A stretch of 64,000 nucleotides of DNA, from sequence record MW845758.1; one strand, given 5' to 3'. The position numbers and the translations under genes are program-made. This document shows positions 1-64,000 of this stretch, in pieces (position 1 is the first letter of the stretch; every line of letters begins with the position of its first letter). Under the pieces are notes generated by a model. That model worked only from the letters and a program-made list of their open reading frames with translations, made no database searches and was not told the origin of the DNA.

Positions 1-10
1 AATTTGATTC

Positions 11-200
11 CATAGTGGTTGCCGCTCCTACGGAGCAAGCGGCCCGAGCGAAACGTCCACCCGGTGGCTGGTGTCCTGACGATGCATGCGATGATGGGGT
101 AACCCTGAGCTGCGAACTGTTAGGTGCCTGCGACTTACCGGAAGGTATCGTCCATACGTCGTTTCTCAATGGCTAGATAACGGTGGGCTTCGGCCCACCA
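11..200 (+). ncRNA. Candidate structured ncRNA A upstream of tRNA-Cys
   Basis: No ORF. Hairpins GCCGCT/AGCGGC (21-43), GGG-GTAA-CCC (96-105), TACC-GGAA-GGTA (136-147), GGTGGGC-TTCG-GCCCACC (182-199): GNRA and UUCG tetraloops. Confidence 0.5.
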
Positions 201-204
201 CACC

Positions 205-279
205 GGAGCAGTGGCTGAAAGGTTAGGCGGGTGATTGCAAATCACTTCCATGGCGGTTCAATTCCGTCCTGCTCCTCCA
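205..279 (+). tRNA. trnC: tRNA-Cys(GCA)
   Basis: Acceptor GGAGCAG/CTGCTCC, loop TT-GCA-AA, T-loop TTCAATT, U73 plus encoded CCA. Confidence 0.95.
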
Positions 280-301
280 ATTTGATTCTCTCGAGACTCG
301 A

Positions 302-472
302 ATGAAATTAAAGACCAAGTTGTACATCGCGGCTGCATTGTTCTTCATGCTGCTCGGTCACTTCGTTGGCCGAATCATGACACTCTTCGGTATCGTACTC
401 GTTATCGGCTTTGTCATCGTTCTGGCTTGGCCTGTCATCAGACGCTTTCTTCCGAAACGAAAAAGTATCTGA
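302..472 (+). CDS. Small membrane protein (56 aa), below the ORF-track cutoff
   Basis: ATG302 to TGA472 translates MKLKTKLYIAAALFFMLLGHFVGRIMTLFGIVLVIGFVIVLAWPVIRRFLPKRKSI: two hydrophobic segments with basic ends. Confidence 0.7.
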   Translation: MKLKTKLYIAAALFFMLLGHFVGRIMTLFGIVLVIGFVIVLAWPVIRRFLPKRKSI

Positions 473-534
473 TACGTACTGGGGACGTTCCCTCCGTACG
501 CACTCTCTCTTAAAACCTTTCAGGAAATAAAAAC

Positions 535-1365
535 ATGAGAAAGTTACTCATTGGGGTATTGGCATTTTTAAGCTTCTCGGTCATGGCAGGCGAAAACGTC
601 GTCATCACCACCGGACAGCAGGGCCTGACGTATAACTCCGTTTACGGGGTGAACTTAGCCGGCGCTCTGAACGAGTTCGGTAATAAGTCGCAGGTTATTC
701 CGTCCAAAGGTTCACTGGACAACCTCGACAAAGTCGCCGCGAACGAAGCCCAAATCGGTTTCACGCAGGCAGATGCTTTCCAGTTCTGGCGTGCTAAGCA
801 CCCGAACGAAGCACAGAACGTTGACATCGTTGGTCAACTGGCAAAAGAGTGCGTGTGGGTGGCTGTCAAGAAAGACGGCAAAATCACCAAAGCCTCTGAC
901 CTGACCAACGGTGCGAAGATTGCGGTCGGTGACCCTGATACCGGTTCATACGCCAGCTGGCAGTATCTGCAGCAACTGGTGAAAGAATACGGCAAAACAG
1001 AAACCTACGCCAAAGGCGGTATCCGTTCGCTGGCCAAAGTCGCCACAGGCGAATACGATGCGTTCTTGTGGGTATCGGCTTCCGGTAAGAACAACAAATT
1101 CCTGGACGCGGTCAACCAAGACAGCTCCGGTCTGCAATTGATTGACATGTCCACGTGGAACGTGAACGACAAACTGCCGAACGGTCAAGCCGTTTACACC
1201 AAAGAGACTGCGAAGGTTAACAGCAGCTTCTTCGGTGGCAATGTTGACGTACCGTGTACTACCACGTTGGTTGTGGCGAACAACAATTCTTCCGACGAGC
1301 TGTTGGATGCGGTCTCTACGATTCTCTTGAAGAATCAGGGTCGCGTTCTCGGCACGGCGAAGTAA
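535..1365 (+). CDS. TAXI-family (TRAP-associated) periplasmic solute-binding-like protein
   Basis: Signal peptide MRKLLIGVLAFLSFSVMA. Motifs ITTGQQGLTY, SKGSLDNL, IGFTQADA, IAVGDPDTGS typical of TAXI receptors. SD AGGA. Confidence 0.8.
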   Translation: MRKLLIGVLAFLSFSVMAGENVVITTGQQGLTYNSVYGVNLAGALNEFGNKSQVIPSKGSLDNLDKVAANEAQIGFTQADAFQFWRAKHPNEAQNVDIVGQLAKECVWVAVKKDGKITKASDLTNGAKIAVGDPDTGSYASWQYLQQLVKEYGKTETYAKGGIRSLAKVATGEYDAFLWVSASGKNNKFLDAVNQDSSGLQLIDMSTWNVNDKLPNGQAVYTKETAKVNSSFFGGNVDVPCTTTLVVANNNSSDELLDAVSTILLKNQGRVLGTAK

Positions 1366-2130
1366 CGGTTTTCATCGACTAGTCCGGTAGGGTTAATGTC
1401 CCTGCTGGAACGGGTGTCAGGGTTTCACCCAACTTTACCTGACGAACTGAGACCGTAAGCAGACCAGTAAGTCTTACGCAGTCGGAGCACACAAAGCACT
1501 ATCTCTGCGGAGGTAGGTGTTCTGCCCGTTACGGACAACCTCATTAGGTGCGTAAATGATTAGAGCTCTGGTCCATCATGCGCTTGGCCTTCTTCGGAAT
1601 GTCATGAGCAATATGCGACTCTGGAGACTCGATAGCTATTGGTTCACAGGCTGTGGGACTGTACGCCATAAACCTGTTTCGAGACAACTGTCTCCGACTC
1701 CGGTGTCCTTAACGGACGAAGGTCAAGCACCAGCCCATTAAGCTGGCTCGCTGACATAGGCAACCATCACCCACAATCTGAATGTAACTGATGGGATTGA
1801 GTTCCCAGATGCGAACGAGTAGCTGTGTGCTACTGAGCACCTCCCCGGGACTGCTGAGCAGCGGGGGAATAGGGCCAAAAGGAAAGTAATAGGGGTCGGT
1901 GCTTGGAGGCGCTAAGACCTGTCCGCGGACAGGCTCAGAAGAAGAAGTCCATCGACCCCCGTTTATCAGGAGTAGCAAAATGGCTGGAACCGCACTGATG
2001 GTTGTTGAGCAACCGAAAGATGAATACACGTTGCAACTGCGTAGCCCTTATCAGGACCCACGTCCGGGAATCCTGTTAACGCTGGCTTTGCTGTTAGCTG
2101 CGCTGGAACACCAATTACAGCAGTAACCGT
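1366..2130 (+). ncRNA. Candidate large ornate ncRNA B (~765 nt)
   Basis: Many nested helices with G-U pairs, e.g. 1384-92/1400-08, 1416-21/1438-43, 1484-90/1517-23, 1761-69/1996-2004, 1892-98/1953-59. No convincing long ORF. Lies directly before tRNA-Leu. Confidence 0.65.
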
Positions 2131-2146
2131 ATATATGCGAAACATT

Positions 2147-2231
2147 GCCGAGGTGGTGAAATTGGTAGATACAGGGGATTTAAAATCCCCCGGCTTAGGT
2201 CGTGCGGGTTCGACCCCCGCCCTCGGTACCA
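2147..2231 (+). tRNA. trnL: tRNA-Leu(TAA)
   Basis: GCCGAGG acceptor, GGGGA-TT-TAA-AA-TCCCC anticodon arm, long variable arm, TTCGACC T-loop, ACCA. No intron. Confidence 0.95.
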
Positions 2232-2232
2232 A

Positions 2233-2308
2233 GCAGGCATAGCTCAGTCGGTAGAGCGTCTGGTTTCCAACCAGAATGTCGTCAGTTCGAACCTGACTGT
2301 CTGCTCCA
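2233..2308 (+). tRNA. trnG: tRNA-Gly(TCC)
   Basis: TCTGG-TT-TCC-AA-CCAGA anticodon arm, U73, CCA. Confidence 0.95.
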
Positions 2309-2412
2309 AAATGTGATTACATGATTACACTGTTATATGCGAAGAGCATGTGTGTTAAGCTAAGCTGTTGTTTGTCAACGGTTTATCTTAGTTTATATGT
2401 ACAAGAATTATT

Positions 2413-2497
2413 GGCGGGTTACTCAAGCGGCAACGAGAGCAGACTGTAAATCTGTTGACTACGGTCTTCGGTGGTTCGAGTCCACCACACGCCACCA
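2413..2497 (+). tRNA. trnY: tRNA-Tyr(GTA)
   Basis: GCAGA-CT-GTA-AA-TCTGT anticodon arm, long variable arm, ACCA. Confidence 0.95.
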
Positions 2498-2503
2498 AAC
2501 AAC

Positions 2504-2579
2504 TTTCCGTTCATCTAGAGGCCTAGGATACGTCACTTTCACTGACGGTACACGAGTTCGAATCTCGTACGGAAAACCA
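2504..2579 (+). tRNA. trnE: tRNA-Glu(TTC), copy 1
   Basis: TTTCCGT/ACGGAAA acceptor, CGTCA-CT-TTC-AC-TGACG anticodon arm, ACCA. Confidence 0.93.
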
Positions 2580-2585
2580 AATACT

Positions 2586-2661
2586 TCTCCCATCGTCTAG
2601 AGGCCAAGGACCCCGGGTTTTCAGTCCGGTAACGCGAGTTCAAATCTCGCTGGGAGAACCA
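2586..2661 (+). tRNA. trnE: tRNA-Glu(TTC), copy 2 with a divergent body
   Basis: TCTCCCA/TGGGAGA acceptor, CCGGG-TT-TTC-AG-TCCGG anticodon arm, ACCA. Confidence 0.93.
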
Positions 2662-2671
2662 AACACAAGAA

Positions 2672-2775
2672 CGTAATCCTGCGGTGTGGTTAGTCGCCAC
2701 TACTAGCGGTTACGCGATACCCACTGCTGCGGGGAGTGTAATAGTGAGGCGGTTGACCCCGCCAAGCAAGCAGCG
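2672..2775 (+). ncRNA. Candidate structured ncRNA C (two long hairpins)
   Basis: CGTAATC(2672-78)/GGTTACG(2708-14) enclosing GTGG/CCAC. CTGCT..AGCAG enclosing GCGGGG/CCCCGC (about 2724-2773). Confidence 0.45.
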
Positions 2776-2783
2776 CGCAATTT

Positions 2784-2859
2784 AGGGGATTAGCTCAGCT
2801 GGCAGAGCACCGGTCTCCAAAACCGGGTGTCAAGTGTTCGAATCACTTATCCCCTGCCA
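2784..2859 (+). tRNA. trnW: tRNA-Trp(CCA)
   Basis: CCGGT-CT-CCA-AA-ACCGG anticodon arm, G73, CCA. Confidence 0.95.
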
Positions 2860-2865
2860 AAGTTT

Positions 2866-2942
2866 AGGACTGTAGCTCAGACGGTTAGAGTGCCGCCCTG
2901 TCACGGCGGAGGTCGCGGGTTCGAAACCCGTCAGTCCTGCCA
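2866..2942 (+). tRNA. trnD: tRNA-Asp(GTC)
   Basis: CCGCC-CT-GTC-AC-GGCGG anticodon arm, G73, CCA. Confidence 0.95.
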
Positions 2943-2959
2943 TTTTTAAGTTGTACAAA

Positions 2960-3035
2960 TGCGTCTTAGCTCAGTTGGTAGAGCGCACCCCTGATAAGGG
3001 TGAGGTCACTGGTTCAAGTCCAGTAGATGCAACCA
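2960..3035 (+). tRNA. trnI: tRNA-Ile(GAT)
   Basis: CACCC-CT-GAT-AA-GGGTG anticodon arm, ACCA. Confidence 0.95.
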
Positions 3036-3041
3036 AACAGT

Positions 3042-3116
3042 TGGGGCGTCGCCAAGCGGTAAGGCCCGGGGCTTTGATCCCCGTATGCACAGGTTCGATT
3101 CCTGTCGCCCCTGCCA
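3042..3116 (+). tRNA. trnQ: tRNA-Gln(TTG)
   Basis: CGGGG-CT-TTG-AT-CCCCG anticodon arm, G73, CCA. U1:U72 mismatch. Confidence 0.93.
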
Positions 3117-3120
3117 AACA

Positions 3121-3384
3121 ATGACACTGTCCCCATGCGTGCTTCGGCATAACGCGGAAGAGGGATGGCAGCCAATAAAAGCATCAGTCATTAACCGTAG
3201 CCTTCGGGTGTAGATGGTGAAGACCGCTAAGTGCAGCCTTTAGAACTCCGTGAGATTCGGAGCGGTGTCACCCTTTCAATGAACGTGCCACCCTAGCAGA
3301 ACTGAACGGACTTATCTCCTGCAGAGTGTCCCCGTTTGTGTTCTGTTCGGGCGGGCTGGTTTAGATACCAAGCGTTCACCCTTT
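3121..3384 (+). ncRNA. Candidate structured ncRNA D (three domains)
   Basis: ATGAC/GTCAT (3121/3191) enclosing a UUCG hairpin. GGTGA/TCACC (3216/3272) enclosing ACCGC/GCGGT. Rod GAACG/CGTTC (3281/3377) enclosing GCAGAAC/GTTCTGT. Confidence 0.55.
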
Positions 3385-3385
3385 T

Positions 3386-3461
3386 AGCTTCTTAGCTCAG
3401 TCGGTAGAGCAACCGAATCATAATCGGCAGGTCGGTGGTTCGAGTCCACCAGAAGCTACCA
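3386..3461 (+). tRNA. trnM: tRNA-CAT, probably elongator Met
   Basis: AGCTTCT/AGAAGCT acceptor, loop AT-CAT-AA, ACCA. Lacks the fMet C1:A72 mismatch and the E. coli Ile2 C4:G69/C5:G68 pairs. Confidence 0.85.
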
Positions 3462-3465
3462 GTAC

Positions 3466-3585
3466 ACACGTCAGAAGGATCATCCCCTCTTGACGAAACC
3501 AATAGGCGCGCGGGGTGTTAACGTTCAGGGCGAAGCAATCCTGAATGAAGTCGTCTGACATGTCAGGGGGCAAGCGGCCATTAAT
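3466..3585 (+). ncRNA. Candidate structured ncRNA E
   Basis: CGTCA(3469-73)/TGACG(3491-95) and TTCAGG(3524-29)/CCTGAA(3540-45) hairpins; palindrome CTGACATGTCAG. Confidence 0.35.
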
Positions 3586-3588
3586 TTA

Positions 3589-3664
3589 GACTCTGTAGTT
3601 CAGTCGGTAGAACGGTGGACTGTTAATCCATATGTCGCAGGTTCAAGTCCTGCCAGAGTCGCCA
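3589..3664 (+). tRNA. trnN: tRNA-Asn(GTT)
   Basis: GTGGA-CT-GTT-AA-TCCAT anticodon arm, G73, CCA. Confidence 0.95.
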
Positions 3665-3670
3665 CACAAT

Positions 3671-3789
3671 GGTGTTGTAGTACGTAGTCTCTTCAGAAGG
3701 TCCATGGTTCGAATCCTTGCTTGCCCTTAACGGGGTGTGTAGCTCAGAGCGGTCTAGAGCACCTGAAGAGAAGTATTGCAACGCCACCA
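3671..3789 (+). ncRNA. Circularly permuted tRNA-like RNA (YrlA/Y-RNA topology) ending in ACCA
   Basis: T-arm CATGG-TTCGAAT-CCTTG (3703-19) precedes a loop-closed acceptor-like stem (3720-39) and D-arm GCTC-AGAGCGGTCTA-GAGC (3742-60). Anticodon stem replaced by CTCTTCAG/CTGAAGAG plus a 13-bp terminal helix 3671-83/3773-85, then ACCA. Confidence 0.8.
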
Positions 3790-4096
3790 TCTTTGCGATG
3801 GGACAATCATCGAATGGCATTCCGGAAAAATTTCATTCAACCTAACACGTGCTGATTGTTCCAAAGCAAACACTATACAGACAGAAGCCGAATAGGTTTT
3901 TCTATCGCGCATACGCCCAGAGCCATTACTGGCTTCCGTCTGTTCCAAGTTTGTCAGTCAGGTAAGTTCGTTTTCCATTATGGATACTTGCTGTGTCAGC
4001 CTGACTGGCAATCCACATTAGCCCGCGCTAATAGGTGTCTGGGAATGACCCGCTCAGAGGCCACCCTTGAGTTAAGATTCGACTTCTAAAGCACCA
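3790..4096 (+). ncRNA. Candidate structured ncRNA G (~305 nt)
   Basis: 10-bp helices 3800-09/3853-62 and 3953-62/4000-09; 3877-82/3938-43 enclosing 3884-89/3931-36. 3' end has T-loop-like AGA-TTCGACT-TCT followed by GCACCA. Confidence 0.55.
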
Positions 4097-4107
4097 ATGC
4101 CAGGGTA

Positions 4108-4140
4108 CCCTTCTCCTTAACCGGAGAAGGGATTACTCTA
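4108..4140 (+). terminator. Probable terminator closing the RNA island
   Basis: CCCTTCTCC-TTAACC-GGAGAAGGG followed by an AT-rich tract. Confidence 0.6.
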
Positions 4141-4150
4141 TTTTATTTCG

Positions 4151-4170
4151 GATAGATGTAATCAATGTGA
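4151..4170 (+). promoter_or_regulatory. Putative early (virion RNAP) promoter motif
   Basis: GATAGATGTAATCAATGTGA, variant of GATAGA-TATTAT-N4-GTGA. Confidence 0.6.
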
Positions 4171-4212
4171 AGGAATATGCATTTCAACTAATCGACCATC
4201 AAGAGGCCCATC

Positions 4213-5301
4213 ATGAACGCACGCATGTCAAGCTACAATCCAAATGGTTCACCAAAAGTAGACGCTATCAGCAGTCTGCAGGCATTAGGTTATACCCTGC
4301 GTCAAGCAAAGAATATTCGTCCTTGGCTCCCCCGTCAATTCGGCATGGCAGGTAATGCGCTACCACGCGCTAACCTCGAGTTCTGGAAAGCGTATGAGAT
4401 AGTCAAGGACATGCAGAAGTACCAGAAGTCCAACGCACTCTCCCTCCAATTCGACGGAGCGAAAGGACAAACCTGCTTCACCTTTAACAACAACGAATTC
4501 TTGCGCTACAGAAGCCCCACCCTTGAGACAACAGTCTGGTCATTGGAGTTTGTACGTCATTTCGGTGACGGCCTGTGGCGTAGCGCTAACGACGTCTACG
4601 AGGGTGGTCCTCGTGCCCTCGAATACATCGGTGAGAACATCCGCTTGAAACGCGGTGAGCTGGCGAAAGCTATTGAGCTGATGGAAACCAAACCGCGGGG
4701 GTACGATATCAACTCTGACTACCAGTGGTTGCTCTGGGATAAGAACCAGTACATCGTCAATGCAACCGAGTCCGTGAAAACGTTCTGGATGATGGCAGCT
4801 ATCTGTCACTCTAACCTGACCGTGAGTAAAGGTTGGAACTTGCATCCAGAAGGACTGTTCATCACTAAGTACCAGTCCTTTGACCCATCTCGCTTTGCAT
4901 TCGGCTTGAAGACGTTGTGTGAACTCTACACAGCACCAGATGTGCTCAACACCGCAGGGTACCATTCCAGCAAAGAGCGTCTGATGCGTATGCACGCTAT
5001 CCAGATACTCCAGCAACGGAGTTTCATTTCCCTGATGGATGGGAATTTCCTGCCGGGTTTACACCTGAAAGGCAACAGCTTTATCTTTGAGAAAACCGCA
5101 GTAGAAGAAACAATGTCAGACTACGCCAACGTGCCTTCCGCGATGAGTGGTCTCTTCCCTTGCTTCTTATCCTCAACAGCGATGCAGACGTTTAACGGCA
5201 TCCCTGAGAACTACGCAACGATACTCCGTGTGCCTGAATCGCTGACCCAAGTTTATACACCGGGTGAGTGGACAGACGCGGTGCGTAACGTATTCCGTTA
5301 A
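4213..5301 (+). CDS. Hypothetical protein (362 aa), probably early
   Basis: SD GAGG, long ORF between the promoter motif and a terminator. No recognisable motif. Confidence 0.85.
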   Translation: MNARMSSYNPNGSPKVDAISSLQALGYTLRQAKNIRPWLPRQFGMAGNALPRANLEFWKAYEIVKDMQKYQKSNALSLQFDGAKGQTCFTFNNNEFLRYRSPTLETTVWSLEFVRHFGDGLWRSANDVYEGGPRALEYIGENIRLKRGELAKAIELMETKPRGYDINSDYQWLLWDKNQYIVNATESVKTFWMMAAICHSNLTVSKGWNLHPEGLFITKYQSFDPSRFAFGLKTLCELYTAPDVLNTAGYHSSKERLMRMHAIQILQQRSFISLMDGNFLPGLHLKGNSFIFEKTAVEETMSDYANVPSAMSGLFPCFLSSTAMQTFNGIPENYATILRVPESLTQVYTPGEWTDAVRNVFR

Positions 5302-5307
5302 TTTAAG

Positions 5308-5333
5308 AAAGAGCCTCCGGGCTCTTTTTTTTT
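5308..5333 (+). terminator. Rho-independent terminator
   Basis: AGAGCC-TCCG-GGCTCT plus T run. Confidence 0.85.
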
Positions 5334-5382
5334 ATTTTTTACTTCATGTACGGTTTCTTATAGAAGGCGATAGGAGACCTCA

Positions 5383-5781
5383 ATGAACACAGCAACCAGC
5401 TATTACGAATTACTTGCTAATGGCATCTTGCCAGAAGATGTAATTGAACGTTCACGCATTGATGAACTACAATCAGACATGATGGAATTTATCCATACTC
5501 TGCCCATGTTTCAGACGTGGCTTGCGACCCTTGAGCGTAGCGACCAATTGGCGATGCGTGAAGGCGAAGATGTCCCCGTTATCTATACCGGCCAAAATAT
5601 CTCCCGGCATGAAGCGCGTGCTATTCGCGATGACCCCGAGGTCATGTTAGGCTTCTTCCGTTCCATGGCAATCGCCATTACCGACAGCGGTTTACCAATG
5701 GAAGAAATCTTTGCGATAATGACTGATGCAATGTATTCAATGATACATGCCCACACGACAAAAATTGAAAACGTGCATTAA
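5383..5781 (+). CDS. Hypothetical protein (132 aa)
   Basis: SD AGGAG, clean ORF. Confidence 0.85.
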   Translation: MNTATSYYELLANGILPEDVIERSRIDELQSDMMEFIHTLPMFQTWLATLERSDQLAMREGEDVPVIYTGQNISRHEARAIRDDPEVMLGFFRSMAIAITDSGLPMEEIFAIMTDAMYSMIHAHTTKIENVH

Positions 5782-5848
5782 CTTTTTTACGGCACCCGGT
5801 CTCATTATAGGGAAGTGTGTGCTGTAGCTTCCGAAGGAGACCACTACC

Positions 5849-6235
5849 ATGATTACTAAAGTTCGACCGATGGACGTTATCCGAGCTCACCCGGACTCGT
5901 TAGCGAACATCGCGCCGCAGTCAGACCTGGACAAAGAGCTCTTGGATTCTATCCAATGGGGCTTTGCTTTGCACCCAGATGAAACTGACAACACCCAACC
6001 GATGGATATCCCGAAAGGGGCTACCATCGACTGGTCTGAGAAAGACGGTTGTGATGACGTAACCCAATACGTCAAACAGGCAACTGTGCCCCCGCGTCAT
6101 CCTATCGCTGGTGTGGCAGAGCATGTTATCTCTTTGCGTCGAATCGTGAACGCCCAAGAGTCTATCGTGCGTGAAGGTGATGCATGGCAGCACGGAACTG
6201 CCAGCCACCTTAAAACTATCTTTCAGCCCGGTTAA
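5849..6235 (+). CDS. Hypothetical protein (128 aa)
   Basis: SD AAGGAG, clean ORF followed by hairpin 6244-6264. Confidence 0.85.
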   Translation: MITKVRPMDVIRAHPDSLANIAPQSDLDKELLDSIQWGFALHPDETDNTQPMDIPKGATIDWSEKDGCDDVTQYVKQATVPPRHPIAGVAEHVISLRRIVNAQESIVREGDAWQHGTASHLKTIFQPG

Positions 6236-6294
6236 ACAAAGGTACCCTGCTCAGTGAGCAGGGTCATCTTATTTCTTCTGACCGAGGAGTTTTC

Positions 6295-6507
6295 GTGCGT
6301 GCTATCCAAGTGTTACTCGTCTGGGCGTCATTTAGTTTCATGCTCACTGCGATTATCACAATCCCGATTGGGTTTCGTTTATTGAATCCCGACAACCCGT
6401 ATTCATCTCTATTATTCGGTGCAGGCTTTTCGCTGCTGCTGGCGGATATCTTCCACCGAATTTGTGACTACTACGCTGATGCATTGTGCCGCTTTATTCG
6501 TATCTAA
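6295..6507 (+). CDS. Small membrane protein (70 aa, two TM segments)
   Basis: SD GAGGAG with GTG start, two hydrophobic segments, followed by a UUCG hairpin 6506-6525. Confidence 0.75.
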   Translation: MRAIQVLLVWASFSFMLTAIITIPIGFRLLNPDNPYSSLLFGAGFSLLLADIFHRICDYYADALCRFIRI

Positions 6508-6548
6508 CCTGCCTTCGGGCAGGTTCTCGTCTTTTTATTTTTTGCATG

Positions 6549-6582
6549 AAAAAAGAAAAGCTGCCCACCCGAAGGCAGGCAG
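6549..6582 (-). terminator. Terminator for the minus-strand gene 6588-7400
   Basis: CTGCC..GGCAG hairpin with an upstream A run on the + strand. Confidence 0.65.
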
Positions 6583-6587
6583 AACTT

Positions 6588-7400
6588 TTACGCGGTGAAA
6601 CGACCACCGGACATGTAGTTGTAGCGGTCACCGATGTCATCGTTGTGAACCATACAACGGCGTACTTTTGGTACCGTGTCATCAAACATTTGACCGGCAT
6701 CGGAGTACGTTTGGATAACATCAGCAAAGGCACCGAACTGCATACCGTTTTGCAGCATACCGGAGTCCATGTCAAAGATAAGCTTGCTGTAGATATACCC
6801 ACGACAGGCATGCTCAGCCAACTCTTCGATGATTGGGTAGAAGGCCGGTTTGATTTCGTTAAGCTCTTCGGTCATGGCAAACTGTGCCATAATCTTGGTA
6901 GCGTACACGAACATCCCCGGGTCTTTTACCACAATGGCATTCGGTCCAGCGATACGCACTTCTGCAGACGAGATACGCGGCATCGCCGAGTTACTGTCCA
7001 CCACCTTATTAACCGAACTCAATACACCTGACGTCACGCCATCCAGATACGAACCAGCCGGCGGTAAGGTATAAGCCTGACCGGCAACGGGCGTTACCGC
7101 AATGTGTGCTGCTACCAACTCACGCCCACCGGTGATTTGCTCATCGATGAAATACACGCGACTGTACTGGTCGATTGGATCGGGTTCGTAGGTTGCTGAG
7201 GTCAAATCGATTTCCATGTACTGACCCATACGGGCCACTTCTGGAATGACATACTCACGAATCACACGATTCATGATTTCGTTATCTACGCTACTCGCAA
7301 TCCCCAACAACTTTAAGTTTTCCGGGACGAAAGCCGCCCGCAAGATAGGCTCGGGAATCTTGCGACGGATGCGACGTAGGCACGCGTCTAACACATTCAT
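6588..7400 (-). CDS. Conserved phiKZ-like protein, probable virion structural protein (270 aa)
   Basis: SD GAGGAG. Isolated minus-strand gene upstream of the polB block, as in SPN3US-like genomes (synteny from memory). Confidence 0.7.
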   Translation of the reverse strand: MNVLDACLRRIRRKIPEPILRAAFVPENLKLLGIASSVDNEIMNRVIREYVIPEVARMGQYMEIDLTSATYEPDPIDQYSRVYFIDEQITGGRELVAAHIAVTPVAGQAYTLPPAGSYLDGVTSGVLSSVNKVVDSNSAMPRISSAEVRIAGPNAIVVKDPGMFVYATKIMAQFAMTEELNEIKPAFYPIIEELAEHACRGYIYSKLIFDMDSGMLQNGMQFGAFADVIQTYSDAGQMFDDTVPKVRRCMVHNDDIGDRYNYMSGGRFTA

Positions 7401-7524
7401 TTGTACGCTCCTCAGAAACGTTTTACGGGCTTCATAGCAATTAGGAAGGCTAACCCCAAGGTCGCTAATAAAATTACATTACAGTGCTATTCTGTGCGGT
7501 GTAACGCATGCTAAAAAAGATTCG

Positions 7525-7544
7525 GATAGATATTATTACCGTGA
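7525..7544 (+). promoter_or_regulatory. Putative early promoter motif
   Basis: GATAGATATTATTACCGTGA. Confidence 0.7.
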
Positions 7545-7566
7545 TTAATTGCAAGGAGTTTCTAAT

Positions 7567-7884
7567 GTGACTAATGTACTATTCGAACTGTACCCCGGTC
7601 TCGGTTCTTGTATACCAACAGATATAATAAAAGGTATACAGGAGCTGTTGTTTCCGGGCATGTATCCGGACATACCGAAACGTATCCTTACCGAGGCAGA
7701 ACGTCAGTTCGGCAGTTCTGCTTGGTATACCGTCTTCTCGCTTGGGCGTCATCACGCTCAACCGTTTCACTTTTGCAATGGGGTTGTAACTACGTGGTCA
7801 AATTACACATCGAACCAGCTGATGTCCATAATCAGATCTGGCAACCAATCATGCTATCCCCTTACGGAAGATGTTTGGAAATGA
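7567..7884 (+). CDS. Hypothetical protein (105 aa; start moved to GTG7567)
   Basis: SD AAGGAG 8 nt upstream; stop overlaps the next ATG (ATGA). Confidence 0.65.
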   Translation: MTNVLFELYPGLGSCIPTDIIKGIQELLFPGMYPDIPKRILTEAERQFGSSAWYTVFSLGRHHAQPFHFCNGVVTTWSNYTSNQLMSIIRSGNQSCYPLTEDVWK

Positions 7885-8492
7885 CGGAGCGTGATCGCCA
7901 AAAGTTGACAGTCCAATTCTTACACACAGCATTGGAAGATATCTTCTTGTCAATTGAGGAGATGCCGAACGCCCGTTATGAAGACCATCTTGCACCATTC
8001 GTCAACCAAAAGATGCTCAACGATTATCTGGTGACTTACGGTCTTATCGAACCCGCGGAAACGATTGTCACGTCGACAATGGTCACACGCGAAACCATCA
8101 TTGGTATCACCCCACTTGCCAAAGTGGAGCAGGAACGTCAGGTCTTGGAATCGACCGAAACGCTAACTCAACTGGCGTGGGACAGAGAGTTTGGGAAGTT
8201 CCGTGACGCTGTTGAGAAAATGATTGTACATGCGTGTCGTCAGTTAAAGACACGATTCAATCCTTACGCAACCGTAACCTTACTTCCGCTGCTGGGCCGG
8301 AATGCTCGTATTGTGACTCTGGAGTTAACTTTAGGTGAAGACATTAGACACAGCTACTACCGGAAACAATTTCCCGGAGGGCGATACCGTAGTAATGATG
8401 ACGAGCCTCAAGTTTGTGACATTCCGGGCCTACGAGAAGCTCCTACAGGAAGAAATCTTGACGAGTGGATACGATACACAGTACGCGTCTAA
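7881..8492 (+). CDS. Hypothetical protein (203 aa; start moved to ATG7881)
   Basis: ATGA coupling with the upstream ORF; the track start at 7608 overlaps that ORF. Confidence 0.7.
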   Translation: MTERDRQKLTVQFLHTALEDIFLSIEEMPNARYEDHLAPFVNQKMLNDYLVTYGLIEPAETIVTSTMVTRETIIGITPLAKVEQERQVLESTETLTQLAWDREFGKFRDAVEKMIVHACRQLKTRFNPYATVTLLPLLGRNARIVTLELTLGEDIRHSYYRKQFPGGRYRSNDDEPQVCDIPGLREAPTGRNLDEWIRYTVRV

Positions 8493-8772
8493 GCAAATCA
8501 TTCTGGATTTATTGGAGTACCTTGTAGAATCCTTCAATCCCTACGGGGCGTGGGATGCAAGACATGTTTTGTTGTTGTGTCGCGCTACTCGCCCACGAAC
8601 TACGATATTCGAGGCGCACCGTATCACCAGCATCGTTCGTTATACGCTGTGTGAAGAGCTTGCGGTTCCGCCAAAGGGTTATCGGCTTTACGTTCGATGT
8701 CAAGGGGAGTTCATTCGTTACATCCCCATTAAGGTAAACGGTTATGATTACGATACTGCTGCACACGCCTGA
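8395..8772 (+). CDS. Hypothetical protein (start uncertain)
   Basis: Fills the gap in an overlapping gene array. Confidence 0.55.
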   Translation: MMTSLKFVTFRAYEKLLQEEILTSGYDTQYASKQIILDLLEYLVESFNPYGAWDARHVLLLCRATRPRTTIFEAHRITSIVRYTLCEELAVPPKGYRLYVRCQGEFIRYIPIKVNGYDYDTAAHA

Positions 8773-9175
8773 GCTGTACAAAGAAATCATGGCCGTGGTT
8801 CGTCAGTTCACGGGTTATGAATATTTGGATCAGTCTGATCTGATTGATCACTATGCGGAAGAATTTATACGCATCGAGCTGCGCCGTCGCTTGTTTAAAA
8901 TTGACAACGCTAACACGCGGTTTTGGATTTACGCCCAGTTGTGGGAAAATCCGCTGGTCACGGATTACTTTACAACTCACACGGTGAATCAGTCGTTAAC
9001 GACATCACCGGAGCTCTGGGCGGCATTAGAAACAGAAGTCACTTTCACTCTATACGACGACCCCCTGATGTGGCATCTCGGTGGGGGCGTCTGGAAAATC
9101 TTAACTGCGGGGTATGCACCATGTCGCAACAATACTTCCTTATCCACAACTACCAGTTCAATGCTGGGCCACTGA
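8744..9175 (+). CDS. Hypothetical protein (143 aa)
   Basis: Overlapping operon-like array. Confidence 0.75.
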   Translation: MITILLHTPELYKEIMAVVRQFTGYEYLDQSDLIDHYAEEFIRIELRRRLFKIDNANTRFWIYAQLWENPLVTDYFTTHTVNQSLTTSPELWAALETEVTFTLYDDPLMWHLGGGVWKILTAGYAPCRNNTSLSTTTSSMLGH

Positions 9176-9630
9176 CGGAGTTCGACCCGAACTCTATCTT
9201 GCGTGAAATCAACACGGACGTGAACAACATCCTGAACACGGCTGTTGGCTTTATCGAAAACCAAAGTATCGGTGAGTTGGACTACCAGTTGCCGAACACG
9301 ATGAACTACGTTACCAACGAGCTGAACGCGCGGGGAATAATCATCGAGGGTGAAACAGTAATGACGTATAGCCGGGCGATACAAGAGATTGCCAAGCTTT
9401 ATGTACAGGCGCTGTCGGAGTCACCGTTCTGGATTACGCGATTCGCGCAGTGGTGTGGTGCTCGTTACAGTGACCACGTCCCAGACGCGGTTGAGATGGT
9501 TGTGGACTTTAACATCATTAAGTTCGAAGCGTTGGAGAACCAAACCACGCTTGACAACATCTCACCGATCATCATGAACATCGTGCACCAGCTCATCGGT
9601 TCATTAGGCGGGGGTCTGCGTGGCCTATGA
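9121..9630 (+). CDS. Hypothetical protein (start moved to ATG9121)
   Basis: In frame with track ORF 8923-9630; GGGG-like SD upstream. Confidence 0.7.
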   Translation: MSQQYFLIHNYQFNAGPLTEFDPNSILREINTDVNNILNTAVGFIENQSIGELDYQLPNTMNYVTNELNARGIIIEGETVMTYSRAIQEIAKLYVQALSESPFWITRFAQWCGARYSDHVPDAVEMVVDFNIIKFEALENQTTLDNISPIIMNIVHQLIGSLGGGLRGL

Positions 9631-10217
9631 TTTACGCTTACGACCTGATGGACATTGTCAAGAACTTCGGCACCACTAAGTTCTACGAACACATCCGTGA
9701 ACACATCTGCGTTATCGTGGAGAAGTCCGGACTGAACTTCGTGGAGTCAGATGAGGCGATTACTGGCGTTTACCAGAAATACGCGTTGGCGTATGCGGTA
9801 GCCACCAAAGCCCGTAGTCTTGACGTGTTAATTGAAATCCTGTTTGAAGATTCCCACGACCCGGTAGGTGATTGGCTTACGGTCAAAGAGCAAACCCTCC
9901 TTGACATGAATGCGCTCGAAGCTATCGAGAACATTACCAATCCCAAACCGGTTATTGCGGAAGACGAGTTCACACTGGATGTGGATTCTTTACAGGTCTT
10001 CCCTAACAGTTATGGTGATGATGACCAACAGCAGCTGGCCTTTCAAGCCGTGTGTGAATTGTTTGCACACGAAATGGAAACGCAAACCGGGTTATACGGT
10101 TTGTTTGAGCAGTTGATGCCGGGTACCTACAACCGTTACGTGGGCGATGATTACTTTACAGCAGTGGTGATGTGCGATGCGCCTTTACTTGAGTCTATCG
10201 GATGTGTATCAATCTAG
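9627..10217 (+). CDS. Hypothetical acidic protein (196 aa)
   Basis: ATGA coupling with the upstream ORF. Confidence 0.8.
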   Translation: MIYAYDLMDIVKNFGTTKFYEHIREHICVIVEKSGLNFVESDEAITGVYQKYALAYAVATKARSLDVLIEILFEDSHDPVGDWLTVKEQTLLDMNALEAIENITNPKPVIAEDEFTLDVDSLQVFPNSYGDDDQQQLAFQAVCELFAHEMETQTGLYGLFEQLMPGTYNRYVGDDYFTAVVMCDAPLLESIGCVSI

Positions 10218-10638
10218 TGCTGTGCAGGCTGCGATGGACAGAATTCAAAACCATCAGTATGCCAACGCAGATATCGCTAGCATCTTCTACATCTTCGTGA
10301 GCGAGTATGCTCGTGACTGTGTAGAAACCGTGATGTCGAATAAATGTCACGGCGTGGGGTTCTTAACATACACCCCACCAGATATCACGAAGTCTCTACA
10401 CCTTATCCGACAACTGGTTCGGTCCGACGTATTCATTGCTCTGAATGACAGCATTCATGAGTGGTGGGCGACGACCCAGCGAGCGGACATGGGATTGCTC
10501 AAAAGCCCGGAGTTGATCAGACTCGCTGACTCCATACGGGAATCTGCAGGCCTAAACTATGAAGCGTTTGCCGAGTCGGTGAAGGTCACATTAGAAATGA
10601 ACGAGATAAGGACTGCGTTTATCCTTGTCGAAGTTTAA
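10177..10638 (+). CDS. Hypothetical protein (153 aa)
   Basis: Overlapping array. Confidence 0.7.
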   Translation: MRLYLSLSDVYQSSAVQAAMDRIQNHQYANADIASIFYIFVSEYARDCVETVMSNKCHGVGFLTYTPPDITKSLHLIRQLVRSDVFIALNDSIHEWWATTQRADMGLLKSPELIRLADSIRESAGLNYEAFAESVKVTLEMNEIRTAFILVEV

Positions 10639-10647
10639 GGAGTAGGC

Positions 10648-11262
10648 ATGGTGTACAGAGTGCTCTCCCCACAATCCTATTGCATGCAACTGGGGGTTGT
10701 GGGATACATCGACCAAGGTGAGCTGTTTGCCAGCGCCGTGCAAGATGTGATTAAAGGTCTTGCACCTTTCTCGTTTGAAGTGAACCCCAATAACTTCACG
10801 CCTGAGGCTTTGTTTGATTCTGCTTACGATGGCATGATCGCATCAGCCAGTTCGAAGAGCCCAGTGTTGTGGACTACACAGCACACGGCTTTATTGAATG
10901 AGTTTCTGTTAAAGGTCTATCGTGAATACCGCAGCTGGAAGTTCCGCTCGGCATTAGACGAATCGGTGGCAGCGGATACCCTGTATCCAGAACTGGAACC
11001 GGTGGCCAATCTGTGCCGTGAGATGAACCACGGCAAACAGAAGACAGCAGATGCAATCATCGCATTTACCGTTGAACGTTTTGCACATGACCTGTCGCAT
11101 CTGGCGTACGAAGCTTTTGATGACACGATGACGATGTTCCTGAAAGCACATCAACGTCGCATCAAAACCATGCGTATCAAAATTGATGCAAGTAATCTGG
11201 ATTATGCAATGCTGGATATGAAAATGCTCATTGAGGTTGAAGAGGGCGAAAATGACAGTTGA
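10648..11262 (+). CDS. Hypothetical protein (204 aa)
   Basis: SD AAGGAG. Confidence 0.85.
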   Translation: MVYRVLSPQSYCMQLGVVGYIDQGELFASAVQDVIKGLAPFSFEVNPNNFTPEALFDSAYDGMIASASSKSPVLWTTQHTALLNEFLLKVYREYRSWKFRSALDESVAADTLYPELEPVANLCREMNHGKQKTADAIIAFTVERFAHDLSHLAYEAFDDTMTMFLKAHQRRIKTMRIKIDASNLDYAMLDMKMLIEVEEGENDS

Positions 11263-11662
11263 TGTAAAACAGTTTGAACCGGGTCAGCTCGCTAACCTGA
11301 TTTACGACACGCAGGCCAAAGCACAGGACACGCGTGTTACACTTCAGGGTGTGGTGGGTTACTCTCAGGCTAAGGGCGTAGAAGATGTGCGTGTTACGCA
11401 CAACAACATCTACTCGACCTTGGTATCCAAACCTGAGAACAAAATTGAGAAGTGCCTGTTCTTGCTGTATACCGACAGCAACAACAAACTTCACGCCGCA
11501 GCCGATGTCTGGTTGCGCGAAGTCAAAATCATCAAGAACCTCACCGTAAACTTTACGCTGACGGTGGACAGCCGTGATGACATTGACCTGATTAACAAAG
11601 CACTGGCCTCCCGTGGATTCAGCGAAGTCGATTACGACATCGTGGATAACACCGGGGCCTGA
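11252..11662 (+). CDS. Conserved hypothetical protein directly before polB
   Basis: ATG11252 with GAGGG SD, followed by a terminator. Confidence 0.8.
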   Translation: MTVDVKQFEPGQLANLIYDTQAKAQDTRVTLQGVVGYSQAKGVEDVRVTHNNIYSTLVSKPENKIEKCLFLLYTDSNNKLHAAADVWLREVKIIKNLTVNFTLTVDSRDDIDLINKALASRGFSEVDYDIVDNTGA

Positions 11663-11668
11663 GAACTG

Positions 11669-11704
11669 CCTACCGCTTCGGCGGTAGGTGTTTCTTTTTT
11701 TTTT
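11669..11704 (+). terminator. Rho-independent terminator
   Basis: CCTACCGC-TTCG-GCGGTAGG plus T run. Confidence 0.9.
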
Positions 11705-11753
11705 CACAGGTGCGCTATCTATTATAGATGATGAATTGAACGGGGAGTTGGCC

Positions 11754-14045
11754 GTGAGTTACCAAGAACCCTTCCGGCTAACGGAAGATGAGTACGAGCG
11801 TGATATTGACACGCAAGATGCGTACCTTGAACAAATTTCCCACTATATCGAAGTCATGTGTGACCACCAGTACGACACGGACTTCATTCGTAAACAACTT
11901 GAAATCATGTTCGGTCCGGAGGGTGAACTACAACACACCTTCCCATCGTGCAAGATGTGGGTACGTAATGCCCAGACCGGTGACCGCGAAGAGAAATACA
12001 CCACGGTTGATAAACTCTTTCGTAAGGTGATTGATAAAAACATTATCTCCGCACCTTCACTGACGTTCTACATGCCAGAGTCTGCAAAGCGTTCGAAGCT
12101 TGCAGAGTTTACTGCCGATAACGTGCGTAAACGTGGTGTGATTAAAACCGAAATGTCAGATGCGTTCGCTGCGGGTAACCCGGTATTGGGTACCAACAAA
12201 AAGAACGAACAGAACGCCGTTAAGACACTGAACAACGGCATGTCCGGAGCATTCAGTTCTCCGTACACAATTCTGTTCAACCAGTCTGCCCACTCAACCC
12301 TAACATCGACCTGCCGTACGGCCACCTCGTTTGGTAACGCCGGTAACGAACGCCTGTTGGGTGGTCGTCGCCATTACGATACCGCTTCTCGTGTTATCGA
12401 CCACTTCCTGACTATCTCTACCCTGACCGATTGGGTTGAGTTCAAGAAGTGTATGGACAAATACGGTCTGCACATTCCGACGGTCGAAGAGACCATGGAC
12501 GTCATTCTGTATTCCGCGAAAGACTACTGGCGCTCTGAAGAGAACGTTGAGAAAATCCGATACTACGTTGAGCGTACACACGACATGCATCGTGCGGCGT
12601 TTGTGTACATGGGTGACTTCTTCCATCTAGCGAAGTACAACGATCAGTTCATGCGTGGCTTTATCGGTGCCTTGATTTCCAAGGACATGGCCTGCGAAGA
12701 AGAAATCACAGACTGGAAAGCCGCCGAGAAGTCTATCGACGGGGATATGAAAATCATCATCTCCCAGTTCCGTACAGACGTGGTACCAAAAGGTAAATCG
12801 TTTAAAGACGTTAAGTTAGTGAACGATGAAACCAAAGTTCCTCTGCCGTGGGAAGAGCAGGGCCGTTATAAAGAGCTGATTCGCTCTGCGGTGACCTTGC
12901 AGAAAACCATCGGGCAATACGCCTGCCTCATTCGTAACGTACTGACCACCAAAAACTTACCGATTAACATTGCGCGTATGCCAGATGTTATCCGTAATGT
13001 TGGCGTGGTATCAGATACGGACTCCACGATGATGACGGCACAGTGGTGGGCACAGTGGTACACCGGTAAACATCACGGCGAAGAAGCCACACGTGTATCG
13101 GATGCGATGATTTATATTGCAACCCAACACCTGCGTCATTTGATGGCGAGTATGTCAGCGAATATCGGGGTAGCGAAGAAACGCTTATTCCTGTATGCGA
13201 TGAAGAACGAGTATAAGTTTGACTCGTTTGCTCTGACCACCAAAGCAAAACACTACTTCTCGATTATCACCGGGCAGGAAGGTCAGTTGAAGAAAGAACC
13301 GGAATTGGAAGTGAAGGGCGTGTCTCTGCGTACCTCAAACATCCCACCGGTTATCATGCGTGAGTTTAAGAAGACCATCAAAAACCTGTGTATTCAGGTT
13401 GCAGCAGGCGAGAAGATTGAAATCGTTAACCTGTTGGAGAAAGTGGCGGGTATCGAGCACAACGTTATGGACTCGATCAAATCCGGCAATGGTGACTTCT
13501 TAAAAACCACGAACATCAAAGACCGTTCTGCGTATCAGGGTGATGAGAAGCAGTATCACTACCATCGCATGTACAACACAGTGTGGGGACCGAAGTACGG
13601 CATGTTGGCTGAGCCACCGTACGAAGCGGTTAAGCTTCCGGTAAACCTTCAGAACAAAACCGCCATCAACGATTGGCTGGAAAGTATTGAAGACCCCATG
13701 ATCAAAAACGGCGCGAAGGCTTGGTTTGAAGAAACCGGTTATCGCAAATACACCACGCTGGTTATTCCAGCTTATCTCATCGAGAACTTCGGCTTACCAC
13801 CTGATCTTGCCAAAGTCGCTAACGTGCGTCGTTCTGCATTTGCAACTGTAGAACCGTACTACCATGCGCTGGAGTGTCTGGGGGTGTTCATGATTGATGC
13901 GAACCGTACCCGACTGCTGTCGGACTACTACGGCTCGTCTATCGAAGATGTCATGCAACAACTCATTGATGCTGACGAAGGTGACGACGAATGGGAAGAT
14001 GAGGAAGAGGACGACGAAGACGATGACGCTATCGCCGAAGATTGA
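11754..14045 (+). CDS. Family-B DNA polymerase, subunit with motifs B and C (phiKZ gp50-like)
   Basis: KNEQNAVKTLNNGMSGAF (motif B), VSDTDS (motif C), AKHYF and KGVSLR. GTG11754 with GGGGAG SD; acidic C-terminus. Confidence 0.85.
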   Translation: MSYQEPFRLTEDEYERDIDTQDAYLEQISHYIEVMCDHQYDTDFIRKQLEIMFGPEGELQHTFPSCKMWVRNAQTGDREEKYTTVDKLFRKVIDKNIISAPSLTFYMPESAKRSKLAEFTADNVRKRGVIKTEMSDAFAAGNPVLGTNKKNEQNAVKTLNNGMSGAFSSPYTILFNQSAHSTLTSTCRTATSFGNAGNERLLGGRRHYDTASRVIDHFLTISTLTDWVEFKKCMDKYGLHIPTVEETMDVILYSAKDYWRSEENVEKIRYYVERTHDMHRAAFVYMGDFFHLAKYNDQFMRGFIGALISKDMACEEEITDWKAAEKSIDGDMKIIISQFRTDVVPKGKSFKDVKLVNDETKVPLPWEEQGRYKELIRSAVTLQKTIGQYACLIRNVLTTKNLPINIARMPDVIRNVGVVSDTDSTMMTAQWWAQWYTGKHHGEEATRVSDAMIYIATQHLRHLMASMSANIGVAKKRLFLYAMKNEYKFDSFALTTKAKHYFSIITGQEGQLKKEPELEVKGVSLRTSNIPPVIMREFKKTIKNLCIQVAAGEKIEIVNLLEKVAGIEHNVMDSIKSGNGDFLKTTNIKDRSAYQGDEKQYHYHRMYNTVWGPKYGMLAEPPYEAVKLPVNLQNKTAINDWLESIEDPMIKNGAKAWFEETGYRKYTTLVIPAYLIENFGLPPDLAKVANVRRSAFATVEPYYHALECLGVFMIDANRTRLLSDYYGSSIEDVMQQLIDADEGDDEWEDEEEDDEDDDAIAED

Positions 14046-14397
14046 GGCTAAGATTCGCTCAGAGGTTGAGCGTTTTTTAACCAAACTCCAACACATGGAA
14101 AATGTCACGGATGTGCGGTTCAGTAGTGATGGCCCAAACGCATTGATTATCAGGGCGGTGATTCCGCCCAAGATCAAACGGGTTGAGCTTATCCAAGCAG
14201 AGATCGAAAGCTTCCAACGTACGGCTGTGGAATACGTCACAGCCAAAGGGGCCAAGAACCTCGCCATGGTTTACAGCCAGAAGGTTGCGAACGATGTGAA
14301 GGCATATGCCGATGACGGGGTGCGTGTGGCTCAGGTGATTCTGAAGGGGGATAAACACCCTTTCCGTGTAACGTACATGGTGCGCGATGAGCTATAG
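14023..14397 (+). CDS. Hypothetical protein (start moved to ATG14023)
   Basis: Overlaps the polB 3' end. Confidence 0.7.
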   Translation: MTLSPKIEAKIRSEVERFLTKLQHMENVTDVRFSSDGPNALIIRAVIPPKIKRVELIQAEIESFQRTAVEYVTAKGAKNLAMVYSQKVANDVKAYADDGVRVAQVILKGDKHPFRVTYMVRDEL

Positions 14398-14584
14398 TGA
14401 ACAGAAGGCCATGGCAGCCGCAGCTGCCAAAGCTTCCGAAATTCGTCGGGAGCTCGAAGAACGCGGGATGGAACAAATCGTTTGTCACCGCATTCACCAT
14501 CGCCACATTCGTTTTACTGCATACGACCCGAAGAAGAAACGTGCAATAGAATCTAACGGGATCGTAACGGAGGAAATGCTGTGA
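14387..14584 (+). CDS. Small hypothetical protein (65 aa)
   Basis: Coupled to neighbours on both sides. Confidence 0.65.
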   Translation: MSYSEQKAMAAAAAKASEIRRELEERGMEQIVCHRIHHRHIRFTAYDPKKKRAIESNGIVTEEML

Positions 14585-14916
14585 AAGAATATCTGGTTCA
14601 CGCTCCACTGCCAAACGGGCAAACCTACTCCGCGATGCGTCAAACAGAAGAAGACGCCTTTGCTGATATGCTGAACGCTATCACTGAAGGCAGAGAAAAG
14701 CCTGCGGAGGCTTCCGTGATTTATCTCGACAGCGGCGTTCCGATGATCGCTTCTCGGGATATGGAATTACCAAAGTTCGAACTGACCATCCGTGAACACG
14801 GTGAAGACATCTTCAAACGCGTGTATGAGAACTACAGCGTTTCAACGTGGACACTGCATCGCCTTATGTCGTTTCGTAAGCTCCATTGGTCTGAAACCCA
14901 ACCGCTACAATCGTAA
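14581..14916 (+). CDS. Hypothetical protein (111 aa)
   Basis: SD GGAGG, GTGA overlap. Confidence 0.75.
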   Translation: MKEYLVHAPLPNGQTYSAMRQTEEDAFADMLNAITEGREKPAEASVIYLDSGVPMIASRDMELPKFELTIREHGEDIFKRVYENYSVSTWTLHRLMSFRKLHWSETQPLQS

Positions 14917-14930
14917 GGAGTAAGTCGTCT

Positions 14931-15260
14931 GTGAAACTTTATTTTTGCGCCACACTAGGTGAAAAAGATGAAAGGCCTATCGGTGCCCAGCTGTACCGTA
15001 CGCCGTATCACGCAGCAAAACGTTTCCTTGAAGACCACCCAGATTTCAAACCTATTGAAGGTTCCTATATGGGTAAGGTGGTGTTCGAGGGTCAGGCTAC
15101 TGACAAGCTCTACAGCTTCACCCACGGCTCTGTGGAAGTTGAAGGCCCTGTTGACCATCTCGGTGAAGAAGGCGATGTGAACATCAGTTTCTATCGCAAT
15201 CTCAGTTATGATGACTTTGTATCCGGTTTGCCGGTGATGTCAGTTCGTCACGACAAATAA
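14931..15260 (+). CDS. Hypothetical protein (109 aa)
   Basis: SD AAGGAG, GTG start. Confidence 0.8.
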   Translation: MKLYFCATLGEKDERPIGAQLYRTPYHAAKRFLEDHPDFKPIEGSYMGKVVFEGQATDKLYSFTHGSVEVEGPVDHLGEEGDVNISFYRNLSYDDFVSGLPVMSVRHDK

Positions 15261-15269
15261 AAGAAGAAG

Positions 15270-15297
15270 ACCTGCACCGTGAGGTGCAGGTTTATTT
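15270..15297. terminator. Terminator between convergent genes
   Basis: ACCTGCACC-GTGA-GGTGCAGGT with A-rich and T-rich flanks. Confidence 0.75.
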
Positions 15298-15350
15298 ACC
15301 CTATTATATGGAGCACCTATACAGGTGTTTCGAACAGGGGAGAGAATTTT

Positions 15351-16409
15351 TCATTCTTCTAAGATACGGTAAAGCGGGAACAGCAACGCGTGTTTGTAAT
15401 GGTTCTGTACGGGCTTCTTGAGTTTCTCGAAAACCCGCAGGTCTTCAAACCGTTCCAAGTCAACCTTCAGGTTCGATTTGTCTTTCTGCATTGCCGGGTT
15501 ATCGTACTGATAACAGAAGAGTGCCCAGTGCCAGTTCACCAAATCGCGTGGCCAGTTACTCTGCAGCGTGGAACCGCTCTCTCGAAAGAGAACACGGTCT
15601 ACTGCGTCTGAGGGGTCCCACAGCGAGAAGAACTGCGGAACATGACGTAAGACTACACCCGGGAGTGGAGAGCCGCGTAAGAGCGCCTCACGCACTTTGG
15701 TGGCATTCCTAACGGCTAAGTCCCGCAGTGGGGGAACGGGAACGGTACGTGTCGGTGCATCCTTTTCTACCTCTAGCCCCATCGCTACCCGACGGTGGAT
15801 ATTGAGAAATGCGATATCCATGTACGACGGCAGCATCCGGTACACGACGTGTTGTTGTGCGTAGACCGGGGAGGAAATAGGTGTATTGGTTCGCTGGTAG
15901 TATTCCACCCCTTTGGTGTATTGCCAGAGGAGGGCCACAAGGTTAATCTCAATGATGCTTACACCCGACGGTTTGTCCGTACCCAGTTGCCAGTTCAGAT
16001 TGGTATACTCGTGGTAAAGGTAGACAGCCGGGGTGTAATCCTGAAATGACAGATAGGGATCAACCGGGCGTGCAACCAGCGAAATGATCTCATCTTGGCC
16101 GGTGATGAATTTGCCATTATGTACTTGGCCGAATTCACCCACCGAGGAAAGTTTTAAGGCATTACCGATTCTTGTTACTGCACGTAGGCAAGCCCACTCG
16201 ACATCGTCGTACGTGGCATCACCTGCGAAACCCACTGCGGTTATCAGTTCCAGAATCAAATGGTTAGAAACGGTACGGGTACCTGAGCGTTCCAGAAAGT
16301 TGCGGATACGTTGCTGGTTGTTTTTTACAGCAGCGGCTATCTGTATAGCAGATGGGTCTGCATAGATGCCTTTGACTGCCGCCTGATTCAAATCGGCGCG
16401 ACTGAACAT
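15351..16409 (-). CDS. Conserved virion protein (phiKZ gp52-like; 352 aa)
   Basis: ATG16409 with AAGGAG SD; divergent from chimallin, matching phiKZ synteny. Confidence 0.7.
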   Translation of the reverse strand: MFSRADLNQAAVKGIYADPSAIQIAAAVKNNQQRIRNFLERSGTRTVSNHLILELITAVGFAGDATYDDVEWACLRAVTRIGNALKLSSVGEFGQVHNGKFITGQDEIISLVARPVDPYLSFQDYTPAVYLYHEYTNLNWQLGTDKPSGVSIIEINLVALLWQYTKGVEYYQRTNTPISSPVYAQQHVVYRMLPSYMDIAFLNIHRRVAMGLEVEKDAPTRTVPVPPLRDLAVRNATKVREALLRGSPLPGVVLRHVPQFFSLWDPSDAVDRVLFRESGSTLQSNWPRDLVNWHWALFCYQYDNPAMQKDKSNLKVDLERFEDLRVFEKLKKPVQNHYKHALLFPLYRILEE

Positions 16410-16460
16410 TGACTGTCTCCTTTGGTTGCACATAGGAAATCCCCAATCTAAAAAATTACA

Positions 16461-16480
16461 GATTGATATTATCTATGTGA
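16461..16480 (+). promoter_or_regulatory. Putative early promoter 1 of chmA
   Basis: GATTGATATTATCTATGTGA. Confidence 0.7.
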
Positions 16481-16548
16481 CAGAACGGTGAAACTGTCTG
16501 TATGTGTGTTCACTAAGCGACGGCTTACCCACATTGTAAAATATCACA

Positions 16549-16568
16549 GGCAGATATTATTCCCGTGA
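16549..16568 (+). promoter_or_regulatory. Putative early promoter 2 of chmA
   Basis: GGCAGATATTATTCCCGTGA. Confidence 0.7.
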
Positions 16569-16606
16569 TGTACTACATTAATTAAACTCCTTAAGGATAA
16601 ATTACC

Positions 16607-18424
16607 ATGGTTAAAGAATACGAAGCTCCAAACAACAACGCATCTTCTCAGGCTAACACTCAGAAATCTACCTTCGCTGAGCAGCCTCAGACCCAGCAAG
16701 CGCAGAACGGTTCTCTGGACTTCGGTTCTCTGGGCGCAACTACCGGCATGGACCGCGCATTCGGCTGGCAGTCTCTTTCTTCAATGGCGGCTGATTTCGT
16801 TAGCCGTATCGCTGAGATCAATAAGAACAACCCGAACGCTGGCCTGAACCGCTTTAAGACCGGTGTTGTTGAAGCGGTCTCTCAGTCCGACTTCGGCTCT
16901 GCTGCATACGTTGCGCTGCAGTATGGTGCACACTGGCTGTACGGTATCGTGCTGTTTGAGAAAGGCGACAGCATGCGTGTTGTTACCAACAACAACGTCG
17001 AAACCTACTACACTGTGACCTCTCTGGTAAACCAGCAGGTTCTGGAAACTGTGGTTAAGTCTGCACAAGACACCCACGGCATTTCTAACCTGGCCTTCAT
17101 GGCGCTGAACTCCGTACCGGATCTCGGCAAGCCAATGGACGACGCATGGGCGCTGCAGCTGATGGGTCAGATGCTGACCGGTATCGCTGGTCGCTTCGCT
17201 GGTGTTCTGGGTGATGTTAAACTGTCTAAGTCTGACCGCTTCAACGTGAACGTCGCTGACGTGACCGCTGGTGTGGTACTGGATAGCAATGCTCACCCAC
17301 AGCGTGCAAACTTCGCAGTAGCGGTAAACCATCAGCAGCAGACTCAGGCCGACGTAGCGCCAACTCTGCTGAGCGATGGCGGTGACCGTACTCTGCCGAA
17401 AACTGTAGCAACTGGTTTCGTTAACCTGCGCTTCACTGGCCTGAAAGCTCAGGTACAGGGCGTAACGGATCTGAAACAGCTGCAGGGTGAAGTGGTTGTG
17501 TCTCTGGTCGATTCTCAGATGGCTGGCTCTAAAGCACCATACGAGCGTCAGCTGCTGGCACTGGCTGCCTTTGCGGATATCGCACAGGTTGGCGGATGGC
17601 GTGATGTGTTCAAGGGCTCCTTGAACAACGGTGACCGTAAATTCTCAGCGGTAGCTTCTTACCTGAACTGGGGCGGCGACAAAGTTGACGTTAAGAAACT
17701 CGACGGCAACAAAGACGCAATCGATATGGCACTGGACACCTTCGCACCACCACAGGCTGCGCTGGTTGTTTCACATCGTGCGGGTAACGGTCTGGGCGGT
17801 CTGTCAACTCTGCTGGCAGAAATCGCAACCGGTAACGTTCACTCACTCGGCCAGCTGCTGAACATCCTCGACGCGATGTTCCCGGGCGACACCAAGTTCC
17901 GTAACTCTCTGGCCACTGCGCTGGGTGGTGTTACTGAGCTGAAATGCAGCCACATCATCGCGGCAGCGGTTCCAACCATTTCTGGTGTTTACACCGGTAC
18001 TGGCGAGAAGCGTTCTGCAGCCGATATGGATCTGGTGTCTGTACTGACTCACCTGGGTGACAAGCAGTCTGATGTGTACCGTTACATGTACGCTCAGTCC
18101 TACTCTAACCGCCAGATGGACGACAAAGCTCAGCGTATCTACCTGCTGAAGCTGGCTGCGGCTATGTACGGCGGTCGTGAGTTCCGTGGTACTGGTGAAT
18201 CTCTGGATATGGCTGTTCATCCGGTGTTCGCTAAGACCCTGCTGGAGCGCGTACGTGGTGCAGTGTCTGCATGGCAGCTGAACGGCGTTCAGGCGCACGA
18301 CATGCTGAACAACAGCCTGTTCACCAACAACGGCGGCGAAAGCTTCGTCCTGTCAGGTTCTGGCAACGGCGGCGCATTCGACAGCTTCGGTCTGAACGTA
18401 ACTACCAACTCCTTTACCCTGTAA
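16607..18424 (+). CDS. chmA: Chimallin, major phage-nucleus shell protein
   Basis: 605 aa with a Q/N-rich N-terminus, G/F-rich C-terminal tail and high-expression codon use. Lies immediately upstream of nvRNAP beta'-N (phiKZ gp54-gp55 order). Confidence 0.8.
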   Translation: MVKEYEAPNNNASSQANTQKSTFAEQPQTQQAQNGSLDFGSLGATTGMDRAFGWQSLSSMAADFVSRIAEINKNNPNAGLNRFKTGVVEAVSQSDFGSAAYVALQYGAHWLYGIVLFEKGDSMRVVTNNNVETYYTVTSLVNQQVLETVVKSAQDTHGISNLAFMALNSVPDLGKPMDDAWALQLMGQMLTGIAGRFAGVLGDVKLSKSDRFNVNVADVTAGVVLDSNAHPQRANFAVAVNHQQQTQADVAPTLLSDGGDRTLPKTVATGFVNLRFTGLKAQVQGVTDLKQLQGEVVVSLVDSQMAGSKAPYERQLLALAAFADIAQVGGWRDVFKGSLNNGDRKFSAVASYLNWGGDKVDVKKLDGNKDAIDMALDTFAPPQAALVVSHRAGNGLGGLSTLLAEIATGNVHSLGQLLNILDAMFPGDTKFRNSLATALGGVTELKCSHIIAAAVPTISGVYTGTGEKRSAADMDLVSVLTHLGDKQSDVYRYMYAQSYSNRQMDDKAQRIYLLKLAAAMYGGREFRGTGESLDMAVHPVFAKTLLERVRGAVSAWQLNGVQAHDMLNNSLFTNNGGESFVLSGSGNGGAFDSFGLNVTTNSFTL

Positions 18425-18450
18425 GGTAGTCTGGTAGCGCTGTAAGAAAA

Positions 18451-18490
18451 AGAGCAGGGGTTAACGCCCCTGCTCTCCCCCTCTTTTTTT
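18451..18490 (+). terminator. Hairpin and T run between chmA and nvRNAP beta'-N
   Basis: AGAGCAGGGG-TTAACG-CCCCTGCTCT, then CCCCCTC and T7. Confidence 0.65.
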
Positions 18491-18505
18491 GTCAGTGAGG
18501 AATCT

Positions 18506-20095
18506 GTGCATAATCCACCTAAATTCTACGGCATCTCCGGCCGACTGGAATGCCAAGATAATTATCTTCGGGATTTGTTCATCGAAGCTGCGGCTAAGAA
18601 CATCAAACCCCCGACGGTAATCAATGATGTGGCACGTTCTAGCGATCCGATCAAAGTTGCTGAAGAGATTGACTTGTTGGTGCAAAACCGCATCCGCGAT
18701 GAGCAGCTCAACAGTGCACCGATTTGTAGCATCACCTGTGAACGTCCTATCGCCCACCGTTATAACCTCGGCGTCGTGTGTCCAACTTGCGGCTATGCGG
18801 TCACCGAACACCGTATCGAGTCCGAAGTCTGGATTCGTGCCCCTGAGGAGATGGGGTATTTCATCAGTCCACGTTTCTGGGCGATGTTCAATGCCTTCTT
18901 CGGTGGTAAGATGAAGAAGTTCGACCGTAACAAAGTCACGGTATCGCGTGGTTCGGATATGATGATGTGGATTCTCGATCCCTACTATCGTCCGGACGAA
19001 GCAGATTCCAAACGCATGCAAGTGGTCAAGAATATCCTGACCGAGCGCGGCTTTGAGCGTGGGATCAGAAACTTTGTCGACCATCACCAAACTGTGTTCA
19101 AGCTGTTAACCGATCCCGACGTGTGGAAAGAGATTTATCCGAGCAATCGCAATACTGCGGGTGCCAGTGAAATCTTACGCGTGCAGTGGAAGACGTTCTT
19201 TGAAACACAGTCCCACGGAATGTTTACCCATCACCTGCCGATTATCTCACCAAAGCTAATCGTGTCGGAAGAAGGTCGCCGTGGTATCATGATTGACCCG
19301 GTCTTTACCGGTGCAATTGATGCAGTGAAGAACATCAGTCTCCTTTATACTCGCGGCAAGATGATAGAACCCCGGTTCCTTATCAGTCGTGCTATTAAAG
19401 CGAACCAACAGCTGGCGTACTTCCACATGGACTTCCGTCGTGAAGTGCTGGAGCAAAAGCCCGGCTATTATCGCGGCAAGGTCAGCGCAACCCACATTCC
19501 GTTCTCGGGTCGTGCAACAATCTCCCCTATCTCTGAACCACACGATGCATGGAAACTCAAAGCACCGTGGCGTTGGATGGTTGGGTTGATGTCTGTGGAT
19601 ATCGAGAACAAACTCATGCGTCGTGGCTACTCGCCTCGTGAGTGTGAGCGTATCGTGGCACTGGCGTGTATGCAGTTTATGCCAGAAGTCAAAGAGATTC
19701 TCGATGAGCTGATTCGTGAGTCCCCGGGTGGCAACGGTATCCCTGTGGTACCTCTGCGTAACCCAACGTTGGTACAGTTGTCTGTACAGCTGCTGTTTAT
19801 CGACGAAGTGGTCACGGATGTTAACCAGTGTTCTATCCGTATCTCCGATCGCGTTATCAAATGTGCGAACGGCGATTTCGATGGTGACCAGTTCATGGTG
19901 TACCGTCCAGTGGACAAACTGGAAATGGATCTGGCGGAAGCATACCGTCCGGATAATGGCTTCATGTCCTCGACCAATGTTGACAAGGTTGAAGGTGGCA
20001 TGATTTTACATAACGAGCTCATCAGTATGCAGAACCAGTTCCTCATTGAGGCAGATGAGGATGACGAAGTTGGAATTGCTTTAGAAGATCTTTAA
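18506..20095 (+). CDS. Non-virion RNAP beta'-like N-terminal subunit with the catalytic site (phiKZ gp55-like)
   Basis: Zn ribbon ITCE..VCPTC, RGKVSATHIPFSGRATISP, LRNPTL, catalytic NGDFDGD. Confidence 0.92.
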   Translation: MHNPPKFYGISGRLECQDNYLRDLFIEAAAKNIKPPTVINDVARSSDPIKVAEEIDLLVQNRIRDEQLNSAPICSITCERPIAHRYNLGVVCPTCGYAVTEHRIESEVWIRAPEEMGYFISPRFWAMFNAFFGGKMKKFDRNKVTVSRGSDMMMWILDPYYRPDEADSKRMQVVKNILTERGFERGIRNFVDHHQTVFKLLTDPDVWKEIYPSNRNTAGASEILRVQWKTFFETQSHGMFTHHLPIISPKLIVSEEGRRGIMIDPVFTGAIDAVKNISLLYTRGKMIEPRFLISRAIKANQQLAYFHMDFRREVLEQKPGYYRGKVSATHIPFSGRATISPISEPHDAWKLKAPWRWMVGLMSVDIENKLMRRGYSPRECERIVALACMQFMPEVKEILDELIRESPGGNGIPVVPLRNPTLVQLSVQLLFIDEVVTDVNQCSIRISDRVIKCANGDFDGDQFMVYRPVDKLEMDLAEAYRPDNGFMSSTNVDKVEGGMILHNELISMQNQFLIEADEDDEVGIALEDL

Positions 20096-20124
20096 TGTTT
20101 TAACTGTAAGGAGTAGCTTATCGA

Positions 20125-20715
20125 ATGGGTATGTGGAATCAGGCACTGAGCCCGTGGCATCAGCAGTCCTCCGGAGGCGGGTTATTCGATGTCTTTAAAG
20201 AGACGTTCGACATTACCAAACTTGCCCCGGGATTGTTTGAGCGGGTAAATGAACACAATCAGGAGCTACAGTCGCTTGAGTTGTTCCGTAAGACTAATGC
20301 CACCGCCCGCAAAGTTATGCACGACGGGCTGGATGACGTTATCCGTATTCTGGACACGCTGGGTGAATTCCAGTTTGCACCAGATTCCATGCAAGGGTTC
20401 TTGGTTGCGATGCCTGAGTATCGTAATCTCTATAACCAGAACATGGCTGCGGGCTTCGAGAACGGCTTTGCTCAAGTTGACCCGTATCGCGGTAACGGGT
20501 ATATGCACACGGATACCAACTATCGTGAGATCACCAGTGGCCTGCAGACCGAATATGACGAACGTCACGTTTGGAACTGGGCTGCGGATGAAGCACGTAC
20601 CACTCGACCAGACTTGGTTGAGAAGCATATCGTGGTCAACATGAACTGGGCGAAGATGCGTGATATGGATTGGGAAGATGACGATCCTTTATCACAGCTT
20701 GGCGCGTCCTGCTAA
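20125..20715 (+). CDS. Conserved hypothetical protein (196 aa)
   Basis: SD AAGGAG, followed by terminator 20721-20748. Confidence 0.85.
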   Translation: MGMWNQALSPWHQQSSGGGLFDVFKETFDITKLAPGLFERVNEHNQELQSLELFRKTNATARKVMHDGLDDVIRILDTLGEFQFAPDSMQGFLVAMPEYRNLYNQNMAAGFENGFAQVDPYRGNGYMHTDTNYREITSGLQTEYDERHVWNWAADEARTTRPDLVEKHIVVNMNWAKMRDMDWEDDDPLSQLGASC

Positions 20716-20720
20716 ATAAG

Positions 20721-20748
20721 AAGAGGGGTGGGTCGCCCCTCTTTTTTT
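20721..20748 (+). terminator. Rho-independent terminator
   Basis: AAGAGGGG..CCCCTCTT plus T run. Confidence 0.8.
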
Positions 20749-20761
20749 GCTGGAGTGGAAA

Positions 20762-21151
20762 ATGCCAACTGCTGTAGGAACGCTTTCAACGCGGGGCTGG
20801 GCTTTTACAGCCGAAGATAAAATCCGTGAACTGATGAATCACTACACCGAATCCGGTGCCAGTCAGACAGTCATCTATCGCGGTAAAATCAAATCACTGG
20901 CGTACACCAAAGCCATGAATGCGCAGAATCCTGATAACATGGCTACGGCTGTGCAAACGGATCTGCTGGCGCTGTACGGTGCGGTGTTCAACGATGCCGA
21001 TAGCATCAATGTTGAATGTACTGTAGATGTCACGTACGAACAAGATTCGGATGTGCGTTTTAACCTGAACATTAACCTACGCGTGCGTGTGAACGGCGTG
21101 TGGATGGATGCGGTCAATTACGTTGAGACCGTAGACGGAGAAACATCATGA
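20762..21151 (+). CDS. Probable virion protein, possibly a T4 gp25-like sheath initiator (129 aa)
   Basis: ATG20762 with GGAG SD. Size and helix-then-beta pattern (DLLALYG..INVECTV..FNLNINLRV) resemble gp25. Confidence 0.5.
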   Translation: MPTAVGTLSTRGWAFTAEDKIRELMNHYTESGASQTVIYRGKIKSLAYTKAMNAQNPDNMATAVQTDLLALYGAVFNDADSINVECTVDVTYEQDSDVRFNLNINLRVRVNGVWMDAVNYVETVDGETS

Positions 21152-21795
21152 GTAAAAGCTACGATGATATCAAACACCAAATGGGGCCAGAGAAGCAGTT
21201 CCATGTGGAGCGTTTGTTGGACATGGAAGATGACATGAAAGGGATCTTGAACGGCTCCTCACGTTTCACTGAATCAAACTTCCGTCGTCAGGGCCTGCCG
21301 ATTCTGACCATGATGCTGGATGATACCTTCGATCCGCAGATGTGGGCTAACTACGTCGGGTCAATGTTTGTCGGGCTGGAAATCGTCTCTGACAGTAACT
21401 ACGACGAAATCCTGTTCACCCTACCGCCGGCAATGTATACCGGTCAATCGTTGCGCCAAGTCGAAGGCCAACCGTCGTTGTCTGAAGAGTCTGCTGAGAT
21501 TTATAACCAGACCCTTATCATGGCAAGCTCTGGTCATCAGATGATGGCGTCGCTTATCAAAGACACCCTCGGCGGGATTGACACACTGGCTCACCGTGAA
21601 AATTCTATCCGTGCGTATAACACCATTCAGACCATTAACTTTGTGTTTGAACGTTATGGCATTCAGGGTCGTGTACCGATGCCTGAAGGGTTAGAAGCCA
21701 CTGCAAAAGGTTACGCTGGTCAAGCGGTTACCGCAACCGGTAAACCTGCGGTGCAGCAGAAGGAAAAGTTTGATGGTGTCGGAGAAGATCTTTAA
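21148..21795 (+). CDS. Conserved hypothetical protein (215 aa)
   Basis: ATGA coupling, SD GGAG. Confidence 0.85.
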   Translation: MSKSYDDIKHQMGPEKQFHVERLLDMEDDMKGILNGSSRFTESNFRRQGLPILTMMLDDTFDPQMWANYVGSMFVGLEIVSDSNYDEILFTLPPAMYTGQSLRQVEGQPSLSEESAEIYNQTLIMASSGHQMMASLIKDTLGGIDTLAHRENSIRAYNTIQTINFVFERYGIQGRVPMPEGLEATAKGYAGQAVTATGKPAVQQKEKFDGVGEDL

Positions 21796-22936
21796 TTTCA
21801 CCCCGATTGCAAAGGCCACAGGCTTAAAACGTCTGCTGGTTTTTAGCGACGTTCACCTGTTACATCGTCGCGTTCCAACGTGGCACATGGTGACGTATCT
21901 GCGTGATATGATCGAAGCCTGCGGGAACACAGTTGATGCCATTTATATAGCAGGGGACCTCTTTGATGATTCCCGCTATCTGCGCCAAAGCGACTCGCAA
22001 GAGGCTGTAGGCTTTGTGACTTGGCTGCTCGGTTGGTGTAAAATCACCAATACGGCTCTACGTATTCTGGAAGGCACCCCCTCGCATGACCACGGTCAAT
22101 CGAAAATCGTTGAAACTCTGAATCTCGCAATCGGTGCAGAGTGTCTTTATTTAGACAAAATCGGCGTGTTTTACGATGAGGTGATAGATGCCACAGTCGG
22201 TTGGGTGCAAGACGAGTACAAGGCCACTGGCGCAGACGGCATTAGCGCTGCTGCAACGGAACAGGAGATGGCTGAGTTATTAGCCACCCGGTGTTTGGAA
22301 AGAGTTGATTTCTTCTTCATGCACGGTTGCTTCAAGTTCCAACTTCCCATGATAGACTCACCACGTAGCTTTGATGAGTCGTTCTGGTTACCGAAAACGA
22401 AACATGGCATCTATATCGGCCATGACCACCGTAAGAAGGTGCTGGATAAGATTACCGTCACCGGTTCAACAGACCGATTGACAGTTGGGGAAGAAGAGTC
22501 CAAAGGCATGACCATCGTGGACTTTAATGACACGGTGTGTCGTAATTGGTTCTACGAGAATCCGTTCGCGTGCCCACAACGTAAAGTGCGACACAATGAC
22601 GATTATGATGCGCACTATGAAGCGTGTCTGAACGCCTTGCGGTTTATCGACGAACATCCAGCATCTCAAGTTGGCTGGCTCGAAATTGAGTACCAGTCGG
22701 GTTCTCCTATTGCGGGACATATCTCGCGATGGAAGAAAGAATACTCCTTCCACATCGAAGGGAGTAAGGTGGCAACCGCCGAAGAGGAAGCGCTACTAAC
22801 GCAAGCGTTCACCCATGATGCGATTGTGATGGAAACCATTACACCGGATAACACCGAGTGTATCTTATTAGAAGAACTGGCCGGGCTCAAATACAACCCA
22901 ACCATTATTTCTAATATCATTAGGAAAGTCCAATGA
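21770..22936 (+). CDS. sbcD: SbcD/Mre11-like metallophosphoesterase nuclease
   Basis: Motifs FSDVH, IAGDLFD, EGTPSHD, FMHG, IGHDH. Confidence 0.85.
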   Translation: MMVSEKIFNFTPIAKATGLKRLLVFSDVHLLHRRVPTWHMVTYLRDMIEACGNTVDAIYIAGDLFDDSRYLRQSDSQEAVGFVTWLLGWCKITNTALRILEGTPSHDHGQSKIVETLNLAIGAECLYLDKIGVFYDEVIDATVGWVQDEYKATGADGISAAATEQEMAELLATRCLERVDFFFMHGCFKFQLPMIDSPRSFDESFWLPKTKHGIYIGHDHRKKVLDKITVTGSTDRLTVGEEESKGMTIVDFNDTVCRNWFYENPFACPQRKVRHNDDYDAHYEACLNALRFIDEHPASQVGWLEIEYQSGSPIAGHISRWKKEYSFHIEGSKVATAEEEALLTQAFTHDAIVMETITPDNTECILLEELAGLKYNPTIISNIIRKVQ

Positions 22937-23751
22937 CTCCCATTAGCACCGACCGTGTTTTTGGGCATTATCCTATCTCTATCGCCAGTTCGCTGGCGAT
23001 TGAAGGACTGACGCATAGCGGCGAGTTTGCTGCATGGAAAGGCGAAGCGCCTATCCACCACTATCAGGTCATGTACCTGAACATCCGGACCCTGTTCCGT
23101 AACGCGTTCTACGCGTTTGAAGAAAATCGTGAACGACTGACACCAGACGTGATGCTAACATCGATTGAAGAAGATATTCAAAATATCATCGCCGCAGCAC
23201 GCGCTGCGGCCCCTTCGATGTTATGTGTTCCGTACCTGTGTGAGTACAAAACGGTGAACAAAATGTTCCCTGAAGCGGCGTTTCGTAATGCGAACACCCC
23301 GTCTCAGATTTTCTACAACACGCTGGAGCAAGACGTTTACAAACAGGTGGTCGGACAACAACTGTGGAATGCGACGTTCTTCGATTGCACGCTGAAAGGC
23401 GAGCACGATACGGTACTGCTCACCCATATGCCTGCGGACCTGTTGTCCCGTGGGGATTTCCCTAAACTGGCTTTAATCGAGTCACACACCGGTAAACTCA
23501 AAACACACCTTGAATGGTACAGTAAGGTAAACGGTAAATCCGCTCTGATTCCGTTTAACAAAGCCTTCCTGACTTTGTTTGGCGATGGGGTAATGTTCCA
23601 TCCGCTTGACCGTAAGGTGCGGGGTGTCGTGGTGAAGACCGCGGAGAAATACCACTGGACACAGACCACGACGATGGACCGTATCCACAACTGCTTACGA
23701 TTAGTGAATGAACCGCATGTGGTCGATTACCTGCGTAAACTCGCTCGCTGA
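22933..23751 (+). CDS. Conserved phiKZ-like protein (gp66 position), possibly nuclease-like
   Basis: ATGA coupling to sbcD; synteny. Function not supported by clear motifs. Confidence 0.6.
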   Translation: MTPISTDRVFGHYPISIASSLAIEGLTHSGEFAAWKGEAPIHHYQVMYLNIRTLFRNAFYAFEENRERLTPDVMLTSIEEDIQNIIAAARAAAPSMLCVPYLCEYKTVNKMFPEAAFRNANTPSQIFYNTLEQDVYKQVVGQQLWNATFFDCTLKGEHDTVLLTHMPADLLSRGDFPKLALIESHTGKLKTHLEWYSKVNGKSALIPFNKAFLTLFGDGVMFHPLDRKVRGVVVKTAEKYHWTQTTTMDRIHNCLRLVNEPHVVDYLRKLAR

Positions 23752-23815
23752 TTTTTTACGTTACCGGGGCTTAATGTGAAGGTAAGCCCCACTGGCATTT
23801 ACGAAGGACGAAATA

Positions 23816-24526
23816 ATGAATTACGAAATCTTTAAAGACCGCACGCTGTTCCCATTGTCCGAGCCAGACAATGCCGGTAAGCAGCGCAAGCTCAACATCG
23901 AGCCCAATGTTTTCAACGGCGACTGCGAAGGCTTGAAGTTCTCGTACAGCTGGGGTAAAGGCGAAGGCGTTTACTTTGATGCTCCGTACGGTACTTGCCG
24001 TCAGATTTTCGAAGCGCTGGGCGATGCTTTGAAGAAAGCTGAGAAAGGTACCCTGTCGTTCGAAAACGGTCGTGGTAACAAAGCGCCAACTACGCTGCAT
24101 GTGGGTCGTGGTGAAGACCTCGTTCCGTTCATGGCTATCTCTGGTGAAGTTAATGGCCAGAAGCGTACCAAGAAGTTCTTCTTCTATCCGCCAAAAGGTT
24201 TCCGTCTGCTGCGCGACGGCCAGCCTGTTAGCGATCTGGAAATGCGTGAGCGTGGTGCACGTTCATTCGTAACTGACTCTGAGCTGTTCTTAGAGCACCT
24301 GCGCGAAGTGTACAAGCCACGTGACTTTAACAACACCGGTGGTGGTAGCTTCGGTAAAGGCAACTACCAAGGTGGCCAAGGTGGTGGTAACAACTATCGT
24401 GGCGGTCAGGGTGGCGGTAATGGCGGTGGTTATCAAGGTGGCAACCAAGGCGGTTATCAGGGCGGTCAGCAACAGCAGCAACGCCAAGCTCCACCGGATC
24501 AATCCTTTGATGACATCATGCTTTAA
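23816..24526 (+). CDS. chmC: ChmC-like nucleus-associated nucleic-acid-binding protein
   Basis: Beta-rich ~170-aa domain plus a G/N/Q/Y-rich disordered tail and acidic tip; directly before the sigma-like subunit (synteny). Confidence 0.65.
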   Translation: MNYEIFKDRTLFPLSEPDNAGKQRKLNIEPNVFNGDCEGLKFSYSWGKGEGVYFDAPYGTCRQIFEALGDALKKAEKGTLSFENGRGNKAPTTLHVGRGEDLVPFMAISGEVNGQKRTKKFFFYPPKGFRLLRDGQPVSDLEMRERGARSFVTDSELFLEHLREVYKPRDFNNTGGGSFGKGNYQGGQGGGNNYRGGQGGGNGGGYQGGNQGGYQGGQQQQQRQAPPDQSFDDIML

Positions 24527-24536
24527 TTAGCATATT

Positions 24537-24565
24537 GGCCGTAGCGAATTCGCTACGGCCCTTTT
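24537..24565 (+). terminator. Rho-independent terminator
   Basis: GGCCGTAGCG-AATT-CGCTACGGCC-CTTTT. Confidence 0.8.
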
Positions 24566-24613
24566 AGCGGTTATGTGTCCCACTTACAACTATAACGACT
24601 CGATAAGATCTGG

Positions 24614-24633
24614 AATAGATATTATCAACGTGA
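24614..24633 (+). promoter_or_regulatory. Putative early promoter motif
   Basis: AATAGATATTATCAACGTGA. Confidence 0.7.
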
Positions 24634-24660
24634 ATAATTAACTGGTATCGGAGTTTTCGC

Positions 24661-26277
24661 ATGAAAATCAATAAGGTCAAAGACGAGATTACGATTACGC
24701 GTAATGGTCAGACTCTGTCGTTCGAAGGGCTACCGCCTATTAACCGTAAGCGTAATACGATCCAGACTGATTTGAGTCGCGACGATTTGTTGTTCTTGGA
24801 GCTGGAACGCTACTGGACGACGCTTACCCCAAAAGAGTTGGACGAGTTGTGGGATGCGTACGAGATGGTTCAGGACCTCACGGCCGTTGACCCGTCTGTA
24901 CTTGAACAGCACCTGCCAAAAGTTATTTCGGTTATTGACCGCTTGCACAAAGCTGAACTGTTCAAGAAGTTGTATCCGATGAATAAGGTGTGGATTCCAG
25001 AGAAGCTCCAAGAGAACTTCGATGCACTCCCGCCGAATTATCCAGAAGCCATGACCTACATCCGCCCGGAGTATTACGAGCTGATGATTGAAACCCTGCT
25101 CATCAAACCGTACCTGCCGGTGTTCAACCTGCTGGGTGCGTATATCGGTGGCAAAGGGTTATCGCAAGGCACCAAGCGTAAAGTGGTGCTGAGCATGGTA
25201 CGTTGCTTCAGCGTTATCAGTGAAACCGAAGTGGCGCGTTCTCCGGCCATTGAAAAGCTGCGTGTGTTCTTGGGTTGCTTGGTGGACAAGTTCCAGAAAG
25301 AATCCAATAAAGGCATGGGCGGTACGAGCCTGTCGGTACTGGCCTCGGTCAGTGGTTACGGTTCGGATATGCTCGAAGAGTATCTGTTGGCGTATACCGT
25401 GGTGTTCGTGTTGGGCTTGCATCCCGTGGGTGCGGACTATAACACAGCCGCGCTGAACGACAACAACACCATCTCACAAATCTTCTACGCTATTCGTAGC
25501 GAAGTGGACGGTGGTTTTGCCGCGAAGATTTCCGGACAGTCGGTTATCTTAAAGCAGCATCCGAGCAATACCGTGTTCAACGGGGAAAAGGGTAAGACCA
25601 ATGCCATTGACTTGGTACAGGCTCGCTCTCCTGCCCCTGTGAAAGAATCGGTTCGCACCGCAGTCAGTGTCATTGACTATCGCCGATTTATCAAGACCTT
25701 GAAAATTGATGTCCCACCGGCAACGGTGAAAGCATTGATTGATTCGGTCGTGGCGAATCACAACGGTCCTATCTACGAACTGTACGAGTGGTTAGTGGCC
25801 GCTGCGATTCACAGCAAAGCCCATCGTCAGACGTATAAAGACATTGGCGGTGAAGCCTTCAAGTACGCCATGGGTATCGCACAAGCGGTATACCTGCATT
25901 ACGGCATGCATGAAGTGGCCCAACTGTTGAGTTGTCAGATGGTGCCGGGGAATGTGTCGGGTCATCCGATTCATCCAATCGATTCTGATATCAAAATTAA
26001 AATGGATAGATATTATCCTCATGACTACCGCAGCACAAAAGGTGGCAGTAGTAATGAAAGTGCACCACGTGAATCCCTGCGTATATTGCTTGATCAGCAT
26101 ATCGCACCGTATCACTTTAATCTGGCGTGTACCGAAGAGGCCAAGGTACTCATCAAAGCTGATGCGACTCACATGGTGAACATGCGACTGGGTGGGCGCA
26201 TCCAAACGCAACTGGCCGAATTCTTGACCATCCAAGCTCGACGTAAGCTGGATGAAGTTGAGTTCTTTAATTCGTAA
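24661..26277 (+). CDS. Non-virion RNAP sigma-like specificity subunit (phiKZ gp68-like)
   Basis: 538 aa, helical, in the position between ChmC-like and PicA-like genes upstream of nvRNAP beta. Called by synteny. Confidence 0.65.
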   Translation: MKINKVKDEITITRNGQTLSFEGLPPINRKRNTIQTDLSRDDLLFLELERYWTTLTPKELDELWDAYEMVQDLTAVDPSVLEQHLPKVISVIDRLHKAELFKKLYPMNKVWIPEKLQENFDALPPNYPEAMTYIRPEYYELMIETLLIKPYLPVFNLLGAYIGGKGLSQGTKRKVVLSMVRCFSVISETEVARSPAIEKLRVFLGCLVDKFQKESNKGMGGTSLSVLASVSGYGSDMLEEYLLAYTVVFVLGLHPVGADYNTAALNDNNTISQIFYAIRSEVDGGFAAKISGQSVILKQHPSNTVFNGEKGKTNAIDLVQARSPAPVKESVRTAVSVIDYRRFIKTLKIDVPPATVKALIDSVVANHNGPIYELYEWLVAAAIHSKAHRQTYKDIGGEAFKYAMGIAQAVYLHYGMHEVAQLLSCQMVPGNVSGHPIHPIDSDIKIKMDRYYPHDYRSTKGGSSNESAPRESLRILLDQHIAPYHFNLACTEEAKVLIKADATHMVNMRLGGRIQTQLAEFLTIQARRKLDEVEFFNS

Positions 26278-26289
26278 GGAGAAATAATC

Positions 26290-27960
26290 GTGAAATTAGT
26301 CAACATGTTGATGTACCCAGTATACGGCATTCCGGAACAAATCCGTCGTCGTATGTCTTTCCAATCTTCTCTCTCAGCGATGGATGACCTGAAAGAGATT
26401 GTTTCTCGTGAAGGCCGCAGTGCGGTGAAATCACAAAACTACCATCAAGCTCTGGGTGATATCGTCGGCTTCGACGGTACACCGGGTGGGGTAGAACGTC
26501 CACTGGTGAACGTAGGCGAAGGCAATAGCATCGATGCGTTCAACTACAACAAAGATGACACCGGTGTCTATAACTTCATCGCGGTCTTGGTAGCTGACCC
26601 GATTAATGAGACCCGCAGTCAAGAAACCCAATTCATCATCACGGGTTACACCAGTCGTGCTGAGCAATCCTTAACCGGGATGTTGCCTGATGACATGGTG
26701 CTGTACATTAACGATGTGTACGGTTTGCAGCAGTCGTACGGCAGTAACCTGTTCGGCGTCCGTGAAGTGATTCCGGGATCAGAACGCATGCTGGATAACT
26801 TCGTGTTATCTCAAGCGTTGAGCGTGGATAACTATCAGGAGTCCACCATTGATCTTATCTCACTCGCGAAGTCTGCGGATATGGTGCGTAAGATTCAGCT
26901 CGGCAGTAACGAGCAGTACGTACCGGATAGTCAGACCCTGTTCTCACCAGTTGCCTCTACGCAGGCACAGCTGATGTCCAGTCGTCTGACCAGCCCGGGT
27001 GAGTTCGTGAATGCGATGTCAACCAGTTACCTGAAATCCCGTGGTCAGGAATCTAACCTGACGGCTGTGGATTCGTTCTTCGATGGCGAAGGTGCCAACG
27101 GTGTGCAGAAAGAACTTAATGGCATGGGCGTGATGCGTAGCTTTGCATCCTTCCCGTTCATCCGTTCCCTGCGTGAAGCACTACAGAAGAATACCGGGTT
27201 GAGTTCTGATGCGTGGAAGTCTGCACAGAAAGCGAACTTCCGCCTGATGGATATTCGCGCAGCGATTGATAACGCTGAGAAACTGGATCTGGATATCGCC
27301 ACGTCGCTGAACAAAGCATTCATGGATCGTACCGGCATCATCGAGAAAACCGATGACTGGTTGTTGATGAATGACTTCTCAGCAGCAGGTTCACTGGTTG
27401 CGTTCGATATCTCGATGCAGCTGTCCCAAATCATGGCACGTAGTAAGATTGGTGCGATCGCGTTTACCTTCGATAACAAGATGGCAGACTTCGTCACTGA
27501 ACCGCAGATGCAGGTAATGCCGAATTCCGCGGAAGCACTGATGAACACCCAGTTGTCCGATGTCATGGCACAACAGTTCCTTGGGGATCTGAAACGCCTG
27601 TTCGTCACTGTCACGAAACACAACAACATTCGCTTTGATGTGTTTGTGGCTGCACGTCTGGGTACGGTTAACCGCGTGGAGATTACGATGGATGGCGAAC
27701 TCATGCGTGAGTTCTATACCTTCGCATCCTTCATGTCCAACCGTCTGCACATCGGTAACACCACTGACCTGAAATACGTCGGTCAGTTGGCGAAAGATAC
27801 TGAGCGCCTGTTCACAGGCATCGACGAAGGCTACAACGACCACGAAAGAACCGCAGGTAAGAGTAACCTCCAAATCCACCTTCCTGATGGCCCATCTACG
27901 GGTTCTGCTGGATTAGGAGGTCTGGGGTTATCCTCTGACTTCGATAACTTCTCTCTTTAA
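26290..27960 (+). CDS. picA: PicA/Imp1-like phage-nucleus protein import factor (phiKZ gp69-like)
   Basis: 556 aa, GTG with AAGGAG SD; immediately after the gp68-like gene. Called by synteny. Confidence 0.6.
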   Translation: MKLVNMLMYPVYGIPEQIRRRMSFQSSLSAMDDLKEIVSREGRSAVKSQNYHQALGDIVGFDGTPGGVERPLVNVGEGNSIDAFNYNKDDTGVYNFIAVLVADPINETRSQETQFIITGYTSRAEQSLTGMLPDDMVLYINDVYGLQQSYGSNLFGVREVIPGSERMLDNFVLSQALSVDNYQESTIDLISLAKSADMVRKIQLGSNEQYVPDSQTLFSPVASTQAQLMSSRLTSPGEFVNAMSTSYLKSRGQESNLTAVDSFFDGEGANGVQKELNGMGVMRSFASFPFIRSLREALQKNTGLSSDAWKSAQKANFRLMDIRAAIDNAEKLDLDIATSLNKAFMDRTGIIEKTDDWLLMNDFSAAGSLVAFDISMQLSQIMARSKIGAIAFTFDNKMADFVTEPQMQVMPNSAEALMNTQLSDVMAQQFLGDLKRLFVTVTKHNNIRFDVFVAARLGTVNRVEITMDGELMREFYTFASFMSNRLHIGNTTDLKYVGQLAKDTERLFTGIDEGYNDHERTAGKSNLQIHLPDGPSTGSAGLGGLGLSSDFDNFSL

Positions 27961-27978
27961 TGCAAGGACTAATAACCG

Positions 27979-29325
27979 ATGAACATTTTTGACTTTTATA
28001 CCAGCCAGCTCGCATCGTGGGGATTCATGCGTGAGGGCGATAAACTGGTATTCGGCGATGACCGTACGCCTGCGTACTTTACGTACAACAAAGTGAAGCG
28101 CCGTTTGGTGCTTCCTACTACGGCGATGCTCAAAGCCGGCATGGAAGATGATGATGGTACTGAGTGTCATGCCTATCATCCGCTCTGTGAGTCGGTGCTT
28201 TACGGTGAGTCCGGTACCAACCGTTTCATGAAGAAGGCCATCATCAATCAGATGTGGAACCTCTCCATGCAGCTTATCGAAGCCGTATTAGAAGTAGCGG
28301 CAGAAGAGAAGTCTGTGCGGTTGGCGTCGTACAAGAAGTGGCTGGCGGATATCTGCGATGGGATCAAAGACCCGAAGCTGGATAAAGTCTTGCAGCAGAG
28401 TTTTGCAACGTTGATGAACTACGTTCGTGAGAACATCGACGAGAAGAAACGTCTGCAGCTGTTTATTGCCACTGAGCTGGTTGTGGATGGAACCAAATAC
28501 CAGCGTGCTGCTAACTTCCGTCACTGCTTTGAAGAAGAAGGCGAAGATGGTACAGCAACGTACTTCGGTGCAACACTGCGCCGTAAACAGGATAAGGTCA
28601 TCCTGCATCGCCTGCTTACCACCGTGTTCGGCTGGTATCCACCGGTGACTGGTTCGAACGACGACCGTCCGTACTTCGGCTGTCTGTCTCGTGGTTGGGC
28701 GAACTTCGTTATCAACTATAACCAGATTGTCAAAGGCCTGAAGGATCATACCCCGCTGCGTCCATTGGATGATGCGTGGATTGCCGAAATGGATTCGCTG
28801 GAGAAGTACAACAACAAAGTACAGACCCTGCCGTACAACGTCGGTCCACGTAGCGAACATGAGCAGGATAACTCTGCGCGTGAATATCGTCTGCAGCCTT
28901 CTCATGGCCACATCGAGAAAGCCGCACCAACGACGTCTTCCGCAGAAGCTCCGGCTGAAGATGATCCGATGGCATTCTTCTCACGTCACGGTATTGCCAA
29001 ACGTGGAACCAATTCCATTCTGGCAGCACAAGACCCGGCGAAGCTTACGCCGGTTCAGCGTGAATCTGTAGAACGTACGGGTAACGCCAACGCTACCGGT
29101 GAAACTATCAACTCCATGTCGCTGGCAGCAGCGGTAGGAAACAACACGTTACTGGGTAATAATAACTCGGGTAATTTGTTGGGTGGTGGTAACAACGGCG
29201 GCAGTCTGCTCGGGGGTAGTAACTTACTGGGCGGGGGTTCGACGAATATCTTAGGTGGGGGTAGTAGTTCAGGTGCGTCTATCTTAGGTAACAGTTCCAC
29301 CAATGCGTGGGGACTGAATATCTAA
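27979..29325 (+). CDS. Conserved core protein (phiKZ gp70 position) with an LLGG-repeat tail
   Basis: 448 aa; C-terminal G/N/S-rich region with six (L/I)LG repeats. Confidence 0.75.
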   Translation: MNIFDFYTSQLASWGFMREGDKLVFGDDRTPAYFTYNKVKRRLVLPTTAMLKAGMEDDDGTECHAYHPLCESVLYGESGTNRFMKKAIINQMWNLSMQLIEAVLEVAAEEKSVRLASYKKWLADICDGIKDPKLDKVLQQSFATLMNYVRENIDEKKRLQLFIATELVVDGTKYQRAANFRHCFEEEGEDGTATYFGATLRRKQDKVILHRLLTTVFGWYPPVTGSNDDRPYFGCLSRGWANFVINYNQIVKGLKDHTPLRPLDDAWIAEMDSLEKYNNKVQTLPYNVGPRSEHEQDNSAREYRLQPSHGHIEKAAPTTSSAEAPAEDDPMAFFSRHGIAKRGTNSILAAQDPAKLTPVQRESVERTGNANATGETINSMSLAAAVGNNTLLGNNNSGNLLGGGNNGGSLLGGSNLLGGGSTNILGGGSSSGASILGNSSTNAWGLNI

Positions 29326-29333
29326 GGTAGTAA

Positions 29334-29366
29334 AAGAGGGGGTCGTTGTGGCCCCTTCTTTTTTTA
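29334..29366. terminator. Bidirectional terminator
   Basis: G-rich/C-rich stem flanked by A and T runs between convergent genes. Confidence 0.65.
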
Positions 29367-29684
29367 ACGGATGGTAGAGAGGATGTCGTTCACGAGGGTG
29401 GCACTCGGGATTTTAAGGCTGGTGTATTTCTGCGGGGTGAACTGCATGGGATTGCGAATGTCGTTCAGTAACATCGTAGGATAGATCTGAATCTCCTCTA
29501 AGCCGATGTTTTTGCAATACGCGTAGAAAGAATGGATGTCGGGGTAGCTGTGGGCTGGGTCAACCACAGTGGTCGCGGTTTCTGCGTGGTTGCGCATAAA
29601 AGCGATGTGGTCGCGCAACACCCGGTTCTTCTCAGTTTCGGGTGGTGGGATAATCTCGCCAAGGGTCACGTACTGGTCTAACAC
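29364..29684 (-). CDS. Small protein, possibly LysM-like (T4 gp53 / P2 gpX-type) baseplate component (106 aa)
   Basis: GTG29684 with AAGGAG SD; IYPTMLLNDIRNPMQF..SLKIPS resembles the tail-X pattern. Confidence 0.5.
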   Translation of the reverse strand: MLDQYVTLGEIIPPPETEKNRVLRDHIAFMRNHAETATTVVDPAHSYPDIHSFYAYCKNIGLEEIQIYPTMLLNDIRNPMQFTPQKYTSLKIPSATLVNDILSTIR

Positions 29685-29710
29685 GGTATGTCTCCTTAAA
29701 AGAAAGTAGA

Positions 29711-29730
29711 GATAGATATTATCCCCATGA
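29711..29730 (+). promoter_or_regulatory. Putative early promoter motif
   Basis: GATAGATATTATCCCCATGA. Confidence 0.7.
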
Positions 29731-29756
29731 GAGTACACGAAAGGAGTAATTTATAA

Positions 29757-31973
29757 ATGAAGTCGAATGTCGAATTTAAGGGTGTCTCCGCTGACCGTGA
29801 ACCGTTAATTGATAACGTCTCTGGTTCGCGTGCTGCGATGGTCGGGGGTCATATGAAATCGGCGGTGCCGATTGACCATCCAACACCGTCTCCGCACTTT
29901 ACAGGTGCCGATACCGAATACGCGCGGTTTATGTTTAATGACGTCGTTGAGGACGACGGTGACGTTTGTAGCTTCAACGACCGGGGTCGTCAGCGTCGTG
30001 CTGTGTTTGCTCGTCACGGTAAACGTGGTGACCCGAATGTATTGCAGTATGCGATATTCTTTCGCAGGAAAGAAACGGGTGCAAGTACACAACACCGAGT
30101 CATGATTGACTTGGCGATGACCAATACGTACACGCACCACGATCACATCTTCACCTCTGAGTTGAGAGCAACCAATAAGCTGCGTGCGTTAGTGCGCGGT
30201 GAAGAATCAGAGATTTGGCGTGACGACACGTTAACGGAATTCAATGCGATTCAGGACGGTGAGTTGGTTGACGGTGTTGCTTTACCGACCGTGGCTATTT
30301 CACATCCGGACATCATTGAGGATTCGTACACCATTGCTCAGTCCGCAGCGGATCTGATGCACGGGTGGGGTTATCGTGAAATCATGTTGTCTTTGCGTGA
30401 AGATGAATTCCTGTTAGACACATACGGACAAACCATCAACGGGGAACGACGTCCACAGTATTTCCCAGAGATTGGTCAGGCAATTCGTGATGACGGTTTG
30501 GTTATTGCCGCACGTCGTTACGATCCGCTGTATGCAGCGATTGATACCCACTTGGGTGAAACCATGCATGCCAGTCCGTTCTTCGACCACTGTGAGTATG
30601 TGGATGCTGACCCGGAACACTATATGCGTCCGTCTGAGTTCAATGGCAGTCGTGTCATTGACTTGCAGGTGTGGCGTGATGAGTCTTCGGTGAACAACGG
30701 CCAGAACAATATCCGTTGTACCACAGAAAACAAAAAGGTACTGGATCTCTACGCCGGTGCCTTGAAAGACTTCTATAACGATCTGGTGCGCTTCTATTTC
30801 TCGATTAACTCCGAGAACATCATCTGGTCTCCGAAGGCGGCAGAGCTTTTAGAGAAAGCGTTTGCGTCTGAAACTTACGAAGTCTACTCGGACTTCCAAC
30901 GTGAGATGCGTCGTGAGATTGATGAAGCAGTGAAGCGTGGTGAGTATAAACGTGATCAGGCTGACAGTCGTATTCTGCAACGCTTGAAAGAACCGGTGCA
31001 GCGTTCACTGAAAGACCCCATCAATACGTACACCGTGCGTATCGTGGTACGTTATCCAATCCCAGTGACTGTCTCCTCGAAAATCACTGACCGTTCGGGC
31101 ACCAAGGGTATCGTGGGTCGTGTATTGCCAGATGAACAAATGCCGATTAACGAACTGGGTCAACGTGTGCTCGTAATGCGCTCCCAGAACGCCGTGGTGC
31201 GTCGTTCAACCTATTCTGGATTATTCCACATCTATTGGTCAGCAGCGTCTGAGCAGCTTAAGATGCGGCTTAAACCGATGCTGGAAGCAGATCAGGTTGA
31301 CGAAGCCTTTACGATATTGCTGGACTATCTCGCACGGTTCAATATCGACTGGGCGAACTTCATGCTGGAAACGCACGAGACGAATGAGGAGAAGGTGGCG
31401 CTCTTTAAAGAGATCTTCGACTTCACCATCCGTATCTGGCTACCGCATGAACTCGATACTACCCCAATGGATATCGTGCACAATCTCGGCGAGTTCACAC
31501 CGAAGAAATCCAAGCTCCTTATCACCAACTACGACGGTGTGCAGGAGTGGACGAAGAATGAGTTCTACGTGGGTCACGTGGAAACACTGCGTCTGGACAA
31601 AACCGGTCGTGAGTTCTCGTGTATCTCGTCGATGCACTTGAACTATCTCGGGACAATCGATGCTTCACACGCAGGACGTGGTGGCTACCCGATTAACTTC
31701 TCTGCCAAGAAGTGGATGGGGGAATCTGAACGTCGTCTGCTGTCGGGCTACGGTAAACTGGCGGATGAGGTACATAACCGTGCCAACTCCAATGAAGTGC
31801 ACCGTGCTGTGGTGCAGGCAATGTACGAATCGGATACGCCTTCTAATCCGGGGTATCTCATTGACCGTAAGAAATTCCCACTCGGGGAATCTCAAGTGGA
31901 CAAGATGATCCGTAACATTCACCTGTGTGAGGGTTTTGAATTGATTCGTCCAGTCCGGGAGGATGCAGAATGA
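29757..31973 (+). CDS. Non-virion RNAP beta-like C-terminal subunit (phiKZ gp71-73-like)
   Basis: RAAMVGGHMKSAVP, SKITDRSGTKGIV (GDK..RHGNKG equivalent), KWMGESE. Confidence 0.92.
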   Translation: MKSNVEFKGVSADREPLIDNVSGSRAAMVGGHMKSAVPIDHPTPSPHFTGADTEYARFMFNDVVEDDGDVCSFNDRGRQRRAVFARHGKRGDPNVLQYAIFFRRKETGASTQHRVMIDLAMTNTYTHHDHIFTSELRATNKLRALVRGEESEIWRDDTLTEFNAIQDGELVDGVALPTVAISHPDIIEDSYTIAQSAADLMHGWGYREIMLSLREDEFLLDTYGQTINGERRPQYFPEIGQAIRDDGLVIAARRYDPLYAAIDTHLGETMHASPFFDHCEYVDADPEHYMRPSEFNGSRVIDLQVWRDESSVNNGQNNIRCTTENKKVLDLYAGALKDFYNDLVRFYFSINSENIIWSPKAAELLEKAFASETYEVYSDFQREMRREIDEAVKRGEYKRDQADSRILQRLKEPVQRSLKDPINTYTVRIVVRYPIPVTVSSKITDRSGTKGIVGRVLPDEQMPINELGQRVLVMRSQNAVVRRSTYSGLFHIYWSAASEQLKMRLKPMLEADQVDEAFTILLDYLARFNIDWANFMLETHETNEEKVALFKEIFDFTIRIWLPHELDTTPMDIVHNLGEFTPKKSKLLITNYDGVQEWTKNEFYVGHVETLRLDKTGREFSCISSMHLNYLGTIDASHAGRGGYPINFSAKKWMGESERRLLSGYGKLADEVHNRANSNEVHRAVVQAMYESDTPSNPGYLIDRKKFPLGESQVDKMIRNIHLCEGFELIRPVREDAE

Positions 31974-34069
31974 ATGGTCGTTCGGTACACATCCGTGACG
32001 TCCGGATGTTAGCGGCAGAGAAAGTCTGGAAGATGCGCGGTCTGTACGACGTGACGTTTGACGATGGTAAAGTATTGCAGGTCGGCTCTCGCCAGATAAA
32101 ACTGAGTTGGCCGTACTGGGCGCTGTCTCGTTATTATCCACAGGTGTCTACACCATCGTCGCTTTGTTATCAGCGTGGTGAGGTGGCAACTGATGACCGT
32201 CACATTGACTTCATGTCGATTGCGTCGGTACTGGCCCGTACTGCGGGTGTGGATTTAGCAGATACGCGTTACATTCTGTCGCAGCACGTGTACGCAGATG
32301 CGTTTAACTTAACCGTGAAACATCTGCTGCCGTATTGCACAACCATCGACATCGACACGATGCGCGACATCTACGACCATCCGGATTTCGCCATCATCTT
32401 GCAGTGGGCTGTTGAGTATCCAACCGGGTACGACGACGAAGGTAACGATAAAGTAGAAGATGCTTATCAAATCATCGAGAACATCTTACTGCGTGATCCG
32501 AATCTGGCGTATAACCCACTGGCGATGTCGGTGAAAGACGGCACGATGAAGATGAACCAAATCCTGCAAGCGTATGTACGCGGTAAGACGTCAGAAATTG
32601 ACTCGCGTGTGTACACTAATCAGGTTTGGGAAGGCTTCTTCAATGGCCTGCACAAGCTGGCATCTCGACTGAAAGAAGCCGGAGCCACATCGCGTTCGCA
32701 TCTGTATAACACCGATAACATTGCGGAAGCCGAATACGGTTCACGTAAGTTGCAGTTGGTGGCGAACGTGCTGATGAACTTCAGCTACGATGATTGTGGT
32801 ACCACGCACGCACATGAGTTTACTTTCTTAGCCATTGATCACCACAAAGCGGCGTTCAAAGCAATGAAAGGCATGCGCTATCGTTTCGAAGGTGAAACCG
32901 GTGCATGGCGACGTTTCGAGTCCGAGGACTTTGATAAAGTCGTAGACAAACCGTTGCTGTTCCGCAGCGCGATGACCTGTAAGCATATGGCGAAGCAGGG
33001 TGTGTGTGCGACGTGTATGGGCGATCTTATCTTCAACCTGTCTGAAGATACCGCACCGGGTCACTTGGCCTCCACCTCTATCTCCGAAAAAGGTTCTCAG
33101 GGTATTCTCTCGACCAAACACTTGGACTTCCTGCGTGCATTGCTGAAGTTGATTCTAACGCCAGCCATGAACCAGTATATGGGCAAGTTCGAGAAGGACT
33201 CGCAGAAAGGCCTGATGCTCAAACCCAAACCGCTTACTGGTGCGTGGAAAGAGTATGAGCTGGTTATCTCAGACAAGCTGTATTCTGAGCTGAGCCAGAT
33301 TGCGTATCATGAAAGCATGGAGGAAATTGATGAGACGGCACTGCCGGAGATCAATGACCTGACGTTCCAGCGTTATGATGCACAAGGTGAACTGTTATTC
33401 GAAGAGTCGGTGGACGCAAGGATGGGGGTGTGTGGGAACTTCTCCAAACAGTTCCTGCGTTACTTCTTGAAACAACGCGATAAGCTGCGTTTCGTGAAGA
33501 AGCTGGTTCACATTCCACTGGATGCGTGGCACACTGCGCAACCATTGCTCATCTACACCAACCGTTCGGAATCCATGGCGGAGTTTGTTGCCGGTCTGGA
33601 AACCAAATTGCGTTCTGTTGCAGCTGACAAGAACGACGACGCGAATGATGTTATTAACGTCGAGAACTCGGTGAAGATGAACAAGAAAGGAAAAGTGAAA
33701 ACCCTGACGCTGGTAGAAATGGGCGGTGCCACAGAGAAGCAATGTACCTATGCGCTCTTTGACACTTACCGTTATATCAATCGTAAGCTCAACGGTGTCC
33801 CGATGTGTCATGTCGGAATCATGCTGGCCGTCTCTCGTGTAGAGTCGCCGTACGATTCCTTCCCGGCTGTTGGATTCGACAGTGAAGAAGCAAACGAAGT
33901 CAGTGGCAAACGCTTTGTGGATCACAACACCATCATCGGTCTGCGCTCTGGTGCACCGATGTTGATCTTCCAAGGTCAGCAGGATTATCTCAACAACGTA
34001 GGCTTCTGGACCGTTCGTAAGAAACCCGCCAGTCTTTATGATGGCGCGTTCCCAACGCGTCCTAGTTAA
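31970..34069 (+). CDS. Non-virion RNAP beta'-like C-terminal subunit (phiKZ gp74-like)
   Basis: Bridge-helix region ending in DDCGT, Zn site RSAMTC..GVCATCMG, SISEKGSQGILSTKH. Confidence 0.92.
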   Translation: MNGRSVHIRDVRMLAAEKVWKMRGLYDVTFDDGKVLQVGSRQIKLSWPYWALSRYYPQVSTPSSLCYQRGEVATDDRHIDFMSIASVLARTAGVDLADTRYILSQHVYADAFNLTVKHLLPYCTTIDIDTMRDIYDHPDFAIILQWAVEYPTGYDDEGNDKVEDAYQIIENILLRDPNLAYNPLAMSVKDGTMKMNQILQAYVRGKTSEIDSRVYTNQVWEGFFNGLHKLASRLKEAGATSRSHLYNTDNIAEAEYGSRKLQLVANVLMNFSYDDCGTTHAHEFTFLAIDHHKAAFKAMKGMRYRFEGETGAWRRFESEDFDKVVDKPLLFRSAMTCKHMAKQGVCATCMGDLIFNLSEDTAPGHLASTSISEKGSQGILSTKHLDFLRALLKLILTPAMNQYMGKFEKDSQKGLMLKPKPLTGAWKEYELVISDKLYSELSQIAYHESMEEIDETALPEINDLTFQRYDAQGELLFEESVDARMGVCGNFSKQFLRYFLKQRDKLRFVKKLVHIPLDAWHTAQPLLIYTNRSESMAEFVAGLETKLRSVAADKNDDANDVINVENSVKMNKKGKVKTLTLVEMGGATEKQCTYALFDTYRYINRKLNGVPMCHVGIMLAVSRVESPYDSFPAVGFDSEEANEVSGKRFVDHNTIIGLRSGAPMLIFQGQQDYLNNVGFWTVRKKPASLYDGAFPTRPS

Positions 34070-34074
34070 TAGAG

Positions 34075-34101
34075 AGAGGGGCACCCGCCCCTCTTTTTTT
34101 C
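34075..34101 (+). terminator. Rho-independent terminator
   Basis: AGAGGGG..CCCCTCT plus T run. Confidence 0.8.
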
Positions 34102-34114
34102 TCAGAGGGGCCTT

Positions 34115-35812
34115 ATGCGCTATACGATTCACATTACCCACACAAGCATGGGGATACGTGTGGAGGTGCCTGTTCGTCAAATGGAAATGGCGATACTGGA
34201 TTGGGCATCAATGAATCTGCACGCCCCGAAGATGGGCAAAGACCACGGAAGGATAGTGACGGAGAAAGGGGATGGGTTCTATGTTCACATGCCAACCATC
34301 CACACCTTTATCTTTCACAAAACATTTTTAAGCCGTATCCAGTCCATCATCAATCACGTGGGCGTAGAGTATAAGGTTGACTACGAAGTCAGAGACCATT
34401 ACTACCCTCGAGCAGAACCGTACCGTTGTTCGTTTGACAACTACGGCTTTGAGATGGTAGTAACGGATGAGACGTCGCGCTTCTTTTATCAAAACGAGGT
34501 GGTGGACACGGCCAGCGGTGACGGTCGTGATCAAACTATCTTTGCCATTCAGACCGGTCGTGGTAAGACTAAGTCTTTCCAGAAGGTCATGGTGAAGAAA
34601 GGGGTGCGTACTGCGCTACTCCACCGTCCGTCCTACGTGGACAAATGGAAATTCGACTGCTGCGAAGACCCAACCGGTTTGCTGGAACCGCCGGAGGGGG
34701 TGCACATTTGTAAAGGCACGGAAAGTATTTACGAAGTGTACCAGATGGGCTTACAGGGTGAACTCGATGCGAAGGGGATTAAGATTATTATCTTCCCTAC
34801 CGTCTCGTTGTTTAACTTCCTGAAAGAGATAATCAACACCGCACACTCCAACGCCGTGTGTCTGGAGAAGTTCTTCGATGTGCTGGGCGTTGGCTTGCTT
34901 GGGTGTGATGAGGTGCACGAACATTTCTTACTGGTGTATTTGTCGGGTATCATGTTGAACCCGCCGTGTACCGTAGAGATGTCGGCAACCCTGACCCCGG
35001 GTGCGAACAAGCAGTTTATTGGTGAGCGTTATTTAGAGCGTTTCCCAATAGAGAACCGTTTGTCGATTCCATTCATTCCTGTGGTGGATGTGCGGGGCTT
35101 GTATTACAGCATTGACAACAAGAAGCTTGTTCAGTACGGGTCGAAGATGACGCCGTATAACCACAAGATGTTCGAGAAGGCTTTGTTCAAATACAATGCT
35201 CATGAATCGATGGCGGAGATGGTGTGGGATCTGATGACGAAAACTTACCTCAAGAACTACGAGGTAGGTCAGAAAGCATTGGTGTTCTTTGCAACCGTTG
35301 ACATGTGTGCTTTCTTTACGGAGTTCTTGCAACGTAAGCTTGCCGAGTCAGATTGGCATTACTTGCAACCGTTCAAGTATAATGCAGGCGATTCGTATGA
35401 TGATTTCATTGCAGCGGATATTGGTGTGTCCACACCGGGCAAGGCAGGAACCGCGATTGACATCCCGGGACTGATGCATGCTTTCGTGACCATCCCGATT
35501 GATGACCAGCAGCTCAACGAGCAGATTGCCGGTCGTCCCCGTTCTCAAACCCGTTGGGAAGCAGACCCACGGGTGTGGTTCTTGCACTGCAACGATATCC
35601 CCAAACACGGTACGTACTTGGGTTCCCGAAAGAATTCCCTCGGGCCAAAAGTCAAGTCGTTCCAAATCGCTTTCTCGCCTTATGTCATTCGGAGCAGTCA
35701 TGCTAACACCTCCTACTCCTACGCTTCCAACACCCCCGTATCTCGGATTGAACTTAGCAAGTTTTCTCCAAAACGTTCTAAGGGCGTATCCCGGCGCAGA
35801 AGACGTCGCTAA
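34115..35812 (+). CDS. SF2 DExH helicase (UvsW-like; phiKZ gp75-like)
   Basis: QTGRGKT, CDEVH, MSAT, GTAIDIP, QIAGRPR. Confidence 0.92.
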   Translation: MRYTIHITHTSMGIRVEVPVRQMEMAILDWASMNLHAPKMGKDHGRIVTEKGDGFYVHMPTIHTFIFHKTFLSRIQSIINHVGVEYKVDYEVRDHYYPRAEPYRCSFDNYGFEMVVTDETSRFFYQNEVVDTASGDGRDQTIFAIQTGRGKTKSFQKVMVKKGVRTALLHRPSYVDKWKFDCCEDPTGLLEPPEGVHICKGTESIYEVYQMGLQGELDAKGIKIIIFPTVSLFNFLKEIINTAHSNAVCLEKFFDVLGVGLLGCDEVHEHFLLVYLSGIMLNPPCTVEMSATLTPGANKQFIGERYLERFPIENRLSIPFIPVVDVRGLYYSIDNKKLVQYGSKMTPYNHKMFEKALFKYNAHESMAEMVWDLMTKTYLKNYEVGQKALVFFATVDMCAFFTEFLQRKLAESDWHYLQPFKYNAGDSYDDFIAADIGVSTPGKAGTAIDIPGLMHAFVTIPIDDQQLNEQIAGRPRSQTRWEADPRVWFLHCNDIPKHGTYLGSRKNSLGPKVKSFQIAFSPYVIRSSHANTSYSYASNTPVSRIELSKFSPKRSKGVSRRRRRR

Positions 35813-36080
35813 GGCACTGTGTACTGATGTCACGGTACACAGAGCTTTCCATTACTACATGGTAACGGAAAACAAAGCCGGCATGATGTTGTTGCAACGG
35901 GGTAAAACGTATTACATCACGCGTCAGTCCTCCATCCGGGGGACGGCGTCTTACGAGCTGTACGGATACGTGCTGTATCGTGAAGACCCATCAGGTAATG
36001 TGGACGATAACCCGAAAATGGCCTACAAGCTGTACGACAGCGAGTGGAATGATTGGGTTACCGTTCCGCACGACGGTTAA
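35700..36080 (+). CDS. Hypothetical protein (126 aa) overlapping the helicase 3' end
   Basis: ATG35700 with GGAG 5 nt upstream; in frame with track ORF 35499-36080. Confidence 0.6.
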   Translation: MLTPPTPTLPTPPYLGLNLASFLQNVLRAYPGAEDVAKALCTDVTVHRAFHYYMVTENKAGMMLLQRGKTYYITRQSSIRGTASYELYGYVLYREDPSGNVDDNPKMAYKLYDSEWNDWVTVPHDG

Positions 36081-36137
36081 TAAAAACATCATGGGTATAT
36101 GGTGTGTAAACCACCCAACCCCAGTAAGGACTGAATA

Positions 36138-36764
36138 ATGTCACAGCGCAAAAAGAAACCCGCTTATAACCCACGTAAACTGGCACGTGAGCGTCTGCAA
36201 AAACTGATGGGCAGTATCATCTACGTGCAGGACATGTTCACCATCGAGTCGGGTAAAATCGCGGGTAAGATTGATAACGATCTGAAAGCCATCGAAGGTA
36301 CCACCGAACTCGACGGTTATAAGCGTGAGCAGCTGGAACGCACCAAGCGTGCTTTCTTAGGCCTTATCGCACAGGTCAGTACCGGTCTGACTAAAATCAT
36401 CCAAGAAGCGGATGCGACTACCGGTAATCTGTACGACGACTTGAAAATCAAGCCGTGGAAAGAAAACAAAGAAGCCGCGTTTGCAGCTGAGCTGGCGCTG
36501 GAGCATTACTCCACCCTCGCTGCCATCGAAGGCCAGAACTACACGGGTACGATCATCGACATCATGGAAGACCACTTCCGTAACGTTGAATTCGTTAGCC
36601 GTGAAATCAAAGCCGGTGCTTCTCTGGAACAGGCGAAACAGCGTCTGGCGGATAACATCGCGAAAGAAGCTGAACTGGCACAGAAAGAAGCAGCGTTAGC
36701 GACCCAAGAAGTTCCGGGTGGTGAAAGCGTTGTTGAAACAAAGGAAGAAAGCCATGTCCAATAA
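36138..36764 (+). CDS. Conserved hypothetical protein (208 aa, helical)
   Basis: SD AAGGA; TATATG upstream. Confidence 0.85.
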   Translation: MSQRKKKPAYNPRKLARERLQKLMGSIIYVQDMFTIESGKIAGKIDNDLKAIEGTTELDGYKREQLERTKRAFLGLIAQVSTGLTKIIQEADATTGNLYDDLKIKPWKENKEAAFAAELALEHYSTLAAIEGQNYTGTIIDIMEDHFRNVEFVSREIKAGASLEQAKQRLADNIAKEAELAQKEAALATQEVPGGESVVETKEESHVQ

Positions 36765-38766
36765 CGAAGGTCGTCCGGGCATCGGTCGCGTCACCCCTGT
36801 GCCTACGCCGGGCGATGCTGCTGAGCTGATGGCGATTATGGATCAGAATCCGGAGCTCGGTATCAACCAAGCCCGTGAGCTGTTACAGCGTCGCCGTGAT
36901 GAAGCCCATCAGGAAGAGATTGAGAACACCCAGTCTCCTCAACCCCGCGGTATGACATTCCCGCAGGATAAAGCGATTGAGGACTCTCACGCTGGGAGTC
37001 TTCAGCCACAGGCGGAAGAACCCGCTCCTGTCTACCCTCGTGGTCAGACACCGGGCTTCTTGCACGTTGACGAACCGCCAACTATCCCTGCGCCTCCAGC
37101 GCAGGAGCCTGCACCCGCTACCCCTTCTTTTTTGCCATTAGAAGAGCCAGAGGCGCAGGAACACCGTCACGTTGACCCGACTCCAGCTGAGAAAACAACA
37201 GGTCCTGTTGAAGCACCGACTGAGCCGGCGTATGACGAAGACAAACGTGAGAACAAGGTTCCGGATTTGGCCAAGGCTAAACTGAAACCGATTCGTCACG
37301 GGTCGTCTGTACAGTCGAGCGAGTTTAGTGAACTCAATGGTGATGAGCAGGATATCCTGTTACTCGGCATGGGTGACTTACTCGGCCCGATGCAGACCGT
37401 CAATGAAATGCAGGCCGCGGTTAGCCGTTTCTTCGCCAGTCTGGAGCGTGACCCACGTAATGGTGAGCCACTGTTCCGCAGTGAGAAGGAAGAGCAAACC
37501 TTTAAACGTCTGCAAGCCACGCTGACTAACACCCCACCGATTACCCCGGGCACAGGTGCAGCAGCGTTTGACATGGCGCTACAGCGTGAAGACACGGTGT
37601 GGAACCAAGGCATGCAGAAAGACGGTGACAAATACGGCGGACTGATTGCGGTGAACTCTGGCGGTAAAGGTGCACTGGCTGCTCTGCGTCGTAAACGTAA
37701 AACCGGTTCTCCGGCAAGCGTGTTCTTACCGGCTTCGGGTTTCTACGTGAAGTTCCGCAGTCCACACGAACGCGACTTCTGTGACTTCGATATCGCGCTG
37801 GCGCTGCAGACTGCAAAAATCGGTACCAACTCGTACGGGTTGCTGATGTCGGCCTCGTCAGGTATCTACGTGCGTAACATCGTTGAGTTCTGTTTGCTGT
37901 TTGCAGAATCGACCACGCTGGATATCGGGGCAGATGACCTGAAGACCACGCTTATCGATCGCATCGACAAAGATGATTACTGGTTGATTATCGTGGGCAT
38001 GCTGGCGGCTAAATTCCCGGCGGGTATTCCGTGGGGCTTAAGCTGCCTGAACCCAGAGTGCGACCACGTCGCTGAAGGTCGTCTGAATCTGGCTCGTGCT
38101 ATTCGCATGGGTTCGAATCTGATTACCGATCGCCAACGTGCGTTGTACTACCGTCAGAAGTCTGACGACGACAACACTATCTCTTACGAAGAACAAGAAG
38201 AGTACCGTAAAGGCCACCTGCCGGTGTCTGCTTCTGTGTTCGAAGAGAACGGTGTGCGTGTGGAGTTCGGTCGCGCTACCTTAGGCGAGTTCTTTGATGT
38301 CACTGAAGAGTGGGCAGATGAGATTAACGAAACCACAACGCGTGCCCTGACGGATTACGCAACAGAGAAAGACCGTGAAGGTCACCTGCGGGTGAACGCC
38401 GAGTCTCGTCGTCTGACGCGTTATCTGCACATGGTGAAGTCTATCACGATTGACGAAGGTGAAGGTAAAGTGTCACTGTCGACTTCTCGTGAAGAGATTA
38501 AAATCATGTTGGGTGAGTTGTCACCAGACCGCATGTACGTAGCAGCGTTTGAAGCGGCTGTGACCAAATACACTGAGCTGTCTCGTCTGGCGGTGTTTGG
38601 CTACATGGGTCGTCGTTGTCCTGAGTGTCAGCAGGAGCAAGGCGAGAAAGAAGGTGATTTCCGTGGGATTGTTACCATCTCCCCGGACAGACTTTTTTTC
38701 GGTCTATCTCGTGCGGTGTCCGCAATGCAGAGACTCTGGCTCAGTCAATCCGCAAATATTGGCTAG
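36754..38766 (+). CDS. T4 gp26-like tail/baseplate assembly chaperone (G-like, 670 aa)
   Basis: ATG36754. P/E-rich N-terminus; core FLPASGFYVKFR..DDYWLIIVGMLAAKFP..CLNPEC and CPEC. Confidence 0.6.
   Translation: MSNNEGRPGIGRVTPVPTPGDAAELMAIMDQNPELGINQARELLQRRRDEAHQEEIENTQSPQPRGMTFPQDKAIEDSHAGSLQPQAEEPAPVYPRGQTPGFLHVDEPPTIPAPPAQEPAPATPSFLPLEEPEAQEHRHVDPTPAEKTTGPVEAPTEPAYDEDKRENKVPDLAKAKLKPIRHGSSVQSSEFSELNGDEQDILLLGMGDLLGPMQTVNEMQAAVSRFFASLERDPRNGEPLFRSEKEEQTFKRLQATLTNTPPITPGTGAAAFDMALQREDTVWNQGMQKDGDKYGGLIAVNSGGKGALAALRRKRKTGSPASVFLPASGFYVKFRSPHERDFCDFDIALALQTAKIGTNSYGLLMSASSGIYVRNIVEFCLLFAESTTLDIGADDLKTTLIDRIDKDDYWLIIVGMLAAKFPAGIPWGLSCLNPECDHVAEGRLNLARAIRMGSNLITDRQRALYYRQKSDDDNTISYEEQEEYRKGHLPVSASVFEENGVRVEFGRATLGEFFDVTEEWADEINETTTRALTDYATEKDREGHLRVNAESRRLTRYLHMVKSITIDEGEGKVSLSTSREEIKIMLGELSPDRMYVAAFEAAVTKYTELSRLAVFGYMGRRCPECQQEQGEKEGDFRGIVTISPDRLFFGLSRAVSAMQRLWLSQSANIG
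38694..38724 (+). other. Predicted programmed -1 frameshift signal
   Basis: In-frame X-XXY-YYZ heptamer T-TTT-TTC (38694-38700); hairpin TGCGG-TGT-CCGCA (38712-24); -1 frame open from 38658 to 39179. Confidence 0.75.
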
Positions 38767-39179
38767 ACTTCGAGCACGTTTCAACCGAAACGATAATCAC
38801 CACGCTCAAACTCGACGCCACGTCGCTGTTTAAACAACGCGGTGGGAGACCGATAACGTATCAGGAAGCACACGACACGTTATTGGAAGCGTTTGATGAT
38901 GCCATGGAACACGATACTGGTGAAAACAATGTGTTCCACAGTGACTTCGACGACCCGCTAACCGCCTCCCTGTTAGACATCTGGATGGAAACCTACATCC
39001 GAGAAAGAATCGGGGAGAGGTTTCGCTTATCGTTTGATGAGTTCTTAGACCGCCCACGATACGAAATTACTCGCCTCTTAAAAGTGGCCGGGCGTTTCAA
39101 TCAGGCAGTCAACCGAGCGCTTACTACGGAAGAGAACAAAATCTCCGGACTGGAACAGCAGTTGCACGGGAAGACGTGA
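38697..39179 (+). CDS. Frameshift (T-like) extension of the chaperone; GT fusion about 808 aa
   Basis: -1 frame reads FRSISCGVRNAE..LDIWMETYIRERIGERFRLSFDEFLDRPRYEITRLL..; contains track ORF 38883-39179. Confidence 0.7.
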   Translation, partial: FRSISCGVRNAETLAQSIRKYWLDFEHVSTETIITTLKLDATSLFKQRGGRPITYQEAHDTLLEAFDDAMEHDTGENNVFHSDFDDPLTASLLDIWMETYIRERIGERFRLSFDEFLDRPRYEITRLLKVAGRFNQAVNRALTTEENKISGLEQQLHGKT

Positions 39180-39183
39180 CTCT

Positions 39184-39213
39184 AGGGGAGCTTCGGCTCC
39201 CCTTCTTTTTTTA
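39184..39213 (+). terminator. Rho-independent terminator
   Basis: AGGGGAGC-TTCG-GCTCCCCT plus T run directly after the -1-frame stop. Confidence 0.9.
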
Positions 39214-39251
39214 TTAGGGGGTTGTTATGAACCCTACTAAGGACACACACC

Positions 39252-40097
39252 ATGAACATCTACGATGATGTGGCTGACCAGTTAATCATGTACCGTCACG
39301 AGACGCGTGCAGCCCCTCTGCTCGACCTCGTAACTATCCTGCTGGATAACGGCTATGAACCGGCCCTGACCGAAATTTACCATCAGCCTCTGCCCGACCC
39401 GAATGACGAAACCATCCGCTACGAAGAAATCATCGTACGTTGTACCGTGGCGTTTGCATCAAAGTGTGGGGTTGCCTATAACCCACAACAGGTCTTCCGT
39501 AAACCCAAAGAAGCCGGATTAATTCTCCACGGCCTGCTGGAAGGGTTTGAAGACAACGAAGACACCGACACCCTGTACGGTATCGTACTGTCGGGTGAAC
39601 CGCCTATCTTCGTGCTGGAGAACCTGATTCGTTATGTATTCGGGGATGACAACCTGCACGTTGAAGATTTGATTATCAACGTTGAGAAACGCGTGATGAC
39701 GGTACTGCAAAACTTCCTCGCGGCAATCACCCTTGAGAAAGCAAACCTGCAAACCGATACCCGTGTGCCACTGCTGGCTGCATACCTGCGTTACTTCCCA
39801 CAGAACCCGGTTGCTTGGGCATTCTTAAACTTGCCCGCACAGGTTGATGAGAAAACCCTGATTCAGCAATTTGATTTTGATGAAGACAATGGGGTGAATC
39901 AAACCGAACTGTTGGTGATTTATGCAGTCGGGCTGTGTGTGGCGCAATACAGCGATTTTGACGGGGCTTACACGCATTTAGAGAAGGCGTTAGAAGCATT
40001 GAATGCAGATGGCTTATCTGTCTCTCCTATCCTTCAGGAGGGCTTACAGGCCCTTAAAACGATATACGGAGAGAAGGTAGAAGATGAACAAGCTTGA
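39252..40097 (+). CDS. Conserved hypothetical protein (281 aa)
   Basis: SD AAGGA; precedes the virion RNAP subunit. Confidence 0.85.
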   Translation: MNIYDDVADQLIMYRHETRAAPLLDLVTILLDNGYEPALTEIYHQPLPDPNDETIRYEEIIVRCTVAFASKCGVAYNPQQVFRKPKEAGLILHGLLEGFEDNEDTDTLYGIVLSGEPPIFVLENLIRYVFGDDNLHVEDLIINVEKRVMTVLQNFLAAITLEKANLQTDTRVPLLAAYLRYFPQNPVAWAFLNLPAQVDEKTLIQQFDFDEDNGVNQTELLVIYAVGLCVAQYSDFDGAYTHLEKALEALNADGLSVSPILQEGLQALKTIYGEKVEDEQA

Positions 40098-41388
40098 TTA
40101 TCTGATTGCTGCTTGTAAACGTGGGGCGTGGCGGAGACTGGTGTGGCGTTTAAGCGTCTTTAACGTCTGTACCTTTCCTGCGAACGAACGTCCGGAAGAT
40201 TACGACCTGACGTATATCGACGGGTACCCGCACTACTGGCAGGATGAAGCCCCGAGCCAAGAGCCGGGCTGGATTAAGATTGAAGGGGCAGACAAAGACA
40301 AAGAGCTGTTCTACGCAGAAGACCGCTTTACGATGATTCCGGATCACTACCCGGGCTTTGAAGGTAAAGTGGAAACCGGTGTGGGGCGCTACGTCTTTAA
40401 CTGGATTGTTATCTACTACGCGTTCGGTACGAGAATGCCGTATCTGGTTGACCAACCCAGTCCGCTTGCCTACCAGAACGAGATTTACAAACGCTGTCTG
40501 GATAACGAAGACGACGACCCTAACAACGAAGCAGCGATTCGTCCGAGTATGGTGGGTAAGTTCATTCAGGGCTTAAGTGAAATTGCCCCGATGACAATCG
40601 CCATTGCACCAACCGGTACGTTGCGTTCGCTCTCGGTTCACCCCGACACGTACAAGATGCGTGATGCGTTACTCTTAAAGCACAAGGACGAGTTGGATAA
40701 CCCAGCCGTTATCGTGCAGATTGAGAAAGCGCTGGATGCACTCGATACCGAATGGTTGTCCGGTGACCAGTCTATCCAGTTCTACGCTTCGAAGAAATCG
40801 AGGATGCGTCGTCGTAAACTGTTCCTGATGTACGGGATTGAAACCGCCTTTAAAGAAGGTGCTGATTTCACACTCATCCCGACGTCGTTAATGGAAGAGA
40901 ACAAATCCGGTCTCTCCTACCTCGTGGACAAATACAACTCCACTCGTGAAGGTTCCTTCATGCGTGGTGCGGAAACCGCGAAAGGGGGTGAGCAGGTTCG
41001 TATCATCCAGATGATTTTCCAGAACCACCGTATCGTCGAAGGGGATTGTGGTACCAAACTCACCCAAGTGGTGAAAATCACCCCGACTAACCAGTTCATG
41101 TACGTTGGGATGAACTCGGTAGATAACGGTAAACTTGTGCAGCTGTCTAAGGATATGCTGAAAGGGTTGCTCGGTAAAACCATCCGTATCCGCCGGCCTT
41201 TATTATGCCAGCGGGGACACGTCGACTGTTGTGCGGCTTGTGCATCTGCAGATAAAGCCAAAGAGGAACGTGCGATTGCCGCCGATATCGCCACCGGGAT
41301 GTCCAACATCATGTTGAACGCCATGGGTGCCATGCACGGCCGTGAAACCATCGTTGAAGAATTTGACCCCCTACTCCACATTACGTAA
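40084..41388 (+). CDS. Virion RNAP beta'-like middle subunit (phiKZ gp80-like)
   Basis: GAETAKGGEQVRIIQ..IVEGDCGT bridge helix; RRPLLC..CCAAC Zn site. Confidence 0.88.
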   Translation: MNKLDYLIAACKRGAWRRLVWRLSVFNVCTFPANERPEDYDLTYIDGYPHYWQDEAPSQEPGWIKIEGADKDKELFYAEDRFTMIPDHYPGFEGKVETGVGRYVFNWIVIYYAFGTRMPYLVDQPSPLAYQNEIYKRCLDNEDDDPNNEAAIRPSMVGKFIQGLSEIAPMTIAIAPTGTLRSLSVHPDTYKMRDALLLKHKDELDNPAVIVQIEKALDALDTEWLSGDQSIQFYASKKSRMRRRKLFLMYGIETAFKEGADFTLIPTSLMEENKSGLSYLVDKYNSTREGSFMRGAETAKGGEQVRIIQMIFQNHRIVEGDCGTKLTQVVKITPTNQFMYVGMNSVDNGKLVQLSKDMLKGLLGKTIRIRRPLLCQRGHVDCCAACASADKAKEERAIAADIATGMSNIMLNAMGAMHGRETIVEEFDPLLHIT

Positions 41389-41398
41389 GGACTGACTC

Positions 41399-41920
41399 AT
41401 GGGTTCTGCTACTAACGACACCAACACCAACGCCACACGCGTGGCAACCACTGAACGCGATACGGATGTGGTGTCCACTGCGGGCTATACGCAGGATGAG
41501 AAATACGCTGTTAAGCTGATTACTCAATATCTGGATGAAGCAGGCGCTGCCTGTGCACCGGGTAAACAAAAAGGCACCGATGCTGAGAAGCAGGCGATTG
41601 CCAAAGTGATTCAAGCATGGCGCAAGCTGTGGGAACTGCGTGGCCAAGCGTTCTTGGATGCATTCGGTGTGTTCGTTACCGCTGCGACCAAGTACAACAA
41701 AGGGTTGTTCAGCCTGACCACCATTAACCGCCACATGGCATCGTTCCAAGACAAGACCGAGCAAGAAGTCTACATGATTTTCATTAACCATGTTGCCCGC
41801 TTTGCGAAGTCGCAGGATAAAGCGAACTACGGTACCCGTAACAACGTAGACCGTCTGATTCGTCGCATTCTGGATAATGATTTGAAGCAGCTGGTTGCCC
41901 ACGCCTTCAACGTCATTTAA
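41399..41920 (+). CDS. Conserved hypothetical protein (173 aa)
   Basis: SD AAGGA. Confidence 0.85.
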   Translation: MGSATNDTNTNATRVATTERDTDVVSTAGYTQDEKYAVKLITQYLDEAGAACAPGKQKGTDAEKQAIAKVIQAWRKLWELRGQAFLDAFGVFVTAATKYNKGLFSLTTINRHMASFQDKTEQEVYMIFINHVARFAKSQDKANYGTRNNVDRLIRRILDNDLKQLVAHAFNVI

Positions 41921-41928
41921 AATAAAGG

Positions 41929-41954
41929 CCCTACTACTCGAAAGAGTAGTAGGG
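41929..41954. terminator. Bidirectional terminator
   Basis: CCCTACTACTC-GAAA-GAGTAGTAGGG between convergent genes. Confidence 0.85.
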
Positions 41955-41960
41955 TTACTT

Positions 41961-42158
41961 TTATTTGTTTTGTTCGCGACTCAGTCGTCCGATGAGGAAT
42001 GCTGAAGCGATCTGCGCTTCTTGGCTTGGTTCTGCTTCTTCCTCTTCGCATCCCTGATTTCTTTCGAATGTCGTGCTTGTTGTTCCCGCCATTCGATTAG
42101 ACAGTTCCGGATTAACACGCTGAACCACGGCCAGCGCAGTTTTAAAAAACCCATACAT
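41961..42158 (-). CDS. Small hypothetical protein (65 aa)
   Basis: SD AGGAGG overlapping the pol stop codon. Confidence 0.7.
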   Translation of the reverse strand: MYGFFKTALAVVQRVNPELSNRMAGTTSTTFERNQGCEEEEAEPSQEAQIASAFLIGRLSREQNK

Positions 42159-42166
42159 AATTCCTC

Positions 42167-43936
42167 CTAGTGCAGGGTAGGTTGCAAATCGGCCATACGT
42201 TGTTGGAATGCTGCTAACACGGTGTCTTTGTCCGGCAGCAAGAAGAAGTCAGTTGCAATCTCCATCGCGTTAACACGACCTGCGGTCAAGTTCACACCGA
42301 CACGACGACGTACCTCTTCGTTTACCCCGGTCACGTAGATAAGTTCAATCAGTGTGGTTTCACGTGATTGGTTCATCATGTTCGTGGCTGATGGGTAAGC
42401 CTGTGTTAAGTCAGCATCCGCCGTTTGCCCACGGAACGCAGAGTAGAAGTCCGGAATCTCCGCTAAGATATTCCGCAGACCGTTCTCTTGGTTCATGTGT
42501 GCTGGGAGTGTTACAATCCAACCATCGGTACCGATAACCTCCTCATCCTTCTCATTACGCATCGCTGACCCGGTAGCCCCAATCACCAGATTCTGGTCAT
42601 AGAGGTAGAAGGTGAATGCGTTACAGATACGCTTAGGCAGGGAAGGGAAGATATCAAACATCGATACGCCGGCCAACACGGAGAAGGCTGACGCCAAGTC
42701 CTTGGTCTTCTTGTCGAGTAAGGTAATCAACAAGTTATCCATGATGTTGTACACGGCATATTCAGCAGGGAAATCCGTCTGGGCTTTTTCGTGCCAACCG
42801 AGGTTGTCGGTGTAGTCGAGTCCGGGAATGTTTAACTTGCCGACACCGATTTCGGTTTCCAGAATCGAACTGAGTTTATAGTTCGGACGGTTACCTTCGT
42901 GCGTACGGATTTTCTTAAACAAACACATGGCATCCACGCAGTAGAATGACGCCATGCAATACATCACATGCCACTGGTCTGCTGGGGATTTGGTCAGTGA
43001 CTTAGACTCGGTCTTTTTGTTGGCTTGGTCTTCTTTAAACCAGCAACGACGATATTGAACCGGTACATCCGGATGACAGTAAACTTCTTCCGCAGGAATG
43101 CCTTCCAAAGCCAACTGGTCGATAATACATTTGTGGTCGAACTGGTGGTTCCATGCCACCACTAAATCAGGCAGGCGTTCGTGGATGCGGTTAAACATCA
43201 TGACGATACACTGTCCCGGCGTTGCACAGGTATTGACAAAGAGTTTGTAATCCCCGAGCACGTCTTTCTCAACCCACTTCTCTTCACCGGTACCTTTGTC
43301 CTTCTCCAAGAACGGCACACGGGTTAAGAGCTCTTTGGCTTTACGCGCAATCACTTGGTCAGCATCTTTACCGATACGATCCATGTAAGGCTTGTCACCA
43401 AAGAAATGAATCTCATCGTCTAAGATGAAACTCATGATGTTCGGTTCACGGTCACGACCTTCACGTACGTTGGTCTCGACGTCGATAATACACAGACGGT
43501 TTTCAGAGACCAAGTGTGACCACTTTTTCAGGTACTGGTTTTTGATGTACGTGGGTAACGTTAAGTCTGCCCAATACACAAAAGGACTGGTACACACCTG
43601 ACGCAAAGATTTCTTTTTGTCCACAAACTGGAAACCTAATCCCAGTTGAATGGTTGCGGACATCTTGACATCGGTGGTCATTAACTCCTGACACTTACCC
43701 CGTTCTTCGTATTCTTTCTTTTCAGTGTGATTACGATGTTGTTTCTGGGTAATGAAGATGGGACGTTTCACGTTCTCCGCAATGCGGATAGCCGGTATCT
43801 GCCGACCATCATTAGTATGGATGACCTCTTTGACGAGGACGCAGTCGTTCTCTTTTTCTTCGTCTGTGGCGTAAGTAATGTTTTTGCATTCACGCCCAAT
43901 GATGTCTGAGGGGCTATATTTTTGATCGTAATCCAT
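42167..43936 (-). CDS. Family-B DNA polymerase, 3'-5' exonuclease plus motif A subunit (phiKZ gp82-like)
   Basis: ExoI IIDVET, ExoII AWNHQFD, ExoIII YNIMD, motif A DADLTQAYPS. Confidence 0.88.
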   Translation of the reverse strand: MDYDQKYSPSDIIGRECKNITYATDEEKENDCVLVKEVIHTNDGRQIPAIRIAENVKRPIFITQKQHRNHTEKKEYEERGKCQELMTTDVKMSATIQLGLGFQFVDKKKSLRQVCTSPFVYWADLTLPTYIKNQYLKKWSHLVSENRLCIIDVETNVREGRDREPNIMSFILDDEIHFFGDKPYMDRIGKDADQVIARKAKELLTRVPFLEKDKGTGEEKWVEKDVLGDYKLFVNTCATPGQCIVMMFNRIHERLPDLVVAWNHQFDHKCIIDQLALEGIPAEEVYCHPDVPVQYRRCWFKEDQANKKTESKSLTKSPADQWHVMYCMASFYCVDAMCLFKKIRTHEGNRPNYKLSSILETEIGVGKLNIPGLDYTDNLGWHEKAQTDFPAEYAVYNIMDNLLITLLDKKTKDLASAFSVLAGVSMFDIFPSLPKRICNAFTFYLYDQNLVIGATGSAMRNEKDEEVIGTDGWIVTLPAHMNQENGLRNILAEIPDFYSAFRGQTADADLTQAYPSATNMMNQSRETTLIELIYVTGVNEEVRRRVGVNLTAGRVNAMEIATDFFLLPDKDTVLAAFQQRMADLQPTLH

Positions 43937-44004
43937 GGGTGTCTCTCAAGCTGTATAGGGCTTCTATAACATCCTAGTGAGACGTAATTTTCTTAGAAGG
44001 AAAG

Positions 44005-45363
44005 ATGATGAAAGGTTACTGGGCTAATCGCGCCAAGACGGTGGCTGAGCTTAAGCTCGTCGCTGCGGAGTCAATTCGATTCCAAGATAAAAAGAAGCTT
44101 GCGTCACTGGCGGAATTGATTGAGACATTTCGGCGCGCCGGTGACTTCTCTCCTGCTGGTTATGAAAAATCGGGCATCGAGAAATGGGTTTACGACACAG
44201 TCGGCATCACCGTGCTGTTGCGTAACGGTTCTGAAATCGGCTTAGCGACGTTTGCGTTTGCCGGTGTGGAACCCCCTAAGCTCGACGCCAACAACCCAAT
44301 CGTGTCGAATCTGCATCGCCAGTTCTACCGTGGCAACAACGACCTCGATGCGTACACCAAGTTCATTAAAGAGAATGAGCTGGCAGGCACCTTCGATGAC
44401 AGCAATGCCAAAATCAGTGGTGACCTGTCTAAAGTTGCAAGTCCGCTGTATCTGACCCCGCCTTTACTGGGGCCTGAATTGAAAATGACGGACTACGAGA
44501 TTGCAGCCATCATCCTGCATGAAGTCGGTCACGTCTATTACTACTTCCGTTGCTTGATGCGCGGTATCGTAGTGAACCTGATTGCAGACGCTGCGGCTAA
44601 CCGCATGATGCAAATGGAGTCGGGTGCAGAGAAGCTTCGGGTGATTAAGGATGTTGAGCGTATGCTGAACACCAAAATCGACCAACCGGAAACCATCTGT
44701 AACGAGTTCAAAAAAGAGAACCTGTACATCCATCTGGTTACGGCCACTTTACTCGAACGCCCTAACCTCACCGGCGGTGAAGGTTTTGGTAACCGTACGT
44801 GGGAACGTGCTGCGGATGACTTCGCTGCTCGCTTTGGTGCTGCACCACATCTGGCCGCCGGATTGTACAAACTCGAAACTGCGCCGATGTATCTGATGCG
44901 TAACTCCGCGTACATGAACATGGGTGTGCACCTGACGCTGGAACTCGGTCGTGTGGCGCTGTTGGTACTGTGGTCGACGCAACCGATTGGTCTGCTGTTG
45001 GCTGCGATGTCCATTGCGTTTGGCATGCTGGTTAATGACCCGTCTGAAACCATCTACGATCCACCGCAGGAACGCTTTGAAACCATGCGCCGTATCTTGG
45101 TCGAAGAGCTGAAGACGTTAGACGGCGTCAGCACCAAAGATGCGAATGCGCATCGTCAGCGTATTCTGGAGGGTATCGCGCAGGTTGACGGGTTACTGAA
45201 AACCGTGAAAGACAAAGACAACCTGTACGCGTACATCTACAAGAACCTCATTCCGTCTGGTCGCCGCGAACGTGACGCAGTGGATTATCAACGTGACCTC
45301 GAGTCGTATATGTCCAACGACTTGACAGTTGCCATGAACAAACTTAAAGCCTCAGCGGCGTAA
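44005..45363 (+). CDS. Virion head protein with an HEXXH zincin-like motif
   Basis: AIILHEVGH, WERAADDFAARFG, hydrophobic hairpin, N-terminal AAE site. Confidence 0.7.
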   Translation: MMKGYWANRAKTVAELKLVAAESIRFQDKKKLASLAELIETFRRAGDFSPAGYEKSGIEKWVYDTVGITVLLRNGSEIGLATFAFAGVEPPKLDANNPIVSNLHRQFYRGNNDLDAYTKFIKENELAGTFDDSNAKISGDLSKVASPLYLTPPLLGPELKMTDYEIAAIILHEVGHVYYYFRCLMRGIVVNLIADAAANRMMQMESGAEKLRVIKDVERMLNTKIDQPETICNEFKKENLYIHLVTATLLERPNLTGGEGFGNRTWERAADDFAARFGAAPHLAAGLYKLETAPMYLMRNSAYMNMGVHLTLELGRVALLVLWSTQPIGLLLAAMSIAFGMLVNDPSETIYDPPQERFETMRRILVEELKTLDGVSTKDANAHRQRILEGIAQVDGLLKTVKDKDNLYAYIYKNLIPSGRRERDAVDYQRDLESYMSNDLTVAMNKLKASAA

Positions 45364-45373
45364 GGTAACCACC

Positions 45374-45817
45374 ATGACTCACAAAGTTTCTTTAGGCTCA
45401 CTCGTCTATGATTTCAAGCGCACGAACGAAGGTCAGGGTGTGCAAGCTACACGCGCTCTGACAGCGTTGGTTGCGTTCTCGGTAGCCTTTGCTACCCCAA
45501 TCCCTGACAATGGCGTCACGGGCTCTGTAGAGGCCTCTAATGCGATGTTACGTCCGTTGATGACTGCGGTTATCTCGGATGTGAATGAGCTGATGATGGT
45601 TGACTTGGGTTCTATCCAAGACCTGACCATCGGCCTGTACCTGAACCGCTATGATGCGGCATGGGGTAAGTACCGTGCGCTGGAAGCCTTCACCGTTAAA
45701 CAGATTCTCTGTGAAGCTGTGGGCGAAGACATCTGGGGCACAGTTTCGCTGTGGGCTGAGCGCTTCTTGGAAGCGATTGGTTTCTATCTCCAAGAACTGA
45801 AAGGACAGGCAGCATGA
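45374..45817 (+). CDS. Probable virion head protein (147 aa)
   Basis: Operon with the flanking head genes. Confidence 0.7.
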   Translation: MTHKVSLGSLVYDFKRTNEGQGVQATRALTALVAFSVAFATPIPDNGVTGSVEASNAMLRPLMTAVISDVNELMMVDLGSIQDLTIGLYLNRYDAAWGKYRALEAFTVKQILCEAVGEDIWGTVSLWAERFLEAIGFYLQELKGQAA

Positions 45818-47511
45818 CATCAATGACCGGTCCAAGCGGGACTGTACACGTACCCCCGAAATGGCGGCTGGGTGAGATTGGTGCAGTTCTGAAAGAACAC
45901 ATGGCTGAAAAGGTGGACTCCGTCGACCAGCTGAGCCTGTACATGCAGCGTAACGATGCCGACCTGATCTACGGTGCTCGTCTGTTAACGCAGATTGAAG
46001 CTATCATCGAACAGGTGAAAAAGCAGGGCATCAACCGTGACACCGTGGTGGCGGTTGAGTCTGCTCGTCCGAACACGATTCCCCAGAGTGTGCAGAAGCT
46101 TCTGACCTCGAACTACAGCCGTTCACACCAGAAAGAAATTCTGGTTGGGCTGGAGTCATGGGCGAAGGCTGGCAAGATGGGCCTTATCGTGATGGCGATT
46201 ACCGCGCTGCTGAAAGTCATTTCGTGGATTATCGAAAACGGCAAACCGTTTGGTGGTGCTGGTAAGGTAGAAGCGAGTGACTACGTTGAGAAAGTCAAAG
46301 AACGTGTTGACGCCGTCGAAGTCGGTGGTCGTAGCGTACTGGGTTCGCTGAATATCACCACGGTGAAAGATGCGTACTTGGTTGCGGCTAAAGACTCAAC
46401 CAACACTGACCTGCTGAACCTCTCGGTGATGCAGATGGACAAAGTGTTGTCTGACCTCAAAGCGGAAGACTTCTTAAACAACCTCGCAGCAGCGAACGGT
46501 GGTCGCTCTCCGTTCATGAACCAGATTGCTGAATACGCGAAGGGCGGGAAGAAAGCAGAAAACGAAGTGCTGTTCGATACCATCGACTCGATGCTGTCAA
46601 TGAACATCACCTCGGCGGTGTTTGATGCGAAGACGTCTGCAGCGGCTTACCAGCGTTTACCGAAGTCGATTCAAAACACTGGCATGCGTTTCCCAACTGA
46701 CCTCGTGTACAAACGCTACGCAGGTACGGTGAAAGAACTGTTCGAATACTTCAACCTGATGATGCGCGGCTTTGCGGCCATGGATCGTAAAGCGTTACTG
46801 GATAACTTCCAGCAACCAACAGGGGTGTTCACCAAAGGCCAGCGCAGTGTGTTCCCAAGCGGGGATATCGCGGTAGGGTTGTTTGCTGAAGGTCTGGAGA
46901 TGTTGAACAACACGACCATGGGCATTGTCGATGACGCCACCCGTGGTTTTGAGTTCGATATGGGTCCGGCTATCTTAGTGGGGCCTGCGCAGTCGAAAGA
47001 CTTGGTGGGCTACGACGAAGGTATGGAGCTGGTTAACGGTATCCGTCTGCACACCACGCAAGAAGGGGCGTACTTCACGAAGTCCTCGTTCCAAACCCTG
47101 CGTGATAAAATCAGCATGACAGCAACCGATGCCCGCGGTGTATTAGCGGCACTGGTGTGTCTGCGTCCTGAGGGTTACACCAAAGACGCGAACCGTGGCC
47201 TGCTCAGCAACTACTCTGCACTGCGTCAGCAAATCGACCAGTTCATGAAGACCTTTGAGAAGTGGGCTGAAATCGTACAGAAGCAAGACAGCGAATTCTT
47301 CAAGTATCTGGCTGATGCCATTGTGCGTGAAGTGAGTCAAGGGAAACGTGGCAGCTCTGATGGGCGTGAGCTCTCATTGGTGTACATGAAGTCCGATGAC
47401 TTTGTTGCGGGTCTGCGCTCGAACATGGATGTGATTCGTCGCGTCTGTATCGCGGGTGCTGGACTGCAAGCGGTGTCTAACAGCTCTGCACGCAATAAGC
47501 TTGCGAAATAA
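45814..47511 (+). CDS. Probable inner-head protein (565 aa)
   Basis: AVES/GLES-type sites followed by a hydrophobic segment; synteny. Confidence 0.7.
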   Translation: MTSMTGPSGTVHVPPKWRLGEIGAVLKEHMAEKVDSVDQLSLYMQRNDADLIYGARLLTQIEAIIEQVKKQGINRDTVVAVESARPNTIPQSVQKLLTSNYSRSHQKEILVGLESWAKAGKMGLIVMAITALLKVISWIIENGKPFGGAGKVEASDYVEKVKERVDAVEVGGRSVLGSLNITTVKDAYLVAAKDSTNTDLLNLSVMQMDKVLSDLKAEDFLNNLAAANGGRSPFMNQIAEYAKGGKKAENEVLFDTIDSMLSMNITSAVFDAKTSAAAYQRLPKSIQNTGMRFPTDLVYKRYAGTVKELFEYFNLMMRGFAAMDRKALLDNFQQPTGVFTKGQRSVFPSGDIAVGLFAEGLEMLNNTTMGIVDDATRGFEFDMGPAILVGPAQSKDLVGYDEGMELVNGIRLHTTQEGAYFTKSSFQTLRDKISMTATDARGVLAALVCLRPEGYTKDANRGLLSNYSALRQQIDQFMKTFEKWAEIVQKQDSEFFKYLADAIVREVSQGKRGSSDGRELSLVYMKSDDFVAGLRSNMDVIRRVCIAGAGLQAVSNSSARNKLAK

Positions 47512-47518
47512 AAGAAGT

Positions 47519-47556
47519 ACCCACCTCCTTTACGGGAGGTGGGTCTTTTCTTTTTT
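47519..47556. terminator. Bidirectional terminator
   Basis: ACCCACCTCC-TTACG-GGAGGTGGGT with A and T flanks. Confidence 0.85.
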
Positions 47557-50509
47557 AACTCGCGTCGGTGTCGTGACGGTTGTACGCCAGCACGATGTCG
47601 TCTTTGAGTTTTAAGGTACCGTCGGCTTCAAGCGTAATGACCTTACCGATAGTGGCTTGTGAAGCATCGCCTACCACGGTAAAGATACGCCAGTCGCTGT
47701 CAGGTCCCATACCTCCGACTTCCACCCCGATAATCGATTCCAGCAACTCGTTCTTCAGTGCAATACCCAAGTCCGTCGTGGAGACCGTCTTGTTCGCAAT
47801 GAGATAGTCGTTGATAACCTTCGAGGTTTTGGTACGGATGATTTTCAGCAAGTCGGTGTTCTGACGGTTTGCTGCGGTCATGTAGTAACTAACTGTGAAG
47901 CGGTTCTCTGCAGAAATCGGTGTAACAGTACCGTCTTCTGTACGGGCAGAGATATACCCCATCGTTGTCACCGGTACGAAGAACGCCTCGGTCTGGTCGA
48001 TTAAACTCCCTGCCAGTCCGGGGATAGTCACCGTAACGATGTTCACGATATAGTCAATCACCGATTGCAGATATGTTTGCACCGCGGTGTCCGTGGCGAA
48101 CTTATAACGTGCATCGTATACCGGCATCTCACTACGGAAAATCAGTGAACGCGGTTTGTCGATGATGTTATCCCCGTTGGCATCTTTCATCAATGACCCT
48201 TTCGGGTATTTGATTTCTTGGAAGCCGTCGTCCGTGAGTACCGGGTCACCTTTACGGTGTTCGTAAACGAACTCGATGGTCTGCGTTTCCGGGTCGTAGG
48301 TGTATTCCGGCACAGCCGTTGTGCCCGGCTTGTACTTCAACACATCTGCTTCGTAGAACGACAGCACATCTTCCTGATAATACTTGTAGTTCACCCCATC
48401 TGTCTGCGGACGTGCTTTACGCCAGTAGGAGCTCAGCGCTTTACCGAGTTGGATGGTGTAGATTTCCTGCGTAACACCAATAGCATCACGAGACGGTACC
48501 ACGATGATGTTGTCCATCGTTGCACGTTCGTAGTTGCCCGGATAGTAACCCGTCACACCGAAGAACACGTTGAACTCGGCTTCCAGTGCAACCGGAACCG
48601 GTGTGGCTGACGCTGAGGCCAAACGGGTGTTAGTGAGCACCAATTCATCGTTACGGTCAACATCCAAGTTGGTTTCCAGCGGGAACTCCCAGACACGTTC
48701 GTCGTCACGATAACCGATTAAGGTACCGTTGATGTACGCGTACTGGTCGGTGTAACCGCGGGGCACGTAGGAGATTTGCGCGAAGCACTGTTCGTCAGCT
48801 AAGTTCTTGTAGGAACTCTCAGACTTGGTCACGATGCGTAAGGCGTAGCCCGTGTCGGTGGCAACCAGCTCGTAGTTCCCAGACACCACAGACAGCGCTG
48901 TGGTAACGTTGGTGTCAATGAAACGCTTCCCGGTGACCTGCGGCTTATCCAACTGATAGATACGCACATCGACTGCGGTGTTGTTGATGTCCACCACGTA
49001 ATGGAACGGTGTGAACAGATACGACGTCGCATTGGCAATGTTGATGAGGTCTTCGCTACGCATGGTCTTCGCGAGCTCAGTCATCTGCGTGTCCACCGTC
49101 AACGAACTGTTGGTGTAGCGGTAGATGGTGTCAGGCAGGATTGTTAAGCGGTTGTCATTCACACGCACCGTTGAGAGGTTCGCCAACTCGTCCCAGCTAA
49201 ACAGTAGCGGTGCAGTTAAAGAACCGATAGGTGAGCTGACCCCTTTCACGGTACTGTCCGGCAATCCAGAAGACAAGTGGAAGGTACGTCCGGTCACGTA
49301 GTCAATCGGTACCGACAAATCCAATCCGCTATCACTGGCCGTCGCAGTTGCCTGCGCCAACGTAATCGGTAACTGACGTTGACCCACGGAGTTATTAACA
49401 ACGCGGTCACGCAGTTCTTCAAACGTTAATGCCGCACGGCCACCGGTGGTCACGGAACCCACTTCAGCTGCCAGTTGTTTCACCGAGAAGTTCTTAATCG
49501 GGTTGGAGTAGGTTTCACTCACTTCCCCGTTAAAGTCTTTCATGGCGAACTGGAACTGGTCAGTGGAGTAAGAGGAAATATCCACCGACATCGGACCCAG
49601 CGTGGTGTAGATGTCCAGACGAATCGTACCGGATACTAAGCCTGTCTGTAAGTAAATGGACGGGATAGTCAGGCGGATGTTCTGGCCACTGATTTGAATC
49701 AACCCAGTTGCGACATTCGGGTCGTACACGTCACGCGAGTGCGTGTGTTCGATTTCCACCCACGAGCTGGAACCGGACGCCATCATCCACACACGGGCGT
49801 AGAAGAACAGGTTAGTAAAGGTACGGTCCATCACGTACTGGTTGGTACCGGTCACGGTGTCGAGGTTACCTTCCGAGCTAACGGAATACTGCAACATCGG
49901 AATACGGATACCAAGCAACTGCGACGTGGTGTTCGGCGCACTTGTGAGAACCCAGTCCAGCGCATTCGTTGACACCGGGGTAATCGGTGATTGCAGATCG
50001 GTAAGCCAAACCACCTGAAACGCAGGCTGCTCGGTGGTTCCGTACGGCAACACACGAATCTCGATCGGGTATTGAATCGCAAACTGATAACCAGCAACAC
50101 TGAACACGGTGTCACGAGGAATCGTGACTTTACGCACCCCATCGTAAACCAAAGGCATGGCTTTCGAGAGAATGGAATCCACATCGAAATACAGCAGCAT
50201 CGGTACGCTGGTCGGTTGGGCAAACACATCGACGTAATCGGTGTCCGACATGTGACGGAACAGGTCGTCGTAGGTGGTCGCCATCGACGGGTAGACTTTG
50301 GGTAACAGTTCACGCTGTGATTGAATACTGGAGTGGGCGAGCATCACCCCCATCTCCGCCAAGAACACCACCGGGTCGGTTGGGTCTTTCAACACGACTT
50401 GGTTATTCTCTTCAACCGCAGCTAATTGGTTTAACTGCAGCGTCTGCATTGCCGCTGGGTTGTGTGCCAGCAGCAGCATATTGCTTTTAAGCGTTGCGTA
50501 AGTATCCAT
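47555..50509 (-). CDS. Large baseplate protein, probably T4 gp6-like wedge (984 aa)
   Basis: TTGGRAALTFEELRDR resembles the baseplate-J/gp6 GG.d.E...lr.R motif; synteny. Confidence 0.65.
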   Translation of the reverse strand: MDTYATLKSNMLLLAHNPAAMQTLQLNQLAAVEENNQVVLKDPTDPVVFLAEMGVMLAHSSIQSQRELLPKVYPSMATTYDDLFRHMSDTDYVDVFAQPTSVPMLLYFDVDSILSKAMPLVYDGVRKVTIPRDTVFSVAGYQFAIQYPIEIRVLPYGTTEQPAFQVVWLTDLQSPITPVSTNALDWVLTSAPNTTSQLLGIRIPMLQYSVSSEGNLDTVTGTNQYVMDRTFTNLFFYARVWMMASGSSSWVEIEHTHSRDVYDPNVATGLIQISGQNIRLTIPSIYLQTGLVSGTIRLDIYTTLGPMSVDISSYSTDQFQFAMKDFNGEVSETYSNPIKNFSVKQLAAEVGSVTTGGRAALTFEELRDRVVNNSVGQRQLPITLAQATATASDSGLDLSVPIDYVTGRTFHLSSGLPDSTVKGVSSPIGSLTAPLLFSWDELANLSTVRVNDNRLTILPDTIYRYTNSSLTVDTQMTELAKTMRSEDLINIANATSYLFTPFHYVVDINNTAVDVRIYQLDKPQVTGKRFIDTNVTTALSVVSGNYELVATDTGYALRIVTKSESSYKNLADEQCFAQISYVPRGYTDQYAYINGTLIGYRDDERVWEFPLETNLDVDRNDELVLTNTRLASASATPVPVALEAEFNVFFGVTGYYPGNYERATMDNIIVVPSRDAIGVTQEIYTIQLGKALSSYWRKARPQTDGVNYKYYQEDVLSFYEADVLKYKPGTTAVPEYTYDPETQTIEFVYEHRKGDPVLTDDGFQEIKYPKGSLMKDANGDNIIDKPRSLIFRSEMPVYDARYKFATDTAVQTYLQSVIDYIVNIVTVTIPGLAGSLIDQTEAFFVPVTTMGYISARTEDGTVTPISAENRFTVSYYMTAANRQNTDLLKIIRTKTSKVINDYLIANKTVSTTDLGIALKNELLESIIGVEVGGMGPDSDWRIFTVVGDASQATIGKVITLEADGTLKLKDDIVLAYNRHDTDAS

Positions 50510-51762
50510 CAGACTTTAAATCCTGCTTTAGCCAGAACCGCACGATAATCCGCTTGATAAACGTACCAAGTGATTTTACGGCGAATCGTGTCAATGTAAG
50601 GGTAGCCGTAGTAGTTAAACAGCGGCAGGAGTTCGGCCGGAATCGGCACCAGAGAGTTACTGCCCATCGGGACGAACGTGTCCTGTCGTGGGTCAGGTGT
50701 CATGTCCGGGTTAAAGATAGACACCGTGCGGTTAAACATCTCCATGTACAACGGGTCATTATACCGGGCACCGAACATCTGCCAGTTAATGGTTACCGTG
50801 GTGTCGTCATCCAGTGTCGGTTTGGAGTTGTCTACCTGTGCCATGGCCCCGGCGTTGTTGTTGGTTGGGAAACCTACACACATCGTCCAGAAACGGCTGA
50901 TGTTACCGAGGGCATCGTAACGCATCCCGTAGATACGAGACTGATAATCGATACGACGCTGAATCGAGTTGCGAATCTTCGGTTTGAATTTCCCCATCTT
51001 CACGCCAGCCATGTATTCCAACCAGACGGACATCATGCGCATAATCGGATCACCGTACGGGTTATTCAGTGACGCGGAGACCGTGTAACCGTTGTTCACC
51101 TCGTTGGTAGAATCGACCATACCCCACTGCTCACGCATTATCCCCTCTTGTGATGTCCACACGTCCACCGACTCGTCTGGCGGGGCGGAGAGGCTCATCA
51201 GCTGCGTACTGAGTAATGGTATGAAAGCCTGTAGGTTATCAAACGGAATGTCTGGGTGGAAAGGTGTCCCCAGTCGATTTTTCCGTTGCCCGTTGGCATT
51301 ACGCGGTGCATCTGAGAACCCCAGTTCAAAGTCAGGGTCAAGGGCGGCCAGAATCGAATAGTCCAACGAGGCTTTTGGTTGGGCGGCCATATTCGAGAAT
51401 CGGCGCGAGTTCGCTATGTTGTCGTATTCGAGGTTGAAATCCGGACGGGTAATAAAGGTCAGGCCACCGTAATCCCTGTTAATGGGGACGGGGTTGGAGG
51501 CCATTCTATGGTTGAATCCCATCAGGGGATTGGTCAGACGTTGTGCTGCCAAACCTTGCCCGCTAAGCAAACGTAAACGGCTCGTCCACGCGGTCAACTC
51601 ATCATTGAGGTTATAGGTCGTCGTGGGGTTTGCCGTCGTAGTGCGTGAATCAATGTATCCCGCGACTGAGGGCACAGCATCCGCGTTATTGGGATTGCTA
51701 TAGCCGGTGTCCTCCGGGGTGTTGGGATCGTATCCCGGATCGTTTTCAGTCTCGTTACTCAT
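50509..51762 (-). CDS. Virion baseplate/tail protein (417 aa), possibly tube-initiator-like
   Basis: Coupled to the 984-aa gene; beta-rich pattern VTINWQMFG. Confidence 0.55.
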   Translation of the reverse strand: MSNETENDPGYDPNTPEDTGYSNPNNADAVPSVAGYIDSRTTTANPTTTYNLNDELTAWTSRLRLLSGQGLAAQRLTNPLMGFNHRMASNPVPINRDYGGLTFITRPDFNLEYDNIANSRRFSNMAAQPKASLDYSILAALDPDFELGFSDAPRNANGQRKNRLGTPFHPDIPFDNLQAFIPLLSTQLMSLSAPPDESVDVWTSQEGIMREQWGMVDSTNEVNNGYTVSASLNNPYGDPIMRMMSVWLEYMAGVKMGKFKPKIRNSIQRRIDYQSRIYGMRYDALGNISRFWTMCVGFPTNNNAGAMAQVDNSKPTLDDDTTVTINWQMFGARYNDPLYMEMFNRTVSIFNPDMTPDPRQDTFVPMGSNSLVPIPAELLPLFNYYGYPYIDTIRRKITWYVYQADYRAVLAKAGFKV

Positions 51763-51786
51763 TATTAACTCCGGAGTTAGAAAAAG

Positions 51787-52935
51787 ATGGTACAGAAAAC
51801 CGTAGAGTCAAGCGTACTCACGTTCTTAGCAGCATTCCCCGCGTTGTTTCGTCAACGTGCGGATTCACTGGAGGAGTTTAACTCCGTCCTACAGAATGAT
51901 TACACTACGCTCATTGAACAAAGCCTGTTAGGTCTGGATTACCTGCCGGGTATTCTGGAAAAGATGCAGATGCTGTTGGCGGGTAATACCCTGACTGCTA
52001 TCTCGCTGCTGACCGGTGTGCCAGAAGTGGACGTGGTGGGTACGTTGGATAAAGTTTCCACCAAACGTAGCCCACTGGATGCCGCTGCACGTACGGGTAG
52101 CAGCTTTGGTCTTGCGATGTTGGGCGCAGAAAGCCGCAAAGGTCGCTTTGCTCTGCCGTCATACGATAACCTCGCCTTGGCGGTAGGGGAATCTTCCCGT
52201 CGTGGTGTGGCTCGTGAATCCCGTGAGAGCCGTAGCACTTCACTGCCAAACGACTTCACCAAACGCCTGAACGACCAAGAAGGTCTGTCAACCGGTAAGC
52301 AGTTCACCGTGACCTTTGAGCGCAACGGAAACAAAATCGATGTGCCGATGCGTGTGCGTCTGGAAACCAGCTCGACGGATACCGAGTCAATTGAAAACAT
52401 CATCCTGCTGGGCGAACAAAACCGCACCTTCTGGGAACGTTGGATTCGTGTCTCGACCGGTAAGAACGGCGGGTCAAGTGCTGTGGATAAAATCCGTGCA
52501 GCCAAAGACATCGCGTTCTCAAACGACCTGATCGATGAATACCGTAAAAACCGCTTCCGCGACAAATCCGGTTACTACTCGAAGATGATGGAGAAGAAGA
52601 ACGGCAACTGGTTATCCGGCCTGCTGTCTCTGTCCCCGTCTATCAACAACGCCTCAGCACTGATGGTTGTTTCGCAAGAAACCATCGATGCGTGTGAAGC
52701 GCGTCTGGGTGGTGACTTCGATGAGTTCAACATCCGCAAGCGCGTGTTCGAAAACACCTTGACCATTTATTACGTGGTCGTGGATCAAACGTGGGGTCGT
52801 GTCACTATCTACACCCGCGGTCAAAACGGTTCTCAGCAGCTGGACAAATCTGATTTCAGTAAGTCTAAAGCTGGCTCTGCCGATGTGAACAAAATCATCG
52901 AAGCGTATCGCTCCGGTGCTCAACCGGTGCTTTAA
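51787..52935 (+). CDS. Probable head protein (382 aa) with clustered xxE-S sites
   Basis: GAES, VGES, ARES, SRES cluster; synteny. Confidence 0.7.
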   Translation: MVQKTVESSVLTFLAAFPALFRQRADSLEEFNSVLQNDYTTLIEQSLLGLDYLPGILEKMQMLLAGNTLTAISLLTGVPEVDVVGTLDKVSTKRSPLDAAARTGSSFGLAMLGAESRKGRFALPSYDNLALAVGESSRRGVARESRESRSTSLPNDFTKRLNDQEGLSTGKQFTVTFERNGNKIDVPMRVRLETSSTDTESIENIILLGEQNRTFWERWIRVSTGKNGGSSAVDKIRAAKDIAFSNDLIDEYRKNRFRDKSGYYSKMMEKKNGNWLSGLLSLSPSINNASALMVVSQETIDACEARLGGDFDEFNIRKRVFENTLTIYYVVVDQTWGRVTIYTRGQNGSQQLDKSDFSKSKAGSADVNKIIEAYRSGAQPVL

Positions 52936-52944
52936 GGGGTCTTT

Positions 52945-53880
52945 ATGCCTATTCCTAACGCGTTGGCAATGTTACTGCCAACCTTTGAATCTACCAACCT
53001 GAAGAACCAGCTCTCGTCCAACTGTGACGCGATTGGGGAAGCCCTGCTGCCGCGTTACCAAACGCTGCAAGAGCTTATCGGTACCCGTGAAGGCAAACCC
53101 TTCCTGAATGCCGGCGTGGAAGAAGTAAGCCAGAGCATCGTCAGTGCACTGCGTTCGTCTGACCTGAAGGTTAAAGACGTGCGCCATGCCTCAATGCTGG
53201 AATACATCGTTCCTGCGCTGGAGAACGTGTTGGTACTGCGTCCGTTCTTGGAACAGCACATTACCAAAGACATTGGTAAGTCGCTGGTGACGTCTGCCCT
53301 GACCTTTAATAAGCAGACCCTGTTGCAGTTGCTGGACGTGATTGACTTCACGGTGGGTTACTCCACTACACTTCTGAACTACGTGACAGCCGTTGAGCTG
53401 AACGCGGTCGAAGGGTCAAACATTGACGGTGGCGGTATCGGTCCAAACGATCTGCAAATCCTGAAAACCAAACGTGCGCTGTTTGCGATAGCCCTGCGTG
53501 TGCTCGGGACCCCTCTGAACAAACTCAAAGCGGACTACGCTGAGATTCCAGAGGCCATCTTCGACGAAGACACCTACAATGACTTGGTGGCCTCGTTCGG
53601 TGGTAAGACCGACCCGCTGGGGATGTCCTCTGTGCCGTTCCCACTGTCTCTTATCTATCGTGCTCGCCTGAACTGGGCAGAGTGGCAGATGGATCGCTAC
53701 GACGAGTGTGTGGCAGCCGGTAAAGCGGCTGAGCTGCGTATTCTGTTGTGGAAGAAACAGCAGGCTGAAGGCGGTGGTGGTGATGCCGCTATCGAGCGTT
53801 TGATTCAAAGCCAGGAAAAGCGCTTGATGGACCTCAAGTACAAGCGCGAGAAACTGGAGAAGAAGTATGGACTTCAATAA
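52945..53880 (+). CDS. Probable head protein (311 aa)
   Basis: Operon context; C-terminal coiled coil. Confidence 0.7.
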   Translation: MPIPNALAMLLPTFESTNLKNQLSSNCDAIGEALLPRYQTLQELIGTREGKPFLNAGVEEVSQSIVSALRSSDLKVKDVRHASMLEYIVPALENVLVLRPFLEQHITKDIGKSLVTSALTFNKQTLLQLLDVIDFTVGYSTTLLNYVTAVELNAVEGSNIDGGGIGPNDLQILKTKRALFAIALRVLGTPLNKLKADYAEIPEAIFDEDTYNDLVASFGGKTDPLGMSSVPFPLSLIYRARLNWAEWQMDRYDECVAAGKAAELRILLWKKQQAEGGGGDAAIERLIQSQEKRLMDLKYKREKLEKKYGLQ

Positions 53881-54409
53881 CGCCGAACAAGTCCTCAAGA
53901 CCTACATGGGTAAGCTCGCTGAGAACCCCATTCTGGTTCATGATGACAAACTGATTCACGATACCCTGCCAGCGGTAGCGGTTATCCTTGCCCGTTTCCG
54001 TCTGTGCTCTAGCAGTGCAGTGCAGGAAGTATTATATGACGAATATCCCCAGATTGGGTTTACGTTCAACCAGTTCTATAATGAAACGGTTGCGTTTGTC
54101 CTCGATGGGAAACGTCGCGATATGTCTGTCGGGCAATGGTCGGTTCTGATGCAGCAGTATATGAACGATGTGCATGGCACAAAGTACGTGCGTCAGACCG
54201 GCAGCTTAGGCAGTCGCATGATGGCAGCGTCGTTCGGAGACTCCGGCAAGGTGCGTAACTTAGGTCCATCGCACCAAACCCTCACCCCGGATACCCGCCT
54301 GTTATCTTATGCAGACCACGAACTGCTGGCGCAGTGGCTTACGCGTGTTAATGGATTGTCTGACATGGTATCCTCGCTCGCAGTCTTTTTAAAGATCGCA
54401 CGTCCCTGA
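53867..54409 (+). CDS. Probable virion protein (180 aa)
   Basis: Operon context. Confidence 0.7.
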   Translation: MDFNNAEQVLKTYMGKLAENPILVHDDKLIHDTLPAVAVILARFRLCSSSAVQEVLYDEYPQIGFTFNQFYNETVAFVLDGKRRDMSVGQWSVLMQQYMNDVHGTKYVRQTGSLGSRMMAASFGDSGKVRNLGPSHQTLTPDTRLLSYADHELLAQWLTRVNGLSDMVSSLAVFLKIARP

Positions 54410-54468
54410 GGGGGCCCCTTATTCAGGGGCGTGTTGGTATTTGGTTATAACCAATAGGAAAATGAAGC

Positions 54469-55740
54469 ATGAACTTTATTCAACGCAAACTCGCGCGTGA
54501 ATCAGTTGAGTCAACTGATCCGAACGCAATCGACGGCATCAGCAATGTTGAGCCGGCTGAAGAGAACCTGGACGTCCAACTGGGCGAACTGGCTTCAATC
54601 GATGGCGAACTGGACGCGCTCGATGGCGACCAAGAAACGCTGGCGACCGATACCGACCGTACCGAAGCTGCTGTTGATCAGGCAGCTGAGTCTGTTGAGA
54701 ACGGCGAAGAGATGCCGGAAGAAGCTATCGCTGCTGCCGAAGTGGCGCAGGAAAGCATCCGTCGTCGTTGGGGTATCGATGTGCCTAAACTGGCACGCGA
54801 ATCTTACCGTCGTGGCCGCGGCATGACCGTCGCTGCGCAGGAAGGTTGGAAAGAAACCCTGAAAGACCTGTGGCGTCGTTTCATCGATTTCTGCAAAACA
54901 GTTATCGACAAGATCAAAGATGCGAAACTGAAATACCTGAACGTGGGTAAAACTGCTCAGGGTCGCGCCAAGAAATTCCAAGCTGCTATTAAAGCGCTGG
55001 GCAAAAAGAACAAAGAAGAGATTTCTGGTGGCTTCATCAGCAAACTCTCTATCGAAGGTTCTTTCTCCCTCGAGCAGTCTATCTCTGCTGCGAAAGACGT
55101 GACTGGCGGTAAAGCCAAGTCTGCGATCACGCATCTGCAGGGTCAGGCTCACGCAGCTGAAACTGTTGTAACCAAAGCGACCAAAGCTGACGCGGCCGTT
55201 GCAACTTCTGGCTTCTACGACACCGTAGAGCTGTTCGGTACTGCGGCGAAGAAAATGAAGAACCTGCCACAGTTCGAAAACGAAGAAGCACAGCGTCTGT
55301 ACGCTCTGCCGGGCAACGCCTATATCCAGTCTGGTAAGAAAGCTGTTAACGGTGTTGATTTCACCGCTGTTGGCTTCCTGTCTACTGGTGACTCTTCTGA
55401 AGCGAAGAACGTGCCAACTCCATCTGTTCAGCAGCTGTCTTCTGCAGCCGGCTCTCTGGATGCGATCGGTAAAGGCTTCGAAACTGTGCTGAAAGATTTC
55501 CGTAGCTATGACGACGAAATCGGCAAACTGCGTACCGCTGCTGAATCTGCTGCTAAAGCAATCGATTCTGCTGCTGACAACGCAGAGCACAAAACTCTGA
55601 GCGCGGCGCGTTCTGCAGCTGACCAAGCGGTCCGTAACTACCAGACTCTGCATCGCGCAGTGTCCTTCGTTGCGAACACCGTTATCAGCGGCCTGAACGG
55701 TTACATCGGTGCTGGCATCGGTGCATACGCGAAAGGCTAA
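54469..55740 (+). CDS. Abundant inner-head/ejection protein, paralog 1 (423 aa)
   Basis: Acidic propeptide with ARE/AAE/AQE sites; high-expression codons; SPN3US gp53 / phiKZ gp93-family type. Confidence 0.75.
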   Translation: MNFIQRKLARESVESTDPNAIDGISNVEPAEENLDVQLGELASIDGELDALDGDQETLATDTDRTEAAVDQAAESVENGEEMPEEAIAAAEVAQESIRRRWGIDVPKLARESYRRGRGMTVAAQEGWKETLKDLWRRFIDFCKTVIDKIKDAKLKYLNVGKTAQGRAKKFQAAIKALGKKNKEEISGGFISKLSIEGSFSLEQSISAAKDVTGGKAKSAITHLQGQAHAAETVVTKATKADAAVATSGFYDTVELFGTAAKKMKNLPQFENEEAQRLYALPGNAYIQSGKKAVNGVDFTAVGFLSTGDSSEAKNVPTPSVQQLSSAAGSLDAIGKGFETVLKDFRSYDDEIGKLRTAAESAAKAIDSAADNAEHKTLSAARSAADQAVRNYQTLHRAVSFVANTVISGLNGYIGAGIGAYAKG

Positions 55741-55818
55741 TCCCCTGTTCGTGTAAAAGCTTTCAGTTTCTAAATTTAAGGGGTGGTGAGATGTCACTGC
55801 CCCAGAGGAAAAGTAAAG

Positions 55819-57090
55819 ATGAACTTTATTCAACGTAAAGTAGCCCGTGAATCAGTTGAAGGTACCGGTACCGTTGTTCCAGACGGTCTGGAACTGCCAG
55901 CTGAGTCGGTTGAAGGTATTCTGGCTGACCTGCAGCACGATACCCGTGTAATCGATGGTAACGACGCTGACGCAGCTGTACTGGCTGAAGATGCTGATGA
56001 AACTGATGCGCAGCTGGACTCTCTGGACGCAGCTGATGCTGCTGCCGATCCGGAAAGCGATCTCCCAGAAGACGAAAAGATGGATGCCGAAGAAGACATG
56101 CCTAACGCTGCTGCTGAAGCGTTGGACGTGGCTCAGGAATCTATCCGTCGTCGCTGGGGCTTCGACCACCGTCAGGCCGTAGCGCGTGAAAGCTATGGCG
56201 CACGTAACCGCCGTCAGGTTGCTCGTGAATCACTGTGGGATGACATCAAAGCCTTCCTGCAGCGCATCATCGACTGGCTGAAAGAGCAGGGTCGTAAACT
56301 GAAAGACCGTTGGCTGAAATTCAGCAACGTTGGTAAGTCCATTCAGGGCCGTGCTTCTAAATACGAAGCGCAGATCCGTGCACTGGGCAAACAAACCAAA
56401 GACGAAATCAGCGGTGGCTTCGTTAAGCAGCTGTCTGTTGGTGGTAAGTTCGTTGGTGACAACGGCGCGGTTCTGAATGAGCAGCTGGCACTGTGCACCA
56501 AGAAAGTTGATTTCCTGGCTGAAATCACCGACGTGGGCGAAGAGCTGGTCTCTACGCTGGAAGCGGCCGGTAACGCAGAAACCGCTTCAGCGGCTAACGC
56601 TAAGAAGCTGGTTACTCTGATCCGTCAGAACGCTGATGGCGAAGAAGAACTGCTGGGTGGTAGCAAAATGGTCATTAAGACCGAAGGCGAAGGCGACGAA
56701 GCCACTGCAACCATCTCGTTCGTTGCGTCTGAAGCAGAAGGCGAAGGCAAGGTTAAAACCCCTGGCCCAGCCCAGCTGTCTACCGCAAACACCTTCTACA
56801 AGAAAGTGGGCGTGGAACTCGAGAAGCAAGTGCAGAACTACCGTAAGGTTGATGCTGCTCGTGCGAAGTACGAGAAGTCACTGGAAGCGCTGGTTAAGCG
56901 TGTCGATGGCGTTAAGATCGATGAGAAACCGGGTCTGGCTCGCGCCGTCCGTGTTGTTCGTCGTGGCGTAACTGGCATCAACGCAACCGTGTCTTCTTGC
57001 GAGCGTATGGTTGCCTCTATCCAGAAAAACCTGACTTCAGGTCTGAACGGATATATCGCAGCGGGTATCGCAGCACACAGCAAAGGCTAA
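55819..57090 (+). CDS. Inner-head/ejection protein, paralog 2 (423 aa; start ATG55819)
   Basis: Shares MNFIQRKxARES, VAQESIRRRWG, ISGGF..LS..G, SGLNGYI.AGI.A..KG with paralog 1. Confidence 0.75.
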   Translation: MNFIQRKVARESVEGTGTVVPDGLELPAESVEGILADLQHDTRVIDGNDADAAVLAEDADETDAQLDSLDAADAAADPESDLPEDEKMDAEEDMPNAAAEALDVAQESIRRRWGFDHRQAVARESYGARNRRQVARESLWDDIKAFLQRIIDWLKEQGRKLKDRWLKFSNVGKSIQGRASKYEAQIRALGKQTKDEISGGFVKQLSVGGKFVGDNGAVLNEQLALCTKKVDFLAEITDVGEELVSTLEAAGNAETASAANAKKLVTLIRQNADGEEELLGGSKMVIKTEGEGDEATATISFVASEAEGEGKVKTPGPAQLSTANTFYKKVGVELEKQVQNYRKVDAARAKYEKSLEALVKRVDGVKIDEKPGLARAVRVVRRGVTGINATVSSCERMVASIQKNLTSGLNGYIAAGIAAHSKG

Positions 57091-57110
57091 TTGCCGGCGT
57101 TGTAGGGAAA

Positions 57111-57142
57111 CCCCACTCTTCGGAGTGGGGATTCTTTCTTTT
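57111..57142 (+). terminator. Rho-independent terminator
   Basis: CCCCACTC-TTCG-GAGTGGGG plus T-rich tail. Confidence 0.85.
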
Positions 57143-57158
57143 ATTCGACCAATTCTGA

Positions 57159-57178
57159 GATAGATATCATTTAGGTGA
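57159..57178 (+). promoter_or_regulatory. Putative early promoter motif
   Basis: GATAGATATCATTTAGGTGA. Confidence 0.65.
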
Positions 57179-57244
57179 GGTTGACTATGTATCCTTTTTT
57201 ACACGAGACCCATTCATTTATGTACACGTAAGGAGTATTACCCC

Positions 57245-57856
57245 ATGAACTACAACATGAACACTGTAACCGAAGTGTCTGGCGACGCCGAGAAACTGAA
57301 AGACGCTAAAGTCTTTACGCTTCACTTTTCCCATGCGCCTGCACTGCAAGTACCGCGTCCTGTGATGCTGGGCATCGCCTCATTCGTACAAGCCTGCTAC
57401 GAACGTAAAACCGAACGTGCAGAACTGCACTACAACAGCCGCACCTTCACACTGGACACTCTGTGCGATTATACCACCTACCTGCGTCTACAGCCTCTGT
57501 ACAAGTGGGCAATTGATTCAGGTATGGATTACATGCACAAATGCGCCAGCCGTGATTATAGCAAGCTCGAGCATTTCTTCCGTGCACACGTTGCCCGTGT
57601 ACCGGAACTGATGGACGGTTACATTACCGTCGTTACCGAACGCTGCTATGACCTGAAAGACATGGTGTTCTCACTTGATATTGAGCAACGCCTGACTAAC
57701 GACACTCTGCTGGACGATGTGAACGGGACTATCACCTCACGTGATGTCTCTGTAACCCGCCTGCCTAGTGCGAAGGAACGACTGATTGCTGCTCAACCTT
57801 TATCGCTGCCGGAGAATAAGATTCACCGTACCAGCTCTGTAAAGTTAAGCCTGTAG
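57245..57856 (+). CDS. Hypothetical protein (203 aa), probably early
   Basis: SD AAGGAG, own promoter motif and terminator. Confidence 0.85.
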   Translation: MNYNMNTVTEVSGDAEKLKDAKVFTLHFSHAPALQVPRPVMLGIASFVQACYERKTERAELHYNSRTFTLDTLCDYTTYLRLQPLYKWAIDSGMDYMHKCASRDYSKLEHFFRAHVARVPELMDGYITVVTERCYDLKDMVFSLDIEQRLTNDTLLDDVNGTITSRDVSVTRLPSAKERLIAAQPLSLPENKIHRTSSVKLSL

Positions 57857-57863
57857 TCAGACC

Positions 57864-57894
57864 GCCCTCGCTTCGGTGAGGGCATTTCTTTTTT
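57864..57894 (+). terminator. Rho-independent terminator
   Basis: GCCCTCGC-TTCG-GTGAGGGC plus T run. Confidence 0.85.
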
Positions 57895-57909
57895 GTAAGG
57901 AGTAATCCA

Positions 57910-58257
57910 GTGTTTAATCAAGAAATATTTGAATACCCTGCAGAAGGGTTACACAAAGCACACGGGCTTTCTATTAAGCTCGGCGGGATGACATACGACT
58001 TAAAAGATACCTCAGTATCCGGCGCTGTCGTCCAGTTAGAAGACCCTGACTTTCGTGGGCAGATTACTATCAGACTGCACCGTACTGTGCGTGGTACGGG
58101 GCGTATGCAACACATTGAAGTCCACAACCTCAGTCTTGAGGTAGAAGCGCGCTACGTCTGCGTGATTGATTTCAGTGACTCAATACAGGTGCGGTCATTC
58201 CCGCGTCGTAACTTCCTCTCATTACTTCGTAAAGCTCTGGAGCATCACTTTAAATGA
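57910..58257 (+). CDS. Hypothetical protein (115 aa)
   Basis: SD AAGGAG, GTG start; ATGA coupling to DHFR. Confidence 0.8.
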   Translation: MFNQEIFEYPAEGLHKAHGLSIKLGGMTYDLKDTSVSGAVVQLEDPDFRGQITIRLHRTVRGTGRMQHIEVHNLSLEVEARYVCVIDFSDSIQVRSFPRRNFLSLLRKALEHHFK

Positions 58258-58775
58258 AAATCACGGTCATCGCAGCAGTAGACAATAACTGGGGCATCGG
58301 TAAAGACAACAAACTGGCATGGCGTTTGCCGCGTGATTTCCAGTGGTTCAAAGAACAGACCATGGGTAAGATGGTGGTCATGGGGCGTAAGACGTTTGAG
58401 TCTATCGGTTCTAAGCCCCTGCCGAATCGTCGCAACTGGGTTATTACCCGTGATTCGAAAAACGTGGTGCCGGCAAAAGGGGTAGACTTCGGTGTGGGGA
58501 TTATTACCAAGCCGGATGAACTGCTGTTGATTGCAGAGCGCTGGAACGAGAAAGAGATTGTGATCATCGGCGGCGCTGAAGTATACGAGATGTATACCGA
58601 GCACGCTGACCGCATTCTCATCACGCATGTCGATACTGAAATCGATAATGCGGATGCCATCTTCCCGCAATTCGACCGTAACCTGTACAATAAACGTGAC
58701 CTGCTGCATGTTCAGGCTGACCACGAACACGGGTACCCGTTCACGATTGTTGAGTACACCAAGAAAAAGGATTAA
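58254..58775 (+). CDS. folA: Dihydrofolate reductase
   Basis: IAAVDNNWGIG..LAWRLPRDFQWFK, VMGRKTFESIG.KPLPNRRN, IIGGAEVY, ADAIFP. Confidence 0.97.
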   Translation: MKITVIAAVDNNWGIGKDNKLAWRLPRDFQWFKEQTMGKMVVMGRKTFESIGSKPLPNRRNWVITRDSKNVVPAKGVDFGVGIITKPDELLLIAERWNEKEIVIIGGAEVYEMYTEHADRILITHVDTEIDNADAIFPQFDRNLYNKRDLLHVQADHEHGYPFTIVEYTKKKD

Positions 58776-58777
58776 CC

Positions 58778-59110
58778 ATGGGCGGCTATGCTATTAAAGA
58801 AGTCAGTGGGCTCCCGTACGGTGAGCTTTTGTTCGAAGCAGTAAACACAATTACCCAGCCTGACAAATCACTCTCGGCTATTTTGCTGAGTGAGCAGGGG
58901 CCGGGTGATAAACTTCTGTACGCGTTGTTCGCAGACAACACCTTCCAGACACTGACGAATGAAAAGGAAATCAAGCTTATCCTGACGCTCGCAGGTTTGA
59001 TAGAAGGTGAACGCTATGAAACAACCCTGCGCATGTCGTACAACATGACCGTCGTTAAAAGCCCTAGGCTGCGAAGCGGTGCGGTTTACGAACGCGTGAA
59101 AGAAGAATAA
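58778..59110 (+). CDS. Hypothetical protein (110 aa)
   Basis: Operon with DHFR. Confidence 0.8.
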   Translation: MGGYAIKEVSGLPYGELLFEAVNTITQPDKSLSAILLSEQGPGDKLLYALFADNTFQTLTNEKEIKLILTLAGLIEGERYETTLRMSYNMTVVKSPRLRSGAVYERVKEE

Positions 59111-59114
59111 GAGG

Positions 59115-59729
59115 ATGGTCAGTAAACTCGAGTTCTTAGAACAGGTCAGAGCGTTTGAAGAAATTGACTTTGACCTCGTGGGTGAAACTGCAGAAAACTA
59201 TCGTCCGTACACCGGCGGTAGCACCAATGCAAAGCTACCCAAAACCGCGCGCATCACAACGTTTGTACAACGGCTGATTCGTCAATACGAGATACCGCCA
59301 CAATCGATTATGATTCGTATCGCAGAAGACGCCACTGTGCCCGCTGACCAGTTACTGTTGATGGAAAGCAGCATCCTGATTGGGGACTTGCGCAAACTCA
59401 AAACACACCGGGAGACTCGGGACGGATTAACCCTACACGGGAAATCTATTCTATTGACGCCACCGGTGCGTGAGGTGTTTGCCGTGCCCGGCTTTGAGCT
59501 CTGGGCCTTGTACTTAACCGAACGCTCACTGATTAGAGTGGTGCGGGAAGTGGCACGCGGTCAGAAGTGGTTCATCGAGGATTCGGACATGCGTTTGGTG
59601 GTGGATTTGTTCACCAATGTGAAAGGCGAGGTGGTGATTGCTCAGGGAGTGAACGATTACGTTCCTATCGTTTACGAGGGAACACACCTCACGATTCACG
59701 AGCAACGTATCTATCGCATCAAGCGATAA
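59115..59729 (+). CDS. Hypothetical protein (204 aa)
   Basis: SD GAGG, followed by a terminator. Confidence 0.8.
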   Translation: MVSKLEFLEQVRAFEEIDFDLVGETAENYRPYTGGSTNAKLPKTARITTFVQRLIRQYEIPPQSIMIRIAEDATVPADQLLLMESSILIGDLRKLKTHRETRDGLTLHGKSILLTPPVREVFAVPGFELWALYLTERSLIRVVREVARGQKWFIEDSDMRLVVDLFTNVKGEVVIAQGVNDYVPIVYEGTHLTIHEQRIYRIKR

Positions 59730-59732
59730 TCG

Positions 59733-59763
59733 ACAGGGGTCTTCGGACCCCTGTTTTTTTTTT
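59733..59763 (+). terminator. Rho-independent terminator
   Basis: ACAGGGGTC-TTCG-GACCCCTGT plus long T run. Confidence 0.9.
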
Positions 59764-59806
59764 TGCGTATCCAGCCCGTTTTATGAGCTGATGAGGAGAA
59801 GCCCCA

Positions 59807-61309
59807 ATGCAACAGTATTTTGAGATTCCTTCATTAGACCAGACCATTCGAAAAGCCATCGTGGACGGTATCGTTCAACGAGCGTTAAATGAATCGGGAA
59901 TCGCGAAGGCCGAAATCATCTATAACGATGAACGCTTCAAGACTACCCATCAGGTCGGGTCTACCGAGGGCGAGGAAACGACCGCCGCCTATGCTGGCAC
60001 CGACCGTGCGTATATCGGTGTAGTCGAAGAGCGTGACGAGTATTCGCGCATCAACCGCCAGATTGGTTTGAACGTGAACATTCCGTTCTTTGCCAACAAA
60101 CAAGATCAAGTTTACGCCGCCTGTGGTACCTGTGGCTACAACGTGACCATCACTATAACGCGCCACAATCAATCACAGGACGAGCTACACCGTTGGGTGA
60201 ACCGTTTAGACGCTTTACAGGATATGGGCCGCTACAGCCTAATGGCGGAGTCTGAGGCCTATTACCTCATCCCTAAGCCTGCCTTACAGTTGCTGAACGC
60301 CTGTTGGGTGGCGGCTGAAACCCGTGTGCCTACTCACGAGACTTTTGCTGATTACTTAAACGAGTATTTCGGTGACGAGGTAACGCGTGTGGCAAACGTG
60401 GCCGGAGGTCAGGAATCATTGGCTGTGCGTTTCGCCCCGACCCGTGTGGAACTGGTGTACGGGACAGAATCACCCGAGTGGGACAAAGACGAGAACCATT
60501 ACGAAGCGTCCTTTACCATCAAGTTCTATTACCAGCCGCCAGAAGAGATTGTTATCTCGTACCCGTACATCATTAACCAGACACCGATGCCGGATGTGTG
60601 GTGGCCAGACATTGATGGCCCGTGGGTCAGTAATGAAGAGTTTGTGCGCCGTAGTCAGCAGCAAATGCAACAGGATGCAACGTGGTGGGTCAACGAGAAA
60701 CGTGCACTGATTCAGCTGCCGTATCTGATGTGTCCGATTGAACAGTTCCACCGCCTGCATTATCCGAGCAAAGCTACTGTGTTGCCGGTATTCGGTACAG
60801 ACGTGGCGTTTGATGAAGATAACATGCTTGACCCGGTGGTGTTCGATGTAGACGACCTGCCGTACCGTTGGAACGATGCCTTACTTCCCTACATCAACCA
60901 CTGTCGTCGTATTGACCGCACAGGGATGACCGGGATGTTCCGCTTCCTAGCGTTTGAGGAAGGGGCCTTGATTGAACCGCGCCTGTATTACTGGGACGGT
61001 GATAAGTTCCAACTTAAACGTCGTCAATCGGTTGAGAAGAACTACTTCGTGCTGGAGACGGTAGTCAGCGACTGGCGGGGCATTGACCTGTGGCCGCTGC
61101 ACCTGTATCCGAAGGCCGCAGAGGTGCTTATCAAGTGGCTGTTCCCGGATTGGGACACACCGGACTGGTGGTGGGACTTACCTCGTCTGCCGCCGTCTGT
61201 GATTGATAAGATTCCGCGTGACAAACTCAAAGACCGCGACTATTACCTGACGGTGTTCAACACTGGCATCCTGACTATCAAAGGAGAGCAACATGCTGAA
61301 GTCGAGTAA
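59807..61309 (+). CDS. Probable virion structural (tail/neck) protein (500 aa)
   Basis: SD GAGGAG, TATG upstream; synteny with SPN3US-like virion genes. Confidence 0.7.
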   Translation: MQQYFEIPSLDQTIRKAIVDGIVQRALNESGIAKAEIIYNDERFKTTHQVGSTEGEETTAAYAGTDRAYIGVVEERDEYSRINRQIGLNVNIPFFANKQDQVYAACGTCGYNVTITITRHNQSQDELHRWVNRLDALQDMGRYSLMAESEAYYLIPKPALQLLNACWVAAETRVPTHETFADYLNEYFGDEVTRVANVAGGQESLAVRFAPTRVELVYGTESPEWDKDENHYEASFTIKFYYQPPEEIVISYPYIINQTPMPDVWWPDIDGPWVSNEEFVRRSQQQMQQDATWWVNEKRALIQLPYLMCPIEQFHRLHYPSKATVLPVFGTDVAFDEDNMLDPVVFDVDDLPYRWNDALLPYINHCRRIDRTGMTGMFRFLAFEEGALIEPRLYYWDGDKFQLKRRQSVEKNYFVLETVVSDWRGIDLWPLHLYPKAAEVLIKWLFPDWDTPDWWWDLPRLPPSVIDKIPRDKLKDRDYYLTVFNTGILTIKGEQHAEVE

Positions 61310-62618
61310 GGAGGGGAGTTCGTGGCAACCGATTAAGCCCACTGACCCCACGCTCGTCCAAGAGCAGGACGGTATCAAGGAAGCGTCGAACATTGTTACC
61401 GAGCCGTTACGAACCACGGTCATGGACTTGCAGCGTGTCGCTAAACAGCACCTGCTGCAATACGTCACCGGTTCCTCGTGGTCGGTCACGTTCTACCACA
61501 TCCTGAAAGGGAAGAACGACCCTATCGTGGTATTCGACCCGAAGGTGGATAACCCAACCCAGCAACTGGAGAAAATCCACAATCTGGAATTGCGTGTTAC
61601 CACTGCCCTCGACCGTAGCCAGCAATCCGATAACCGTACCTTCGTTATCACTGGTGCGTCAACGGTTGTGAACTCCATCCCGCCGAACGTCAATGACTTC
61701 TTCGTCGCGGAACTCGATGGCGGTCGTCTGGGTCTCTTTAACATCACCTCCTCGGCGCGTAACTCCGATAACAAAATCGCGACCTACGACATCGAATACA
61801 CCATGCTTTACGAAATCACACCGCAGATGTCGAATGTGATCAAGGCGTGTACCGTACGTGAGTATTACTACGTGCGTGAACGTGCATGGTGGGGTGAGGA
61901 CACCCTCTTAACGCCGGACGAGTGGGGCGAGTTCTTAAAGGTCGAACGTCTGTTGCTGGATATCGAGCAGACGTACGTGAAGCGCTTCTACGACCACGAA
62001 ACGCAAACCCTGAAGTTCCCTGAGAACGAATACCGCGTGTACGACATCTTCTTGTGTCGCTTTGTGCGGGCTATCGGGTTAACGGTACCGGGACATGACA
62101 TTCGTCTCTATCCCCATCCTCCGAAGCAGGCGAACGATATCGAAACGTTCTTTGATTCGATTATCAATCAGAGCGGAACGTATCTGCAAGATATGAACCG
62201 TCGCTGCGCGTGCTTCTCGGTGAAAACGTTTCGGGTGTTGCAGTTGATGAACACCATCGGGTGGTCGAAGTTCCAAGCTACCCTGTTCTTCACGGACGAT
62301 AACCGTTACGCGGTTTATCCGTATACCTTCCCGGGGTTTGAAGCGTTTGTGTCAGAATCGATTAACTACCGCGGTAACTCTAATGAGGTACTCCCGGCGT
62401 TTAATCCCCCGACACTCACGCCGTACATTCTCAGCGAGTCGTTTTATAAAGGCGAGTACAGCAGCGTGTTAGAGTGGGCTTTGCACCTCTTCATTAAACA
62501 ACAACCGATTTCCCCCCAACCGATTATTCTGTTGGCGGAGATGTTGCGTGCGTTGCCGAAGTCTGCACAGTTCTACTACACCCCGTTGGTGTACGTGCTG
62601 TTACGCTACGTGAGGTAG
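61293..62618 (+). CDS. Probable virion structural protein (441 aa)
   Basis: SD GGAG; beta-rich N-terminal half (PPNVNDFF..GRLGLFNIT). Confidence 0.7.
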   Translation: MLKSSKEGSSWQPIKPTDPTLVQEQDGIKEASNIVTEPLRTTVMDLQRVAKQHLLQYVTGSSWSVTFYHILKGKNDPIVVFDPKVDNPTQQLEKIHNLELRVTTALDRSQQSDNRTFVITGASTVVNSIPPNVNDFFVAELDGGRLGLFNITSSARNSDNKIATYDIEYTMLYEITPQMSNVIKACTVREYYYVRERAWWGEDTLLTPDEWGEFLKVERLLLDIEQTYVKRFYDHETQTLKFPENEYRVYDIFLCRFVRAIGLTVPGHDIRLYPHPPKQANDIETFFDSIINQSGTYLQDMNRRCACFSVKTFRVLQLMNTIGWSKFQATLFFTDDNRYAVYPYTFPGFEAFVSESINYRGNSNEVLPAFNPPTLTPYILSESFYKGEYSSVLEWALHLFIKQQPISPQPIILLAEMLRALPKSAQFYYTPLVYVLLRYVR

Positions 62619-62620
62619 TA

Positions 62621-63166
62621 ATGGACAAGAAGTTCTCCCCTGCATTCCATCTGTTCCACAGTTGGGTAGGTTGGCGGGTGCCCGCCTACGCGACGCTGAC
62701 CGCTTATGCCACACAAGAGCACGGGTTGTTCTTGCCAGAGGATAAGCGTAAAGCGAACGCCATCTTGCACGACAAGAAATTCATTCAGGCGAGGCCTTTT
62801 GAGATAGCGCAATACCTGACTCAAGGGATGCCGCTGGACATCAGTGATGTTAATGACGCCATCAAGGTCTACGGATGGATAATGGAGCACATGGCGAACT
62901 GGTTGGACTACGCGTCTAACCCGTCGTTGATTATGCGTGCCATTCCCATCGATGGGATGCGTGAGTTTAACATGCTGGCGAACAAACTGTTTCCAGTGGC
63001 GCACCGCTATGGCTATTTTGAGAAACCAAAAATCACGATGTCAGATTCGTTACAGGTGTTCTTTGGGGGTGAGGTTAAAGCCACTCAACAACAACACCGT
63101 TTTAACGATACCCTGATTCGTCGACTGGAGGTGGCTGCTCGTTATCAAACCCGAGGAAAACGATAA
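62621..63166 (+). CDS. Conserved hypothetical protein (181 aa)
   Basis: SD GAGG, operon context. Confidence 0.8.
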   Translation: MDKKFSPAFHLFHSWVGWRVPAYATLTAYATQEHGLFLPEDKRKANAILHDKKFIQARPFEIAQYLTQGMPLDISDVNDAIKVYGWIMEHMANWLDYASNPSLIMRAIPIDGMREFNMLANKLFPVAHRYGYFEKPKITMSDSLQVFFGGEVKATQQQHRFNDTLIRRLEVAARYQTRGKR

Positions 63167-64000
63167 TGTTTGAGCGGTTTCAGGCTATCGTTAATAGCCA
63201 CATCAGTCGGGCGATAGCTGCCCCGGCTATCAACTACAGTGCGATTATCACCATCAAAGGGGTAACGCTTACGGTGCTCAAAGTCCGTGACGTTATCCAC
63301 ACCAGTAACTTTGTGGGAGCGGTATCGACTATCTCTCACCTGACACTGGCTGTCCCCACGTCACAGATGCGTTTGTTAACCACCCGGGCCAACGGGAACA
63401 TGAACGTTAAGGTATTGACACTGGCGGGGAAACAAGTTCTGAACACGATGAACTACAACGGTATCGTCGTTGGGACACGTGACCCGGACATGGAATCCCC
63501 GACGATGTTCCTGAGTGAGTCTAACGACAAGTCGATTGGGATACTGACGCTTGAGCTGATGCCGGCATCGCTTTGGTATCAACGCTTGAAGAACGTGGGT
63601 GGGATTTATCAGGCGACGGATGGGTTAACGTTACTGCGCAAGTTGCTGGTTGATACCCTGCCGAACCAAAAGGAAGAGGCGGGGATAGTCCACTCGATTC
63701 AATACGAGCAGGAAGAGCAGCAGCTTTATCGCAACATCGTGATACCCGATTCGATGACGTTCTTGGAAGTGTTTGACTACATCCAAGACAAGTACGGGGT
63801 GTATGCGAAGGGGTTGGGTGTGTTCCAGTATTTCAACAACTGGTTCTTGTTCCAGCCTTACGATGAAACCAAGTTCAACAAAGCCGGATTGAAACTGGTG
63901 GTGATGAACCTGCCGCGTGAACGTGCTGCACAGATTGACCGTACACTGCATTCCGATGCAAACGTGCGTTATCTCATCACAGGCGGTGACACGCTAACCG
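63166..64000 (+). CDS. Probable virion tail/baseplate hub protein, truncated by the window end (absent from the ORF track)
   Basis: ATG63166 (TAATG overlap, SD GAGG) reads MFERFQAIVNSH..FDYIQDKYGVYAKG.. with no stop before 64000. Confidence 0.75.
   Translation, partial: MFERFQAIVNSHISRAIAAPAINYSAIITIKGVTLTVLKVRDVIHTSNFVGAVSTISHLTLAVPTSQMRLLTTRANGNMNVKVLTLAGKQVLNTMNYNGIVVGTRDPDMESPTMFLSESNDKSIGILTLELMPASLWYQRLKNVGGIYQATDGLTLLRKLLVDTLPNQKEEAGIVHSIQYEQEEQQLYRNIVIPDSMTFLEVFDYIQDKYGVYAKGLGVFQYFNNWFLFQPYDETKFNKAGLKLVVMNLPRERAAQIDRTLHSDANVRYLITGGDTLT

Follow-up and report, generated by a model that had tools for sequence, protein, structure and literature searches.

The window (the whole 64-kb stretch of DNA analysed here) belongs to Erwinia phage pEa_SNUABM_11, a member of the Chimalliviridae. 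The features considered in the following are located around the 3' end of a single gene and directly downstream of it:

36754..38766, plus strand: zero-frame open reading frame (ORF) of 670 aa (GenBank QXO09476, "hypothetical protein")
38693..38699, plus strand: run of seven T (T7), followed by C at 38700
38694..38700, plus strand: putative slippery heptamer T_TTT_TTC in the phase of the zero frame (codons CTT TTT TTC, the last two encoding Phe648-Phe649)
38700..39179, plus strand: predicted -1-frame extension of 159 codons, ending with the stop codon TGA at 39177-39179
38701..38763, plus strand: candidate dual-coding overlap of 21 codons, the zero-frame C-terminal tail that is also read in the -1 frame
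38712..38724, plus strand: hairpin TGCGG / TGT / CCGCA, 11 nt past the heptamer, weak and specific to the Wellingtonvirus clade
38764..38766, plus strand: zero-frame stop codon TAG (TAG in 23 of 23 distinct close relatives)
39184..39212, plus strand: intrinsic-terminator-like hairpin (stem 39184-39203) followed by T7, kept in Kwan and Wellington

An earlier reading made from the letters of this DNA (the sequence-only reading) had proposed that the 670-aa gene is recoded by a -1 frameshift into a tail-assembly chaperone pair. All the features that it described were found in the sequence. The heptamer is present in phase with the codons CTT-TTT-TTC, and the TTC codon lies 22 codons ahead of the TAG. 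The -1 frame opens at 38658, after the TGA at 38655-57, and its post-slip part, put at 160 codons, comprises 159 codons from 38700. The first -1-frame ATG, expected at about 38903, was located at 38904, where GenBank places the start of QXO09477, so that the annotation of this frame covers only 38904-39179; the truncated 98-aa ORF that ORF callers were expected to list starts from a TTG at 38883 in the mechanical ORF list. The single terminator was likewise found: the stem at 39184-39203 with its T7 is the sole plus-strand terminator-like site within 35800-39400, and since it comes after 39179 both frames would lie on one transcript unit. The product sizes agree as well, the short form having 670 aa and the long form a predicted 649 + 159 = 808 aa.

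The gene is a homologue of phiKZ gp77 (PHIKZ077), PhiPA3 gp074 and 201phi2-1 gp136. The 670-aa ORF matches phrog_8054 (E 4e-242) and phrog_4585 (E 3e-65), the same PHROGs that are matched by phiKZ gp77, and homologues were identified in 234 phage records, phiKZ included. Membership in the gp77-like family is based on a full-length profile match and on synteny with a gp78-like gene and a small downstream ORF. The gene neighbourhood is kept in more than 20 relatives, the conserved neighbours being a helicase, the gp78 and gp79 homologues (hypothetical proteins), an RNA polymerase beta-type subunit (virion RNA polymerase) and a DNA polymerase.

The 670-aa protein starts with helices at its N-terminus, continues with a linker that is disordered (residues ~59-194) and ends with a folded core (residues ~195-670), and its AF2 model (pLDDT 70.6) places a helix at residues 644-667 in the C-terminal tail. 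Four cysteines of the core are invariant (C431, C436, C622, and C625), as are E339, C343, D344, D346, F648, and F649. The AF2 model of the -1 extension is helical with a pLDDT of 45.7. The protein is not present in the solved virion structures of phiKZ and Goslar (PDB models), and the Churi homologue of phiKZ gp077 is listed as non-structural and as present 15 min after infection (PMC11849849). The gene product is probably a zinc-binding, non-structural protein of the early or middle phase of infection.

Conservation of the heptamer and of the open -1 frame had been suggested as a check of the proposed frameshift, and both proved to be invariant in 23 distinct close relatives. The T_TTT_TTC heptamer is located exactly 70 nt before the TAG in 29 of 29 related loci (23 distinct sequences from five genera), which comprise Wellington-, Seoul-, Erskine-, Machina-, and Derbicusvirus phages and IMG/VR contigs and encode proteins that are just 32-78% identical. 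Past the site the -1 frame remains open for 151-162 codons in the 23 distinct relatives, and within 120 nt after the TAG these sequences contain no stop codon in the -1 frame, the counts for the remaining two frames being 38 and 59. Split by codon position, column entropy displays zero-frame periodicity upstream of the site (0.88/0.77/1.34) and -1-frame periodicity in the first 39 nt after the TAG (1.01/0.58/1.56). Mean column entropy in the overlap is 0.57 vs. 1.0 in the flanks, i.e., nucleotide variability is about halved. Across the overlap the mean identity to the window is 0.53 for the zero-frame tail and 0.64 for the 21 residues encoded in the -1 frame, and it is 0.56 for the next 17 residues of the -1 frame. 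Alignments obtained by tblastn using the -1 piece begin at its residue 1 in nearly all of 65 records. Because the zero-frame tail is conserved as well (invariant residues L651, S652, R653, V655, Q659, Q665, and G670), both products appear to be under selection. Part of the heptamer conservation is due to the invariant Phe-Phe pair and to dual coding.

No -1-frame start codon is conserved in position among the 23 distinct relatives. The first start codon is found at TAG+14, +41, +47, +116 to +119, or +140, and in the window and several relatives there is none before TAG+116/119. As the sequence-only reading had stated for this locus, the -1-frame starts in the window's clade are not preceded by Shine-Dalgarno motifs.

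The site is also exceptional within the window. Nine runs of at least seven T occur in the 64 kb, eight of which form the tails of intergenic terminator hairpins; the run at 38693-38699 is the only one inside an ORF. Heptamers of the form X_XXY_YYZ that are in phase and near the 3' end of a long ORF were found seven times, and the -1 extension that follows is 159 codons long at this site and 30 codons at the next best. The 40 long ORFs of the window contain 41 Phe-Phe codon pairs, 40 of which begin with TTC, and Phe648-Phe649 is the sole pair with TTT first. The phage otherwise avoids shift-prone Phe-Phe pairs, and the slip site exceeds chance expectation. In Escherichia coli, heptamers of the type U_UU.U_UU.Y form an efficient class, and U_UU.U_UU.C is among the heptamers found in insertion sequence (IS) elements (PMC4066793).

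The proposed RNA hairpin fared less well. The pairing of TGCGG (38712-38716) with CCGCA (38720-38724) 11 nt downstream of the heptamer is present as described, but it is restricted to the Wellingtonvirus clade (3 of 19 distinct sequences). An alternative stem (TCTCG/CGAGA) beginning 6 nt past the heptamer is possible in most other relatives and is paired in 91.6% of cells, without covariation and with a length of only 5 bp. No significant consensus fold was detected downstream (RNAalifold -0.72 kcal/mol; single-sequence z = -0.8). With 5-bp stems and no covariation, a conserved and convincing stimulatory RNA structure was not found among the relatives.

In more distant Chimalliviridae the -1 extension is homologous to a small ORF that follows the gp77 homologue (phrog_7580, phrog_12109, phrog_13274), with phiKZ gp76.4, PhiPA3 gp073, and 201phi2-1 gp135 as counterparts. 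The gene pairs of these three phages are true homologues arranged in the same order and with the same -1 offset; in each, the conserved Phe-Phe near the 3' end is specified by a T-run, and no -1-frame stop interrupts the junction. They differ in the distance from the T-run to the stop codon (31-118 nt) and in the length of the run (T6, T7, or T8). An in-phase T_TTT_TTT or T_TTT_TTC with a -1 frame open into the homologous ORF is present in phiKZ, 201phi2-1, RP12, Ea35-70, Xoo-sp14, and others. In phiKZ, 84 codons of the -1 frame are without any start codon, and the peptides encoded ahead of the ATG in phiKZ, PhiPA3, 201phi2-1, Psa21, and Xoo-sp14 have motifs in common. In several lineages the small ORF has an ATG, and separate initiation may there supplement or replace frameshifting. 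Such an ATG shortly after the upstream stop codon was found in many family members, among them RP12, FBKp24, Psa21-like phages, and pVa-21 (the latter among those with the ATG at or after the stop). Furthermore, 12 of 20 distinct phiKZ-like IMG/VR loci have only T6 preceded by a non-T base. Lineages with the ATG or with T6 only may produce the small domain as a separate protein. A natural in-frame fusion was not found among 1.84 billion representative proteins, the lone fused match being an error-prone contig; apart from this artifact, all matches to the extension in this library are stand-alone proteins of 70-165 aa. A frameshift is annotated at this gene in none of the records examined, and no published report of it was found in the literature searched.

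At this locus an in-phase heptamer, an open -1 frame devoid of a conserved start, conservation of both and a switch of the coding signature coincide, and a conserved site of -1 programmed ribosomal frameshifting is probably present in the gene at 36754-38766. Most ribosomes would decode Phe648-Phe649 (TTT TTC) and 21 further codons up to the TAG at 38764, giving a 670-aa protein that ends in the conserved helix. Some would slip back by one base as both Phe-tRNAs re-pair with T_TTT_TTC, and would then continue with CGG at 38700 and another 158 codons to the TGA at 39177. In the resulting trans-frame product of ~808 aa, which we infer from the two reading frames, a helical domain of ~159 residues would replace the terminal helix. 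In other family members this helical domain would correspond to the neighboring small gene, which sometimes has an ATG of its own. Since the extension domain is a separate small gene elsewhere, the frameshift would fix the ratio of "core only" to "core plus partner domain". While the anatomy of the sequence, its conservation, the coding signature of a -1 frame devoid of a start codon, and the unusual codon pair are shown here, the ribosomal nature of the shift, how efficient it is, and what each form does are inferred.

The same ~808-aa product would result if the RNA polymerase of the phage or its host added one U on the T7 in some transcripts, as one inserted base leads to the same frame as a -1 shift. 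We regard such transcriptional slippage as unlikely. Its attraction is that the site consists of a single repeated base (T7, or in some relatives T8), that a strong downstream RNA stimulator was not found and that these phages are annotated with unusual multisubunit RNA polymerases of their own; in addition, UUUUUUU is under-represented in E. coli genes in all three frames, and transcriptional slippage may be the cause (PMC4066793). In the close clade, however, the run is always T7 and in X_XXY_YYZ phase and never drifts above seven, and elsewhere in the window runs of T7-T10 occur as terminator tails. More distant relatives have T5, T6, T7, or T8, many of them only T6 and one T5, and at lengths of T5-T6 known RNA polymerases slip only very rarely. 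A further alternative is that nothing is recoded and that a small gene in its own right occupies the downstream frame and is translated by separate, possibly non-canonical, initiation or by re-initiation after the TAG, with the overlap and the T-run as by-products of the Phe-Phe pair. This would agree with the stand-alone database matches, with GenBank and the PHROGs listing an ORF of its own (phrog_7580, 119 positions), and with the ATG at or shortly after the upstream stop in pVa-21, RP12, FBKp24, Psa21, and others, yet it appears improbable for the window's clade, where the -1 coding signature with 56-64% identity starts at the first post-slip codon, tens of codons before any start codon. 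The start positions that differ between relatives and lack Shine-Dalgarno motifs, the 84 start-less codons of phiKZ, and the use of TTT-TTC and of the preceding NTT codon contrary to the phage's own codon habits also argue against it. That one long gene was merely split by a homopolymer miscall, or is a pseudogene, has already been effectively refuted by the comparative data: the same T7C and two-frame layout recurs in 29 loci from many laboratories, platforms, and metagenomes, the zero-frame tail past the site is itself conserved, and dozens of assemblies made independently and from several sources give the form of ~650-720 aa, which rules out a sequencing error as the cause of the frame change. 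In favor of a miscall, the site is a homopolymer, and there are two sequences that might seem to fit. The SEGD1 record annotates a single 795-aa ORF, but it retains the T7, and its only difference is a stretch of local divergence immediately upstream; one Logan contig codes for a fused fragment, but several of its homopolymers differ in length in the way typical of read errors.

A different question is whether the pair serves as the functional equivalent of lambda G/GT, i.e., as a tail or baseplate chaperone built on a hub-assembly protein resembling T4 gp26, as the sequence-only reading had suggested. The logic is the same in that a slip into the -1 frame, close to where the upstream ORF ends, yields a second, C-terminally extended product and the layout is kept despite divergence, and the absence of the protein from the phiKZ and Goslar virions is as would be expected of a chaperone. 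Lambda G and GT are roughly 140 and 280 aa long, whereas the proteins considered here have 670 and ~808 aa, about five times the size of G. Moreover, lambda G/GT is located between the tube and tape-measure genes. The sequence-only reading had itself pointed out that no tape-measure gene is adjacent, and this was borne out, since the neighbors are replication and transcription genes such as the helicase and polymerases, and genes for a tube, sheath, or tape measure are not found in the vicinity. None of 35 family members matches a tail-chaperone or T4 baseplate family in Pfam, PHROG, or NCBIfam. Using Foldseek against BFVD, models labeled "tail assembly chaperone" were insignificant (E of 2.4 or more), and the listing of the Churi homologue argues for early rather than late expression. 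With the wrong gene context, the wrong size and no family match, the assignment as a G/GT-type pair was rejected. The claimed similarity to gp26 persisted at the level of the fold, weakly, and not at the level of sequence. BFVD models labeled "Baseplate hub assembly protein, bacteriophage T4-like" were matched with E-values of 6.5e-5, 2.2e-4, and 2.8e-2 (TM 0.49-0.50 per target and 0.25 per query, 10-11% identity, the best match having TM 0.49); these are predicted structures with automatic labels. A "Baseplate protein" model of 687 aa was matched at E 2.5e-20, and one GenBank record names a homologue "putative baseplate hub assembly protein". The gp26-family sequence model gave no match to the window protein, to 34 relatives, or to the phiKZ, Ea35-70, and pVa-21 homologues even at E up to 10, and no structural counterpart was found in the PDB. 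While the predicted fold of the core resembles the labeled models, the protein is more than twice the size of the T4 gp26-type family, known here by its BFVD label, and has another genomic context. The functional equivalence to lambda G/GT on a gp26-like protein is therefore very unlikely in our view.

The proposed ribosomal frameshift also has parallels in E. coli dnaX (tau/gamma) and in IS3- and IS1-family elements, with which it shares an in-phase X_XXY_YYZ heptamer in a bacterial-type gene, a common N-terminal part of both products, and a fixed ratio between them. In contrast to these systems, no internal Shine-Dalgarno sequence, strong downstream hairpin, or pseudoknot is demonstrable here. 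The shifted product of dnaX is the shorter one, whereas that of pEa_SNUABM_11 would be longer by ~138 residues, and the gene families are unrelated.

The Chimalliviridae are much studied as nucleus-forming and therapeutic phages, and a function is lacking for most of their conserved genes. A recoding site at this position would mean that one such gene makes two proteins in a set ratio, and as the two forms differ in one C-terminal domain they would offer a concrete handle on the role of the protein. Two "hypothetical" gene families would be joined into one functional unit, and the annotation of more than 60 genome records with truncated small ORFs and inconsistent starts would be corrected. 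The gene would also join the small number of phage frameshifts that are well supported and do not concern tail chaperones. Proteomics databases for these phages do not contain the long form or the start-less part of the -1 frame, and existing data may therefore already hold the proof. Only tentatively, we suggest that the frameshift could be ancestral to the whole Chimalliviridae as the family of nucleus-forming jumbo phages, with an early, non-structural, zinc-binding core protein produced as two forms whose ratio the ribosome sets, and that some lineages released the partner domain of the long form. In a bolder variant, the protein would be a very distant gp26-type assembly factor and the site the long-sought chaperone frameshift of giant contractile tails. 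If the ancestral origin holds, this would be a family-wide recoding event in a gene associated with replication or transcription, not with tail assembly, that has been overlooked by all current annotation.

The window was 100% identical to Erwinia phage pEa_SNUABM_11 (MW845758.1, 251 kb; family Chimalliviridae, genus Wellingtonvirus), with equal coordinates. The sequence-only reading had predicted a programmed -1 frameshift here, and every sequence element of that observation was borne out on re-reading: the heptamer T-TTT-TTC 22 codons ahead of the TAG, the long open -1 frame past the slip (measured at 159 codons), the lack of a -1-frame ATG until about 38903 and of an evident Shine-Dalgarno motif, and a single terminator after the -1-frame stop. 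The features concerned are as follows.

36754-38766, + strand: QXO09476, hypothetical protein in GenBank
38658-39179, + strand: -1 frame, open from 38658 to the TGA at 39177-39179, with 159 codons post-slip
38693-38699, + strand: T7 run, followed by C at 38700
38694-38700, + strand: heptamer T_TTT_TTC, within the 0-frame codons CTT TTT TTC
Starting 11 nt 3' of the heptamer, + strand: hairpin arms TGCGG and CCGCA
38764-38766, + strand: 0-frame stop TAG, 22 codons past the TTC codon
38904-39179, + strand: QXO09477, hypothetical protein in GenBank
39184-39203, + strand: terminator-like hairpin followed by T7, the sole + strand site of its kind nearby

The earliest start candidates of the -1 frame in the window were a TTG at 38883 and an ATG at 38904, neither of them preceded by a suitably spaced Shine-Dalgarno motif. 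The predicted products would be proteins of 670 aa and of 649 + 159 = 808 aa. The upstream gene at 36138-36764 (208 aa, phiKZ gp78-like, without a known domain) shares 11 nt with the beginning of the frameshift gene at 36754, and the order gp78-like gene, gp77-like gene, small -1 ORF is kept throughout the family.

The slip site stands apart from the rest of the window in several respects. Nine T runs of at least 7 nt were present, eight of them as tails of intergenic terminator hairpins, and the slip-site T7 was the only one within an ORF. The other eight (+ strand; 5325, 11695, 18484, 20742, 29359, 34094, 39206, and 59754) each lie between genes after a G+C-rich hairpin of the GGGG...CCCC type, and these hairpins resemble intrinsic terminators of one uniform kind that punctuate the + strand gene blocks. 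In-phase X_XXY_YYZ heptamers no more than 150 nt from the ends of long ORFs numbered seven in the window; the -1 extension was 159 codons at the slip site and 30 at the runner-up. Codons were counted in the 40 window ORFs of at least 200 aa (16,552 codons), where phenylalanine was encoded by TTC 503 times and by TTT 240 times. The 41 Phe-Phe pairs comprised 28 TTC-TTC, 12 TTC-TTT, no TTT-TTT, and a single TTT-TTC, located at the frameshift site itself and preceded by CTT, the second-rarest of the four CTN leucine codons (113/1042). Shift-prone pairs are therefore avoided across the window except at the slip site, which may reflect selection against accidental slippage acting on the genome as a whole.

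Searches with tblastn matched 234 phage records for the 670-aa protein and 65 for the -1 piece. The named genomes compared were Kwan, Wellington, SPN3US, Asesino, Machina, ChrisDB, Caitlin, CR5, Phobos, pEa_SNUABM_4, and pEa_SNUABM_9, to which 17 IMG/VR loci were added; the proteins of these close relatives were 32-78% identical to the window protein. The sequence-only reading had made its prediction depend on a conserved heptamer and on a downstream ORF lacking its own start. T_TTT_TTC was found precisely 70 nt 5' of the TAG in 29/29 usable loci (23 distinct sequences), with a post-slip -1 frame of 151-162 codons, and the window clade had no conserved start position: start codons in the -1 frame varied between phages (14, 41, 47, 116 to 119, or 140 nt past the TAG), and several close-relative sequences had none before 116 nt past it. 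Column entropy at codon positions 1-3 followed the periodicity of the 0 frame 5' of the site (0.88, 0.77, 1.34) and that of the -1 frame past the TAG, both in the initial 39 nt (1.01, 0.58, 1.56) and over 117 nt (0.65, 0.34, 1.34), and variability was halved in the 63-nt overlap (entropy 0.57 vs. about 1.0). Within 120 nt past the TAG, the 0 frame of the 23 sequences was interrupted by 38 stops and the +1 frame by 59, against none in the -1 frame. Read in the -1 frame, residues 1-21, 22-38, and 39-75 matched the window with amino acid identities of 0.64, 0.56, and 0.67, respectively; the 0-frame tail had an identity of 0.53 and seven invariant residues. The -1 coding signature combined with the unconserved starts argues that the post-slip stretch, lacking its own start, is read by ribosomes in the -1 frame, and the pattern of conservation indicates that both C-termini, the 0-frame tail and the -1 extension, are under selection.

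The window gene is the homologue of phiKZ gp77, PhiPA3 gp074, and 201phi2-1 gp136. For this distant group related loci were searched with a four-sequence alignment as query. The next ORF lay in the -1 frame, and this frame opened ahead of the upstream stop, in 13/13 named distant genomes, and the small ORFs matched PHROGs that the window extension also matched (phrog_7580, 12109, and 13274). An in-phase T_TTT_TTT or T_TTT_TTC was present in 10 of the 13, the exceptions being PhiPA3 and Psa21 (T6 after G or A) and pVa-21 (T5). The T-run was separated from the annotated start by 84 codons in phiKZ, 76 in AhC3_1, and 57 in Xoo-sp14; the phiKZ stretch contained no ATG, GTG, or TTG, and in Xoo-sp14 and AhC3_1 non-ATG or ATG candidates precede the annotated start. 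The pre-start peptides were alignable, with motifs common to phiKZ, PhiPA3, 201phi2-1, Psa21, and Xoo-sp14. In 20 more distinct phiKZ-like IMG/VR loci the -1 frame was open throughout, from before the T-run to 137-164 codons beyond the stop; the run was a canonical T7 or T8 in 8 and T6 in 12, and many of the T6 group had an ATG shortly past the stop. Phe-Phe was invariant or near-invariant family-wide. Of the conservation across Chimalliviridae proposed earlier as a check, the open -1 frame held in the loci compared; the heptamer was kept in all close loci and is missing from the T6 and T5 relatives. The layout thus extends across the family. By this comparison, support for recoding is strongest in the window clade, phiKZ, 201phi2-1, and the Agricanvirus-type phages, and in the remaining lineages the small domain may be produced as a separate protein.

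On comparison of the assemblies, sequencing error is excluded as the cause of the frame change; dozens of independent assemblies (NCBI, JGI, ENA, and Logan) yielded the form of about 650-720 aa. Two single-frame cases were considered as natural fusions and rejected. In Enterobacteria phage SEGD1 (SEGD1_042) both ORFs are annotated as one 795-aa protein, with the T7 run intact; the single frame originates in a short segment of local divergence immediately 5' of the T7, unique among SPN3US-type genomes and probably an assembly or sequencing artefact. A hunt for in-frame fusions among 1.84 billion representative proteins returned a sole fused match, the 312-aa fragment P0059 from the 1.6-kb Logan contig SRR24775682_366466, which was put down to read error given that several homopolymer lengths in this contig differ from those of all relatives.

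The evidence for the frameshift is comparative throughout, and from it we infer efficiency, route (ribosomal vs. transcriptional), and function. In E. coli, H_HH.U_UU.Y heptamers belong to the most efficient class, U_UU.U_UU.C has been reported from IS elements, and the tetramers rank as A_AA.G, then U_UU.C and U_UU.U (Sharma et al., 2014; PMC4066793). In the same study U7 was under-represented in all frames, with transcriptional slippage as a possible reason (PMC4066793), and slippage of this kind at the T run would be a rival route to the -1 frame; it is opposed by the conserved phase and by relatives with only T6 or T5, and we consider it improbable. Because of this phase and these relatives a ribosomal -1 shift is favoured. 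A convincing stimulator of the shift was not found by RNAalifold, single-sequence folding, or hand-drawn stems. RNAalifold gave -0.72 kcal/mol with no compensatory pairs and no significant conserved structure, 96 nt of the window folded with no more stability than their shuffled versions (z = -0.8), and two hand-drawn stems showed no covariation. A 5-bp stem TCTCG/CGAGA 6 nt past the heptamer was paired in 91.6% of cells; the TGCGG/CCGCA hairpin noted earlier is present in the window but forms only in the Wellingtonvirus clade. All stem positions are additionally constrained by dual coding.

Sequence searches of Pfam, NCBIfam, PHROGs, and PDB with both pieces, 35 relatives, and the phiKZ, Ea35-70, and pVa-21 homologues gave no named function. 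An AF2 model of the 670-aa protein (35-sequence alignment; pLDDT 70.6, pTM 0.64) consisted of N-terminal helices, a disordered region at 59-194, and a confident core; the 159-aa extension was predicted to be helical at low confidence (pLDDT 45.7). Four cysteines (C431, C436, C622, and C625) and an acidic cluster (E339, D344, and D346) are invariant and suggest putative zinc binding. An archaeo-eukaryotic primase fold came into consideration through the adjoining helicase, the acidic motif, and the paired cysteines, and was dropped as no such PDB fold was matched; when the model was compared with PDB by Foldseek, no match had an E below 1.9. Against BFVD, jumbo-phage homologues ranked first, followed by models labelled 'Baseplate protein' (E 2.5e-20), and models labelled 'Baseplate hub assembly protein, bacteriophage T4-like' had E 6.5e-5 and 2.2e-4 (TM about 0.5 per target, 11% identity). 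The T4 gp26-like character proposed for the upstream protein thus met with weak, label-dependent fold matches and no confirming sequence model. Among the GenBank records examined, that of pEa_SNUABM_43 (MW384823.1, 39563-41152) alone gives the homologue a name, 'putative baseplate hub assembly protein', which fits the weak BFVD matches and has no sequence-model backing. Residues about 59-194 (window 36930-37335) form a Pro/Glu/Ala-rich disordered linker of variable length, which dominated the initial word-based homology search; this linker is the probable source of names like 'ZipA-like cell division protein' attached to a distant homologue (Aeromonas phage LAh10).

Several observations were counted against a tail role. 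The conserved neighbours are the helicase, gp78/gp79 homologues, the virion RNA polymerase subunit, and the DNA polymerase. The note 'identified using mass spectrometry' is attached to 201phi2-1 gp138 and gp139 and not to gp135 and gp136. No PDB entry contains phiKZ gp77 or its extension, and no frameshift or chaperone is mentioned in the paper on the Goslar virion. In phage Churi, the phiKZ gp077 homologue was listed with the non-structural proteins present 15 min post-infection (PMC11849849). Beyond the terminator, the window genes 39252-40097 and 40084-41388 overlap by 14 nt and are the counterparts of phiKZ gp79 and gp80, the latter a virion RNA polymerase beta-type subunit; this pair is co-directional with the gp78/gp77 pair in the window and divergent in phiKZ-type genomes.

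In the GenBank records examined the small ORF was annotated in a truncated form, with inconsistent starts. Its annotated length ranged from 74 to 147 aa (Kwan, Wellington, SPN3US, ChrisDB, CR5, and others), and even the near-identical downstream ORFs of the Kwan (L002 4458) and Wellington (L003 4314) loci had different annotated starts; gene callers take any start-like codon at hand. No published report of the slip site was found in the frameshift and gp77 literature on jumbo phages and Chimalliviridae (phiKZ, SPN3US), and 'gp77' in matching papers followed the numbering of other phages.

The site is of the same heptamer type as the known mechanism in dnaX, IS3, and G/GT. The assignment of the gene to the lambda G/GT-type tail-assembly chaperones fails on location, size, and homology, which leaves a likeness to a gene with two products in a fixed ratio: by analogy, the window gene would work in this way, and the finding is of clear interest for the jumbo-phage field.
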